Shown here: positions 1-57,954 of the stretch, one piece after another
How the letters are laid out: the number at the start of each line of letters is the position of its first letter
Position numbering within the stretch: position 1 is the first letter of the stretch
Assembly (NCBI GenBank): GCA_050302415.1
Contig: JBNLBB010000002.1
Location: 1-57,954, forward strand
Source of the DNA: Gammaproteobacteria bacterium
GTDB lineage: Bacteria; Pseudomonadota; Gammaproteobacteria; JBNLBB01
Length of the DNA: 57,954 nt
Reading direction: 5' to 3'
Made by a program: the position numbers and the translations under genes
Notes under the pieces: model-generated
The model's input: only the letters and a program-made list of their open reading frames with translations
Told to the model about the DNA's origin: nothing
Databases searched by the model: none

Positions 1-285
1 ATTGGTCTGGAGAAATGCAGCGGGATTGCCACCACCCCGCCACCAGTCCACGGCGAGCGTGAAATTGGGAATGTAACGATGTTTCAGTAAGGCGTTGCTT
101 GCCGCCTGGTGCAGAGAACCGAGTGTCATGGACTCCACATGCAGGGGAGCATGCTCCACGATGTTCGGCTCGTCGTCCAGGTGGAAGCCATTTTGCGGGG
201 CTGCGTGGTAACCGATGGCAATCAGCGTGATTAAACCCACGCAGACCAGCCACGGCATCAGCCACTGCCTGTCGGTCGCAACCAC
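1..285 (-). CDS. Partial CDS (N-terminal ~95 aa; rest lies beyond the window start). Membrane protein resembling the N-terminus of bacterial TPR/PMT-like (DUF1736-type) proteins.
   Basis: Hand translation of the minus strand gives (V)VATDRQWLMPWLVCVGLITLIAIGYHAAPQNGFHLDDEPNIVEHAPL...AAFLQTN, open to position 1. A TM helix is followed by a GFHLDD motif. Start is GTG 285 or ATG 258. It is absent from the ORF track because there is no in-window stop. Confidence 0.4.
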   Translation of the reverse strand, partial: MVATDRQWLMPWLVCVGLITLIAIGYHAAPQNGFHLDDEPNIVEHAPLHVESMTLGSLHQAASNALLKHRYIPNFTLAVDWWRGGGNPAAFLQTN

Positions 286-374
286 TATTTCCCTACCCCC
301 CTGTCTGCAACAGGCGCCCAGTTCCCCAGCCGTTCAAATGGACAATCCGGAACCATCCTATCCCGCTATCACAA

Positions 375-403
375 ACAAAAAAACCGGCTTCGTTGAGCCG
401 GTT
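375..403 (-). terminator. Intrinsic terminator downstream of the tRNA-Ser/tRNA-Arg unit
   Basis: AACCGGCT-N6-AGCCGGTT hairpin (382-403), flanked by an A-run on the plus strand, which is a U-run on the minus strand. Confidence 0.7.
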
Positions 404-412
404 TTCATTGTT

Positions 413-489
413 TGGCGCGCCCGGAGAGATTCGAACTCCCGACCACCTGGTTCGTAGCCAGGTACTCTATCCAACTGAGCTACGGGCGC
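413..489 (-). tRNA. tRNA-Arg (anticodon ACG)
   Basis: Reverse complement is GCGCCCGTAGCTCAGTTGGATAGAGTACCTGGCTACGAACCAGGTGGTCGGGAGTTCGAATCTCTCCGGGCGCGCCA. It has a cloverleaf, anticodon loop CU-ACG-AA, a T-loop GTTCGAATC and an encoded CCA. Confidence 0.95.
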
Positions 490-545
490 TTGAAAGGCAG
501 CGATTATCTAGATGCTCAAAACCAATGTCAAGCAACCGGATAAGA

Positions 546-638
546 TGGCGGAGAGAGAGGGATTCGAACCCTCGATGGAGCTATTAACCCCATACTCCCT
601 TAGCAGGGGAGCGCCTTCAGCCTCTCGGCCATCTCTCC
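546..638 (-). tRNA. tRNA-Ser (anticodon GCT), long variable arm
   Basis: Reverse complement is GGAGAGATGGCCGAGAGGCTGAAGGCGCTCCCCTGCTAAGGGAG...GGGTTCGAATCCCTCTCTCTCCGCCA. The anticodon loop is CU-GCU-AA, and it is a class II tRNA with an extra arm. Confidence 0.95.
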
Positions 639-730
639 ATATCCCAGATATTTATGCCCTCTGGAAGGGGGCTTATTCTACGTGCGACAACCGATGTGGT
701 CCAGCCCGCAAGTCCGCTTTTACTGTGAGA

Positions 731-928
731 TCATTCGACTGGGCCGGAACCCGCGTCACCTTCCTTTTCGCGTCGAATCCGTTCATAGATCTCTTCGCGG
801 TGTACGGCCACCTCTTTGGGGGCGTTGACACCAATGCGCACCTGATTGCCTTTTACGCCAAGCACGGTCACAGTAACTTCGTCACCGATCATGAGGGTCT
901 CGCCGACCCTTCTAGTCAATATCAACAT
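731..928 (-). CDS. csrA: Carbon storage regulator CsrA (RsmA family RNA-binding protein)
   Basis: 65 aa, [51 protein letters not shown], essentially the CsrA family consensus. It sits between lysC/alaS and tRNAs, similar to the enterobacterial alaS-csrA-tRNA arrangement. Confidence 0.97.
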
Positions 929-1094
929 GTTCCATCTCCTATGTGCAGCAGCACGGTAACACTCTCCATGCGTCCCTAAAGCACGGACGAAGAGTTTGCA
1001 GCGACAAACTTTGTTTTTAAGTATTTATACAACAACGACAAGTTTCCACCCAGGGTGGCATTTTTTTATTTACCTGGGTCAATAACTGTCCAGA

Positions 1095-2324
1095 TCACAC
1101 ACCAGGTGCTTGATCCAACTCAAACGCCTTGTGCAGGGATCTTACGCCCAGTTCCAGGTACTTTTCATCCACCACGACCGAAATCTTGATCTCGGAGGTT
1201 GAAATCATCTGAATATTGATCCCATCGGCAGCCAAAGCCGCAAACATTTTACTGGCTATACCGGCGTGTGAGCGCATACCAACACCTACCAGCGATATCT
1301 TGACGATGGAATCGTCTCCATTCACTTCACGGGCGCCCATCTCGTTGGCCTGTTTCTTGAGGATTTCCAAGGCCTTCTTGAAATCATTGCGATGCACGGT
1401 GAAAGTGAAGTCAGTGGTCCCGTCCTGCCCCACGTTTTGCACGATCATGTCGATTTCAATATTAGCGTCGGATACCGGACTCAGAATACCGGCAGCAATA
1501 CCCGGACGATCGGGCACACCGATGACCGTCAGTTTGGCCTCATCGCGGTTGAAAGCGATTCCAGAGATTTTGGGCTGCTCCATTTCGGGCTCCTCGAGTG
1601 AGATCAGTGTCCCTTCGCCCTCATCCTCAAAAGAGGAGAGTACCCGCAACGGGACGTTGTATTTTCCGGCAAACTCCACAGAGCGAATCTGCAGAACCTT
1701 GGATCCGAGGCTGGCCATCTCCAGCATCTCTTCAAAAGTAATCTGATTCAGACGCCGGGCCTTCGGCTCCACTCGGGGGTCTGTGGTGTAGACGCCGTCC
1801 ACATCGGTATATATCTGGCATTCGTCCGCTTTGAGGGCGGCGGCGACAGCGACGGCCGTGGTATCCGAGCCTCCGCGTCCCAGCGTGGTGATGTTATTGG
1901 CTTCATCCAGCCCCTGGAATCCAGCGACCACGACGACCCGGCCGGCCTCAAGATCCGCCCGCATGTGCTGCTGATCGATGTCCGTGATCCGTGCCTTGGT
2001 ATGCGCGCTGTCGGTACGTATCTGTATCTGCCAGCCGGTGTAGGACCTGGCTTCCTGACCCAGTTCATTGAGCGCCATGCACAAAAGGGCGATGGTCACC
2101 TGCTCGCCGGTGGATACCAGCACATCCATTTCGCGGGCGTTGGGTTGCTCACTGATCGCCTTGGCCAGGTCAATCAAGCGGTTGGTCTCGCCGCTCATGG
2201 CCGAGACGACGACGACAACGTCATCACCACGCTGCCGAAACCGGGCGACCCGCTGCGCCACGTTTTTGATCCGGTCAGTGGTCCCGACCGACGTACCGCC
2301 GTACTTTTGGACAATTAATGCCAT
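1095..2324 (-). CDS. lysC: Aspartate kinase
   Basis: 409 aa. N-terminus is MALIVQKYGGTSVG (amino-acid kinase fold) and the C-terminal half resembles tandem ACT domains. Confidence 0.93.
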   Translation of the reverse strand: MALIVQKYGGTSVGTTDRIKNVAQRVARFRQRGDDVVVVVSAMSGETNRLIDLAKAISEQPNAREMDVLVSTGEQVTIALLCMALNELGQEARSYTGWQIQIRTDSAHTKARITDIDQQHMRADLEAGRVVVVAGFQGLDEANNITTLGRGGSDTTAVAVAAALKADECQIYTDVDGVYTTDPRVEPKARRLNQITFEEMLEMASLGSKVLQIRSVEFAGKYNVPLRVLSSFEDEGEGTLISLEEPEMEQPKISGIAFNRDEAKLTVIGVPDRPGIAAGILSPVSDANIEIDMIVQNVGQDGTTDFTFTVHRNDFKKALEILKKQANEMGAREVNGDDSIVKISLVGVGMRSHAGIASKMFAALAADGINIQMISTSEIKISVVVDEKYLELGVRSLHKAFELDQAPGV

Positions 2325-2419
2325 TGCCGCCTACTCGTGGGAAACGCGCGAATTTAGCATATGCCTGAGGGTTAGAAAAGGCATGGAGACCAGACGGTTA
2401 GGATTCGACCCAAGCGACT

Positions 2420-5050
2420 TTACCTGGTACCCAACTGACCGGCCACCCAGGATGCAACACCGTCCAGAGCAGCACCCAACGCGCCGACATCTGAGCCACC
2501 TCCCTGGGCCATATCGGGTCTGCCACCCCCTTTGCCACCAACCTGCTCGGCTACGTGCTTCATCAAGGCCCCGGCCTTCACCTGCGCAGTGGCGTCCTCG
2601 GTTACGCCGGCCACCAGGGATACCTTGGACCCTTCCACCGCCGCAAGAATGACCACTGCCGACTTGAGCTTCTGTTTCAATTGGTCAACGGTTTCACGCA
2701 AAACCTTGGCATCCGCCCCTTCCAGGCGCGCGGCGACCACCTTGATGCCGCTGATGTCGATGGCGCCGGAGACCAGATCGTTGCCCTGGGAACTCGCCAG
2801 CTTGCCCTGCAGGCGCGCCAGTTGCTTTTCGAGCTCCCGGTTTTTCTCCAACAGTCCCTGTACCTTGTCTTCCAAGAGGTCACGACCTCCCTTCAGCTGT
2901 TGACCCAGGCGTTCCAGAATCTGCTCGCCTTCATGAATTCGGCGCAAAGCGCTGAGGCCGGCAACGGCCTCTATCCGGCGCACGCCTGCCGCTACGCCGG
3001 TTTCGGAGGTGATGCGAAACACACCAATATCACCGGCCCGTGAGACGTGCGTGCCTCCGCACAACTCGACAGAAAATTCACCCACGGCGAGCACCCGGAC
3101 TTCACTGCCATACTTTTCGCCGAATAGGGCCATCGCTCCGGCCGCAATCGCGTCGTCATAGCCCATTACGCGGGCGCTCACTTCGGCATTCCGGCGTATT
3201 TCACGGTTGACTATGGACTCAACCTCTTCGATCTGGGCCCGGGTCATTGGCTCGAAATGCGAAAAATCGAAGCGCAAGTGGTCACTATCGACCAGAGAGC
3301 CCTTCTGCTGAACATGTTTGCCAAGCACTGAGCGCAGTGCGGCGTGCAGCAGGTGGGTCGCCGTATGATTGCAGGCGGTTTCGCGCCGTTCGCTCTCATT
3401 GACGATGGCGCTCACCGACTGCCCCTTGGACAGGCTGCCGGTAATCAGGCGACCGATATGCACAACCGTTCCCGATGCCTGCTTCTGGGTATCCCGCACT
3501 TCAAATCGGGCATCGCCGGCTGAAATCATCCCGCGGTCACCCACCTGACCACCGGATTCCGCGTAAAACGGTGTTTCATTCAGAACCACAATCCCCTCGT
3601 CGCCGGCCGACAGGATATCGACCTGTCCACCGGCTACCGCCAGGGCAGAAACCTTTGCCTCAGATTGCGTCCGGTCATACCCGACGAATGCGGTCTTTTC
3701 CGTGAGCCCCAGATTGTCTGTCAGATCCACGCTGAACCGGCTGGCGGCCCGAGCCCGATCGCGCTGCTCCTCCATATGGCGTTGGAAACCATCCATATCC
3801 AGCTGCATCCCGCGTTCGCGCGCTACATCCCCGGTCAGGTCGATGGGGAACCCGTAGGTATCATAGAGTTTGAAGGCCACGTCTCCGGGTATGGTCCGAT
3901 CCTTGGCCTCGCCCATGGTCTGCTCCAGAATCCGCATCCCCTGTTCCAGGGTTTCGGCAAAGCGCTCCTCCTCCAGTTTCAGGACCTGAGCCACCTGGCC
4001 CTGGGCGGCGGCCAGTTCAGGATAGGCCTGCCCCATCTCGGCAACCAGTGCCGAAACCAGAGTGTGGAAAAATGGTTGGGTCACGCCCAGCTTGTAGCCA
4101 TGACGGATTGCCCGACGAATGATTCGTCGCAGAACATAACCCCGGCCCTCATTGGAGGGCAACACACCGTCGGTGATCAAAAATGAGCAGGCCCGAATGT
4201 GGTCGGCAATCACCCGCAGGGAACTGGCGGTCAGATCGCTGGACCCGGTCGCTTTCGCCGCCGCGGCTATCAAATTCTGGAACAGGTCAATTTCGTAGTT
4301 GCTGTGGACATGCTGCAGGACGGCTGCCAGGCGCTCCAATCCCATACCGGTATCCACCGACGGCTTGGGCAGTGGGTCCATGCGCCCATCGGCAAAACGG
4401 TTGTACTGCATGAACACCAGATTCCAGATCTCGATGTAGCGGTCGCCATCCTCTTCGGGAGTTCCGGGAGGTCCACCGGCCACCGATGGGCCGTGGTCGT
4501 AGAAAATCTCCGAACAGGGTCCGCAGGGACCGGTATCGCCCATTGCCCAGAAATTGTCACTCTCGTAACGTTTGCCACCGGGTTTGTCGCCGATGCGCGT
4601 GAATCGCTCTGAATTGACACCAATCTCCTTCAGCCAGATATCCGCCGCTTCGTCATCTTCCGAGTAGACGGTCACCCACAGTTTTTCCGCCGGTAGTTTG
4701 ACCACCTCGGTAAGAAACTCCCAGGCGTACTGAATGGCTTCGCGCTTGAAATAGTCACCAAAACTGAAATTGCCCAGCATTTCGAAGAAAGTGTGGTGCC
4801 TTGCCGTGTAGCCAACGTTTTCCAGATCGTTGTGCTTGCCTCCGGCCCGCACACAGCGCTGTGAGGTCGTGGCCCGCGAGTAGGCCCGTTGGTCGTGACC
4901 CAGAAAGACGTCTTTGAACTGCACCATTCCTGCGTTGGTAAACAGCAGGGTGGGATCATTCCCGGGCACCAGTGGACTGCTGGCGACGATTTCGTGGCCA
5001 TTCTTCTGAAAATACTCGAGAAATGCGCGGCGAATTTCTGAACTGTTCAT
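2420..5050 (-). CDS. alaS: Alanine--tRNA ligase
   Basis: 876 aa. Shows class II AlaRS N-terminal motifs ([10 protein letters not shown]), the editing-domain zinc motif ELCGGTHV, and a C-terminal DHHA1-like region. Confidence 0.97.
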
Positions 5051-5116
5051 CTGGATTATTTATGGATTCCAATGTGGTTCCCGGAAAATAGCATTTTGCT
5101 TTTCCCGGGGGCAACG

Positions 5117-5599
5117 TCACCCGACCTCGTCCTCATCGCCGAGCACCCGGCAGATCAGATCGTGGGGAAACCCGCGGTATTCAAGAAATCTGGCCTGCTG
5201 CAGCCAGCTTTTCCGATCGTCGGGCATCCGGGCAAATTTTTTTCGTCGGACCGCGTGGGCCACCTCACGCCAGTCAATCTGGTCGGAGGTGAGCAACGCC
5301 TCTGTGGTCGCGGAGTCAACGCCCTTCTCGCGAAGCACCTGCCGTATCCGGACCGGTCCGTAGCCCCGCTGCACCAGACTGTCCCGCTGCAGGTCGGCGA
5401 ACCGCTCGTCATTCAGCAGGCGTTCTGCCTGCAGTGAGGTGACCACAGCGCTGACAATATCCCTGGAAAATCCGCGCGCACTGAGACGGGAGCCTAATTC
5501 CGCCGATGCATATTCCCGCCTGGCCAGCCAGCGCATGGCCTGGTCGCGCGCCAACTGGCGGTCAACCGCCTCTTCAGGCGTCAGCTGTTTCCACTTCAC
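5117..5599 (-). CDS. recX: RecA regulator RecX
   Basis: The conserved RecX core [23 protein letters not shown] begins just after the recA stop. The track ORF (to 5758) runs over the recA 3' end, so I trimmed it to GTG 5599. ATG 5536 is an alternative start. Confidence 0.8.
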
Positions 5600-6605
5600 C
5601 GCTATCCACGCGAACGTTGGGCAACAGCTTGGCGCGGATCTGGGCTTCGATCTCACGGGCGATTTCAGGATTGTCCCTGAGGTATTGGCGGGCGTTTTCT
5701 TTGCCCTGGCCAATACGGTCACCCTTGTAGCTGTACCAGGCTCCCGCCTTGTCGACAAACCCGTTGTTCACGCCCAGGTCAACAATCTCGCCTTCTCTGG
5801 AAATACCTTCGTTGTAGAAAATCTCGAACTCGGCCTGCTTGAACGGCGGCGCCATCTTGTTCTTGACCACCTTGACCCGGGTTTCGTTACCGGCGACCTC
5901 GTCCCCCTTTTTGATCGAACCCGTCCGCCGGATATCCAGCCGGACCGACGAGTAGAACTTGAGTGCATTGCCGCCGGTGGTGGTTTCCGGGCTGCCAAAC
6001 ATGACCCCGATCTTCATTCGGATCTGGTTGATAAAGATGACGAGTGTGTTGGATCGCTTGATATTGGCCGTCAGCTTGCGCAGGGCCTGTGACATCAGGC
6101 GGGCGTGCAGGCCCACATGGGAGTCGCCCATCTCACCTTCGATTTCGGCCTTGGGGGTCAGCGCGGCCACGGAGTCGATGACCACCACATCCACGGCGGC
6201 AGAGCGCACCAGCATGTCCGCAATCTCCAGCGCCTGCTCTCCGGTATCGGGCTGAGACACCAGCAGGTCGTCCACATTGACTCCGAGCTTTTCAGCATAA
6301 GAGGGGTCCAGCGCATGTTCGGCATCCACGAAGGCTGCGGTGCCGCCCAGTTTCTGGGCTTCGGCCACCACCTGCAGGGTCAGGGTGGTTTTACCGGAGG
6401 ATTCCGGACCGTAGATCTCCACCACGCGCCCACGCGGCAGACCACCGATGCCCAATGCCATATCCAGGGTAAGGGATCCGGTGGAAATGACGCCGATATC
6501 GCGCACCACTCCGGGATCACCCATGCGCATGACTGCGCCCTTACCGAACTGACGTTCAATTTGGCCTAGTGCCGCGTCTAGGGCTTTGCGTTTGTTGTCG
6601 TCCAT
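5574..6605 (-). CDS. recA: Recombinase RecA
   Basis: 343 aa. Contains Walker [10 protein letters not shown], the L1/L2 loop regions and the [28 protein letters not shown] signature. Confidence 0.98.
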
Positions 6606-6645
6606 CCCGTCCTACCGTGTTGCTGCTGAATCTCAAAACCGGGCG

Positions 6646-6675
6646 ATTATCCCACAGCCCCGCTTCCGGTGTCAG
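6646..6675 (-). promoter_or_regulatory. Putative sigma70 promoter for recA, embedded in the 3' end of thpR
   Basis: On the minus strand: CTGACA (6675-6670), 18-nt spacer, GATAAT (6651-6646), about 40 nt upstream of the recA ATG. Confidence 0.35.
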
Positions 6676-7208
6676 CCGACACCCGGCCTGAGCGGGTACT
6701 CAACCAGAGTCCGGTAGCGCGAACCCTGTCGGTCCAGCACTGACGACAGTAGGCGAAAACCGACAACAGACCAGGCGATAGGCTCAATTGACAAGCGGTT
6801 TGGACGGTTCAGGACCTTGCGTGCAACCGTGACGTGCGGCGCAAACGGACGATCTTCCGCAGTAAATCCACTCCGGTCACAGGCTTTGCCGATCTCCGCC
6901 TCAAGCTTGACTAGCTCCGCCGGGGTCCTACCGCAGCCTGCCCACAGGATTCCGGATCGGCGCCACCAACCCAACCGGTCCAACTCCAATGCAAAGGCCT
7001 GCCCACGAACGCCGGCCAGTTCCCTTTGCAGTTCATCAATCTGGCGGATCGTGCAATCACCCAGGAATCTCAACGTCACGTGCAGATTCCCTTGGGGTAC
7101 GGGTCGCCCTATGGCATCCAGGCCCATTCGGTTCAGTTGGTGCGCGAGCGCTTCGCTGACCGTGGCATCCGGCCACAAACCGATAAATATCCTCTGCTTA
7201 TCGGCCAC
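6672..7208 (-). CDS. thpR: RNA 2',3'-cyclic phosphodiesterase (2H phosphoesterase, ThpR/LigT)
   Basis: Two HxT motifs (HVTLRF and HVTVAR) with the spacing typical of LigT. The track ORF over-extends into pncC. GTG 7208 gives 178 aa and an 11-nt overlap with the pncC stop. Confidence 0.8.
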
Positions 7209-7698
7209 CTGCCACCATCTCCGCCATCCGCTGCAACGCCCGGAATACAGTTTGTCGGCGTACCGCTTCCCGGTCACCCAGAAACAGACGGGATTCAGAT
7301 TCCATCCGACCGGAAACCGCCCAGGCAAACCAGACCGTGCCCACCGGCTTCTCCGGGGTACCACCATCCGGCCCTGCGACGCCACTCACTGCCAGGGCAC
7401 AGTCCACTGTGGAATGTGCAACCACGCCCCGGCACAGGGCTTCCACCACGGGCGCACTCACCGCACCATGGGTGGCGAGCAGTGCGTGCGACACGCCCAG
7501 CATCTCCTCTTTGGCTGGATTGGAGTAGACCACCCATCCGCGCTCGAACCAGCGGGAACTGCCGGCCATATCGGTCAGTGTTTTGGCGATCCAACCGCCG
7601 GTACAGGACTCGGCCGTACCCAGATGCCATGCTTTGTCCAGCAGCGCTGCGGCCAATCGCGCCGCCTGCGATGCCAGATCCAGGTCACTGCATTGCAT
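7198..7698 (-). CDS. pncC: Nicotinamide-nucleotide amidohydrolase PncC (CinA C-terminal domain protein)
   Basis: Contains [42 protein letters not shown], the CinA/PncC signature. ATG 7698 is preceded by GGAAGGGAG (SD); ATG 7716 is an alternative start. Confidence 0.88.
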
Positions 7699-7814
7699 TG
7701 ATTTGCTCCCTTCCATACCAACTCACAATGGAAAAACTACCAGATTCCCTGAGCTCCCAACCCGATCACCGCCAGATCACTTTCGCTGAACAAGAATTTG
7801 GATACACTGGCGCG

Positions 7815-10400
7815 ATGTCCAAGACCGAACCATCCACCAACCACACCCCCATGATGCGCCAGTACCTGCGCATCAAAGCCGAGCACCCGAACATTCTGGT
7901 CTTTTACCGGATGGGCGACTTTTATGAGCTTTTTTACGACGACGCCAGTCGCGCCGCACAATTGCTCAACATCACGTTGACGCGACGCGGGCAATCCGCC
8001 GGCGAGCCGATTCCCATGGCGGGCGTGCCCGTTCACGCAGCGGAGAATTATCTCTCGCGGTTGGTGCGCATGGGCGAATCGGTTGCCATCTGCGAGCAGA
8101 TCGGCGATCCCGCCACCAGCAAGGGACCGGTGGAGCGGAAGGTTGTGCGAATTGTAACTCCCGGCACCCTGTTCGAAGAGGGGTTGCTGGAGGAGCGCCG
8201 CGAAAACCTGGTCATCAGCATCCAACGTGAAGGTGACCGTTTTGGGCTGGCGGTGTTTGAGTTGTCTAGTGGACGGTTCACCGTTCTGGAGCGCAACAAT
8301 ACCGCGGAGCTGGGCAACGAACTGGAGCGACTGCGACCCGCCGAAGCCATCTACAACGAAGACTACCCGGATTTGCCGGAGACCCGTTTTCCCTGCCGGA
8401 CCACCTCACTTCCACCCTGGCATTTCGAGTACGAATCGGCACAGCGGGCGCTGTGCAAACAGTTCGGCACCCGCGACCTTGCCGGCTTCGGGTGTGAAGG
8501 TCTGACTCTGGCAGTGGGTGCCGCAGGCGCCCTGCTGGGTTACGTGCGCGACACCCAACGCAGCCAACTCCCGCATCTGCGCGGATTGAGCGTCATTCCC
8601 GCCGAGGCATGCGTCGCCATGGATTCGGCGACCCGGCGCAACCTGGAGTTGGAACACAGCCTGACCGATACGCCACACCTGACCCTTGCCGGGGTGCTGG
8701 ACCGATGCGCCACCAGCATGGGCAGCCGCTGTCTGCGGCGTTGGCTTAACAGCCCGTTGCGCAATCAGGGGGAACTGCGGGGCAGGCATCACGCCGTTGG
8801 TGAATTGGCAGAAGCAAACCAGACCGACGCCCTGGTCGACCATTTGCGGGAGATCGGCGATATGGAACGGGTACTCGCGCGCATCGCCCTGCGCACCGCC
8901 CGCCCCCGGGATCTGCTGGCCACGCGTAACGCGCTCCAACAGCTGTTGCCACTGCAAAACCTGCTGGCCGACATCGACTCCCCATTGATCCAGGATTTGC
9001 GTCAATCGATCACACCATACCCAACACTGCAGGAGACGCTCGAGCATGCGCTGGTCGACAACCCGCCGGCCATTGCGCGGGATGGCGGGGTCATCGCACC
9101 CGGGTTCGATGCGGAACTGGACCGGTTGCGCACCTTGAGTGAAAACGCGGATCAGTTCCTGCTCGACATGGAGGCAAGGGAACGCGAAGCCACCGGCATC
9201 TCCACCTTGAAAATCCGCTACAACCGGGTACATGGCTTCAGTATCGAAGTGGGCCGTTCCCACGCCGAGCGGATCCCCGACCACTACATCCGGCGCCAGA
9301 CCCTAAAAAATGCGGAACGCTACACCACGGCGGAGCTGAAGGAGTTCGAAGAGGAGGTATTGAGCGCCAGAGATCAGGCCCTGGCGCGCGAGCGAGCGCT
9401 CTACGAAGAACTACTGGACAACTTTACGGCGCCTCTTCCCCAGCTTCAGGAGACCGCCAAAGCACTGGCGCAACTCGATGTGCTATGCAACTTCGCAGAA
9501 CGCGCGGTCACCCTCCGCTTCACCCGCCCGGAGTTGGTGGAAGAGATCGGGATCGACATCGTCGCGGGTCGCCATCCGGTGGTGGAGTTCAACCAGGAAG
9601 AGCCGTTTGTCGCCAACGACCTGCAGCTGAACAGCGAGCGGAAAATGCTGATCATTACCGGACCCAACATGGGCGGCAAATCGACCTACATGCGCCAGAA
9701 CGCGCTGATCGTCATCCTCGCGCTGATCGGATCGCACGTTCCAGCCACCGCCGCACGGATAGGACCCGTGGACAGGATATTTACCCGGATAGGCGCCTCC
9801 GACGATCTGGCCGGCGGACGCTCCACCTTCATGGTTGAAATGACCGAGACCGCCAACATTCTGCACAACGCCACACCCCAGAGCCTGGTGCTGATGGACG
9901 AAGTCGGGCGAGGCACCTCCACATTTGACGGCTTGGCGATCGCGTGGGCAAGCGCCGAGCATCTGGTTCGGCAGAACCGTTCGTTGACCCTGTTTGCGAC
10001 CCACTACTTCGAACTGACCACGCTTCCGGATCTGCACGAAACCATCGCCAATGTACACCTGGATGCTATCGAGCACAGCGAGCGGATCGTTTTTCTGCAC
10101 GAGGTCAAAGAGGGTCCCGCAAACCAGAGCTATGGATTGCAGGTCGCGGCCCTGGCGGGATTGCCCGCACCCGTGATCAGGGAGGCACGCCAGCGGCTCT
10201 CACTGCTGGAAGATGAAGCGTGTGCCCGGCCTTCACCCGGCGACCGACGTCCGGCCCAAGAGCAGATGACGCTGTTCAGCAGCCCTCCCAGGGACCATCC
10301 CCTGTGGCAGGAGCTGGCGTCGCTGCATCCCGACGAGCTGACGCCTAAAGCAGCCCTCGAACAGCTTTACCGATTGAAGAGTTTGATGCTGGCGGAATAG
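7815..10400 (+). CDS. mutS: DNA mismatch repair protein MutS
   Basis: The true start is [40 protein letters not shown] at 7815. Walker A is GPNMGGKST. The track ORF from 7026 is a spurious 5' extension across the pncC/thpR antisense. Confidence 0.96.
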
Positions 10401-10521
10401 AGAAGATGCCGCAGATGTGGCCGGCGTCCCTGCCGCCCACATCTGCCGCCCTTAGACTGCGTCATGCAATCGGGCCTCCTGCCCGAATATCCTGAATGCA
10501 ATCCCTGCACACATCCCTGTC
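10400..10521 (-). ncRNA. Candidate GGA-rich small RNA (possible Csr/Rsm-type CsrA-binding RNA) in the mutS/xerD convergent spacer
   Basis: Five CAGG(G)A motifs lie in 90 nt on the minus strand (plus-strand TCC at 10427, 10477, 10490, 10502, 10514). At least three fall in hairpin loops. The terminal 10-bp hairpin is at 10411-10446. The promoter is weak (TTGTGA-17-AACAAT, 10556-10528). See findings. Confidence 0.3.
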
Positions 10522-10764
10522 GGCGCCATTGTTACGCTACTGGGGCCAAGTCACAACAAACCGATACGCATTCGCCACAGTCCGGCTGCTTCAGCAGATC
10601 GTCTCGCCGATGGGGATTTCTTTTTGTTTTTCAGCTATCTGTGATCTGGCACGGCTGGCGTGTAGCTTGCCGCCCACAAGTGCGCCGCCATTTGCCCACA
10701 CAAATTTAATCCATTTCCTACAGCACAAGACGACACAGGGTGGGTATAGGAGAATCTCCCGTGC

Positions 10765-11667
10765 CTAGCCGCGGGGATGGTGGCGTCGATGAAGGTCCCT
10801 CAGCCGTTCGCGTGCAACATGGGTATAAATCTGGGTTGTGGAGAGATCGCTGTGGCCTAGCAGCATCTGCACCGCCCGCAAATCCGCACCGTGATTGAGC
10901 AGATGGGTCGCAAATGCATGCCGCAGAGTGTGCGGCGACAGGTGTTTCGCAATTCCTGCTTCGGCCGCATACCGCTTGATCAACTGCCAGAATGCCTGAC
11001 GACTCATATGTTCGCCTCGCTTGGTGAGAAACGCACACGCAGACAGCTGATTGCCCCTGGTGAGATCGTCGCGCCCCTCCCTCAGGTAACGCTGGTACCA
11101 GTCGGCCGCCTCATCGCCCATCGGCACCAGCCGCTCCTTACTGCCCTTGCCGATTACCCGCACCACACCCTGATGCAGATTGACCTGGTCCAGGCGCAAC
11201 ATCACGAGCTCCGAGACGCGCAGTCCCGTGGCATAGAGCAGTTCCAACATCGACCGATCCCGCAAACCCAGTGGTCGAGCCACATCGGGCTGAAGGATCA
11301 AGGCTTCCACCTCTTCCTCGGTCAACGATCCCGGTAGACGCCTGCCGAGCTTGGGTGCATCCACGTCCAAAGTGGCATCCTGTACCACCCAGCCCTCGCG
11401 TGCGCAGTGCCGGTAAAAACGCCTCAGGCTGGAGAGTATCCTCGCCGAAGTGGTCGGCCTCGCCCCAGCCCCGACCCGGTGCGCGAGATAGCCCAGCACC
11501 TCGGCGCGTGAGGCTGAATCAAGGGCAGCTCCGTTGGACTCCAGCCACTTCTGGAATTGGTTGAGATCACTGGCGTAGGCCTGCAGCGTATTGCGGGAAA
11601 GGCCCCGCTCCATCCACAGGGTATCCAGAAAGCGGTCGACCAGCGGATCAGACACTGCGGCCTTCAT
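10765..11667 (-). CDS. xerD: Site-specific tyrosine recombinase XerD
   Basis: 300 aa from MKAAVSDPLVDRFLDTLWMERGLS. The C-terminus LRHAFATHLLNHGADLRAVQMLLGHSDLSTTQIYTHV is nearly identical to the E. coli XerD catalytic region. Confidence 0.93.
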   Translation of the reverse strand: MKAAVSDPLVDRFLDTLWMERGLSRNTLQAYASDLNQFQKWLESNGAALDSASRAEVLGYLAHRVGAGARPTTSARILSSLRRFYRHCAREGWVVQDATLDVDAPKLGRRLPGSLTEEEVEALILQPDVARPLGLRDRSMLELLYATGLRVSELVMLRLDQVNLHQGVVRVIGKGSKERLVPMGDEAADWYQRYLREGRDDLTRGNQLSACAFLTKRGEHMSRQAFWQLIKRYAAEAGIAKHLSPHTLRHAFATHLLNHGADLRAVQMLLGHSDLSTTQIYTHVARERLRDLHRRHHPRG

Positions 11668-12127
11668 GGCGCAGCAGCGCGCGTTTGAAATCCAGCAGCC
11701 AGCCACTACGTTCCCCGGAAAACCCACCCAGACCGGTAGCGGCAACCACGCGATGACAGGGACGAATTAGAGGTAGCGGATTGGCTCGGCAGGCGGCGCC
11801 GACTGCTCGTGCCGACGAACCAAGCCGCGCTGCCAGTTCGCCGTAAGTGGTGACACTGCCCGCGGGGATGGTGGTCAGTTCGGTCCAAACCCGGCGTTGA
11901 AAAGGTGTCCCAATATCCACGTATGGCACATCAAACCTGTGCTCGGGCTGCCTCCCATAGGCGCGCAACTGCGCCAAAACTTCTTTTAAAAATGGGCTTT
12001 CCGGCGCGACTTCCGGGATTTCGGGTGGAAGCAGAACCGCGCATCGTAACTGTTCGTTCTCTGCCAGCAGACCAACTCGTCCACCTGGGACCGCCACTAC
12101 CGCATCAAACTGAACAGTCTTGTTCAC
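11648..12127 (-). CDS. ogt: Methylated-DNA--protein-cysteine methyltransferase (MGMT/Ogt family)
   Basis: 159 aa with the active-site motif PCHRVV and the upstream YGELA helix-turn-wing region. It uses a GTG start and overlaps both neighbours. Confidence 0.85.
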   Translation of the reverse strand: MNKTVQFDAVVAVPGGRVGLLAENEQLRCAVLLPPEIPEVAPESPFLKEVLAQLRAYGRQPEHRFDVPYVDIGTPFQRRVWTELTTIPAGSVTTYGELAARLGSSARAVGAACRANPLPLIRPCHRVVAATGLGGFSGERSGWLLDFKRALLRHEGRSV

Positions 12128-13932
12128 TACTCGGCCCCGGAACCACCGCGCGTCAAGTAAAGCTGGTCAATCTCCCGCTGTATGCGCGCCTTGCGCTTGC
12201 TGTCTACCGTCCGCTCAAGCACTGCTTTAAAAAGGCGGCGTGCATCTTCCACCATCCCCGCCCTTCCCAAAACCGAGGCTGCCTGAAATCGGGCGGTCTG
12301 CGCCCAAGGGTCCCAACTCTTCTCTGGGATCTCCAGCGCAGAGGCCAGATAGTAGCGGGCCGCTGAGGCGTACTCGTCCAGCGCTTTTGCCGACTCCGCA
12401 CTCCAGTAGAGCAGTTCACGACGCACGCCGGGATCGACTTCGCGTTGAGCAACCTGGTCCAGAAGTCCGACAGCCGCTCGGTGACTGCCCATGGTCTGCA
12501 GGTCAAACACCACCTGCAACAGGCGATCCCGCTGGGCAGGTTCCGGATTGGCTACCCGATCCAGTAACTGCTTCAGCGCGACAGCACCGTGTTCAGGCGC
12601 TCCACCCATGATCAGAATCCGCGCCCGCAACAGGTGCCAGTTCCAAAAATCTGCTCCGGGTGGCGGCTCTTCAAGGTCGCGCAAGCGACGCGAGGCCTCC
12701 GCTATTTCTCCGCGCTGCACCGCGGCCTGCGCCAGACGATGGCGCACGGTTTCCGGCACACCGTTCAACGACGGATAAAAAGTGTCATCCAGAAACAGCA
12801 GCTCTAGCAGCGTTGCCTGCTCGGGGGTATCCGGAAAGGTGAGGCCAAACTGCATTTCCGCCAGTTCGCGAATGCGTTCAGACTTGGCCTCACGCGACAG
12901 GAAGGCAAAAATGCCACGCGCGGCCAGGGGATCAGCCGCAAACAGATCGCGTCCCAAGTTGTACCAACGCTGATCTTCGCCGCGCAGTAACTGGCGCTCG
13001 TTACCGATACTCTCGCCGAGTTGAATATAGGCCTGCCAGAGCATCGCCCCGCTGAGTTGCAAAGGGGTCAGACCGCCGTGCTCCAGGTCGCTTCCCGGCA
13101 CCAGGCGCGCGCGCTCCATAAAATCGGCAGAATCCCGCCAATTGCGGAGCAGCCTGGCCGCTTCAGCGGCCGTCAGCAACGCAGCAAACCGGGTGGAGGG
13201 TGACACCTCCTTTTCAATTGCGGCTCGCATTTCAGCCAACACTCCGGCAGCGTGGCGCGAATCGGCTTTCAGCTGTGCCGAAGCGCGCAGGACGGAGGCT
13301 TCCATGGAGGCATCACTGCGCAGCAGTCGGATGGCGTCGTCCGCCCGACCGACGCCGAGCAACACCTTGGCCTGGAGCAACCGGGCTTCACCATCCGCTT
13401 CGCCATAATCAAGGCGTACCCGATTCATGGCAATGTAAGCGTCTTCCGCCAATCCTGCAGAGAGGTACGCCTGCACCAGCGAGCGGCGCAACACGCCCAA
13501 TTCCGGCTCCGGCGGTTCAGCGGACCCCAGCCAGATCAGATCGCGAATCAACCGTATGGCGTCGGACTGTCTGTCCAGTTCGATCAACGCTTCCGCCCGA
13601 TGGGCATCGACCCACCACCGGTCCTGACGGGAAACCTGGTCGGTCACCTCTCCGGTTCGTTCCAGCAGGGTCTGCCAGTCTCCGCGGCGCCGGTAGAGCA
13701 GGTAGCGCTGTTGCTCCAGCGCCAACCATATGGACGATGGCTGGGTTTTGGCTTGGGCCTGTTCAATCTCCTCCAATGCCAGCGAGAGGGCTCCCTCGTC
13801 GATCAACCGGGACACTTCCAAGGTGGGTGGGTTTGCCGGCAACGAGCCGCTGGCCAGCAGAATTGACAGCCCGATCCCACACTGCCCTCTTGCTCTGCGG
13901 CACACGGATGCTGGAGAGTTTGAAAATTTCAT
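12127..13932 (-). CDS. Hypothetical exported all-helical (TPR-like) protein
   Basis: 601 aa. The N-terminal hydrophobic segment GIGLSILLASGSL suggests a signal peptide. It is rich in Leu/Ala/Arg/Glu repeats, and I recognised no catalytic motif. Confidence 0.6.
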   Translation of the reverse strand: MKFSNSPASVCRRARGQCGIGLSILLASGSLPANPPTLEVSRLIDEGALSLALEEIEQAQAKTQPSSIWLALEQQRYLLYRRRGDWQTLLERTGEVTDQVSRQDRWWVDAHRAEALIELDRQSDAIRLIRDLIWLGSAEPPEPELGVLRRSLVQAYLSAGLAEDAYIAMNRVRLDYGEADGEARLLQAKVLLGVGRADDAIRLLRSDASMEASVLRASAQLKADSRHAAGVLAEMRAAIEKEVSPSTRFAALLTAAEAARLLRNWRDSADFMERARLVPGSDLEHGGLTPLQLSGAMLWQAYIQLGESIGNERQLLRGEDQRWYNLGRDLFAADPLAARGIFAFLSREAKSERIRELAEMQFGLTFPDTPEQATLLELLFLDDTFYPSLNGVPETVRHRLAQAAVQRGEIAEASRRLRDLEEPPPGADFWNWHLLRARILIMGGAPEHGAVALKQLLDRVANPEPAQRDRLLQVVFDLQTMGSHRAAVGLLDQVAQREVDPGVRRELLYWSAESAKALDEYASAARYYLASALEIPEKSWDPWAQTARFQAASVLGRAGMVEDARRLFKAVLERTVDSKRKARIQREIDQLYLTRGGSGAE

Positions 13933-13983
13933 GCCGGCATTATACCGATGGTCTGTCCGTGCCGAGCATGAAGATCAGAAACA

Positions 13984-14006
13984 GAAAAAGGCGCCCGAGG
14001 GCGCCT
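13984..14006 (-). terminator. Intrinsic terminator after the rpsP-rimM-trmD-rplS operon
   Basis: GGCGCCC-GA-GGGCGCC hairpin (13990-14005) followed on the minus strand by UUUUU. Confidence 0.75.
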
Positions 14007-14024
14007 TTTCCGAAAAGAGACAAA

Positions 14025-14369
14025 CTAGATTTTCTCTTTGATTCGGGCAGCCTTGCCACTGCGATCACGCAGGTAGTAGAGCTTCGCGCGACGTACATCG
14101 CCGCGCCGTTTCACGGTAATCGACGCAACCAGCGGGCTGTAGGTCTGGAAGACACGCTCGACGCCTTCACCGTGGCTGATTTTGCGCACCGTAAAGGAGG
14201 AGTTGATACCGCGGTTCTTTTTGGCAATGCAGACACCCTCATATGCCTGCAGACGCTCGTTCGTGCCTTCGCGGACTTTGACCTGTACCACCACCGTGTC
14301 GCCGGGGCCAAATTCCGGAATCTCGCGATTCATCTGCTCGGCGTTGATCTGATCAATAATGTTTGCCAT
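14025..14369 (-). CDS. rplS: 50S ribosomal protein L19
   Basis: [35 protein letters not shown]... is canonical L19. The start is trimmed from the track ORF. Confidence 0.97.
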
Positions 14370-14410
14370 TTCTCTTTCCCCACTCGCGCCCAAGGCGCGG
14401 CATCTACTGC

Positions 14411-15172
14411 TTAAAACCCGGTTCCCGAATCCGACTCACCAGTCTCGGCAACGTATTCATCCAACAGGCGCTGCTGCGCGTCAGTCAATTGCAGCTTCGC
14501 CAACATATCCGGTCGACGCATCGAGGTGCGTCCCAATGCCTGCTTGGTGCGCCAGCGCTCTATGGCAGCGTGATCGCCGCTGAGCAGCACCCTGGGCACC
14601 TCGAGACCCTCAAATACTTCCGGTCTCGTATAGTGCGGGCAATCCAGCAGACCCGCAGTGTGGGAGTCCTGCTGCGCAGAGTCCCCGTCGCCCAGCACTC
14701 CCGGTATCATCCGCGCGACGGCGTCAACCAGCACCATCGCAGCCAACTCGCCGCCACTCAGTACATAGTCGCCCAGCGACCACTCTTCATCGACTTCGCG
14801 GGTCACGACCCGCTCGTCTATCCCTTCGTAGCGTCCCGCCACCAGAATCAATCCCGGTCGCTGCGCAAACAGACGCACCGCATGCTGATCCAGCCTTCTG
14901 CCTTGAGGCGATAGCAGAATCACCGGAGTCCCGCCGACCGCCGCTTCGCGCGCCGAACGTATGGCGCCGCACAGCGTATCGGCCTTCATCACCATGCCTG
15001 GTCCGCCGCCGTACGGTCTGTCATCCACCGTCCGGTGCCGGTCTTTGGCGTAGTCCCGCGGATTCCAGGTGTGCAACGACAGCAATCCGCTGTCCCTGCC
15101 GCGCCCAACAACGCCGAATTCTCCCACCTGCTGGACCAGCTCCGGAAACAGCGTGACGACATCAAAGCGCAT
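14411..15172 (-). CDS. trmD: tRNA (guanine37-N1)-methyltransferase
   Basis: 253 aa, [12 protein letters not shown]...YEGIDERV...[13 protein letters not shown], which are TrmD trefoil-knot motifs. It sits in the conserved operon position. Confidence 0.96.
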
Positions 15173-15669
15173 CAGAATTCCGGATCCCAGTCGACGACTA
15201 TGCGTCCACCGGCAATATCGACGGACCTGACCACATCCGGAACCACAAATGGCACCAACCGCTCACGCTCACCCTGGAGCACCAGCACATCATTGGACCC
15301 GGTTTCCAGCAAGTGATCCACCTGACCCAACTCGGTTCCCTCGACGGTTTCCACACGCAGGCCGATCAAATCCGCCCAGTAGAATTCGCCTTCGTCCAGC
15401 TGGGCCAGTTGCTCCCGCCGCACCGAAATGGTCGACCCCACCAACTCGGCTGCACTATCCCGATCCTCCACGCCAACCAATCTGGCGATCAGACCTTTTC
15501 CGTGCACCTTTCCCTGTGCGACGGCCATCTCTTTCACTTCACCGCCCCGCTCCAGCAGCCAGGGCTTATATATAAGTATGTTGTCCCTGGGTTCGGTATG
15601 CGACTGGATCTTCACCCAGCCCCTGACGCCGAAGACGCCTACGACCGAACCGACAACCAGCGACGCCAT
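15172..15669 (-). CDS. rimM: 16S rRNA processing protein RimM
   Basis: 165 aa with GVRGWVKI and PRC-barrel-like C-terminal motifs. It lies in the rpsP-rimM-trmD-rplS operon. Confidence 0.93.
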
Positions 15670-15920
15670 TAGGCGTTGGCTTTTTCAGCTTCCTTCAGCA
15701 GCTTCGCAACACGCTCGGAAGTCTGGGCACCCTGGCCGGTCCAGTGACTGACACGCTCCAGGTCCACGCGCAGGCGTTCGGAATTACCGCTGGCAACCGG
15801 GTTGAAAAACCCGAGCCGCTCAATGTAACGGCCGTCGCGACGGTTGCGGCTATCGGTCACTACGATGTTGTAGTAAGGCCGTTTCTTGGCCCCGCCTCGG
15901 GCCAGACGAATGGTCACCAT
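15669..15920 (-). CDS. rpsP: 30S ribosomal protein S16
   Basis: [41 protein letters not shown]. The start is trimmed to ATG 15920. Confidence 0.97.
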
Positions 15921-16032
15921 GGGAATGGAATTCCTCTTTAATCCAGACAAATAGAGCCACATCCACCGGGGGTGGCTTCAAGAACCGCGGAATTATACCG
16001 GAATCCGGGCGGTTGAAAAGGCCAGAATCAGG

Positions 16033-17391
16033 TTAAAACCCCATTCCCGGAGGCATTCTTCCCTTTAAACCTCTCAGCATCTTCGCCATTCCGCCCTTAG
16101 ATGCCTTTTTCATCAATTTTTCCATCTGCATGAACTGCTTAAGCATCCGGTTCACGTCCTGGACCTCAGTGCCCGAACCAGCGGCAATGCGCCGCTTCCG
16201 CGAACCTTTGATCACTGCGGGAAACCGACGCTCGTGGGCGGTCATGGAGTTGACGATGGCCACCTGACGACGGATATCCTTGTCATTGACCTGGTTTTTT
16301 ACCGCTTCCGGCACCTTCCCGATACCGGGCAGTTTGTCGATCATGCTGCTCAATCCACCCATGTTCAGCATCTGCTGCAACTGGTCGCGGAAATCCTCCA
16401 GATCAAATCCCTTTCCCTTTTGCAGTTTGACCGCCAGCTTTTCCGCCTTCTGACGGTCGACCTTGTGCTGGACATCTTCCACCAGGGAAACGATGTCGCC
16501 CATCCCCAGAATGCGCGAAGCGACCCGCTCGGGATGGAATGGCTCCAGGGCCGTGGTTTTCTCCCCCACCCCAATGAATTTGATAGGTTTTCCGGTGATG
16601 TGGCGAATCGACAGGGCGGCCCCGCCCCGCGCATCGCCGTCCGCCTTGGTCAGGATCACACCGGTCAATGGCAACGCCTCGTCGAAGGCACGCGCTGTGT
16701 TGGCGGCATCCTGACCGGTCATGCTGTCGACGACGAACAGTGTTTCAACGGGGCTGATAGCCGCATGTATCCGGACTATCTCTTCCATCATGTCGCTGTC
16801 CACATGTAGCCGGCCAGCGGTATCTATGAGCACCACGTCGGTCTGCGATACTTTGGCCTGTTCCACGGCAGCCCTGGCTATGGATTCCGGCTTCTGATCG
16901 GGAGTGGAGGGAAAAAAATCGGCACCCACCTCAGCCGAGAGTGTTTTCAACTGATCGATGGCGGCAGGACGATAGACGTCGCAGCTGACGGTCATCACCC
17001 TCTTTTTCTGGCGTTCGCTCAACCAGCGGGCGAGCTTGGCAACACTGGTGGTTTTTCCAGCCCCCTGCAGTCCAGCGACAAGGACCACCGCAGGCGGCTT
17101 GACCGACAGGTTCAGTCCATCGTTGGCCGCACCCATCAGTGCCACCAGTTCGTCGTTGACGATTTTGACCAGCGCCTGACCCGGTGTCAGGCTCTGCAAC
17201 ACCTCCTGACCGACGGCACGTGCCCGTACCTGATCGATGAAGGTCTTGACCACGGGCAGTGCGACATCGGCCTCCAGCAGCGCCATGCGCACTTCACGCA
17301 GGGTGTCGCCCACATTCTGCTCAGTGAGCCTGCCCCGCCCTTTCAGTTGATCCAGGGTGCGCCCGAGTCGCTCGCTCAGATTCTCAAACAT
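16033..17391 (-). CDS. ffh: Signal recognition particle protein Ffh
   Basis: MFENLSERL start; GTPase motifs GLQGAGKTT, DTAGR and TKADGD; Met-rich M domain at the C-terminus. Confidence 0.97.
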   Translation of the reverse strand: MFENLSERLGRTLDQLKGRGRLTEQNVGDTLREVRMALLEADVALPVVKTFIDQVRARAVGQEVLQSLTPGQALVKIVNDELVALMGAANDGLNLSVKPPAVVLVAGLQGAGKTTSVAKLARWLSERQKKRVMTVSCDVYRPAAIDQLKTLSAEVGADFFPSTPDQKPESIARAAVEQAKVSQTDVVLIDTAGRLHVDSDMMEEIVRIHAAISPVETLFVVDSMTGQDAANTARAFDEALPLTGVILTKADGDARGGAALSIRHITGKPIKFIGVGEKTTALEPFHPERVASRILGMGDIVSLVEDVQHKVDRQKAEKLAVKLQKGKGFDLEDFRDQLQQMLNMGGLSSMIDKLPGIGKVPEAVKNQVNDKDIRRQVAIVNSMTAHERRFPAVIKGSRKRRIAAGSGTEVQDVNRMLKQFMQMEKLMKKASKGGMAKMLRGLKGRMPPGMGF

Positions 17392-17452
17392 ACCAACCTC
17401 GTCACGCTTCAGCGCCGACAACGGCCGAAGACTTACGGAGAAAAAGGGGGGA

Positions 17453-18217
17453 TTATAGTGCCAGGATCTGTCCGGACCGCAATGCCATCAGCTCGACGCC
17501 GGGAAGCGCCTCCCGGCATTCCGCCATGATCGCCTGCTCCGCGCCGGGTTTCAGGTGAGTGATATAGACTTCGGGACTGTGCCGGAGCTTCTGCAAATCG
17601 GCGGCCAGCAGAGAAGGACAGTAATGTCGTGAAAGGCGGCTGAGTTCCAGCTCACGATTGGGAAATGCGGACTCGACCACCAGCATGTCCAGACTGGAGT
17701 GGGCATTCAGCGCCTGCCAGAATCCGTCGTTGGTGGTCGTGTCACCACTGAAGGCTATGGACCTGGTCTCCGAAGCTATACGGTATCCCGCTGCCGGCAC
17801 CGCGTGGTTGGCCGGTAACATTTCAATCTCCAGATCTTCCAGCAAACACTGTTCCCCGGGCTCCATGACCACGTATTTGAGCACCGGCTGATCAGCATTG
17901 GGTAATTGGGCAAAATCGGGCCAGATAACCCAATTGAAAATATGCTGCTGTAGGGCCTTGAGGGTGTCGGCCCTGCCATGCAGCGCGATGGGACGCCTGA
18001 TCCGGTCAAACACACTGTCAATGAGCAGGGGGATGCCCGCAACATGGTCGAGATGGGAGTGGGTAACAAAGATATGTTGGAGGTCAGCCATCCTCTCCAG
18101 CGCCAGATCGCCGACGCCCGTGCCGGCGTCCAACAGAATGGTGTCGCCGATCAGAAACGAAGAGGTGCGCAACCCTGAACCGAGTCCGCCACTACAGCCG
18201 AGAACTTCTATTTTCAT
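17453..18217 (-). CDS. MBL-fold hydrolase, class II 3',5'-cyclic-nucleotide phosphodiesterase-like
   Basis: 254 aa. MKIEVLGCSGG...THSHLDHVAGIPLL carries the HxHxDH metallo-beta-lactamase motif in the context typical of PDEase_II proteins. Confidence 0.6.
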   Translation of the reverse strand: MKIEVLGCSGGLGSGLRTSSFLIGDTILLDAGTGVGDLALERMADLQHIFVTHSHLDHVAGIPLLIDSVFDRIRRPIALHGRADTLKALQQHIFNWVIWPDFAQLPNADQPVLKYVVMEPGEQCLLEDLEIEMLPANHAVPAAGYRIASETRSIAFSGDTTTNDGFWQALNAHSSLDMLVVESAFPNRELELSRLSRHYCPSLLAADLQKLRHSPEVYITHLKPGAEQAIMAECREALPGVELMALRSGQILAL

Positions 18218-18413
18218 TCGGTGCCTGTGCCTGCGGAATGAACTGTCTCACCCAGAAACCCATTTGACCACTATAATTCCCCAGCGGGAACCAGGACAAA
18301 GCTTAGACTATCCGAATCGTCCCGTGGTCTCAGTGACGCAATTACAGGACTTGTGGTAGCCACCCACAGTTGTCATATTTGAGATCTGAAACGAAAACGA
18401 ATAGAGCTGGGGA

Positions 18414-19235
18414 ATGACAGGAACCATAGTGACCGCCACTTTCGTAATCGCCCTATATGTCGTATCCGCCTCATTGATTGGATTCCGTCTTCTGCGCAAC
18501 GCAACAGGTGGCACAATCACCAAATCACCCGCGCTCATGATCGGCGGGGTGGCGCTGGTACTCCATGCAGCACTGCTCTACCAGGCCATCGTGACAGCCG
18601 GGGGATTCAACCTGGGTTTCTTTCACGCCTTTTCCCTTATCGCGTGGCTGATCGTTGCGCTGCTGTTTGTCATATCGACCACAAAACCCATGGAAAACCT
18701 AGGGTTGATTCTCCTGCCATTTGCGGCACTCACAGTTCTGCTCAGCGTGCTGTTTCCCAGCGAACATGTCATTGCGAGCACAGCACCCTGGGAACTGAGG
18801 GCCCATATTCTGCTGTCCGTCATGGCATACTCGCTGCTAACACTGGGTGCGGTTCAGGCACTGCTTCTCTATTTCCAGGAATACCACCTGAGAAACCGCA
18901 AGCCTACCGGTGTAATCCGGGCCTTGCCCCCACTACAGGTGATGGAGGCGTTGCTGTTTCAGATTCTGTCCGTGGGGTTCATATTCCTGACGCTCGCCCT
19001 CAGCAGCGGCATCATTTTTCTAGAAGACATATTTGCCCAACATCTGGTTCACAAGACGGTCCTGTCTATTGGTGCATGGTGTGTTTTCGGCGCGTTGCTC
19101 TGGGGTCGTTTCAAGTACGGCTGGCGCGGCCGAACGGCAATTCGTTGGACCTTTGCCGGATTTGTGGTCCTGGTACTGGCCTACTTCGGTTCAAAATTCG
19201 TACTCGAACTTGTACTGACCAATCCTTCCGCTTAA
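18414..19235 (+). CDS. Cytochrome c assembly family inner-membrane protein (YpjD/CcsA-like)
   Basis: 273 aa, polytopic and Trp-rich. It is divergent from the ffh region, as ypjD is in E. coli. Confidence 0.75.
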   Translation: MTGTIVTATFVIALYVVSASLIGFRLLRNATGGTITKSPALMIGGVALVLHAALLYQAIVTAGGFNLGFFHAFSLIAWLIVALLFVISTTKPMENLGLILLPFAALTVLLSVLFPSEHVIASTAPWELRAHILLSVMAYSLLTLGAVQALLLYFQEYHLRNRKPTGVIRALPPLQVMEALLFQILSVGFIFLTLALSSGIIFLEDIFAQHLVHKTVLSIGAWCVFGALLWGRFKYGWRGRTAIRWTFAGFVVLVLAYFGSKFVLELVLTNPSA

Positions 19236-19302
19236 ACGCTTATGCCGGTACCTCCGTCCACTCTGTCCCTGGCCTTTCGGTCGCCACGCAAGTATCAACC
19301 CA

Positions 19303-20571
19303 GTGGATGAGATTCCGCTAAGCCTGTTGTTCTCCCTACTACTGGTGCTGATTCTGCTGTCGGGTTTCTTTTCCGGATCGGAAACGGCGCTGATGACGCT
19401 TAACCGTTACCGGCTTAAACACCTCGCAAAAAAACACCATCGCGGGGCTATCCACGCGCAGCGCCTGCTGGAACGCCCGGACCGGCTGATTGGCCTGATC
19501 CTGTTGGGAAACAATTTCGTCAACATCCTCGCTTCGTCCATCGCCACAATTATCGGGCTGCGTTTGTGGGGGGAAGCGGGAGTGGCGGTGGCTGCCGGGG
19601 TCCTCACCTTTGTCATTTTGATTTTCGCTGAGGTCGCCCCCAAAACGCTGGCGGCCCTGCACCCGGAGCGTGTCGCATTTCCCGCCGCTCTGATTTACAG
19701 CGTGCTACTGCGCATTACCTATCCGCTGGTGTGGCTGGTTAACGTCATAACCAACAATCTGCTGCAGGCGCTGGGCGTTCACCCTGGCCAGAAATCGTCC
19801 GAAATGCTCAGTGGCGAAGAGTTGCGTACCGTTGTGGCCGAAGCGGGGGCAATGATTCCGAAGAAACACAAAAAAATGCTGATCAGCATTCTCGATCTCG
19901 AGCAGGTTCAGGTTGAGGACATCATGATTCCGAGAAACGAGATTGTCGGCATCGATCTGGATGATGACGAGGAAGAGATCAGCGACCAGCTCAAAGCGAG
20001 CGCTTATACCCGACTGCCGGTCTACCGCGACAGTATCGACAATGTGCTCGGCATGCTGCACATGCGCCGCTCACAGAGATTGCTGCAGCAGGAAGATCTC
20101 AGCAAGGATGAGCTGATAGCCAACCTGCAGGAACCCTACTTCATACCGGAAGGCACACAACTCAACCGGCAGCTCCTCAATTTTCAGCGCAACAAGGAGC
20201 GAATCGCTCTGGTGGTGGACGAGTATGGAGACATCAAGGGCTTGATAACACTCGAAGACCTGCTGGAGGAGATCGTCGGCGAATTTACCACTGATCCGCA
20301 GGAGACCACTGGGGATGCGTTCGCACAGGAGGACGGATCCTACATTGTCGACGGCTCAGCCTATATCCGCGATCTGAACCGGACACTTGGTTGGGAGCTG
20401 CCCACGGATGGACCCAAAACCCTCAACGGACTGGTGATTGATTACCTGGAGTCTATTCCTGAGTCTGGTACCAGTCTGCTGTTGTCCGGATACCCAGTGG
20501 AGATCATGCAGACCAAGGGCAACGCTGTAAAAAAAGCCCGAGTTTACCCGCAGTTGCGCCGAACCCCCTGA
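19303..20571 (+). CDS. HlyC/CorC family transporter (CNNM/DUF21 + CBS pair + CorC_HlyC)
   Basis: 422 aa. The N-terminal DUF21 region is GFFSGSETALMTLN, followed by tandem CBS domains and a C-terminal transporter-associated domain. It follows the ypjD-like gene, as yfjD/corB does in E. coli. GTG start. Confidence 0.85.
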   Translation: MDEIPLSLLFSLLLVLILLSGFFSGSETALMTLNRYRLKHLAKKHHRGAIHAQRLLERPDRLIGLILLGNNFVNILASSIATIIGLRLWGEAGVAVAAGVLTFVILIFAEVAPKTLAALHPERVAFPAALIYSVLLRITYPLVWLVNVITNNLLQALGVHPGQKSSEMLSGEELRTVVAEAGAMIPKKHKKMLISILDLEQVQVEDIMIPRNEIVGIDLDDDEEEISDQLKASAYTRLPVYRDSIDNVLGMLHMRRSQRLLQQEDLSKDELIANLQEPYFIPEGTQLNRQLLNFQRNKERIALVVDEYGDIKGLITLEDLLEEIVGEFTTDPQETTGDAFAQEDGSYIVDGSAYIRDLNRTLGWELPTDGPKTLNGLVIDYLESIPESGTSLLLSGYPVEIMQTKGNAVKKARVYPQLRRTP

Positions 20572-20656
20572 TCAGGATCGAAATTCAGCCGAAGAGGTGG
20601 CCATTGGTCACCATTTGAGCTATTTATTGACAATGCGTTGCTAGACAGGACTGGTC

Positions 20657-21034
20657 ATGGGTAACCCCAAATCAAATGACGATGACCGCAGACACTTCAG
20701 CCGGGTACTGTTTCGTGGTCCCTGCGAGTTGCGCACAGATGGCGCGGTCTGGCCCTGCGAAGTTCTGGACCTGTCGCTGAAGGGTGCCATGCTCTCCCGA
20801 CCGGAAGGATGGAACCTCCCTCTTGAAACGAACTGCACCCTGCACATGGCATTGGGAAGCGAAGAGGTGACCATCGAAATGCAGGCCCGGGTCACTCATG
20901 ACAACGGCGATACACTGGGTATCTATTGTCACCACATAGATCTGGACAGCATCGCGCACCTCAAGCGACTGATGGAACTGAACCTGGGAGACCCCGATAT
21001 CCTGCACCGGGAGTTTGCACAGCTGCGCTCCTGA
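20657..21034 (+). CDS. Stand-alone PilZ domain protein (putative c-di-GMP receptor)
   Basis: 125 aa with the RxxxR motif (RRHFSR) and a D-x-S-x-x-G motif (DLSLKG) at PilZ-type spacing. Confidence 0.8.
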   Translation: MGNPKSNDDDRRHFSRVLFRGPCELRTDGAVWPCEVLDLSLKGAMLSRPEGWNLPLETNCTLHMALGSEEVTIEMQARVTHDNGDTLGIYCHHIDLDSIAHLKRLMELNLGDPDILHREFAQLRS

Positions 21035-21045
21035 GACAATCGGTC

Positions 21046-22404
21046 CTACAACGTATCCATCGCGGCAGAAAGATCTTCCACTGCGATGACCTCCATCCCG
21101 ACGACAGGCTTTTTCGGCGCATTGGCAACCGGTACCACCGCCCGGGTAAATCCCTGCTTGACCGCTTCCCGCAGACGTTCCTGGCCATTGGCCACCGGAC
21201 GAATCTCACCGCCCAGTCCTATTTCGCCAAATGCTACCGTGGTCTGTGGCATGCAACGATCCCGCAGGCTCGACAGCACCGCCAGCAGTACCGGCAGATC
21301 CGCACCGGTTTCCGTAATACGCACGCCACCGACGATATTGACGAAGACATCCTGATCGTAAACTGGGACGCCGCCATGGCGATGCAATACCGCCAGCAGC
21401 ATGGCAAGCCGGTTCTGCTCCATTCCCAGGGTCACGCGGCGTGGATTGGCCAGATGGCTCTCCGCTACCAGCGCCTGGGCCTCGACCAGCATCGGTCGAC
21501 TCCCCTCGCGGGTCACCATGATCATGCTGCCCGGTACCGGTTTAGGGTGTCGTGACAGAAAAATGGCTGACGGGTTGTTCACTTCACGCAAACCGCTGTC
21601 CGTCATGGCAAATACGCCCAACTCGTTCAGCGCACCAAAGCGGTTTTTGACCGCGCGGATGATACGGTACCGTGAATCGGGATCCCCTTCGAAATAGAGC
21701 ACTGTATCGACCATATGCTCCAACACACGGGGGCCGGCCAATTGTCCCTCCTTGGTGACATGACCAATCAGAAACAGCGTGCAGCCGCGGGTTTTTGCAT
21801 AACGCACCAGAGCAGCGGCACATTCGCGGAGTTGGGAAACCGACCCCGGCGCGGACTGGAGCGCGGGTAGGTATGCTGTTTGGATGGAATCGATGACCAG
21901 CAAATCCGGCTTTTCCCGATCCGCCAGCGCCAACACTGCCTCGACATTGATTTCGGAAAAAAGCTTGACCGGCGCGCTGGAAACCCCCAGCCGCGCAGCA
22001 CGGCCACTGATCTGCTCCAGGGACTCCTCCCCCGATACATACAGTACATTCCGGTTTGACGCACAGTGGGCCAGCGATTGGAGCAGCAGGGTCGATTTGC
22101 CAATGCCTGGATCACCACCGATCAAGACGACCGATCCCGGCACCAGACCTCCCCCGAGCACCCGGTCCAGTTCCGACAGACCGCTGGAAGTCCGCTGCGC
22201 CAACTCTGGCGACACCTGATCCAGGCGCTGGACCTGCGCCCCTCCCTCCACCAGCACCAGACCGGCACCAGGGCCCGGTCCACGGCTTGGAGCTACGGAC
22301 TCAACCAGGGTATTCCAGGCCTGGCACTCAACGCACTGACCGGACCATTTGGAGGCCATTGCGCCGCATTCGGTGCAGGTGTAGTTGGTTTTGATTTTTG
22401 CCAT
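21046..22404 (-). CDS. radA: DNA repair protein RadA/Sms
   Basis: Starts MAKIKTNYTCTECGAMASKWSGQCVECQAWNTL (zinc finger). Walker A is GDPGIGKST, the KNRFG motif is present, and the C-terminal domain is Lon-protease-like. Confidence 0.96.
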   Translation of the reverse strand: MAKIKTNYTCTECGAMASKWSGQCVECQAWNTLVESVAPSRGPGPGAGLVLVEGGAQVQRLDQVSPELAQRTSSGLSELDRVLGGGLVPGSVVLIGGDPGIGKSTLLLQSLAHCASNRNVLYVSGEESLEQISGRAARLGVSSAPVKLFSEINVEAVLALADREKPDLLVIDSIQTAYLPALQSAPGSVSQLRECAAALVRYAKTRGCTLFLIGHVTKEGQLAGPRVLEHMVDTVLYFEGDPDSRYRIIRAVKNRFGALNELGVFAMTDSGLREVNNPSAIFLSRHPKPVPGSMIMVTREGSRPMLVEAQALVAESHLANPRRVTLGMEQNRLAMLLAVLHRHGGVPVYDQDVFVNIVGGVRITETGADLPVLLAVLSSLRDRCMPQTTVAFGEIGLGGEIRPVANGQERLREAVKQGFTRAVVPVANAPKKPVVGMEVIAVEDLSAAMDTL

Positions 22405-22486
22405 GCTGATGCTTTCCGCAAACGGCGGCCAGTCTAGCATGGGCGATGAAGCGCGCGCGGGGAGGGGCTTTTGTGGACGATAGAAA

Positions 22487-22684
22487 TGCAAAAGGCGGCA
22501 TCCTGCCGCCTTAAAATCCGTTGCTGCTGAATCCTAGAACTATCCCTGACGCCTTCCCTTGCTAATCCATTCCCTTTTCCCTCGGCGGTAATCATGGTCC
22601 GAAATTGTGGTTTTCGCAAACCGCCGACCTTTGATTGTTGTTACCCTCACTTTTTACCTCGACTAACTATTTATTATTACTATC
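22487..22684 (-). ncRNA. Candidate Csr/Rsm-type small RNA (GGA-rich, with promoter and intrinsic terminator)
   Basis: Nine GGA motifs lie in 22600-22501 on the minus strand. The terminal hairpin GGCGGC-AGGAU-GCCGCC (22494-22510) is followed by UUUU, and the promoter is at 22720-22691. There is no credible ORF. The 5' end is approximate. Confidence 0.5.
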
Positions 22685-22690
22685 AATAAG

Positions 22691-22720
22691 ATACTAGCCA
22701 CAAGCGAATATTGACTGCAA
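22691..22720 (-). promoter_or_regulatory. Putative sigma70 promoter of the candidate sRNA
   Basis: On the minus strand: TTGCAG (22720-22715), 18-nt spacer, TAGTAT (22696-22691). An inverted repeat GGACTACA-N24-TGTAGTCC (22735-22774) lies immediately upstream. Confidence 0.4.
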
Positions 22721-22955
22721 GCGCAATGGCAAAAGGACTACAAAACAATCAGCATTTTCCTACAAATGTAGTCCTCGTTCTGACAGACTCTTCGCCCGAA
22801 CCAAAAGGGCCTACGGCCGCTCTTGCCGTGAGGATACTGAATCTTTTCCGTAGGAGATAACCGGGCAAACTGCCACTGCTGGATTCGTCGCGGGTCGATG
22901 GGCAGCACATCTGCCCTACCGTGCAGTCAGGTAGTCTGAATGGATCAATATCCGC

Positions 22956-24341
22956 CTAGTGCTGGTAACTATCAGCCGTGTAATTTTCAAATCGGGTGAA
23001 TTCACCAAGAAATGTGAGACGGACTGTGTCAATGGGACCATTACGCTGCTTGGCGATAATGATCTCTGCCTTGCCCTTTTCCGCCGTCTCCTGGTTGTAC
23101 ACCTCGTCGCGGTAGATAAACACAATCAGGTCGGCATCCTGTTCGATGGCACCCGACTCACGCAGGTCGGACATGACTGGACGCTTGTCACTGCGCTGCT
23201 CCAGACTGCGATTGAGCTGGGAGAGCGCGATCACCGGGACTGTCAGTTCCTTCGCCAGGGCTTTCAGACCGCGGGAAATTTCCGAAATTTCTGCCACACG
23301 CCCTTCACTGTTTCCCGGAATCTGCATCAACTGCAGATAGTCCACCACAATCAAACCGAGTTCACCATGCTCGCGTACCAGGCGTCGCGCGCGTGCACGC
23401 AGGTCGGAGGGCGCCAGCGCCGGGCTGTCATCGATGAACAGTGGAGCCTCGGACAGCAGACTGATGGCCGAGGTGATCCGGGGCCAATCGTCTTCCTCCA
23501 TCTGACCGGTGCGCACCCGAGTCTGGTTGACCCTGCCAAGTGACGCGATCATACGCATCACCAACTGCTCACCCGGCATCTCCATACTGAAGACTGCCAC
23601 CGGCTTCTTGCTGGAAATGGCAGCACTTTCAGCGATATTCATGGCAAATGTCGTTTTCCCCATGGAAGGGCGACCGGCCACAATGATCAGGTCGGACTTC
23701 TGCAACCCCGAGGTAAGTCGGTCAAAATCAATGTAACCGGTGGCGAGTCCGGTGATCGGTTCGTTTTGGCGGTAGAGGGTGTCAATCTTGTCGACCGCCG
23801 CCTTGAGAAGATCATTGATCGGTGTGAAACCCTGGCGTCCCCGTGCACCCTGCTCCGCTATCTGGAACACCATCTGCTCGGCAGAATCGAGCAACTCCCG
23901 GGTCTCCCGACCGTCTGGGGCGTAACCGCTTTCCGCTATCTTGCCGCCGATACTGATCAGCTGGCGCAACACCGAACGTTCACGGACGATGTCGGCGTAG
24001 GTCTTGATGTTCGCGGCAGAAGGGGTGTTTTGAACCAGCTGGCCCAGATAGGTCATGCTGCCCGCATCGTCCAGCAATTCGCGGCTTTCCAGCCATTCCG
24101 ATACGGTGACGACGTCAGAAGGATTACCGCGCTCCAGCAGATCGTGGATGGCGCGAAAGATCAGGCGATGGTCCTGGCGGTAGAAATCTGCTTCCTGAAT
24201 GCGGTCAGAGACCCGGTACCAGGCCTCATTGTCAAGCATCAGACCACCGAGCACAGCCTGCTCGGCTTCGATGGAGTGGGGTGGAACCCGCAATCGCTCT
24301 GCAGCAGTTTTGAGTGCCAGCGATTTCACGGAATCCGACAT
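22956..24341 (-). CDS. dnaB: Replicative DNA helicase DnaB
   Basis: 461 aa. Contains PHSIEAEQAVLGG, Walker A GRPSMGKTT and the IVVDYLQLM region. Confidence 0.97.
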   Translation of the reverse strand: MSDSVKSLALKTAAERLRVPPHSIEAEQAVLGGLMLDNEAWYRVSDRIQEADFYRQDHRLIFRAIHDLLERGNPSDVVTVSEWLESRELLDDAGSMTYLGQLVQNTPSAANIKTYADIVRERSVLRQLISIGGKIAESGYAPDGRETRELLDSAEQMVFQIAEQGARGRQGFTPINDLLKAAVDKIDTLYRQNEPITGLATGYIDFDRLTSGLQKSDLIIVAGRPSMGKTTFAMNIAESAAISSKKPVAVFSMEMPGEQLVMRMIASLGRVNQTRVRTGQMEEDDWPRITSAISLLSEAPLFIDDSPALAPSDLRARARRLVREHGELGLIVVDYLQLMQIPGNSEGRVAEISEISRGLKALAKELTVPVIALSQLNRSLEQRSDKRPVMSDLRESGAIEQDADLIVFIYRDEVYNQETAEKGKAEIIIAKQRNGPIDTVRLTFLGEFTRFENYTADSYQH

Positions 24342-24412
24342 GGCTGTCTCCCGGCGCCCCCATCCAAACCAGTCAACTGCACGTCGGGAGATTCCCGACG
24401 TGCAGTCCGATT

Positions 24413-24862
24413 TTACTCTTCGCCGATTACGTTTACCGTAATGTTGATTTCCAGATCGGCGTGCAGATGGATCCCCACCGAATGGTCACCAGCGGTACGG
24501 ATGGGACCTTCGTGCAGGCGAATCTCCTGCTTGGCCACATCGTAACCGGCTTCGGACAGGGCCAGCGCCACGTCCACGGTGTTGACGGAACCATACAGCT
24601 TGCCTTCACCGGCAGAACGGGCCTTGATGACCACGCTCACACCTTCCAGCTTTTCGGCACGGCTCTGCGCCACGGCCATCTGGTCGGCTGCTGCCTTTTC
24701 AAGCTCCGCCCGCCGCTCTTCGAACTTCTGGATGTTCTCCGCAGTGGCCGGTGTCGCTTTACCGGTGGGCACCAGATAGTTGCGGCCGTAACCCGCGCGC
24801 ACCCGCACCCGATCGCCCAAGCCACCCAGGTTGTCTACTTTTTGCAGCAATATTACTTCCAT
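24413..24862 (-). CDS. rplI: 50S ribosomal protein L9
   Basis: 149 aa. MEVILLQKVDNLGGLGDRVRVRAGYGRNYL is canonical L9. Confidence 0.97.
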   Translation of the reverse strand: MEVILLQKVDNLGGLGDRVRVRAGYGRNYLVPTGKATPATAENIQKFEERRAELEKAAADQMAVAQSRAEKLEGVSVVIKARSAGEGKLYGSVNTVDVALALSEAGYDVAKQEIRLHEGPIRTAGDHSVGIHLHADLEINITVNVIGEE

Positions 24863-24906
24863 TGGAAATCACCCCACAGTTCGGCGCCCAAAGCGCCGGT
24901 ATACGT

Positions 24907-25869
24907 TCAATCCTGTTTGCCACCGCCGAGTCGGCTCTGAATATCCAACCAGACATTCGAGAAACCTGCTCCGGCGAGCAGCACCATGCCGTGAAGCGGC
25001 ATAAATGCCAGAACTATATACATCAGTCCCAGCCAATACTTCCCCTGCTTGCGGCCATGACTCAAGCCGTGAATCAGGCTGATCCCCGACAAGCCAAACA
25101 GGCTCAACAGTGTCGGTATCAATTCCATCGCAAACTGTCCGGTCACACCGGGGAGCACCACCACGCCCACCGTGATGGCCAACAGCGTGGCAGCCGAGGT
25201 CCTGCTCAGGCGCAGCTTCCGGAACTCCTGGCCAAACCCGCCAGGGTTGTAGAGCTGCGCCTGCCAATGGCGTGCCAGAATCAGACTCAAGGTCACGCTC
25301 AGCCAAATCGCGGCCGCAAAGACCCCAGTCATCAGCTGAGCCGAGTGATGCAGTATCGACTCCAACTCTGCCTGACCAGACACCAGCCCCAAATCCAGCA
25401 TCAAGGGTCCGATGGTTTGAACCAGCAACGGCTCCCAGAAGGTGGTCGGGTCACCGGTGACCACATACATGGCCAACACTGCGGCCAGCGAGAGCGCAGC
25501 CCCTGCTTCCAGGGCCAGGCCCATCGACACTGTTTTGCGCAACACCACCGCCATGAGCAGCACAGGCGCCCATCCGGCCAGCAAGAAGCTGAGCGCCGGT
25601 GCGGCGTGCCGGTACATCAACATAGCCGCCAGTCCGGTAACGACCACCGCGATGGTTGTGGTTACCGCACCCTGTCGGAATCCCTGCCTGAGTCCCACCA
25701 GCGCCACAACGGCATTGCTGATGACGCTCAGTGGCGGCACCAACAACGACAGCAACGCAATGCCCGAGGCACTCAGTGCGGCCGTCAATCTGCCGCGCAT
25801 CACAAACTGAGCAAAAGCCCGCATGAAAAATGCCAGGGCAACCCCGCCCTCCAGGGCAGGGTTGTGCAC
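24907..25869 (-). CDS. Conserved polytopic inner-membrane protein of unknown function
   Basis: 320 aa with multiple hydrophobic helices. It lies between rpsR and rplI, a position I recall also holding a membrane protein in Pseudomonas. Confidence 0.7.
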   Translation of the reverse strand: MHNPALEGGVALAFFMRAFAQFVMRGRLTAALSASGIALLSLLVPPLSVISNAVVALVGLRQGFRQGAVTTTIAVVVTGLAAMLMYRHAAPALSFLLAGWAPVLLMAVVLRKTVSMGLALEAGAALSLAAVLAMYVVTGDPTTFWEPLLVQTIGPLMLDLGLVSGQAELESILHHSAQLMTGVFAAAIWLSVTLSLILARHWQAQLYNPGGFGQEFRKLRLSRTSAATLLAITVGVVVLPGVTGQFAMELIPTLLSLFGLSGISLIHGLSHGRKQGKYWLGLMYIVLAFMPLHGMVLLAGAGFSNVWLDIQSRLGGGKQD

Positions 25870-25872
25870 TAG

Positions 25873-26100
25873 TTAGTCGTGCTGGTCGGTATAGGGCAGC
25901 AGGGCGATATACCGCGCACGCTTGATCGCAGTTGCGAGCTGACGCTGATATCGGGCCTTGGTACCCGTGATACGGCTTGGCACGATCTTGCCAGTTTCCG
26001 TAATGTAACCCTTCAGGGTGTTGATGTCCTTGTAGTCGATCTCCGTCACACCTTCAGCGGTGAAACGGCAAAACTTTCTGCGCCGGAAAAAACGAGACAT
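25873..26100 (-). CDS. rpsR: 30S ribosomal protein S18
   Basis: 75 aa, [25 protein letters not shown]. Confidence 0.97.
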
Positions 26101-26132
26101 TTGGCTATCCTCTCTGCGTAACGACCTAAAAC

Positions 26133-26552
26133 CTAGACTTCCTCAGCCTCGACTTCAGCTTCGGTGTCGGCGGTATCATCACTGTCCGAATCGTCGTCAT
26201 CCGACGAACGGGATCCACGCTCTTCCTTCTGATCACGGGATTTCGCCAGTACCGAGGTTTCGGTAATGGGTCCGTCTCGCTTGATAATCAGATTGCGCAG
26301 GACAGCGTCGTTAAAACGGAAGGCGGCAATGATTTCATCGAGCGCTTCCTGAGTGCACTCAATGTTCATCAGCACATAGTGTGCCTTATGGATCTTATTG
26401 ATCGGATAGGCCAGCTGGCGTCTGCCCCAGTCCTCAAGGCGATGGATCGTCCCACCGCTGGACTCAATGGTCGCGCGATAGCGCTCGACCATGGCAGGTA
26501 CCTGCTCACTTTGGTCCGGATGGACCAGGAACACGACTTCGTAATGGCGCAT
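26133..26552 (-). CDS. rpsF: 30S ribosomal protein S6
   Basis: [18 protein letters not shown] start at ATG 26552, with an acidic Asp/Glu C-terminal tail. The track ORF is over-extended. Confidence 0.96.
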
Positions 26553-26661
26553 GTCTCCCCCTGGGTTAATAGCCTCCCATACGAGTGGTGAGGCAAGGAG
26601 TTGTTGAAAGAAAGGCGCGGATGATAGCAAAGTCGGGAACAGGCGCAAAGCCCTGAATCCC

Positions 26662-27408
26662 CTATTTTTTGTCTCTGCGCTGGCGAACCGCCTCAAACAG
26701 TGCGATACCGGCTGCCACCGATACATTGAGGCTCTCAACCCGACCCAACATGGGGATCTTCACCAGGTAGTCACACGATTCCCGGGTCAGGCGGCGCAGG
26801 CCATCCCCCTCATTGCCCAACACCAGGGCGCACGGGCCGGAAAAATCAGCATCATAAAGGAGTGCGTCCGTCTCGCCCGCGAAGCCGGTGACCCAAATGC
26901 CCCTTGCCTGCAACTGTTCCAGCGCCCGGGCCAGATTGGTGACCACGACCAGGGGTATGGTGCTGGCCGCTCCGCAAGCCGCCTTGACCGCCACTGGGGT
27001 CAAACCCACCGCTCGATCTTTGGGCACCAGCACTGCATGGACACCTGCGGCATCCGCCGAGCGCAGACAGGCTCCTAAATTGTGCGGATCCTGCACCCCA
27101 TCCAGCACCAGCAGCAGTGGCGGTTGTTCCAGGTTGTCCAGCAGGTCGAGCAACTCGTTGAAGTCCAGGGTGGGTACGGACCGGATGTAGGCCAATACCC
27201 CCTGGTGACGCTCACGACCGGCAAGCCTCTCAATCTCTGCGCGCGACACCTCTTCAACGGCAACACCCAGCACAGCAGCCATGTCGAGCAATTCGCGCAC
27301 CCGCCGATCATCGCGCCCCTGTACCACCATCAGGCAGCGCACATCGCCTGAGTTCTGCAAGGCAGTGCGTACCGCATGGATCCCAAAAATGAGTGATTCA
27401 TTGGACAT
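26662..27408 (-). CDS. rlmB: 23S rRNA (guanosine2251-2'-O)-methyltransferase RlmB (SpoU/TrmH family)
   Basis: [17 protein letters not shown] start and the SpoU motifs [17 protein letters not shown] and [15 protein letters not shown]. It is adjacent to rnr, as in E. coli. Confidence 0.92.
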
Positions 27409-27418
27409 AGGATTGCAA

Positions 27419-28279
27419 TCAGAATCGGTTTCCACCGGCCGACGGCCGGACCACAATTTCCACGCGCCGGTTTCTCGCCCGACCTTCTAAGGTGATGTTG
27501 TCGGCCAGCGGTTCGTCGGCGCCATGCGGTACGATCACAAATCGGTCTGCAGGCAATCCAGCCTCGCGAATCACCGCAGCCACATTCTGGGCCCGCCATA
27601 GCGACAATTGCTGATTGAACTCCTCGCGCCCGGTGCTATCAGTGTGACCGCTCAGGTAGAGCGTCGTATCAGGGTAGGTACCCATCAGCGCGACCACATT
27701 GAATATGAGATCCCGGTATTGCCGGCCGATGGTCGCACTGCCGATTTCGAAATTGATGTAGTAGGTCTGGTTGAGCTTAAGCACAGTAAACGGCGAGAGC
27801 TCCACGGCCTCGGCTTCCGGCTCCGGCGGGCGGCTCACTGACGGCCGAACCGGAACTTCCGCGGGCTTCGGTTCCGGAGCCGGGGCGGTTGGTGCCACCG
27901 ATGGCAGTTCCTGGCTCAAGGGTGTGCCACTCTCTTCGCCCAACTCTTCCAGCAGTGATTCCGCCAGGTCTTCTACTGATAAAGATGCTTCCGGCAGGGT
28001 CAGTTCCGCCGGAATTTCGGCTTCCTGAACAGAGGGTTCCACACACGGGCCGGCCTTGGCTGCCTCGTTGTCAAAATGGTTGCCGACCAGGCCGCCAGCC
28101 GTTCCCTCGGTAGCGGCATATGCCAGCGCCTGCCCGCCCACGATAAAGCCGCTCGCCCCACCGGCAAGTGTCCCGATAATGATTCCTGCCTTCATGCGAC
28201 GGTCCGGATCGCAGGTGGCACATCCGCTCATACCCACCAGAACCAGCACCAACAATAGGACTCTTGGAAAACCCATCAA
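27419..28279 (-). CDS. OmpA-family lipoprotein
   Basis: Lipobox LVGMSGC, a Gly-zipper segment, a Pro/Glu-rich linker, and a C-terminal OmpA_C domain (LSGHTDSTG...NRRVEIVV). Confidence 0.85.
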   Translation of the reverse strand: MMGFPRVLLLVLVLVGMSGCATCDPDRRMKAGIIIGTLAGGASGFIVGGQALAYAATEGTAGGLVGNHFDNEAAKAGPCVEPSVQEAEIPAELTLPEASLSVEDLAESLLEELGEESGTPLSQELPSVAPTAPAPEPKPAEVPVRPSVSRPPEPEAEAVELSPFTVLKLNQTYYINFEIGSATIGRQYRDLIFNVVALMGTYPDTTLYLSGHTDSTGREEFNQQLSLWRAQNVAAVIREAGLPADRFVIVPHGADEPLADNITLEGRARNRRVEIVVRPSAGGNRF

Positions 28280-28311
28280 ACTTATTCTGCTTAAAACCGG
28301 ACTGCGGCTGA

Positions 28312-30543
28312 CTATCTGCTCCGCCGCTTGGGGCGACGCTCATCTCCAACCGGAGTCAGGTCAATGTTGCGCTCATCAAGGTCCACCCGAACCACCTTGA
28401 CCCTGATTCTGTCAGCCAACCGAAAAATCCGACCGGAGCGTTCGCCGACCAGCCGGTGTTTGACCGCGTCAAAGTGGTAGTAGTCCTTGTCGAGTTCGGT
28501 GATGTGAACCAGACCTTCAACAAACACATCCTGGAGCTGGACAAACACGCCAAACCCGGTGACGGCGACAATCATACCATCGTATTCCTGACCCACCTTG
28601 TCGAGCATGAACTCGCACTTGAGCCAATCCACGGCATCTCTGACCGCTTCATCCGAGCGCCGTTCCGTGGTTGAACAGTGCTCGCCCAGACGCTGGAGAT
28701 CGGCCGTGGAATGGACAAATCTCTGCGCTGGCTGTTTGGTCAGCAGGTGTTTCAGAGCACGGTGTACCACCAGATCGGGGTAGCGGCGGATTGGTGAAGT
28801 GAAGTGGGCATACTCCTCCAGCGCCAAACCGAAATGTCCGACATTGTCGGGACGATAGACGGCCTGATTGAGGGAGCGCAGCAACACCGTCTGGATCAGT
28901 CGGGTGTCTTCCCGGGTTTTCGACAGTTCCACCAACTCCGAAAAATGTTTCGGCGACGGATTTTCACCACCGCGCAGCCGGAGACCAAGTTCAGCCAGAA
29001 AGCTGCGCAGATCATCAATCTTGTCACCGTCAGGCTTGGCGTGGATCCGGTATAGACAACCAATCTGGTGTTTGCCCAGGTATTTGGCCACAGCCACATT
29101 GGCCGCGATCATGCATTCTTCGATCAGGCGATGGGCATCATTGCGCACAACCGGCACCACCTCCCGAATCTTCCGGTTTTCGTCAAACAGAAAACGTGTC
29201 TCCTGCGACTCGAAATCGATGGCACCGCGTTTGTCGCGGCGTTTCCGCAGCACCCGGTAGAGATCAAACAGGTGTGTCAACATGGGCAGGATGGCCTGCC
29301 GCCGTCCGCGCGCCTCGGCGTCGGTACCCTCCAGGATGGCCGCCACCTCCGTATAGGTCAGACGCGCATGGGAATGCATCACAGCATTGTGGAATCGGCT
29401 TTTCACCATCTTTCCGGTGGCGTCAAACAGCATCTCCGCAACCATGCAGAGCCGATCGACATCGGGATTCAGTGAGCAGAGCCCGTTGGAGAGCGACTCC
29501 GGGAGCATGGGGATCACCTGCTGCGGGAAATAGGTCGAATTGCCCCGCTTTCTGGCCTCCCGATCCAGCGCAGTGCCTGCTGCCACATAGTGGGCAACAT
29601 CTGCGATAGCCACCCAGAGTCGCCAACCGCCGGAAGTCTGCTCACAGCAGACCGCATCATCGAAATCACGGGCGTCCTCGCCATCGATGGTTACCAGCGG
29701 CAGACTGCGCAGGTCCTTGCGATCACCAATGGAAGCGGGGTCCACGGTGGACCCGTAGGTGTCACTCTGCCGCAGCACCTCCTCGGGCCAGCGGGTGGGT
29801 ATGCCGTGGCTGCGGGCTGCAATTTCGATCTCCATTCCGGGGGCAAAATGGTCACCCAATACTTCGGAAATGCGTCCCACAGGCTGCCGCCGTGAGGTGG
29901 GCTGTTCCACGATCTCCACCACGACCACCTGGCCATCCCGGGCTTTCATGGTTTCTCCGGGAGCGACGATCACATCCTGACTGATCCGGGAGTTGTCCGG
30001 GACCACCAGGTTCACGCCGGTTTCCTGGTGAAAGCGTCCCACTAGTTCCGTATTGGCCCGCTCAAGAATTTCGGCGATGCGCCCTTCCAGGCGTCCCCTG
30101 CGATTGCGGCCAACCGGCCGGACGAGGACCCGGTCCCCATGCAACACGGCACGCATATCACGCTCCGCGAGACTGATCGACTCGCTTCCGTCATCAGGCT
30201 GCAGCCAGCCATAGCCTTCCGGATGCCCGACCACGGTACCGGCGACCAGTTCCATGCGTTGTGCCGCACCATAGCCCGATCGACGATTGCGCAGCAGTTG
30301 CCCGTCCCGGATCATGGCGGACAGTCTGAAGCCCAAAGCTTCGACGTCCTCGTCCTTGCGCAGGCCAAACGCCGCAGCGATGTCCTCCGCGTTTTGCGGC
30401 CCCTGGGCCTGTTCGAGATACTCCAGAATCAGTTCACGGCTCGGGATGGGGCGATCGTACTTCTTTTGCTCCGAGCTCCGACCCGGATCGCTGTCCCGCC
30501 ATCCCGCAAACCGGGTGCTGACTTTTTTCCCTTTTTTCGGCAT
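28312..30543 (-). CDS. rnr: Ribonuclease R
   Basis: 743 aa. Contains the RNB catalytic region (DGEDARDFDDAV), a C-terminal S1 domain (GFGVFVQL) and a basic tail. Confidence 0.96.
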   Translation of the reverse strand: MPKKGKKVSTRFAGWRDSDPGRSSEQKKYDRPIPSRELILEYLEQAQGPQNAEDIAAAFGLRKDEDVEALGFRLSAMIRDGQLLRNRRSGYGAAQRMELVAGTVVGHPEGYGWLQPDDGSESISLAERDMRAVLHGDRVLVRPVGRNRRGRLEGRIAEILERANTELVGRFHQETGVNLVVPDNSRISQDVIVAPGETMKARDGQVVVVEIVEQPTSRRQPVGRISEVLGDHFAPGMEIEIAARSHGIPTRWPEEVLRQSDTYGSTVDPASIGDRKDLRSLPLVTIDGEDARDFDDAVCCEQTSGGWRLWVAIADVAHYVAAGTALDREARKRGNSTYFPQQVIPMLPESLSNGLCSLNPDVDRLCMVAEMLFDATGKMVKSRFHNAVMHSHARLTYTEVAAILEGTDAEARGRRQAILPMLTHLFDLYRVLRKRRDKRGAIDFESQETRFLFDENRKIREVVPVVRNDAHRLIEECMIAANVAVAKYLGKHQIGCLYRIHAKPDGDKIDDLRSFLAELGLRLRGGENPSPKHFSELVELSKTREDTRLIQTVLLRSLNQAVYRPDNVGHFGLALEEYAHFTSPIRRYPDLVVHRALKHLLTKQPAQRFVHSTADLQRLGEHCSTTERRSDEAVRDAVDWLKCEFMLDKVGQEYDGMIVAVTGFGVFVQLQDVFVEGLVHITELDKDYYHFDAVKHRLVGERSGRIFRLADRIRVKVVRVDLDERNIDLTPVGDERRPKRRSR

Positions 30544-30560
30544 TTAAGCTCTTCCGATCG

Positions 30561-30588
30561 TTGACAAGGCTAACAACAAAAGTACAAT
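30561..30588 (+). promoter_or_regulatory. Sigma70 promoter for tRNA-Leu
   Basis: TTGACA (30561-30566), 16-nt spacer, TACAAT (30583-30588), about 30 nt upstream of the tRNA 5' end. Confidence 0.7.
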
Positions 30589-30620
30589 TGCGTTCCTCGA
30601 TGGGCGCCAGTCCATCGTAT

Positions 30621-30707
30621 GCCGAGGTGGCGGAATTGGTAGACGCGCTAGCTTCAGGTGCTAGTGGGGGTAACTCCGTGGAGGTTCAAGTCCTCTCCTC
30701 GGCACCA
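30621..30707 (+). tRNA. tRNA-Leu (anticodon CAG)
   Basis: GCCGAGGTGGCGGAATTGGTAGACGCGCTAGCTTCAGGTGCTAGT...GGTTCAAGTCCTCTCCTCGGCACCA. The anticodon loop is UU-CAG-GU, with a long variable arm and an encoded CCA. Confidence 0.95.
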
Positions 30708-30711
30708 ACAT

Positions 30712-30743
30712 GAAAAACCGGTCCATTGGACCGGTTTTTTTGT
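30712..30743. terminator. Bidirectional intrinsic terminator (tRNA-Leu on +, purA on -)
   Basis: AACCGGTCC-ATT-GGACCGGTT perfect 9-bp hairpin, flanked by A5 upstream and T7 downstream. Confidence 0.85.
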
Positions 30744-30744
30744 T

Positions 30745-32052
<1,308 letters not shown>

Positions 32053-32081
32053 TTAATCACTCAATACTCAGCCACGCGGCA

Positions 32082-33269
32082 TCAGCCCAGCGGCACCACT
32101 TTCCACTCGCCATCCACCGGTAGCAATCGTCGATTGCAGCCCAGCGCCTCAGCCGAATTCTTTTCCCGGCCATGGACCAGCACGACCCTGATCCCCTGCC
32201 TGCGCAGATCGTTCACAGCCTGCCATCCGGATTCATCAGCCGGCCACTCCGCCATCACACCGTCACCGGTCACAGCTTGAATGGTGGTATCCAATGCGGA
32301 CAGGGTCTTCAGGTCAGTACTGAATCCTGTCGCCGGACGCGCCCGGCCGAACACTTCACCGATGGCATCATACCTACCCCCACGCGCCACTTCCTGGCCC
32401 CGGCCAGTGACATAGGCGGCAAACACGGCGCCGGTATGGTAGCGATAGCCGCGCAATTCTGCGAGATCGATGAATATTTCCAGATTCCGATCAGTTGCCA
32501 GGGAACCGACTATCGCTTCCAAATTGTCGATCGCCAGCTGCGCCTCGGGGCATATTGTACCCACGCGCGCGCGCGCCTGATCCAGTACTTCGGCGGTGCC
32601 GTGCAGATCGCTCAAGGTGGCGATCGCCGCACGCAGGTTGGCCCCGATATCGAGGTCGGCCAACAATTTTTGGATTTCCGGGTTCGCCTTGCGCTGAAGT
32701 GCCCCAAACAGCTGGACTTCTGCGCTGCCGCTCAATCCCGCCTGCTCACATAGTGCCCGGAAAATGCCCACATGTCCCAGATCAAGGTGGATATGGACAA
32801 CATGGATTTCCCGCAACAGCGCCAGCATCAGCGAGATCACTTCCGCATCGGCGGAAGGCTCGGGATTGCCATAGAGTTCGGCACCCAATTGGATGGGGGA
32901 GCGGCTGCCACCCATGTCGTCCGGGCGGGTGCGCACTACCGAGCCCATGTAGCACAGTCGGGAAGGCAAATCACTGCGCAGACGGTGCGCATCGATACGG
33001 GCAACCTGGGGCGTCATGTCGGCCCGCACTCCAAGCATCCTGCCGTCCCGCTGGTCCACCAGCTTGAAGGTCAGCAGATCGAGATCCTCTCCGGTTCCCA
33101 CGAGCAGGGACTCCAGATATTCCAGCATCGGCGGAATGACTAGGTCATAGCCCCAGACATCGAAGAGATTGAGCAGGCGACGACGCAACTGCTCCAGGCG
33201 CCTGGCTGGGGCCGGCAGGATCTCTTCGATGCCCTCGGGCAGCATCCACGGTGTATCGACAGGTTTCAT
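32082..33269 (-). CDS. hisZ: ATP phosphoribosyltransferase regulatory subunit HisZ
   Basis: 395 aa. It is a HisRS-like class II core without an anticodon domain (LPEGIEEILP...GVRADMTPQVARI). Confidence 0.88.
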   Translation of the reverse strand: MKPVDTPWMLPEGIEEILPAPARRLEQLRRRLLNLFDVWGYDLVIPPMLEYLESLLVGTGEDLDLLTFKLVDQRDGRMLGVRADMTPQVARIDAHRLRSDLPSRLCYMGSVVRTRPDDMGGSRSPIQLGAELYGNPEPSADAEVISLMLALLREIHVVHIHLDLGHVGIFRALCEQAGLSGSAEVQLFGALQRKANPEIQKLLADLDIGANLRAAIATLSDLHGTAEVLDQARARVGTICPEAQLAIDNLEAIVGSLATDRNLEIFIDLAELRGYRYHTGAVFAAYVTGRGQEVARGGRYDAIGEVFGRARPATGFSTDLKTLSALDTTIQAVTGDGVMAEWPADESGWQAVNDLRRQGIRVVLVHGREKNSAEALGCNRRLLPVDGEWKVVPLG

Positions 33270-33454
33270 CCGTTCACTACATATAGAATCAGCGCACCGG
33301 CGATTAGGCTAAGCAGCCCCACCAGCCGCAATGTACGATCACTCGCCTGTGCAACCACGACCAGAGACTGGCGGAACGCCTGCGGATTGATGGCGGGAAA
33401 AACCCCCTCAATCACCAGCAGCAAAGCGGTAGCCACCCAAAGATCATGCCACAT
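33266..33454 (-). CDS. DUF2065 family small membrane protein (YjeT-like)
   Basis: 62 aa with two hydrophobic helices. It occupies the yjeT position between hflC and purA/hisZ. Confidence 0.75.
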   Translation of the reverse strand: MWHDLWVATALLLVIEGVFPAINPQAFRQSLVVVAQASDRTLRLVGLLSLIAGALILYVVNG

Positions 33455-33473
33455 TGAAGCCCATACCCTCTCG

Positions 33474-33517
33474 CAAAAACGACCCGGGGCAGGCGGAGAC
33501 CTCCGCCATGTCCCGGG
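33474..33517 (-). terminator. Intrinsic terminator/attenuator after hflC
   Basis: Minus-strand nested hairpin CCCGGGacatGGCGGAggtcTCCGCCtgCCCCGGG followed by UCGUUUUU. Confidence 0.55.
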
Positions 33518-33571
33518 CCGGGATGTTATATCAGCAGATGCCCGGCCAAAAGCTTTGGCCGGACCGACTCT

Positions 33572-34432
33572 CTATTTGATCTTCTTGAAATGCTGGAAAA
33601 ATTGGCTGTCCGGCTCGACCAGCAGGATGTCGTTATTGTTGGAAAATATGTTTTTGTATGCGTTCAGTGAGCGGTACAGGCTGTAGAAATCGGGATTTTC
33701 GTTGAATGCCGTGGCATAGGTATCGGCAGCCACCGCATCGCCTTCACCACGCACCCGCTCTGAATCCCGGTAGGCCTCTGCCAGCAGAATGGTCCTTTGG
33801 CGGTCCGCGTCGGCACGGATGCGCTCTGCCGCTTCGGCACCTCTGGAGCGGAAATCCTGCGACACCCGGGCCCGCTCAGCCTCCATACGGCGGTAGACGG
33901 ACGTACTCACTTCCAGGGGGAGGTCGATGCGTTTCACGCGTACATCCACCACACCGATGCCCAGTTGGCTCCCTTCGCGGGCCAATGCATCCGTAATAAT
34001 GGACATCACCTGGGTGCGCTCACCGGATACCACCTCGCGGATGTCCCGCTTGGAAAACTCGCTGCGCAGACCATCCTTCACAATCTGGTCGAGACGCAGA
34101 TTGGCGGAAGCGTAGTCCCCGGCAACCGCAGTATAGAAGCGGGTCACATTCTCGATGCGCCACTTGACGAACGCATCCACGATCACGTTTTTCTTTTCAC
34201 TGGTCAGATAACGCTCTGGTTGGGCATCAAGGGTCTGGATCCGACCATCAAATTTCCGCACATTGTTCACAATGGGGATCATCAGGTGAATACCCGGTTC
34301 GAAATCCGCGCGGACCACCTCACCCAACTGGAAGAGGATCGCCTTTTCGCGCTCGTCGACCGTAAACACGGAGAAATAGCCGATGAAGGCCAGCACCGCG
34401 ATGAGGACAACGGCAATAACTTTCTTGTCCAT
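33572..34432 (-). CDS. hflC: FtsH modulator HflC
   Basis: 286 aa, an SPFH/band-7 domain protein downstream of hflK. Confidence 0.94.
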   Translation of the reverse strand: MDKKVIAVVLIAVLAFIGYFSVFTVDEREKAILFQLGEVVRADFEPGIHLMIPIVNNVRKFDGRIQTLDAQPERYLTSEKKNVIVDAFVKWRIENVTRFYTAVAGDYASANLRLDQIVKDGLRSEFSKRDIREVVSGERTQVMSIITDALAREGSQLGIGVVDVRVKRIDLPLEVSTSVYRRMEAERARVSQDFRSRGAEAAERIRADADRQRTILLAEAYRDSERVRGEGDAVAADTYATAFNENPDFYSLYRSLNAYKNIFSNNNDILLVEPDSQFFQHFKKIK

Positions 34433-35652
34433 CAGCGAATCCTCCGCGAGCGTTGGTCGTCCCGGGCATCCGGGATATCAGGCACGTTTGGCAGTGACGA
34501 CCCGCCGCTCCCGCCAACAGCGCCACCACTGTCGCGATTGATCCGGGGCACGGCACCGGCGGCCTGCATCATCTTGTCCAGCGGTAGGTAGAGCAGGTTG
34601 TTGCCATCTTTGATGTCCACGACCACCTTGCTGGTGTTGGCCAGCACCGATTCCAGGGCATCGATATAGAGGCGCTCACCGGTAACTCTTGGTGCCTTCT
34701 CATACTCGCCCAACAGTTTCTGAAAGCGCACCGCGTCACCCTCTGCCTGGGCGATCACCTGCTCTTTATAGGCATCGGCTTCCTGAAGGATACGGGCCGC
34801 GGCACCCCGGGCACGGGGCACGATATCGTTGGCGTAGGCTTCGGCCTCGTTTTTCAGGCGCTGTTCGTCCTCGCGGGCCTTGATGGCATCGGCAAAGGCA
34901 CCCTGTACCTCTTCCGGGGGCTGAGCATCCTGCAGATTCACATTGATGACCTGAAGGCCACTTTGGTATTGGTCAAGAATTCCCTGGACCACCCGCATGG
35001 TATTGGCCACCACTTCGGCGCGCCCTTCACCCAGCACAAAATCCATCCGGCTCTTCCCTACAACTTCGCGAATGGCGCTCTCGGCGGCCGATTTCAAGGT
35101 CTCGTCTGGATCGCGGATGTTGAACAGATAGAACTTCGGATTGTTGATCTGGTACTGAACGGCAAGCCGCACATCCACAATGTTCTCGTCTTCGGTCAGC
35201 ATCAGCGCTTCTCTGGGGACGGAACTGCTGCCGCCTCCCCGCTGTGAACTCCGGTATCCGATCTCCACAAAACGGCGGGTCTCGATATCCACGATTTCAA
35301 CCCGCTCAATCGGTGCCGGAATGTGCCAGTGCGGTCCCGGCTGGGTGGTTTCGGTATAGCGCCCGAAGCGCAATTCAATGCCCCGCTTGCCTTCGTCGAC
35401 AATGTAGATGCCACTGATCAGCCACACGGCGATCACGATAATCGCAATCAGCCCAATGCCACCCGAAGTCATGCGGCTTGGACCGCCCGAACCCGATCCA
35501 CCCGATCGCGAACCACCCTTTTTACCAAACAGGCCACCGAATTTTCCCTGAACGTTCTTCAGAATCTCGTCCAGATCAGGTGGGCCCTGCTCGTTGTCGC
35601 GACCGGACCAAGGATCTTTGTCCTTACCGCCGCCCGGTTCATTCCAGGCCAT
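34432..35652 (-). CDS. hflK: FtsH modulator HflK
   Basis: 406 aa, MAWNEPGGGKDKDPW start, Gly-rich N-terminus, one TM helix and an SPFH domain. Confidence 0.94.
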   Translation of the reverse strand: MAWNEPGGGKDKDPWSGRDNEQGPPDLDEILKNVQGKFGGLFGKKGGSRSGGSGSGGPSRMTSGGIGLIAIIVIAVWLISGIYIVDEGKRGIELRFGRYTETTQPGPHWHIPAPIERVEIVDIETRRFVEIGYRSSQRGGGSSSVPREALMLTEDENIVDVRLAVQYQINNPKFYLFNIRDPDETLKSAAESAIREVVGKSRMDFVLGEGRAEVVANTMRVVQGILDQYQSGLQVINVNLQDAQPPEEVQGAFADAIKAREDEQRLKNEAEAYANDIVPRARGAAARILQEADAYKEQVIAQAEGDAVRFQKLLGEYEKAPRVTGERLYIDALESVLANTSKVVVDIKDGNNLLYLPLDKMMQAAGAVPRINRDSGGAVGGSGGSSLPNVPDIPDARDDQRSRRIR

Positions 35653-35727
35653 AGTGCATCTCCAGATTCATACCAAATATTTGCGAATGGGGGATTTTAT
35701 GTAAGCAGGCCCCCGGGAACAAGAAAG

Positions 35728-37011
35728 TCAGCCCAAATGCAGCACGCCAAACTCCTTGTCACCCCGTAGTTTGTCCAGCTGCGTCTGTTTGAGTTCGATA
35801 TCCAGCTCGATTTCCCCACTCTCCGTGGTGCGCTCGGACCGAACTTTACCCACCGCATACAGCCTGGCCCGCAGCCTTCCCGCACTGGATGGCAGCACCA
35901 CTCGGTGGCGGATCACATCGGGTGACAGGTACTCGTCCACGGCCTGATAGAGCAGATCAAGCCCCGCCCCGGTTCGCGCCGAGAGCCAAACCCGGACCGG
36001 ACGACCTTCAGCATTGCGATCAATTCTGGGGGGCTCATCCGCCAGCAGGTCGATCTTGTTGTAGACCTCGATCTGCGGTAATTCCGATGCGCCGATCTCC
36101 CGCAGCACCTCGTTGACCTTGTCCCGGATATCCAGGCGCTCGGGATCAGAGGCATCGACGACGTGGAGCAACACCGTGGCCTCGGTGGCCTCCAGCAGTG
36201 TAGCCCGAAAGGCCGCAATCAGTTCGTGAGGCAGATTACGGACAAATCCCACAGTATCGGCAAACACCACGGTACCGGCCCGCGGCAGTGCAAATCGTCG
36301 TAAGGTGGGGTCCAGCGTGGCAAAAAGTTGGTTGGCCGCATAGACACCGGCGCCCGTGGCTAGGTTGAACAGGGTCGATTTGCCAGCATTCGTATAACCC
36401 ACAAGGGAGACCGTCGGCAGTTCCGCCTTCATGCGCGCACGGCGCCCCTGCGTCCGCTGGCGCTCAATACGCTCCAGGCGCTTGTGCAACGCCTTGACCC
36501 TTTGCGCCAACAGGCGTCGGTCTGTTTCCAGCTGGGTTTCGCCCGGACCGCGCAGGCCGATCCCGCCCTTCTGCCGTTCAAGGTGGGTCCAGCCGCGAAC
36601 CAGACGGGTGCTCAGGTGCTGGAGCTGTGCCAGCTCAACCTGCAGTTTCCCTTCAAACGATCGCGCCCTCTGAGAAAATATGTCTAATATCAACGTGTTA
36701 CGATCCAGCACGCGACACTGCAGGACACGTTCGATATTTCGCTCCTGGCTGGGAGAGAGGGGATGATCGAAAATGACGAGATCAGCTTCGTGGCTGACGA
36801 CGTGATCGCGCAGTTCATCCAGCTTGCCACTGCCGACAAAATAGCGCGCGTCCGGCGCCGCCCGCGAGCCACGGACGACGGCCACGACATCGACACCCGC
36901 CGACTCGGCAAGGAGGCGAAACTCGTCGATGTCGTCCGCAGTGCGATCGTGACCGATTTCGATGCACGCCAGTACGGCACGCTCGAACGCGCTATCGGGA
37001 CGCTCAAACAT
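35728..37011 (-). CDS. hflX: GTPase HflX
   Basis: 427 aa with G1 motif GYTNAGKST, DTVGF and NKID motifs. It is downstream of hfq. Confidence 0.95.
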   Translation of the reverse strand: MFERPDSAFERAVLACIEIGHDRTADDIDEFRLLAESAGVDVVAVVRGSRAAPDARYFVGSGKLDELRDHVVSHEADLVIFDHPLSPSQERNIERVLQCRVLDRNTLILDIFSQRARSFEGKLQVELAQLQHLSTRLVRGWTHLERQKGGIGLRGPGETQLETDRRLLAQRVKALHKRLERIERQRTQGRRARMKAELPTVSLVGYTNAGKSTLFNLATGAGVYAANQLFATLDPTLRRFALPRAGTVVFADTVGFVRNLPHELIAAFRATLLEATEATVLLHVVDASDPERLDIRDKVNEVLREIGASELPQIEVYNKIDLLADEPPRIDRNAEGRPVRVWLSARTGAGLDLLYQAVDEYLSPDVIRHRVVLPSSAGRLRARLYAVGKVRSERTTESGEIELDIELKQTQLDKLRGDKEFGVLHLG

Positions 37012-37040
37012 GGCGTCCCAATCCTGGCGGAGAATCGATG

Positions 37041-37298
37041 CTAGATATTTCCGGGTTCAGGTTGGCCGTCAGCGTTGTTGGGCCCGGGCAGGCGCACATT
37101 GCGGGCAGGCACCACTGTGGAAATCGCATGCTTGTAAACCATTTGGCTTACGCTGTTTTTCAGCAGGACCACAAACTGGTCAAATGATTCGATCTGACCC
37201 TGTAGCTTGATTCCATTCACCAGGTAAATCGAAACGGGAACTCGTTCCTTGCGCAACTGGTTCAAGAAAGGGTCTTGTAACATCTGCCCTTTAGACAT
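37041..37298 (-). CDS. hfq: RNA chaperone Hfq
   Basis: 85 aa. [46 protein letters not shown] carries the Sm1/Sm2 motifs. Confidence 0.98.
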
Positions 37299-37405
37299 CT
37301 AAATGACTCCTTATTGTTGGAATTGAGCAATTGCTGCACGCGCAATACCAATAAATATCAAAAATGAACTACCAAAAAGGTCAGGTAAGTCTAGCACAAG
37401 GCTTT

Positions 37406-38365
37406 TCAACTTCGCCCTTTGGCCAAAAAATCAGCCACAAGTTCCCAAAGTTCGGACTCGCCCCCCGGGACTGTCGGGTCGATCCAGCGTGCATCGGTAT
37501 CGGCCCTGAGCCACGTCAACTGGCGCTTGGCCAATTGTCGGGTGGCAATAATACCCCTATCGCGCATCTCCGGAAATGACAATTTTCCATCCAGATAGGC
37601 CCAAACCTGACGATAGCCCACAGCGCGCATGGAAGGGAGGTCGGCATGCAAATCTCCGCGATTCCTCAAGCAGGTGACTTCGTCCAGAAATCCTGCCTCG
37701 AGCATGGCATCGAATCGCAAGGCGATGCGCTGATGCAACAGGGATCGATCGGGCGGCGAGACCACCAGCGGCAGGAGTTGATACCCCAACCGTTCGCCAT
37801 CACCCACCCTCTGCAGTTCGCTGAGCGGCCGTCCCGTGAGTTCGAAGACTTCCAATGCCCGCTGGATTCGCTGCGGATCGTTGGGATGAATCCGGGCTGC
37901 CGCAGGCGGATCGATCTGCGCCAATCGTGCGTGCATCTGTGCCGACCCCAGGCGCTGTAGATCGGACTCCAGGCGGGCTCGCAGCGGCGCATCGGCCTGA
38001 GGCAGCTGGGCCAATCCACCGCGCAGTGCCCGGTAGTAGAGCATAGTCCCGCCGACCAGCAACGGTATGCGCCCGCGGTTCCGGATCGCCTCCATTTCGC
38101 GCAACGCATCGGCGCAGAAACGCCCGGCTGAGTAGGTTTCAGCCGGATCGAGAATATTGACCAGCCGGTGGGGATAACGCTGCAACAGGTCCGGCGAAGG
38201 TTTTGCCGTGCCGATATCCATCTCCCGATAGACCAGGGCGGAATCCACACTGATCAGATCCACCGGATAACGGTCCGCCAGCCGCATGGCCCAGTCGGTC
38301 TTGCCTGCGGCCGTCGGGCCCATGAGCAGAATCGCCGGCGGCAGATTTTCCGGGTTGCTCCGCAC
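37406..38365 (-). CDS. miaA: tRNA dimethylallyltransferase MiaA
   Basis: P-loop [10 protein letters not shown] followed by [24 protein letters not shown] 38365 (319 aa, 8 nt after the mutL stop) matches the E. coli N-terminal spacing. ATG 38449 is an alternative start, and the track start 38731 is spurious. Confidence 0.9.
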
Positions 38366-38373
38366 CTGATTGA

Positions 38374-40179
38374 TTACCGGCCGCGCAGGAAAAGCCGGTC
38401 CAATTCCGACCAGCCAATCTCCACCCAGGTGGGTCGCCCGTGGCTGCATTGTGCTGCCCTGGGTGTCTGCTCGAGCTGGCGCAGCAGACCGTTCATCTGC
38501 GCAATGGAGAGCGGTTGATTGGCCCGCACCGCGCTGTGGCAGGCCATCCGCGACAGCACCTCGTTCAGCTCTGTGTCCACCCGACTGCTGCGCCTGAAAC
38601 TGGACAGGTCGGAGACCACATCGCGCACCAGGGCAGCGACATCCACGTCGACCAGTGGCGCAGGCACCTGATCGACCATGACCGACTCGGGACCGGTGCG
38701 CCGCACTTCCAAGCCGAGACGCATGAACCACTCAATCTGCGACTCCACCAGTTCCGCCTCCGCCGGGCTCACCCTTACTGTGACCGGAACCAGAAGACGC
38801 TGAACGGCAATACCGTTGCGCTCCCACCCCTCGCGCAGCTGTTCGTGCACCACCCGCTCGTGGGCGGCATGCGCATCCACCAGAATCAGGCCCCGGGCAT
38901 TCCGGGACAGAATGAACGCGCCATTCAGATGTGCCAACGCATAGCCCAGGGGTGGCCCATCCGCAGATCCGACGGCAACTGGCGGTGGTGTTTGCGCAGC
39001 CGGTTCCGATTCCCGCGTCGCTGAGTCACCCACGGAATAGAAGCGGTCCACGGGCTCACCGACACCCAGCGGTTGTTGTCGTGGAATGGAGGCGGAATAT
39101 CCAGTGGGACCGGGTGCACGCTGCGGAGCCGATGGCGGGTATGCCGAATCAAGGCCGGCAGCTGATGTCACGGGTGTCGGGCGGTGATCGGCGATCGCCT
39201 GCTTGATCCGGCTGCGCACGAAATCGTGGACCGTCCTGGCATCACGAAACCGGACCTCGTGCTTGGTCGGATGCACGTTCACATCCACGGTTGCGGGATC
39301 AACCGCCAGGTAGAGGACGTAGGCAGGTTGCCGGCTGTAGTGCAGCACATCTTCGTAGGCCTGGCGTACGGCGTGCGCCAGCAGCCTGTCACGGACCATG
39401 CGCCCATTGACAAACAGGTATTGGAGATCGGCCTGACTCCTGGAAAAGGCGGGCTTTGCCACCCACCCCTTCAGTGACAGCCGGTCTGCGGCAAACTCAA
39501 GGTGCAGCGCGTGCTCCAGAAATTCTCGGCCCAATAGGGAGGCCAGCCGCCGCTCCTGCGCCAGACGATCGGTGGCTGCCATCACCTCCAAAGTCTTTTT
39601 GCCATTGTGCTGCAGACTGAACGCCACATCGAACCGGCTGAGCGCGAGACGCCGCACCACACCCTCGGCATGGCTGAATTCGGTCCGCTCGGTTTTCAGG
39701 AATTTGCGCCTGGCCGGAACGTTGAAAAAGAGGTCGCGGACCTCCATGGTGGTTCCGGGTGGATGGGACGCCGGGGCGGGATCGGGCAGTTCGCCGCTGG
39801 GTTCGCCGACCAGTTCCCACGCGTGTTCCGCGGTTTGGGTGCGTGACACCAGGCGCATCCGCGATACCGAATTGATACTCGGCAGGGCTTCACCGCGGAA
39901 GCCCAGACTGCAAACGGCACTGAGATCGTCCAGCGAGGTGATCTTGCTGGTGGCATGGCGGGCAACGGCCAGTTTGAGTTCATCCACCGGTATGCCACCG
40001 CCATCATCTCGAATCCGGATCAGCGATACCCCCCCCTGTTCCAGACTGACGTCTACCGACCGGGCCCCGGCATCCAAGGCGTTCTCCAGCAGCTCTTTGA
40101 CCACGGAAGCCGGCCGCTCGACCACTTCGCCGGCCGCTATCTGGTTGACGAGTTGGGTGGGCAGTCGTTGGATGGGCAT
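38374..40179 (-). CDS. mutL: DNA mismatch repair endonuclease MutL
   Basis: 601 aa. The GHKL ATPase N-terminus reads [38 protein letters not shown]. Confidence 0.96.
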
Positions 40180-40251
40180 GCAGCTGGCGAATCCGGGCAG
40201 TGGAAGATCGCCGCATTATACGGCCTGCCCCGGTTCCTACCAGCAAGGACG

Positions 40252-41553
40252 CTAAAGCGGTATATCCAGGGTTTTACCGACGTGAAGGGTATCGCCGCGC
40301 AACCCATTGGCCGCGCGAAGCGCCTGCAGGCTGACGTTGAACTGGGCGGCGATACCGGACAGGGTATCGCCACGTTTGATGACATGTTTGTTGCCGTAGC
40401 TGTTGGCGGCAAACTTGGTCCCGGGCAGCTGGCTCTGCGAAAAGTAGTCGCGGATACCGCTGAAGATAGCCTGGGCCATCTTGCTCTGGTGGCGGGCGCT
40501 GCGCAGATTTTCCTCCTCGGAGGGGTTGGAGATGAACGCAGTTTCCACCAGCATGGAGGGAATATCCGGTGATTTGAGAACCACAAAACCGGCCTGTTCC
40601 ACCTTGCGCTTGTGGACCTTGCCCACGCCGCGGAGATGGCGCAGCACCAGATCACCGGCCTCCAGGCTTTCGACAATGGTGGCAGTCTGGGAAAGATCGA
40701 GTAGCACAGTCTTGACCAGATCATCCTTGTCTTCGAGGCTGACACCACCGATCAGGTCCGACGCGTTTTCCTGCTCCGCCAGCCAGGCGGCGGTTTCGGA
40801 CACCTGGGCTTTGCTGGGGGCCAGCACCCACACTGACGATCCACGGGCGCGCTTGTCGTGAAAGGCGTCGGCATGCAGCGACACGAACAGATCGGCACGG
40901 TGCTGACGGGCCTTTTCAATGCGCTTGCGCAATCCTATGAAGTAGTCTCCGTCCCGGATCATCACCGGTCTCATGCCACGCTGCGCCTCCACTTCCTGGT
41001 AGAGTTTACGGGCCAGCGCCAGCACCACATCCTTTTCGCGGGTACCACGATGGCCGATTGCCCCCGGGTCTTCCCCACCATGCCCGGCATCGATGGCGAT
41101 GACGATGTCACGCTGTGATTTGTCCGGGGGAACCTGGGCCTGCGTAATCCGGGGCGCAGCCTCTTGGCCCTCGGAGACATAGAGATCGACCACTAAACGG
41201 TGACCATACTTGGCATTGGGTTTGAGCAGAAAACTCTTGGGTCGGACCTTGCGCTTCAGGTCCAGGACCACGCGCAGGGTACCGTTGCTCCGGGCCGCAC
41301 TGCGAATGCGTTCCAGCACCTGATCGGTGGCGCCAGGTTGCTCGGCCACGGCTTCCAACCCGGCAGCCTGCAGATCAATGACCACCCGTTCGGGATTGTG
41401 CAAAGTGAACAGCTTGTGTTCCACGCCATCCGTCAGATCAAACACCACCCGGGTGTTGTCGGGAGCCGCCCATAGCCGCACACCTTCGACTTTGGCGTCT
41501 GCCATGGCCAAAACCGGGGTAAAAAACAGCAAAATGATCAGAAATTTTCGCAT
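40252..41553 (-). CDS. amiB: N-acetylmuramoyl-L-alanine amidase (AMIN + Amidase_3 + LysM)
   Basis: 433 aa. It has a signal peptide, an AMIN domain, the amidase_3 core (IAIDAGHGGEDPGA...SLHADA) and a C-terminal LysM (HVIKRGDTLSGIAAQF). It sits in the tsaE-amiB-mutL position. Confidence 0.9.
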   Translation of the reverse strand: MRKFLIILLFFTPVLAMADAKVEGVRLWAAPDNTRVVFDLTDGVEHKLFTLHNPERVVIDLQAAGLEAVAEQPGATDQVLERIRSAARSNGTLRVVLDLKRKVRPKSFLLKPNAKYGHRLVVDLYVSEGQEAAPRITQAQVPPDKSQRDIVIAIDAGHGGEDPGAIGHRGTREKDVVLALARKLYQEVEAQRGMRPVMIRDGDYFIGLRKRIEKARQHRADLFVSLHADAFHDKRARGSSVWVLAPSKAQVSETAAWLAEQENASDLIGGVSLEDKDDLVKTVLLDLSQTATIVESLEAGDLVLRHLRGVGKVHKRKVEQAGFVVLKSPDIPSMLVETAFISNPSEEENLRSARHQSKMAQAIFSGIRDYFSQSQLPGTKFAANSYGNKHVIKRGDTLSGIAAQFNVSLQALRAANGLRGDTLHVGKTLDIPL

Positions 41554-41714
41554 CGGCAGCTTGCGGATCTCCTGTCTCCAGTGCTTTTATGGCACAGGAA
41601 TCAGGGAAAATCAACTTTTTTACTTAAATATCTGCTAGATAGGAAACTATTCTATAAACCACCTAAGGTGTGGGATTTATTCTGTTACCCGGAGGGTCCG
41701 CTTCCGCGGGTCGG

Positions 41715-42167
41715 TCACTCAAGGGCAATGCCGTCCAGCGGCCGCTGGCCTGTGAGCTGCGCAATCCGTCCGCCGCTCCCGCGGTACTCCAACACCACTT
41801 CAAGGTTGGCCTTCGGCAGCTCACCCGTGCCATGTTCGGGCCACTCAACCAGCACCAATCCCTGCCCGTTCAGAAACTCCCGCAGGCCGATATAGGCCAG
41901 TTCCTCCGGATCCTTGAGGCGATAGAGATCGAGATGAGCCACCGGCAACACTGGCAGCTCGTAGGTCTCGATCAGGGTATAGGTGGGACTCTTCACTGGC
42001 CCGGCATGCCCAAGCGCCTGCATGAGGCCGCGCGCCAGCGTGGTTTTTCCCGCACCCAGATCGCCTTTCAGATAAATGATGTCACCCGGCTGAATCCAGC
42101 GCCCGACCGCGGCACCAAGCGCTTCGGTCGCCTCGCTACTGCCCAGGTCCAAGATCATTTTGTTCAC
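41715..42167 (-). CDS. tsaE: tRNA t6A37 biosynthesis ATPase TsaE
   Basis: 150 aa with P-loop GDLGAGKTT, followed by SPTYTL and HLDLYRL motifs. Confidence 0.93.
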   Translation of the reverse strand: MNKMILDLGSSEATEALGAAVGRWIQPGDIIYLKGDLGAGKTTLARGLMQALGHAGPVKSPTYTLIETYELPVLPVAHLDLYRLKDPEELAYIGLREFLNGQGLVLVEWPEHGTGELPKANLEVVLEYRGSGGRIAQLTGQRPLDGIALE

Positions 42168-43744
42168 CCGTTGGTCCTGTTTCCGTCAATGGATGGATTG
42201 AGCAGGCGGCGGATTTCCGGCAGCAGATCACCGGCCAGCATACCCCGCGGCTGCTCACCTGCTGCCGCATCACCGGCGGCCGCATGAACACAGACACCGA
42301 GCCGCGTGGCATCCGTCACCGCCATACCCTGGGCGATCAGTGATCCGATCAACCCGGCCAGCAGGTCACCCATACCCCCGCTGGCCATACCCGCATTGCC
42401 CGCTTTGCAAAGATAGGTAGCGCTGCCGTCCGCCACCAGCGTACCAGCACCCTTCAGCACCGCAACGGCCCCGGTGGCATCGTGCAATGCCTCTACGGCC
42501 ACAAACCGGTCCTGTTCCACTTCCCGCACCGAGCAGTCCAGCAGGCGGGACGCTTCCCCCGGATGTGGGGTGATCACACTGTTGGCGGGCACAGTCAATT
42601 GGTGTTTGGCGATCAGGTTCAGAGCATCGGCGTCCAGCACCAGCGACTTGCCGCAGGCCAGTACCTGTTCCAAAAGAGCGAGCGCCCACGCGCCCTGCCC
42701 CAACCCCGGACCGGCCACCACCGTGTCGGCGGCAGCCACCCAAGGGGCAAGCGCCTCCGCTGCGGAGACCCCGCTCACCATCAACTCGGGCCGCCACAGA
42801 TTCAGGTGGCCCGCGTGGGACTCGTGAGTCGCAATTCGCACCAGGCCGGCACCGGCGCGTGCCGCGGCAGCGGCCGCCAGCAGGGGCGCGCCACTCATGC
42901 CCGGCGCGCCACCGACCACCAGCACCTGACCGCAGGTTCCCTTGTGGGCTGAAGGAGGCCGCAGCGGCAACTGCTGCAACTCAGCTTGGAGATCCAGGGC
43001 ACGTGACGAGATGTCGACGTGGGTATAGACGCCCGGAGGGACTTCCAGATCAAAAAAATCGATCGCGCCACAATGATCCACAGCCTCGCCGGTCAGCATG
43101 CCCTGCTTGAGCCCGATAAAACTGACCGTTCTGGCTGCCCGCACCGCAATTCCCATGACCTGCCCGGTGTCCGCATGAATACCCGATGGAATATCCAGCG
43201 CGACAATGGGCAACCCGGAATCATTCATGGTCTCCACGGCTGCGCTCCACTCCCCGGAGAGCGGGCGGTCCAGCCCGGTACCCACCAGCGCGTCCACCAG
43301 AACGGTGTCCGGCTGGGGCTCAAAATCGGACAACGCCAGTATCTGTCCATCGGCCGCCAACCACTCGTCGCGGGCACGCGCCGCGTCGTCACGCAACAGC
43401 TCCGGACTGGCCACGGCAATCACACGGCATCCCAATCCGGCATCCCGGGCAATTCGCGCGACCACATAGCCGTCGCCGGCATTGTTCCCCACTCCGCAAA
43501 AAATGGTCAGCTCGCGGCTGTGGGGAAAGCGCTCACGAATGACGGAATATGCCGCCGCGCCGGCCCGCGACATCAGGGTAAAGCCGGGAATACCGAACTC
43601 CTCTATCGCCCGGCGATCCAGCTCGCGCACCTGGGCCGCCCGGTAGAGCCCGGTCGGCAGTCGCGTGGTGTCGGTTACTGTAGCCATCCCGCCATTTTCT
43701 ACCACAAACGCAACCGGTAGCGCGTTAGAATTGAAGACTGTCAC
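42164..43744 (-). CDS. nnr: Bifunctional NAD(P)H-hydrate repair enzyme Nnr (epimerase/dehydratase, YjeF family)
   Basis: About 510-526 aa with an N-terminal YjeF_N domain (FCGVGNNAGDGYV) and a C-terminal carbohydrate-kinase-like domain. Start is GTG 43744 or ATG 43687. Confidence 0.9.
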   Translation of the reverse strand: MTVFNSNALPVAFVVENGGMATVTDTTRLPTGLYRAAQVRELDRRAIEEFGIPGFTLMSRAGAAAYSVIRERFPHSRELTIFCGVGNNAGDGYVVARIARDAGLGCRVIAVASPELLRDDAARARDEWLAADGQILALSDFEPQPDTVLVDALVGTGLDRPLSGEWSAAVETMNDSGLPIVALDIPSGIHADTGQVMGIAVRAARTVSFIGLKQGMLTGEAVDHCGAIDFFDLEVPPGVYTHVDISSRALDLQAELQQLPLRPPSAHKGTCGQVLVVGGAPGMSGAPLLAAAAAARAGAGLVRIATHESHAGHLNLWRPELMVSGVSAAEALAPWVAAADTVVAGPGLGQGAWALALLEQVLACGKSLVLDADALNLIAKHQLTVPANSVITPHPGEASRLLDCSVREVEQDRFVAVEALHDATGAVAVLKGAGTLVADGSATYLCKAGNAGMASGGMGDLLAGLIGSLIAQGMAVTDATRLGVCVHAAAGDAAAGEQPRGMLAGDLLPEIRRLLNPSIDGNRTNG

Positions 43745-43761
43745 AGCGCGCCACCCGGATC

Positions 43762-44886
43762 ATGACCACCGAATCGCCCCGTAACCATCTGGACCTGGTC
43801 GTTGACACCATCCGCAGCCAAGCCGTCGCCCTGGAATTCGTCCATGTGGGTATCACCGATATTCGTCTGGATATCTATGAAGCCAGACTGGAACACTGGC
43901 TTGCCGAGGCGATGCACGGGGACATGGACTACATGGCCCGGCACGGACGCAAACGCTCTCGACCCGATGAGTTGATTCCCGGAACACGCCGCGTGATCAC
44001 CGTGGCGCTGCCCTACATGTCGCAGAACCGCGCGGAGTGCGAGGCTGTGCTCAACGAACCCGGCCTAGCGTATATCTCACGCTACGCGGTGGGCCGCGAC
44101 TATCACAAGATCTTGCGCAAACGCCTGCAATTGCTTTGCGATGCCATTCAGCGCCTGATCGGGCCGTTCGGTTATCGCGTGTTTGTCGACAGTGGACCGG
44201 TTCTGGAAAAGCCGCTGGCCGAGAAATCGGGTATCGGATGGATCGGAAAACACGCCAATATCATCAACCGGCACACCGGATCCTGGTTTTTTTTAGGAGA
44301 GATACTGACTGACCTGGAGCTACCGGTAACCGCTCCATCGACTCCACATTGCGGCACCTGTACGGCGTGCATGGACGTGTGCCCCACTCAGGCAATTGTC
44401 GCGCCCTACGTGGTCGATGCCAGGCGCTGTATCTCCTACCTGACCATCGAACACCACGGCAGCATACCCCTCGAATTCCGCCCCCAGATCGGCAACCGGA
44501 TTTACGGATGCGACGACTGCCAACTGGTCTGTCCCTGGAACAGCAACCACACCGTCATACCGGAGTCGGAGTTCTCCGCACGTCACGGCCTGGACAGCGC
44601 ACGGTTGACCGAACTCTTCAGTTGGTCGGAAGGCGATTTCAATCACAGATTGGAAGGTAGCCCGATCCGGCGAATCGGCCACGAGCGCTGGCTCAGAAAC
44701 ATCGCTGTCGCGCTGGGCAATTCGGCAGCAGGCGGGGAAACACGGCAACTACTGGAAAAACGGGCGGGTGACTCTTCAGCGCTGGTTGCCGAACATGCCC
44801 GATGGGCCCTGCAGCAGCTGGACGCCCGCGGTCGGTCCGGCAATCACCAACCTGCCGCGACGCCGCTGCAGGCCGGTGCCAGCTAG
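43762..44886 (+). CDS. queG: Epoxyqueuosine reductase QueG
   Basis: 374 aa with two ferredoxin-type clusters (CGTCTACMDVCP and CDDCQLVCPWN) and C-terminal HEAT-like repeats. Confidence 0.92.
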   Translation: MTTESPRNHLDLVVDTIRSQAVALEFVHVGITDIRLDIYEARLEHWLAEAMHGDMDYMARHGRKRSRPDELIPGTRRVITVALPYMSQNRAECEAVLNEPGLAYISRYAVGRDYHKILRKRLQLLCDAIQRLIGPFGYRVFVDSGPVLEKPLAEKSGIGWIGKHANIINRHTGSWFFLGEILTDLELPVTAPSTPHCGTCTACMDVCPTQAIVAPYVVDARRCISYLTIEHHGSIPLEFRPQIGNRIYGCDDCQLVCPWNSNHTVIPESEFSARHGLDSARLTELFSWSEGDFNHRLEGSPIRRIGHERWLRNIAVALGNSAAGGETRQLLEKRAGDSSALVAEHARWALQQLDARGRSGNHQPAATPLQAGAS

Positions 44887-44893
44887 CGGGCGG

Positions 44894-46030
44894 TCAACGC
44901 TCGGGACTGCGCAGCGATTCGTCTTCAGAGCCATCCATCAGCGAGGCCTGAACCGTGTAGATCTTGTCCAGCTGTGCCAGGAAGGCGTCCACACACTCCG
45001 GGTCAAACTGCTGGCCGCGCTGGTCCTTGATGTACTCAATAGCCTGCTCCCGGACCCAGGGGCGTTTGTAAGGCCGGCGCGAAGTGAGCGAGTCGTAGAC
45101 ATCCGCGACTGAAACGATGCGCGCGCTGATCGGTATCTCATCGCCCTTCAGCCCGCGCGGGTAACCTTCACCGTTCACCTGCTCGTGGTGCGCCAGGGCA
45201 ATGATGGCGCCGGTCTGCAAATATTTGGACGGGCTGTCTTTCAGCATTTCATAACCGATGCGGGTGTGGTCCTGCATCAAGAGACGTTCGGATTCGGTGT
45301 AGCGACCCATCTTCTGCAGCACACCGTCCGGAATGCCCACCTTGCCGATGTCGTGCAGCGCGGCGGCCAGTCCAATGGTGTCGCACTCATCGGCGGACAT
45401 GCCGAGCCTGGCCGCGATCAGCCGGGAATACTGGGAAACCCGCAGCACGTGATTCTGCGTATCCTCATCGCGGTACTCGCCCACCTTTGCCAGACGCAAC
45501 AGGGTTTCCCGCTCGCGGTTGCGGATCTCCTGGGTGGCCACGGAGACCTGCTCTTCGAGCCACGATGCCCGGTCCTTGATGATCTTCTGCTGCTTGTGCA
45601 TCCGCAGCAGATTGCGGCAGCGGGCACCGCACTCATGGTGATCCACCGGCTTGGTCAGAAAATCGGTGGCACCGGCCTCCAGCGCCTGATAGCGGACATT
45701 TCGGTCTTCGACTACGGTAATCATGATTACCGGTACCTCGGCAAGTGACTCCACAGTGCGTAGGCGGCGAATGAATTCCACCCCATCCATTTCCGGCATC
45801 TTGTAATCGGTAACGATCAGGTCAACGTTGCTCGTCTCACACCAGACGAGGGCTTCCAGACCGGATTCGAAGAGCTGGATGGTGACGTCGGGAAGAGATT
45901 TGCGAATGATCTGGGAGAGCACATCGCGCCCCAGTGGCTGATCATCGATCAGCACGACCGAACAACCCACCCCGGTTTCCGCATCGACGGAGGAGTTCCA
46001 ATCTCCAACGCTGTCCCGCACCAAATGCAT
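44894..46030 (-). CDS. Response regulator with HD-GYP domain (RpfG-type c-di-GMP phosphodiesterase)
   Basis: 378 aa. It has a REC domain (DLIVTDYKMPEMDG) and an HD-GYP domain (ALHDIGKVGIP ... HHEQVNGEGYPRG). Confidence 0.88.
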   Translation of the reverse strand: MHLVRDSVGDWNSSVDAETGVGCSVVLIDDQPLGRDVLSQIIRKSLPDVTIQLFESGLEALVWCETSNVDLIVTDYKMPEMDGVEFIRRLRTVESLAEVPVIMITVVEDRNVRYQALEAGATDFLTKPVDHHECGARCRNLLRMHKQQKIIKDRASWLEEQVSVATQEIRNRERETLLRLAKVGEYRDEDTQNHVLRVSQYSRLIAARLGMSADECDTIGLAAALHDIGKVGIPDGVLQKMGRYTESERLLMQDHTRIGYEMLKDSPSKYLQTGAIIALAHHEQVNGEGYPRGLKGDEIPISARIVSVADVYDSLTSRRPYKRPWVREQAIEYIKDQRGQQFDPECVDAFLAQLDKIYTVQASLMDGSEDESLRSPER

Positions 46031-46195
46031 AGAAAGCCCCGATGTATCTAGTAATAATTGGTTTCAATGACCACAGGCAATGGTCGAGTATACGTGAATC
46101 ATTGCCTGTGCACGACACCTTCGATAGCCATCGCGCCCGGTATAAAAACCCCTCGATTAAAAGGCTAATTCCGGAATCCGGTCGGCGTTGCGGCC

Positions 46196-46747
46196 CTATA
46201 CCGGCAGGCGAAAGAATTTCTCGCGGTAATACTGCAGTTCCCGGATGGACTCCCGGATATCATCCAGCGCCAGGTGGGTCCCCGCTTTGCGAAAGCCCGC
46301 CGCCAGTCCCGGATCCCAGCGCCGCGCAAGTTCCTTGACTGTGCTCACATCCAGATTGCGGTAGTGGAAAAAACGCTCCAGGTCCGGCATCCATCGATAG
46401 AGAAAGCGACGATCCTGGCAGATACTGTTCCCGCACATGGGCGAGGTCGCGGCAGGTACGAACTCCACCAGGAATTCTATGGTCCTGGCCGCGGCGGTGG
46501 CCTCATCGATCTGGCTGCTGCGCACCCGCTCCACCAGCCCCGAGCCACCATGCTGCCGCTGGTTCCATTCATCCATTCCCGCCAGTACCTCATCCGATTG
46601 GTAGACCGCCAGAACCGGGCCTTCGGCAATCGGATTCAATACCTGATCGGTGACGATGGTGGCAATTTCGATGATTCGATCCGTGTCGGGATCTAGGCCG
46701 GTCATTTCGAGATCGATCCATATCAGATTGGTGGCGTTTTGTGTCAT
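46196..46747 (-). CDS. orn: Oligoribonuclease
   Basis: 183 aa from [29 protein letters not shown], with DEDDh exonuclease motifs. The start is trimmed from the track ORF. Confidence 0.95.
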
Positions 46748-46825
46748 GCTTGGCCGGTCGGGTAGTATGCTTCGTTGCGCACATCTTAGACCAAACTGAC
46801 CTTGAGGCACGATTCAATCAAATTC

Positions 46826-48100
46826 ATGGAACCAGCTCACAATTTCACACTGTTGTTTGTCTCTGCCGTCGCCCTCTCCCTGATGCTTGAATTCTGGCTC
46901 AATGCCCGACAGGCACGCCATGTGCGCATCCATCGTGACCAGGTTCCCGACTCCTTTGCGGAATCCATCGGCTTGGCAGATCACCGCAAAGCTGCTGACT
47001 ACACCACTGCGAAGCTCAAACTGGGCAGCATCCATACAGTCTGGTCATTCCTACTGCTGCTGGCCTGGACGCTGGGTGGCGGCCTGCAACAGCTCGACTC
47101 GCTGTGGACGGGCAGCGCGGATTCTGCCCTGGTCGTCGGCACGCTGGTGATTGTCTCGTTCGCCCTGATCGGCGCGCTCCTGGATCTGCCGTTTTCCGCC
47201 TATCGGACTTTCGTGCTCGAAGAGCGGTTTGGTTTCAACAACACCCAGATCAACACCTGGCTGACGGACCTGCTCAAATCTCTGGTCCTGTCACTGGCCA
47301 TCGGTACGCCACTGGTCGCCGTCGTGCTGTGGCTGATGATCAGCGCGGGGGTCTACTGGTGGTTATGGGCCTGGCTGGTGTGGCTCACCTTCAGCCTCAC
47401 CATGATCTGGATTTTCCCCACCTACATTGCTCCGCTGTTCAACAAATTCAGCCCCCTGGAAGACCAGGAACTGAAGCGGCGTATTGAGCAATTGATGGCC
47501 CGATGCGGTTTTCACAGTGAGGGGCTGTTTGTGATGGATGGTTCGCGCCGCTCTTCGCACGGCAACGCCTACTTCACCGGTTTGGGGCAGAACAAGCGCA
47601 TCGTCTTTTTCGATACCCTCCTGGAGCGTCTCAACGGCGAAGAGATCGAGGCTGTGCTCGCCCATGAGCTGGGCCATTTCCGACTGCACCATATCCGCAA
47701 AAGACTGTTCACCAGTGCCCTGGCCACCCTTGCCGGGTTGGCGGTACTCGGCTGGTTGGCCCAGGAAGAGTGGTTTTATGCGGGGCTGGGGGTCGACTCC
47801 CCGTCGGCTCACCTGGCGTTGCTTCTCTTCTTGCTGGTTGCACCGGTCTTCTCCCTGTTCCTGCAACCCATTGGCGCCTATTTCCAGCGCAAACACGAAT
47901 TCGAGGCCGATGCATTCGCGGCACGCCACACCCGGGCGGACGACCTGGTATCCGCACTGGTCAAACTGTATCGCGACAATGCCAGCACCCTCACGCCCGA
48001 TCCGCTCTACTCCGCCATGCACGATTCCCACCCCCCAGCGCCGATCCGGGTGGCGAGCCTGCAGCGCCATGCAATGCAGCAGCCGGGAGCTGCGAGCTAG
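46826..48100 (+). CDS. M48 family (Ste24-like) membrane zinc metallopeptidase
   Basis: About 424 aa with multiple TM helices and the HELGHFRLHH (HExxH) motif. ATG 46826; the track start 46802 is TTG. Confidence 0.88.
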   Translation: MEPAHNFTLLFVSAVALSLMLEFWLNARQARHVRIHRDQVPDSFAESIGLADHRKAADYTTAKLKLGSIHTVWSFLLLLAWTLGGGLQQLDSLWTGSADSALVVGTLVIVSFALIGALLDLPFSAYRTFVLEERFGFNNTQINTWLTDLLKSLVLSLAIGTPLVAVVLWLMISAGVYWWLWAWLVWLTFSLTMIWIFPTYIAPLFNKFSPLEDQELKRRIEQLMARCGFHSEGLFVMDGSRRSSHGNAYFTGLGQNKRIVFFDTLLERLNGEEIEAVLAHELGHFRLHHIRKRLFTSALATLAGLAVLGWLAQEEWFYAGLGVDSPSAHLALLLFLLVAPVFSLFLQPIGAYFQRKHEFEADAFAARHTRADDLVSALVKLYRDNASTLTPDPLYSAMHDSHPPAPIRVASLQRHAMQQPGAAS

Positions 48101-48153
48101 TCGCGCCGCGCTGATCGCAACGTCATGAATCCTCCCCAACCGTCGACGACTTG

Positions 48154-49191
48154 ATGGCCCGCCGTCAGCTCAACCACAAACAGCAGCGCGCTGTTCAACG
48201 CATTCAGTCGCGCCGGCAGCAGCGAGCCCGACAGTTTTCCGAAACCGCACTCGATGAGCTGGAAGAGGGACCACTCAGCGCCGAGCAGTCCGGGCGGTTG
48301 ATTGTCAATTACGGTCGCGCCGTGGTGGTCGAGGATGACGCGGGCAACCTGCACAACTGCATTATGCGGCGCAATTTGGGTGATCTCGCCTGCGGCGATC
48401 GAGTGGTATTCCAGACCAGCGCACAGAACCTGGGAGTGGTCAGCGCTTTGCTGCCACGAAACAATGTCCTGGAGCGCCCCGACTACAGTGGACGGCTGAA
48501 ACCGCTTGCCGCCAATCTTGATCAGCTCTTCATCGTACTCGCACCGAAACCGGAGTTTGTACCGGTGGTGGTGGACCGCTTCCTGGTGGCGGCAGAACTC
48601 TCGGGGGTTGAGGCACACCTGCTGCTCAACAAAACTGATCTGCTGGGCGCGGATCAGGCGCTGGCAGAGCGATTGGCGGACAAGCTGGCTCCCTACACCC
48701 GTATGGGCTACCCCCTGCTGCAGACCAGCGCAAAAACGGGGGGCGGCGAGGCGGAGCTGAGGGCCGGACTCATTGGCAGGAGCAGCATGCTGGTGGGACA
48801 GTCCGGTGTGGGCAAATCATCGCTCATCAACCATCTGCTGCCCGACCGCGATGTCCGCGTGGGTGGTCTATCTGAGACATCGGGCAAAGGGCGGCACACC
48901 ACCAGCACCACCACGCTGTACCACCTGCCGGATGGCGGTGAGTTGATCGATTCGCCCGGCGTGTGGGAATTTGGTCTGCCGCCGATGGATGCCGATCGGC
49001 TGGCCTGGGCATTTGCTGACATCCGACCGCACTTGGGGCACTGCCGGTTCAACGACTGCCGGCATCGTGACGAACCGGAATGCGCCGTGAAGCGGGCTGA
49101 GGCGGAAGGTTTGATCAGTTCGGAGAGGCTGGCCAGCTATTTCGCGCTCGTCGCTGAACTCTGCGCGGGCGAAAATCCGGGCGTGGGCTAG
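48154..49191 (+). CDS. rsgA: Ribosome small-subunit-dependent GTPase RsgA
   Basis: It has an OB-fold N-terminus, circularly permuted GTPase motifs ([20 protein letters not shown]) and the zinc motif [14 protein letters not shown]. Confidence 0.94.
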
Positions 49192-49784
49192 AGCTCTCGC
49201 CTGCCTTCGAAGGCATGCGACAGCGTCCGCCCGTCAATGTATTCCAGTTCGCCACCCAGCGGTACGCCATGGGCAATTCGGGTTGCCCGAATTCCCCGTT
49301 CCCGCGCCATTTCGCCAACATAGTGCGCCGTCGCCTCACCTTCCACGGTGGGGTTCGTGGCCAGGATCACTTCACTCACACCACCGGCGTCCAGTCGCTG
49401 GGCCAACAGCTCCAGCCCCAGTTCGCGGGGCCCGATGCCATCCAGGGGCGACAGGTGCCCCATCAGCACAAAATATCGTCCGCGGTACGCCTGCGCAGAC
49501 TCCATGGCCATCACGTCGGCTGGGGATTCGACCACGCATATCTGATCACCCGTCCGTTTCGGGTTCGCGCAGATGGTGCACTCCGCCTCCTCGGTGAGAA
49601 TCCGGCAGTGGCGGCAATACCCCACGTGATCCGCTGCATCCAGCAGCGCAGCGGCCAGTTTGCGCGCCCCTTCGCGGTCGCGCTCCAGCAGCTGAAAGGC
49701 AATGCGCTGTCCCGATTTGGGCCCGACGCCGGGCAGACAGCGCAGTGCCGAGACAAGCTGATCGATGAGGGGCGACAGCGACAT
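49188..49784 (-). CDS. recR: Recombination protein RecR
   Basis: 198 aa with an HhH motif, the Cys4 finger [16 protein letters not shown] and a Toprim domain. Confidence 0.96.
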
Positions 49785-50110
49785 CAGAATGGCAGTTTGA
49801 AACCGGGAGGCAGGCTCATGCCGGCGGTCATCTGTGCATAGCTCTCCTTGGTGGTCTGCTCAATGCGATGCACGGCATCGTTGATGGCTGCGGCGATCAG
49901 GTCCTCGACCATTTCCACATCGTCGTCAGCGAGCAGCTGTGGATCAAGCACCACGCGGCGCACCTCATGCTTGCCGGTCATGGTGACCTTGACCATTCCG
50001 GCCCCCGATTCGCCGGTTACTTCCATGCGCGCCAGCTCTTCCTGTGCCCGCTGCATGTTCTCCTGCATCTTCTGGGCCTGTTTCATCAGGTTGCCCAATC
50101 CGCCTTTCAT
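49784..50110 (-). CDS. ybaB: Nucleoid-associated protein YbaB/EbfC
   Basis: 108 aa, [26 protein letters not shown]. It lies between dnaX and recR. Confidence 0.95.
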
Positions 50111-50129
50111 ACGCTCTCCTCAAACGGGT

Positions 50130-51746
50130 TCAGTTCTGGATTCCAGTCGGTTTGATCGATCCTTCACAGACCGTCGCGCCAAATTTCTCTTCGAGCGAGC
50201 GAACCAGCGGATCGCTTTCGATCGCCTCCTCGGCGGCCGCCTGGCGCGCTTCGGCAGCCTGGGCTGCGCGACGTGCGGGGGTCTCTATGTCGCCGCCGTT
50301 GATTTCAAATTTCAGGCGTTTCACCCCGCAGGTCGCGCCGAGTGCCGCCAGCAGTTTCTCCTCCAGGGTGCTGCTGAGCAGCCCCTTGTGGGCGGCATCC
50401 AGCTCCAGCACCCAGCTCTCGGCCTCCCGGGTCTTCAGCCGACACTGGCGTGCAAGCTGCAATGCCATCCCGCCCAGATCCAGCCTGCCAAGAATCTGCT
50501 CCCATGGATCATCGGCGGCAGGTCCGGCGACCTGCGCCTGTCCGACGTTCGCGGGAGGGGCCGGCCTGGGCGCCGGTGGTTCGGTACGGACGGGCGCCTG
50601 GGGTATGGCCGACGAAGTCCGATTCCGTTGCGGGGTCGGTGCACCACCACCGGAAAAATCCATCTCCACAGTTTTGAAGGCGAGCATGCGCAGTGCCACC
50701 ATTTCGAAACCCACCGCCTCGTCGGGCGCCAGCGGCAGGTCACGCCGCCCATGCAGCGCAATCTGATAGTAGAGCTGCACCAGTTCCGGCGTCAGACCCG
50801 CGGCCAGTTCCGCCGCCGCGCCACCATCCTCACCATCGGCCATGGTGTCACCCACCATCTGGATCAGGGCAGTGCGCTGCAGTGCGCCGATCAGTTCAGC
50901 CAGCAGCCCCATGAAATCCGGAGTCCCCTGGCTCCATTCCCGAATCTGCGCAATCACTGAGGCCGCATCGCCCGCGGCAATCGCCGAGAGCAGATTCCAC
51001 ACCAGCTTGCGATCCACGGCACCCATCATCTGGCGCACATCCGCTTCGTTGACCCCACCGGCACCGTAGGCGATCGCCTGGTCCATCAGGCTGAGTGCAT
51101 CGCGCATGCTGCCATCGGCACCCCGGGCGATCAGCTCGAGGGCCGGCGCTTCGAAGCCGATCGCCTCCGCTTCCAGAATCCGGGTGAGCTGGTCAACAAT
51201 CTGGGTCATCTGCAGCCGTTTGAGGCTGAATTGCAGACAGCGGGAAAGAATGGTCACCGGCAACTTCTGCGGATCCGTGGTCGCCAGCAGAAACTTCACA
51301 TGGGGTGGCGGCTCCTCCAGGGTCTTGAGCAACGCATTGAAGCTGTGTCCCGAGAGCATGTGAACTTCGTCAATGAGATAGACCTTGTAGCGTCCGCGGG
51401 TCGGGGCGTACTGCACGTTTTCAAGCAGCTCGCGCGTATCCTCCACCTTGGTGCGCGATGCCGCGTCCACTTCAATCAGATCGACAAACCTGCCGCTATC
51501 CACCTCTTCGCAACTGGAGCACTTGCCGCAGGGCCGCGAACTGACGCCGGTTTCGCAGTTGAGGGATTTGGCGAATATCCGGGCGATGGTGGTTTTACCC
51601 ACACCCCGGGTGCCGGTGAAGAGGAACGCGTGGTGGACCTGGTTACGGTCAAGGGCGTTGGCCAGTGCGCGGACCACATGCTCCTGCCCCACCAATTCGT
51701 CGAACCGTCGGGGACGCCACTTTCTCGCGAGAACCTGATACGACAT
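50130..51746 (-). CDS. dnaX: DNA polymerase III subunit gamma/tau
   Basis: 538 aa. Contains MSYQVLARKWRP, Walker A GTRGVGKTT and a Cys4 zinc module (CETGVSSRPCGKCSSC). Confidence 0.96.
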   Translation of the reverse strand: MSYQVLARKWRPRRFDELVGQEHVVRALANALDRNQVHHAFLFTGTRGVGKTTIARIFAKSLNCETGVSSRPCGKCSSCEEVDSGRFVDLIEVDAASRTKVEDTRELLENVQYAPTRGRYKVYLIDEVHMLSGHSFNALLKTLEEPPPHVKFLLATTDPQKLPVTILSRCLQFSLKRLQMTQIVDQLTRILEAEAIGFEAPALELIARGADGSMRDALSLMDQAIAYGAGGVNEADVRQMMGAVDRKLVWNLLSAIAAGDAASVIAQIREWSQGTPDFMGLLAELIGALQRTALIQMVGDTMADGEDGGAAAELAAGLTPELVQLYYQIALHGRRDLPLAPDEAVGFEMVALRMLAFKTVEMDFSGGGAPTPQRNRTSSAIPQAPVRTEPPAPRPAPPANVGQAQVAGPAADDPWEQILGRLDLGGMALQLARQCRLKTREAESWVLELDAAHKGLLSSTLEEKLLAALGATCGVKRLKFEINGGDIETPARRAAQAAEARQAAAEEAIESDPLVRSLEEKFGATVCEGSIKPTGIQN

Positions 51747-51798
51747 GCTACCTGCTGAATCAATCAGTTACGAAGCTGCGCGGGTGACACGTCAGGGA

Positions 51799-51910
51799 GG
51801 CGGCCCACATCCAGCCACACCCCGGCGCCCGAGTCCGCTGCTGCGGCTGCTCCCTTCCGGGCCTGACCGGGTTCACAACCTATCGTCGCGGGGGGACCGG
51901 CGTGGGCCGC
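51799..51910 (-). ncRNA. ffs: SRP RNA (4.5S RNA)
   Basis: The minus strand reads GGCCCACGCCGG...AACCCGGUCAGGCCCGGAAGGGAGCAGCCGCAGC...GGAUGUGGGCC. The domain IV core matches E. coli GGUCAGGUCCGGAAGGAAGCAGCC, and the terminal helix closes as GGCCCAC/GUGGGCC. It lies upstream of dnaX, an ffs-dnaX-ybaB-recR order I recall from Bacillus subtilis. The ends are good to about 5 nt. Confidence 0.88.
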
Positions 51911-51954
51911 CATAAACACTGATTCGACCGAAGCTGACCACGCAAAGGCCGAGC

Positions 51955-51960
51955 ATTATA
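51955..51960 (-). promoter_or_regulatory. Consensus -10 hexamer (TATAAT) likely driving the ffs precursor
   Basis: A perfect TATAAT lies on the minus strand about 45 nt upstream of the mature 4.5S 5' end and just downstream of the 51986-52011 terminator. I found no good -35. Confidence 0.45.
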
Positions 51961-51985
51961 GCGCAAGGATCTGGCACCCGACAGG

Positions 51986-52011
51986 CAAAAAAAGGGCACC
52001 TAGCGGTGCCC
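51986..52011 (-). terminator. Intrinsic terminator ending the small-ORF transcript
   Basis: Minus-strand hairpin GGGCACC-GCUA-GGUGCCC followed by UUUUUUU. Confidence 0.85.
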
Positions 52012-52034
52012 GAGTGTTGCCGTGGTTTAGGGGT

Positions 52035-52165
52035 AAAAACGCGGCGGCCCTGTGTGCCCTATTCGGCACACACCTTCCTGGTACCCCGTCCATCCCTGGA
52101 GACACCCGTGTGGAATCTGGGATTCCTGCCGCCGCAAGGTCTGAAAGACCTGAGGTGTCTGGGGT
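52035..52165 (-). other. Highly structured 3' element (four local hairpins plus two interleaved long-range helices)
   Basis: Perfect hairpins at 52052-52071, 52112-52126 and 52137-52151. Long-range pairs are 52041-52048 with 52128-52135 (GCGGCGGC/GCCGCCGC) and 52100-52106 with 52154-52160 (AGACACC/GGTGTCT). See findings. Confidence 0.4.
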
Positions 52166-52184
52166 CAACCTTAGTGGCGGAGGG

Positions 52185-52406
52185 TTACCGATCGGGTAAC
52201 GGATCGCTCTTGCAGGAGTCACCGGGGCGGGTGGTTTTACCGACCACGCCGGGCGCAGAAAGATCCGCAGCCCCGGTAATGGCCTGCCACAGCTGTGAAG
52301 GGGAATGGAATGCGGTCTGCTGCCCGGATACCGGGTCCATCACCAAGCCCTGGACCTGATCGTGTTCGCGGTCATTCCGGTAGACCCGGACGATGTAACT
52401 TTCCAT
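52185..52406 (-). CDS. Small hypothetical protein (73 aa)
   Basis: ATG 52406 is preceded by AGGAGG at a 5-nt spacing. The product is MESYIVRVYRNDREHDQVQGLVMDPVSGQQTAFHSPSQLWQAITG.... The track ORF (to 52553) is an unlikely upstream extension. Confidence 0.6.
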   Translation of the reverse strand: MESYIVRVYRNDREHDQVQGLVMDPVSGQQTAFHSPSQLWQAITGAADLSAPGVVGKTTRPGDSCKSDPLPDR

Positions 52407-52497
52407 GTTCGCCTCCTGCCTGGCTCGCGATTCGTAAATGCTTTGCCAGCTAGTTAAGTCCCACCAGGTTACATATGGGTAACCGATTCGATGCCGG

Positions 52498-53367
52498 CTA
52501 CTCTGCGGCACTGATGCTGTGATAAAGCGCCTTGGTCTCCGCAGCCGGTTCAATGGCCAGGCGGCTGGACAGTATCTGCTGGCAGCGCCGGTATATGCGC
52601 ACCGCCTCGCCGTGCTCCCCCATACTGATGTGAGCGCGCATCAAGGCACGATAGAAGCCCTCGGCCAGTGGATCGACCTCCAACCCATAGAGGGCAGCAT
52701 CTACGGCCAGGTCCGTCAGCCGAAGCATCAGTGCCTGGTCGACGATCCGTTGCAGGGCCCGGGAAAACCCTACATGCAACCGCTCCCGCGCACCCAACAC
52801 CCAGTACCAGTCGTCTTCGGGCAGCAGGATGCCGCTGTAGGTGGCCCGCAGCCGCGCCCAAAGTGCCTTCAGGTTGCCACCATCGTCGGGGGGATTTCGG
52901 GATTGATTGATCAACTGTTCCAGGGTGCGCACGTCCACCCACACCAACTCGGAATTGATCTGCATCCGCCCCTCCCGGAACTGCACGCACTCCTTGCCGA
53001 TCAGTTTGCGCAGGCGCGACAGGGTGGTCTTCAGGGTTGCCGGCTGATTCTCCGGCGGGATATCCGGCCACAGCGACTCCCCCACCTCTTCGGCATTCAG
53101 CGACTGCCCGCGATGGATGGCGAGCAGTTTCAGCAGATTCAGCGGTTGCTTGGGCACTTTCTTGCCCAATTCCAGCGGTTTCCCATTAGTCTCTATGCGC
53201 AGCCCGCCGAGCGTCCTGATCCTGACCGGCCATGGCCACTGTGGCTCCAGGCAGGCGGCGCCCAGTGGTTTCAGGCCAATGCGTTGAATGACCGTCATCA
53301 CGAAGTCCGTCTCGATGTCGTGGCTCAATGCCAAAGAAAAATCCGGGAAAGGCTGGGATGGCTCCAA
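52498..53367 (-). CDS. SARP-type module: OmpR/PhoB-like winged helix + BTAD domain. It is either a separate protein or the frameshifted C-terminus of the upstream STAND gene.
   Basis: WPWPVRIRTLGGLRIETNGKPL...TLKTTLSRLRKLIG is a wHTH, and a helical BTAD region follows (YRALMRAHISMGEHGEAVRIYRRCQQIL). The track start 53367 is TTG, and the first ATG is 53298. This frame stays open upstream of 53367. Confidence 0.7.
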   Translation of the reverse strand: MEPSQPFPDFSLALSHDIETDFVMTVIQRIGLKPLGAACLEPQWPWPVRIRTLGGLRIETNGKPLELGKKVPKQPLNLLKLLAIHRGQSLNAEEVGESLWPDIPPENQPATLKTTLSRLRKLIGKECVQFREGRMQINSELVWVDVRTLEQLINQSRNPPDDGGNLKALWARLRATYSGILLPEDDWYWVLGARERLHVGFSRALQRIVDQALMLRLTDLAVDAALYGLEVDPLAEGFYRALMRAHISMGEHGEAVRIYRRCQQILSSRLAIEPAAETKALYHSISAAE

Positions 53368-55703
53368 TGTACGGTGTTGAAGTAACGCTGTGAACGCCCC
53401 AGCAACAGCGCTGAGCGCAGTATATCCAGCGCCCCGGCCTCATCGCGCTGATCGATGCGGATCTGGGCCAGCGTCAGCTCCAGCATGTAGCGCAGCATGT
53501 GGAATCCGCACTCCCGGGCGAGGTCAATACCGTCCTGCGTCGCTTTCACACCCTCCTCAAACTGTCCACATTGGGCCAGGGACATGCCCACTCCCCACTG
53601 GTGTATGCACTGTTGGAACGGCGTCTCGGAAAGCTCGATGATCTCCCCTGCCTGTACCATGCGTTCCCGTGCTTCCCTGTAGTGTCCCTGGTTGATATCC
53701 AGCCACCCCCGCATGAACAGGTAGTTGGCATAAAAGATACTCTGCTCTTCCTTGATCGACGCCGGCATACGCTCGACGTAAGTGGCCGCAAGGCGCCAGT
53801 CACCCGCCAAAAACGCGGAAAAGGCTCCCTGGATGAGCAGCGTGACGTCCATGAGGTGAATACCGAATCTTGCGCCATAGGCCAGCCCCTCCTCTGCGGC
53901 CCGCAGCCCCTCTTCCGGTGATCTCACCACCCACGAGAACATGGCCTTGGTGCTGAACCACACCATGTTGGTGAAAGGATCAAAGGCCTGCCGGCTGGCG
54001 ATGGGGGATAGGCGCTCATAGAGCAGTTCAGCTGCAGAGAGGTCGCCCATATAAATATGCTTGCGCATCAAATGGGCTCCAATCAGCAGTTTGTTCTCCG
54101 CGCTTGGCGCGAAGATCAGCAAGCGCTGCAGTTTCTTTTGAAGCTTCGGCAACAGCTGATTGGTAGGTTGGTGCAGCAGCAAGGCCGTAAACAGTATGAC
54201 TTCGCAGCGCAATCGGGTTTTCAGGGAGGCTTTGAGCGGATTGCCGGTGCGCAGCCGCCCCATTTCATCAATCCAGTAGCTCAATTCTGTAAATCCGCCG
54301 AATCTGAAAATGATGGTCTCCACCACTCCGGCCCAAGCCAGGAACTGTCCCTCTACCTGTCGTGAAGCCTGAAACAGGTGGTAGGCAATCTCCAACGCGG
54401 ATTGGGCGGCCACGGTGTCGGTCTGGCGCAGGCACATGCCATACCAGTAACTCAACCACGGATGCTCCTCCCGTGTTTCGTCGGCAACATTGTCCAGCCA
54501 CTGCAGCAATGTCTGCCACCGCCCCTTTTCAAACAGCGATTGCGCCTGGGTTTCAATGGCACGCGCATAGGGTAGCGGGTCTTCGATCTGTGCAAAGCAT
54601 TGGACTGCCAGGTCCGATTCGCCCTGCTTTTGAAAGTGTGTTCCCGCCAGTTGGAGGACATGATCGATTTCCGCACCATCCAACCGGAGATCAGCGACAC
54701 TCAGCAGATACTCCCTGAACAGGGGGTGATACCGATACATCACCGGCTTGCCCGCCGACTTTTCCAAGAAGTAATTGTTCCGGTAGAGCTGATCGATCAG
54801 GTCGGCGGTTTGCGGATCGTGCAGCAGTTCGCTGGCCAGCGCGACGCTGAACCCCGGCGGCTGCGCTGTCAGCAGCAGCAGGTGCTGGACCCGGGTGTCC
54901 AGTCCATCAAACAGGGAGGTGGCGTAGTATTCAAAAATCTGCCCAATGGTGTCGTCCGAATCGTAATCGGGCCCGTCTTCGGTTTCAGTCAATCCGGACT
55001 TGAGCATCAGCGATAGTGCCGTCACCCAGCCACGGGAGATCTCGAGCAGGCGCCGGGGCAGTCTCCGGTCCTCTTCCCAGGGATGATCGGGCAACAGCAA
55101 TCGCCCCAGGGGAATCACCTCGTCTTCGGTAAATGCCAGATCGTGTGCTTCGATTCGCTCAATCCCCCGCGTCACCCGCACCTTTGCCCAGTGTGGCGTA
55201 GGTGCTATGCGACCGATCACCACGGCGTCGATATCGGTGCGCAGGTTGGCGTACAATTCCGCGAGCATGGTGCCCACGGGTGAGTTGGTGGGCAGCATGT
55301 GCAGATCATCGAACACGATGGCGGACTTTTCCGGGAGCAGATTACCCAACAGATCGGCGTATTCCCGTGCGAATCGCTGCGGATTCCCCTGATACTGTGC
55401 GGTGAATAGGGGCAGAATCGATGCCGCCTTGCCCACTTTCTCCTGCACGCATTCGCGCAGATAGAAAAACAATGCGGCCGGATCACTGTCCTCTTCATCA
55501 ATGCGATACCAAACCACCGCGTCGTCACGGACTGACAGGCAATCACGCATCAAGGTGGTTTTGCCATAGCCGGCAGGCGCATCCACCCAGATTACGGATC
55601 CCGGGTTCCGCTGGGAAATTCTGCGCAGCAGCCGCTCCCTTTTCAGAATCGAACGGTGCTGTGGCGGAGCCGCCTTTCGGGTCGGAAACTGAGATCTGAC
55701 CAT
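53325..55703 (-). CDS. MalT-like STAND ATPase with a C-terminal TPR-like sensor region, lacking its own DNA-binding domain
   Basis: 792 aa. Walker A is DAPAGYGKTT, Walker B is AIVFDDLH, and a MalT-type GWVTAL motif is present. About 400 aa of helical repeats follow, and there is no LuxR HTH at the end. Confidence 0.8.
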   Translation of the reverse strand: MVRSQFPTRKAAPPQHRSILKRERLLRRISQRNPGSVIWVDAPAGYGKTTLMRDCLSVRDDAVVWYRIDEEDSDPAALFFYLRECVQEKVGKAASILPLFTAQYQGNPQRFAREYADLLGNLLPEKSAIVFDDLHMLPTNSPVGTMLAELYANLRTDIDAVVIGRIAPTPHWAKVRVTRGIERIEAHDLAFTEDEVIPLGRLLLPDHPWEEDRRLPRRLLEISRGWVTALSLMLKSGLTETEDGPDYDSDDTIGQIFEYYATSLFDGLDTRVQHLLLLTAQPPGFSVALASELLHDPQTADLIDQLYRNNYFLEKSAGKPVMYRYHPLFREYLLSVADLRLDGAEIDHVLQLAGTHFQKQGESDLAVQCFAQIEDPLPYARAIETQAQSLFEKGRWQTLLQWLDNVADETREEHPWLSYWYGMCLRQTDTVAAQSALEIAYHLFQASRQVEGQFLAWAGVVETIIFRFGGFTELSYWIDEMGRLRTGNPLKASLKTRLRCEVILFTALLLHQPTNQLLPKLQKKLQRLLIFAPSAENKLLIGAHLMRKHIYMGDLSAAELLYERLSPIASRQAFDPFTNMVWFSTKAMFSWVVRSPEEGLRAAEEGLAYGARFGIHLMDVTLLIQGAFSAFLAGDWRLAATYVERMPASIKEEQSIFYANYLFMRGWLDINQGHYREARERMVQAGEIIELSETPFQQCIHQWGVGMSLAQCGQFEEGVKATQDGIDLARECGFHMLRYMLELTLAQIRIDQRDEAGALDILRSALLLGRSQRYFNTVHWSHPSLSRIFLWH

Positions 55704-55863
55704 TGTTTTTGTCTGGACCTGTGTGTCATTGTTTTAAGCAGAGGCAGTCCATTCCTCCCCACCGCACTTTCCCACTGCCTGTCCCCCGCATGCGATGGCC
55801 TGATTTCAAGTGTAGAATATTGGCTTCGCGACTTCCTACTCATTTTGCCGAACGGGCGGACTC

Positions 55864-56514
55864 ATGGATCATTTACGTAAAGTTGATCTTTTTTCTGCGC
55901 TAAGCGATGAAGAGCTTCAATCCGTTTCAGACAGAAAAATCGTGCGGCGTTACCCGAAGGATGCGGTAATTCTCAACGAAGGTGACCATTCGGATGCGCT
56001 CTATGTCATCAAGGAAGGAAAGGTCAAGGTTGTCAAAAGCGGCCCCGACGGAAAAGAGGTGGTGATTGCGCTGATGGCCGCGGGCGACTATTTCGGTGAA
56101 ATCTCGCTGATTGACGAACAGCCCAGATCCGCTTCCATCATTGCGAAGCAAAACAGTGAGCTCATCATTATCCGCAAATCCGATTTCCAGGAAATATTGA
56201 TGAGCAATCCCACCTTCGCTCTCAATGTCATGCGGGGATTCTGTGAGCGCCTGCGCAGCGCCGACCGGCACATTGAAAGCCTTGCACTCATGGACGTTTA
56301 CGGCCGTATCGCCAGATTGCTGCTGGATCTGTCCAAACCGGAAGGTGAAAAAATGGTGGTGCCGGAACAGCTCACGCACCAAGACATAGCCAACATGATT
56401 GGTTCGTCCAGAGAAATGGTGACACGCATCCTGAAGGATCTGTCCACGGGCGGATATATAACCATCCAGGACCGGCGCATTACCATCGAATCGAAACTGC
56501 CCCCGGCCTGGTGA
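55864..56514 (+). CDS. Crp/Fnr family transcriptional regulator
   Basis: 216 aa. It has a cNMP-binding beta-barrel (GDYFGEISLID) and a C-terminal HTH (HQDIANMIGSSREMVTRILKDL). There is no N-terminal Cys cluster, so it is not a classical FNR. Confidence 0.88.
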   Translation: MDHLRKVDLFSALSDEELQSVSDRKIVRRYPKDAVILNEGDHSDALYVIKEGKVKVVKSGPDGKEVVIALMAAGDYFGEISLIDEQPRSASIIAKQNSELIIIRKSDFQEILMSNPTFALNVMRGFCERLRSADRHIESLALMDVYGRIARLLLDLSKPEGEKMVVPEQLTHQDIANMIGSSREMVTRILKDLSTGGYITIQDRRITIESKLPPAW

Positions 56515-56842
56515 CCGCCACTACCGGTCAGGCAAATAGGCGGACAGCACCTGAACTGACTGAAAGACGCGGGCAAGGTTGACCGCAATCAATTTGCGCA
56601 TGGACAGCAGCACCTGCTCGCCACGAATCCGCGTCACCAGACTTACCTCAACGGACAGTGGTGGACACCCTGTTCTGCCATCCATGCACCGGCTCTGCGG
56701 TCCAAATCCAGTTGGATGCTGTCCGCGTCCAGTTCCAGGGGCATCAAATCCCGTGGCAGGATCATCGAGAGTTGCATGCCACCCCGCCGTACCTGAACGC
56801 TGCCGACCACCCAGATTCACCTTATGAGCATGGCGGTGAAAA

Positions 56843-56877
56843 TAAAAAGCCGCGGGCAAACCCGCGGCTTGTTTTTT
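56843..56877. terminator. Bidirectional intrinsic terminator
   Basis: AAGCCGCGGG-CAAA-CCCGCGGCTT 10-bp hairpin, flanked by A5 upstream and GTTTTTT downstream. It lies 13 nt after the stop of the 56890-57318 gene. Confidence 0.85.
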
Positions 56878-56889
56878 GGAAACGCTAAA

Positions 56890-57318
56890 CTACGCAGCTT
56901 CGTAAACGGCTCTGGCCGGAGAGGTGATTTCGCCGTTCTTCTTCAGCGTATTCAAAGCCTGCGCCAGATATTTGACGTTGACCCGCTTCTTCTGCAGTTC
57001 ATCACGAAGCGCCTGACTGCTCAGTTTACCTTTGGCCCGAAGGACCTCCAGCACCTGATCGTTCAGACTGACGCGCGTGCGGCGGCGGGTAGTCTTTTTG
57101 GTGGAAGTGACACCTTCAGCACCATATTTTTCCAGTTGCGCATCGATTTTCGCAAGTTCCTTGGCAAAGGCCCGTTCAACCTGCTTTCGCTGCTTCTTGA
57201 GCGCGGTGATCTTTGACTTGTTCACTACCGCCGTTTTCTTTTCTACCCGTTCTTTTTTCTTTGCCAGCTGATACAGTTCCCTTGCACTCAAGGCATCGAT
57301 TGCACGTTTTTTTGCCAT
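56890..57318 (-). CDS. Small lysine-rich protein with a coiled-coil-like N-terminus and a winged-helix-like C-terminus (possible nucleoid-associated/DNA-binding protein)
   Basis: 142 aa from ATG 57318, with SD GAGGAA upstream. It begins MAKKRAIDALSARELYQLAKKKERVEKK...; the basic linker is STKKTTRRRTR and the C-terminal part is VSLNDQVLEVLRAKGKLSSQALRDELQKK.... Confidence 0.6.
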   Translation of the reverse strand: MAKKRAIDALSARELYQLAKKKERVEKKTAVVNKSKITALKKQRKQVERAFAKELAKIDAQLEKYGAEGVTSTKKTTRRRTRVSLNDQVLEVLRAKGKLSSQALRDELQKKRVNVKYLAQALNTLKKNGEITSPARAVYEAA

Positions 57319-57487
57319 ACTGTTCCTCAAAAATTTTGATAACGAATGAATTGCCGGTTGCAAAATGATTATTAAATTAGGACGTTTTTATATATATAAG
57401 ATTCAAATAGCGATTGCAACCAAAGAAGGAATTTTATTTTTTATAAACAACCACAATAAATATACACATCGGTCTGTTCAAAACTAA

Positions 57488-57954
57488 TTACCGCCGTTTC
57501 ATCAACGCAAGACACTCCACATGCCAGGTATTTGGAAAATAGTCGTACGGTGTAATGTGCTGCACCTTGTATCCGGCTTCACCCATCATCACGAGGTCTC
57601 GCGATAGGGTTCCGGCGCTGCAGGAGAGATAGGCAATAAGCTCGGGACGAAGGCTTGTGGTTATCCACTCTCTGGTCTCAATATCGATGCCGGTTCTTGG
57701 CGGATTGATATATAAAATTCTGCGGCCGGAATGCTCACTGAACCATGCATTCAACTGCGGAATACGATCGTGACAGGCACCCACCAGCACACGGCTCGCC
57801 GGTGAGTTCCGAGTGGCACACTTAACCGCCTCCCTGGAAGATTCCACACCGATCGCTGAAGCGCCTGAGCCTGTCCACATCCTGAGTGTTGAGCCGATCC
57901 CGCAATAGAGATCCGCGATCACACTGTTACCATCCGGCTTTATATATTCCCTGA
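57488..57954 (-). CDS. Partial CDS (C-terminal ~155 aa): RNA (uracil-C5)-methyltransferase of the TrmA/RlmC/RlmD family
   Basis: Contains the SAM motif DLYCGIG, the INPPRTG motif, a catalytic Cys context (YLSCSAGTL) and the C-terminal FPNTWHVECLAL. The frame is open to the window end (REYIKPDGNSVIADLYCG by hand translation). Confidence 0.8.
   Translation of the reverse strand, partial: REYIKPDGNSVIADLYCGIGSTLRMWTGSGASAIGVESSREAVKCATRNSPASRVLVGACHDRIPQLNAWFSEHSGRRILYINPPRTGIDIETREWITTSLRPELIAYLSCSAGTLSRDLVMMGEAGYKVQHITPYDYFPNTWHVECLALMKRR

Follow-up and report, generated by a model that had tools for sequence, protein, structure and literature searches.

Small RNAs that sequester CsrA have been recognised from a set of sequence features (Kulkarni et al., 2006; PMC1488887), namely an intergenic location, a density of AGGA/ARGGA motifs, a Rho-independent terminator, GGAs placed repeatedly in loops or free regions, and a conserved upstream site of the TGTAAG-N6-CTTACA class. 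The repeated element of CsrB is CAGGA(U/A/C)G, and sites that lie 10-63 nt apart are bridged by CsrA dimers (PMC7652899). Upstream of E. coli csrB there is an 18-nt inverted repeat, TGTGAGAGATCTCTTACA, centred at -183, with TGTAGGAGA 5 bp downstream of it (PMC4682653).

We propose that a gene of this kind is, in all probability, present in the window, by which we mean the whole 57,954-nt stretch of a gammaproteobacterial contig that was analysed: a Csr/Rsm-type CsrA sponge RNA gene, predicted to be under a GacA/UvrY-like activator, in the spacer between dnaB and radA. Measured against the sequence features of Kulkarni et al. (2006), the element has an overall count of four of the five, the exposure of the GGAs being seen when the terminator is enforced and the upstream site being present only partly and in a non-canonical form. 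The gene would be an independent one on the minus strand. It would give an RNA of some 100 nt (about 22584 to 22486), started from a weak TTGCGA-17-CATGAT promoter and activated, as at csrB/rsmZ, by a GacA/UvrY-type regulator whose predicted site lies about 150-200 nt upstream, beyond an AT-rich linker. The eight A(N)GGA sites of the RNA are 5-16 nt apart, the last of them being the CAGGAUG of the terminator loop, and would bind CsrA dimers and keep them off their mRNA targets.

Layout of the dnaB-radA spacer

The spacer is 551 nt long, with the dnaB stop at 22956 and the radA ATG at 22404, and the element lies within it with no conserved ORF (Table 1). The true start of radA is ATG 22404, giving MAKIKTNYTCTECG, and the public gene call (P0001) lengthens the protein to a TTG at 22491 (481 aa), across the terminator, which is likely a start-site miscall that the RNA-gene reading corrects.

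Table 1. Features of the window discussed in the text, with pairwise identity to the closest relative, contig L085.
Feature	Position	Strand	Basis or remark	Identity to L085
dnaB	22956-24341		upstream flank of spacer	
Upstream activating region, four GacA/UvrY half-site-like elements	22735..22785	-	sequence and offsets relative to L137 and L206	75% (40-nt inverted-repeat block)
AT-rich linker, activating region to promoter	22620..22734	-	composition; low identity to L085	39%
Predicted weak sigma-70-type promoter	22591..22619	-	arrangement recurs in L085, L206, L137	34% (promoter region)
Predicted non-coding RNA, about 100 nt	22486..22584	-	putative 5' end; 3' end after terminator U-run	61% (RNA body)
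Array of eight GGA sites	22501..22580	-	all in A(N)GGA context	
Intrinsic terminator	22484..22512	-	terminator scan and conservation	91% (block); 19-mer 19/19
ATGCTAGACTG, likely extended -10 (TGnTAGACT) of radA promoter	22430..22440	-	conserved; putative promoter function	
csrA, 65 aa	731..928	-	translation and phmmer	

The sequence of the minus strand from 22484 to 22600 is ...GGACCAUGAUUACCGCCGAGGGAAAAGGGAAUGGAUUAGCAAGGGAAGGCGUCAGGGAUAGUUCUAGGAUUCAGCAGCAACGGAUUUUAAGGCGGCAGGAUGCCGCCUUUUGCAUUU. An initial annotation of this DNA had listed nine GGA triplets on that strand (plus-strand TCC at 22501, 22517, 22532, 22543, 22555, 22566, 22571, 22578 and 22598) together with eight heptamer contexts, and on re-reading all of these positions and contexts were correct; its expectation of about 1.5 GGAs per 100 nt has to be raised, the minus-strand background here being 2.2 per 100 nt. 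The GGA at 22598 is probably upstream of the transcription start, within the promoter spacer. The other eight have their first bases at 22580, 22573, 22568, 22557, 22545, 22534, 22519 and 22503 and are spread over all three reading frames, and every one of them (8/8) is in an A(N)GGA context, with six AGGA/ARGGA and two other ANGGA motifs in 98 nt, which is the high concentration of motifs described for CsrA-sequestering RNAs.

Is this number of GGAs unusual? The coding stretches 3874-3973 and 33027-33126 contain 10 and 9, respectively, and at least nine GGAs were reached somewhere in 53 of 200 shuffles of the whole window, so that, judged over the whole window, the raw count carries no significance by itself. 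Against local composition, nine GGAs have P = 0.0006 (mononucleotide shuffles) or 0.003 (dinucleotide shuffles), and eight A(N)GGA motifs were never obtained in 5000 local shuffles (expected 1.7-2.3). Across 1.2 Mb of strand length, made up of the window and 84 related loci, the eight A(N)GGA per 100 nt of this element were the only non-repeat outlier, the next value being six and the sole higher density belonging to a simple (GAAGGAG)n repeat in L059.

The hairpin GGCGGC-AGGAU-GCCGCC with its U-run, which had been proposed as an intrinsic terminator, is present and is flagged by our scan as terminator-like. In full it reads AAGGCGGC-AGGAU-GCCGCCUU (22512-22492) and then UUUUGCAUUU, with a stem of 9 bp that includes six G-C pairs, a loop that falls in a CAGGAUG motif, and a T-run that is short at the RNA level (UUUU, then GCAUUU); the Rho-independent terminator of the known sponge RNAs thus has its counterpart here. 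The RNA as a whole has little structure (z = -1.1). When folding is left unconstrained, the minimum-energy structure is in competition with the terminator and has two of the GGAs paired, and in unconstrained folds of 98-206-nt versions the stability was no greater than that of shuffles and the GGAs were not preferentially unpaired. Once the terminator is imposed, each of the eight GGAs has an unpaired probability of at least 0.5 (mean 0.68, versus 0.47 for other bases), and the same preference was found in all six RNAs folded in this way, those of the window and of the loci L085, L206, L137, L089 and L139 described below. Only the terminator GGA of the window RNA is in a confident hairpin loop. 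A consensus fold of window and L085 contains a single small hairpin besides the terminator, the base of which shows one compensatory base-pair change.

A sponge needs a partner, and the initial annotation had supposed this to be the CsrA encoded in the window. The csrA gene is indeed there and is canonical: its product gives phmmer E-values of 4e-29 to 7e-29 against P. aeruginosa RsmA (1VPZ) and E. coli CsrA (1Y00) and is near-identical to both over residues 1-56, and for this reason what we take as the cognate CsrA should share their A(N)GGA specificity.

Conservation in related loci

A DnaB search gave one clearly closer protein, P0122 (80% identity), on contig L085, whose RadA is 76% identical. 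The dnaB-radA spacer of L085 has the same element, with eight GGAs (8/8 in A(N)GGA context), an identical terminator 19-mer and the GGACTACA-N24-TGTAGTCC repeat. The blocks AAAGGGAATGGAT and GCAACGGA and the 19-nt terminator are identical in the two sequences, and the spacings between GGAs are 7, 5, 11, 12, 11, 15 and 16 nt in the window and 10, 5, 13, 11, 12, 15 and 15 nt in L085, with 1-nt indels inside the RNA body. The comparison of this spacer among relatives, which had been specified beforehand, therefore found both the GGA positions and the palindrome kept.

Two more distant contigs extend this picture. L206 (DnaB 73%) has dnaB-alr and then the element, and ends before radA; its RNA has seven GGAs and the hairpins GGGUUAA-GGA-UUAACCC and GGGCA-ACUGGAUA-UGCCC (z = -4.1). 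L137 (DnaB 68%) has the order dnaB-alr-[element]-radA and an RNA with eight GGAs, several of them in clean hairpin loops such as GGGAUG-AGGA-CAUCCC (z = -4.9). There are thus at least four positional orthologues (window, L085, L206 and L137), all metagenomic. In a metagenome scan for the terminator 19-mer, most of the matches listed were an unrelated 48-nt tandem repeat, and three loci among them, L137, L089 and L139, had the same architecture as the window. L089 (43% G+C) has a TGTAAG-N6-CTCAAA box and eight GGAs in a different gene context. L139, which is convergent with fdxA-mutS, has the canonical box TGTAAGACATCTCTTACA, and its alignment to the Rfam PrrB_RsmZ model covers the model from end to end at 33.4 bits, below the gathering threshold of 44 (E = 3.8e-4 when 44 kb are searched, 1.6e-6 in a local search).

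The terminator is kept in all five of these other loci. L085, L137, L089 and L139 have its 19-mer, AGGCGGCAGGATGCCGCCT, without a change, although for L137, L089 and L139, which were found through it, this identity is not independent evidence. In L206 the terminator is a variant, GAAGGCGGCC-AGGA-GGCCGCCUUC (GGCGGCC-AGGA-GGCCGCC), in which the stem differs and yet the loop again contains GGA, as it does in L137, so that the GGA of the loop has been kept despite the change of stem. In a five-way MAFFT alignment only the terminator was aligned, and a covariance model drawn from it would mainly describe the terminator that had served to find the sequences.

How widespread is the element? The best RadA matches among those listed are about 70% identical and belong to Thiohalomonadaceae, Sulfurivermis and Thioalkalivibrio, and among these matches the source organism is without a close sequenced relative. 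We compared 80 GTDB species representatives listed by a RadA search, with identities of 57-70% over the best aligned segment, a list from which the closest genomes may be missing. A GGA-dense element upstream of radA was found in none of these 80 loci, the apparent peaks being coding sequence. At about 70% RadA identity the gene order differs, being either dnaB-alr-NUDIX-small ORF-radA or dnaB abutting radA, and the Thiohalomonadaceae loci have alr, NUDIX and a 70-aa ORF in place of the element. Thioalkalivibrio sulfidiphilus and Thiohalobacter thiocyanaticus have dnaB-alr, with neither radA nor the GGA element downstream. The closest RadA match, P0002, was uninformative, its contig (L081) being a chimeric duplication that starts inside radA. 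A search for repeats of the window spacer elsewhere found none, and a literature search returned no publication that links rsmZ with a radA locus and none that prints the terminator sequence.

The relatives also bear on where transcription would start. The initial annotation had proposed TTGCAG-18-TAGTAT as the promoter; both hexamers are there (22720-22715 and 22696-22691), but they share only 7 of 12 positions with the consensus, are not conserved in L085 and went unreported by the promoter scan, which returned no site in the linker 22620..22734, and we rejected this candidate as the main promoter. An arrangement of the form TTGC(G/A)N-16/17-CAnnAT, on the other hand, recurs 7-10 nt ahead of the first GGA. 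In the window it consists of a -35 TTGCGA (22619-22614), a 17-nt spacer and a -10 CATGAT (22596-22591), and the corresponding sequences are TTGCAT-17-CACTAT in L085, TTGCAA-16-CATTAT in L206 and TTGTGA-17-GAAACT in L137. These hexamers are weak, with three or four of six matches, as would be expected of an activator-dependent promoter. The start site would then lie near 22584, and this conserved promoter position predicts an RNA that is about 100 nt long and has eight GGAs, shorter than the 150-200 nt with nine GGAs originally suggested. Between the terminator and radA there is a further conserved motif resembling an extended -10, ATGCTAGACTG in the window and L085, TGCTAGTAT in L137 and ATGCTAGCGT in L206, and its conservation suggests that radA has a promoter of its own; we consider it likely to be the extended -10 of radA and the downstream boundary of the RNA unit.

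Upstream, the GGACTACA-N24-TGTAGTCC repeat reported earlier is present (22774-22767 and 22742-22735) and is, as had been said, non-canonical, the window containing no TGTAAG-N6-CTTACA box; its position relative to the RNA moves from -50 to -90 to about -150 to -200 with the revised start site. The repeat corresponds to the second and fourth of four elements, TGTCAG (22785-22780), ACTACA (22772-22767), TGTAGG (22764-22759) and TGTAGT(CC) (22742-22735), and the best match to a GacA/UvrY box in the window is TGTCAG-N7-ACTACA, followed by TGTAGG and TGTAGT. Counted from the terminator stem, these half-sites are at -275 (TGTCAG), -262 (ACTACA), -254 (TGTAGG) and -232 (TGTAGT). L137, with TGTAAGAATTTTCCTACA and then TGTAGG (TGTAAG-N6-CCTACA + TGTAGG), has TGTAAG at -288, CCTACA at -276, TGTAGG at -266 and TGTCAT at -244, and L206, with TGTAAT-N6-CTGAAA followed by two copies of TGTAGG, has TGTAAT at -291, CTGAAA at about -279, and TGTAGG at -269 and -246. 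The relative offsets of the three loci agree within 1-2 nt, and the arrangement in L137 mirrors that of E. coli csrB. L085 is without the first half-site, and its 40-nt repeat block is nevertheless far closer to that of the window than is the flanking spacer (39-47%). Because the offsets are shared with near-canonical boxes and the layout is that of csrB, the repeat can be understood as elements two and four of a degenerate UvrY/GacA-type region. The repeat is not a dnaB terminator, given the conservation of its loop sequence and the absence of a T-run after it in L085.

The linker between this region and the promoter is 65% A+T, against 41% for the window, and a match to the IHF consensus in the linker was found in L085 only. 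We infer that transcription depends on a GacA/UvrY-type response regulator at the four-element site; none of the 20 window ORFs scanned is a gacA/uvrY.

Alternative explanations and implications

The conservation in L085, L206, L137 and L139, taken with the canonical csrA, supports the sponge reading of the initial annotation, as far as sequence can. Could the element instead act in cis, as a leader or attenuator of radA, with CsrA on the loop GGA deciding between termination and read-through and with no titration at all? In the window, L085 and L137 it is co-oriented with radA and directly upstream of it, and L206 agrees as far as its contig goes; the U-run of the terminator is short, and at pgaA termination is known to be under CsrA-dependent control (PMC7652899). 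However, the TGnTAG motif before radA in all four loci points to a separate radA promoter, L089 and L139 have the terminator and GGA array at sites away from radA, and eight sites are more than an attenuator requires, and we consider such a leader quite unlikely. That the RNA is real but has another partner, acting as decoy of some other RNA-binding protein or base-pairing through its Shine-Dalgarno-like AGGGA/AAGGA, would fit the location of most window GGAs in single-stranded, purine-rich stretches rather than in the hexaloop hairpins that CsrA prefers, and also the want of any match to an Rfam Csr/Rsm family. Against it stand the A(N)GGA context of every site and the loop CAGGAUG, which is the CsrB repeat (PMC7652899), the GGAs in hairpin loops in L206, L137 and L139, and the GacA/UvrY-type upstream site, which is specific to Csr/Rsm RNA genes (PMC4682653, PMC1488887), all of which make this possibility very unlikely.

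Less probable again are the two explanations that dispense with an RNA. A non-functional spacer, GGA-rich by chance or composition or left over from alr/NUDIX, might be suspected from the coding stretches and whole-window shuffles that match the raw count, and from the alr, NUDIX and 70-aa ORF that relatives hold between dnaB and radA. It is largely refuted: L085 has kept the GGAs in number, context and spacing amid DNA that is only 34-39% identical, local shuffles gave P <= 0.003, and tblastn of the spacer found no relic of alr, NUDIX or the 70-aa ORF. A small protein is the least probable of all, although a 61-aa TTG ORF (22434-22619) and a 35-aa GTG ORF (from near 22650) both exist and the latter has a well-spaced GAGG (GAGGT, Shine-Dalgarno-like). 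The 61-aa ORF crosses the terminator, as had been remarked in the initial annotation, the start region of the 35-aa ORF is unconserved in L085, the GGAs fall in all three frames, and no stop-free stretch is conserved as a peptide in window, L085 and L206 (best BLOSUM62 raw score 42); this lack of a conserved peptide and the 1-nt indels relative to L085 exclude the small-ORF reading.

With a Csr/Rsm-type sponge RNA as the preferred explanation, two further questions arise. Did this RNA also acquire a role at its neighbour? CsrA on the terminator-loop CAGGAUG could in addition tune termination and thereby read-through into radA, and the GGA of that loop is kept in all six loci; we regard a dual function of this sort as unlikely, but if it were true, Csr status would be coupled to recombinational repair in the radA-linked lineage. 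The other question is whether the window, L085, L206 and L137 represent an undescribed Rsm family, absent from Rfam, with a four-element activator site and belonging to uncultured Gammaproteobacteria. We lean towards this view, which is more likely than the dual function. The sponge RNA itself would extend the Gac/Csr-type circuit to an uncultured gammaproteobacterial lineage in which current Rfam models do not detect it. Among the matches listed, Thioalkalivibrio, Thiohalomonadaceae and Sulfurivermis are the nearest named relatives of that lineage, with DnaB/RadA identities of about 70%. It would also predict a BarA/UvrY-like cascade in these organisms, and it offers handles with which further genes of this kind might be sought: adjacency to radA, the CAGGAUG of the terminator loop, and a four-element TGTnnG region that precedes the terminator by about 270-300 nt. 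The understanding of Csr systems as such is unchanged, and the regulator would be of an ordinary kind.

Comparison with described Csr/Rsm RNAs

At the gathering threshold, no Rfam Csr/Rsm model (CsrB, CsrC, RsmX, RsmY or RsmZ) matches the window, in which the Rfam matches are tRNAs and the SRP RNA. In the region 22350-23000 at E <= 10 there is again no Csr/Rsm match, only a terminator-driven DapZ and a spurious RT-15. PrrB_RsmZ (RF00166, gathering 44 bits) is reached neither by the window nor, at E <= 10, by that region, and the covariance models for CsrB and RsmY, which we take to be RF00018 and RF00195, and for CsrC (RF00084) and RsmX are likewise unmatched at gathering or at E <= 10. The element can therefore not be assigned to a named family.

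CsrB is about 370 nt long and has about 18-22 sites, whereas the window RNA would be about 100 nt with eight. The window inverted repeat also differs from that of csrB in its spacer of 7 nt rather than 6 and in its two mismatched half-sites. What the window RNA shares with CsrB/CsrC of E. coli and other enterobacteria is the sponge logic and the CsrB repeat CAGGA(U/A/C)G, found here in the terminator loop; its putative activating region also resembles that of csrB, an inverted repeat about 180 nt upstream with an extra TGTAGG a few bp downstream (PMC4682653).

[quoted passage not shown] RsmY/RsmX of Pseudomonas and RsmY/RsmZ of Legionella nonetheless resemble the predicted window RNA in being short sponges with ANGGA/AGGA motifs that are partly unpaired and with a palindromic upstream site of the GacA/LetA type (PMC7911923, PMC1488887).

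There is a likeness in layout to RsmZ/PrrB of Pseudomonas (RF00166), which has an RNA of about 100-130 nt with about eight GGAs and an intrinsic terminator, a GacA-type site far upstream (about -180), an AT-rich linker and a weak promoter. There are differences, in that the window RNA lies between dnaB and radA and not beside fdxA, its GGAs are mostly single-stranded whereas those of RsmZ are in the hairpin loops SL1-SL4, and its terminator loop contains GGA in place of the UcAa of the Rfam consensus. A link between the two is provided by L139, which has the terminator 19-mer of the window, the end-to-end alignment with the RsmZ model and the fdxA-mutS neighbourhood of Pseudomonas rsmZ. On these comparisons, the window RNA looks like a divergent, radA-linked relative of the RsmZ type.

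The radA start site and its upstream region

The public radA call in the window (P0001, 481 aa) starts at a TTG at 22491 on the minus strand, which lies within the terminator of the predicted sRNA, whereas an ATG at 22404 (minus) is favored by the lengths of RadA homologs (452-454 aa) and by the N-terminus MAKIKTNYTC that it would produce. On these sequence grounds we consider that the TTG is likely a start-site miscall (region 22404-22491, minus), one that conceals the sRNA gene. The radA call at L085, the locus of a relative, is over-extended likewise, with its start at 5462. Upstream of the ATG we found an element (see table) from which radA is probably transcribed, its sequence being that of a predicted extended -10 promoter; its counterpart at two other relatives' loci, L137 and L206, is TGCTAG. 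The closest RadA match, P0002, has an odd length (484 aa) and an inflated bit score because the 5′ half of radA is duplicated internally in its contig (L081, 1-900), a duplication that looks like an assembly artefact.

Coordinates of the promoter candidate, the csrA leader and the tandem repeat
Feature	Location	Strand	Description
ATGCTAGACTG	window 22430-22440	minus	~25 nt 5′ of radA ATG; kept in L085
csrA 5′ leader	window 929-985	minus	four GGA motifs, UAGGGACGCAUGGAGAG...AUAGGAGAUGGAACAUG
48-nt tandem repeat	L197 4625-5101; also L090, L099, L132, L146, L200

Repeats, hairpins and ORFs without a Pfam family

Among the metagenome matches listed for the 19-mer of the sRNA terminator hairpin, most come from an unrelated 48-nt tandem repeat, whose unit (GTAGAGGAGCCATCYTGGCTCCTCAGGCGGCAGGATGCCGCCTCTAC) contains two GC-rich hairpins and occurs in arrays of up to ~10 units. 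In a Burkholderiales MAG (L059, 1591-1775), a simple repeat, (GAAGGAG/GAAGGAT)n, carries 18 GGAs per 100 nt; its inverted complement, CTTCCTTC..., lies ~40 nt downstream, directly 5′ of an alr-like ORF, and the two could form a long hairpin. A long perfect hairpin, made of (TTCAAAA)n/(TTTTGAA)n repeats around GGAGGA, is also present 3′ of alr in Thioalkalivibrio sulfidiphilus (L209, 6481-6576); a terminator and a repeat element are both possible readings of it.

Within the window, a 792-aa ORF (53325-55703, minus) had no Pfam family at E <= 1e-5, nor did the ORFs at 49215-49841, 41670-42287 and 37666-38250, which may not be real genes.

The csrA leader

One of the four GGA motifs in the csrA leader falls inside the Shine-Dalgarno sequence. 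Autoregulation by CsrA has been described for E. coli and, by analogy with that precedent, the motifs in this leader would fit a similar control of csrA.
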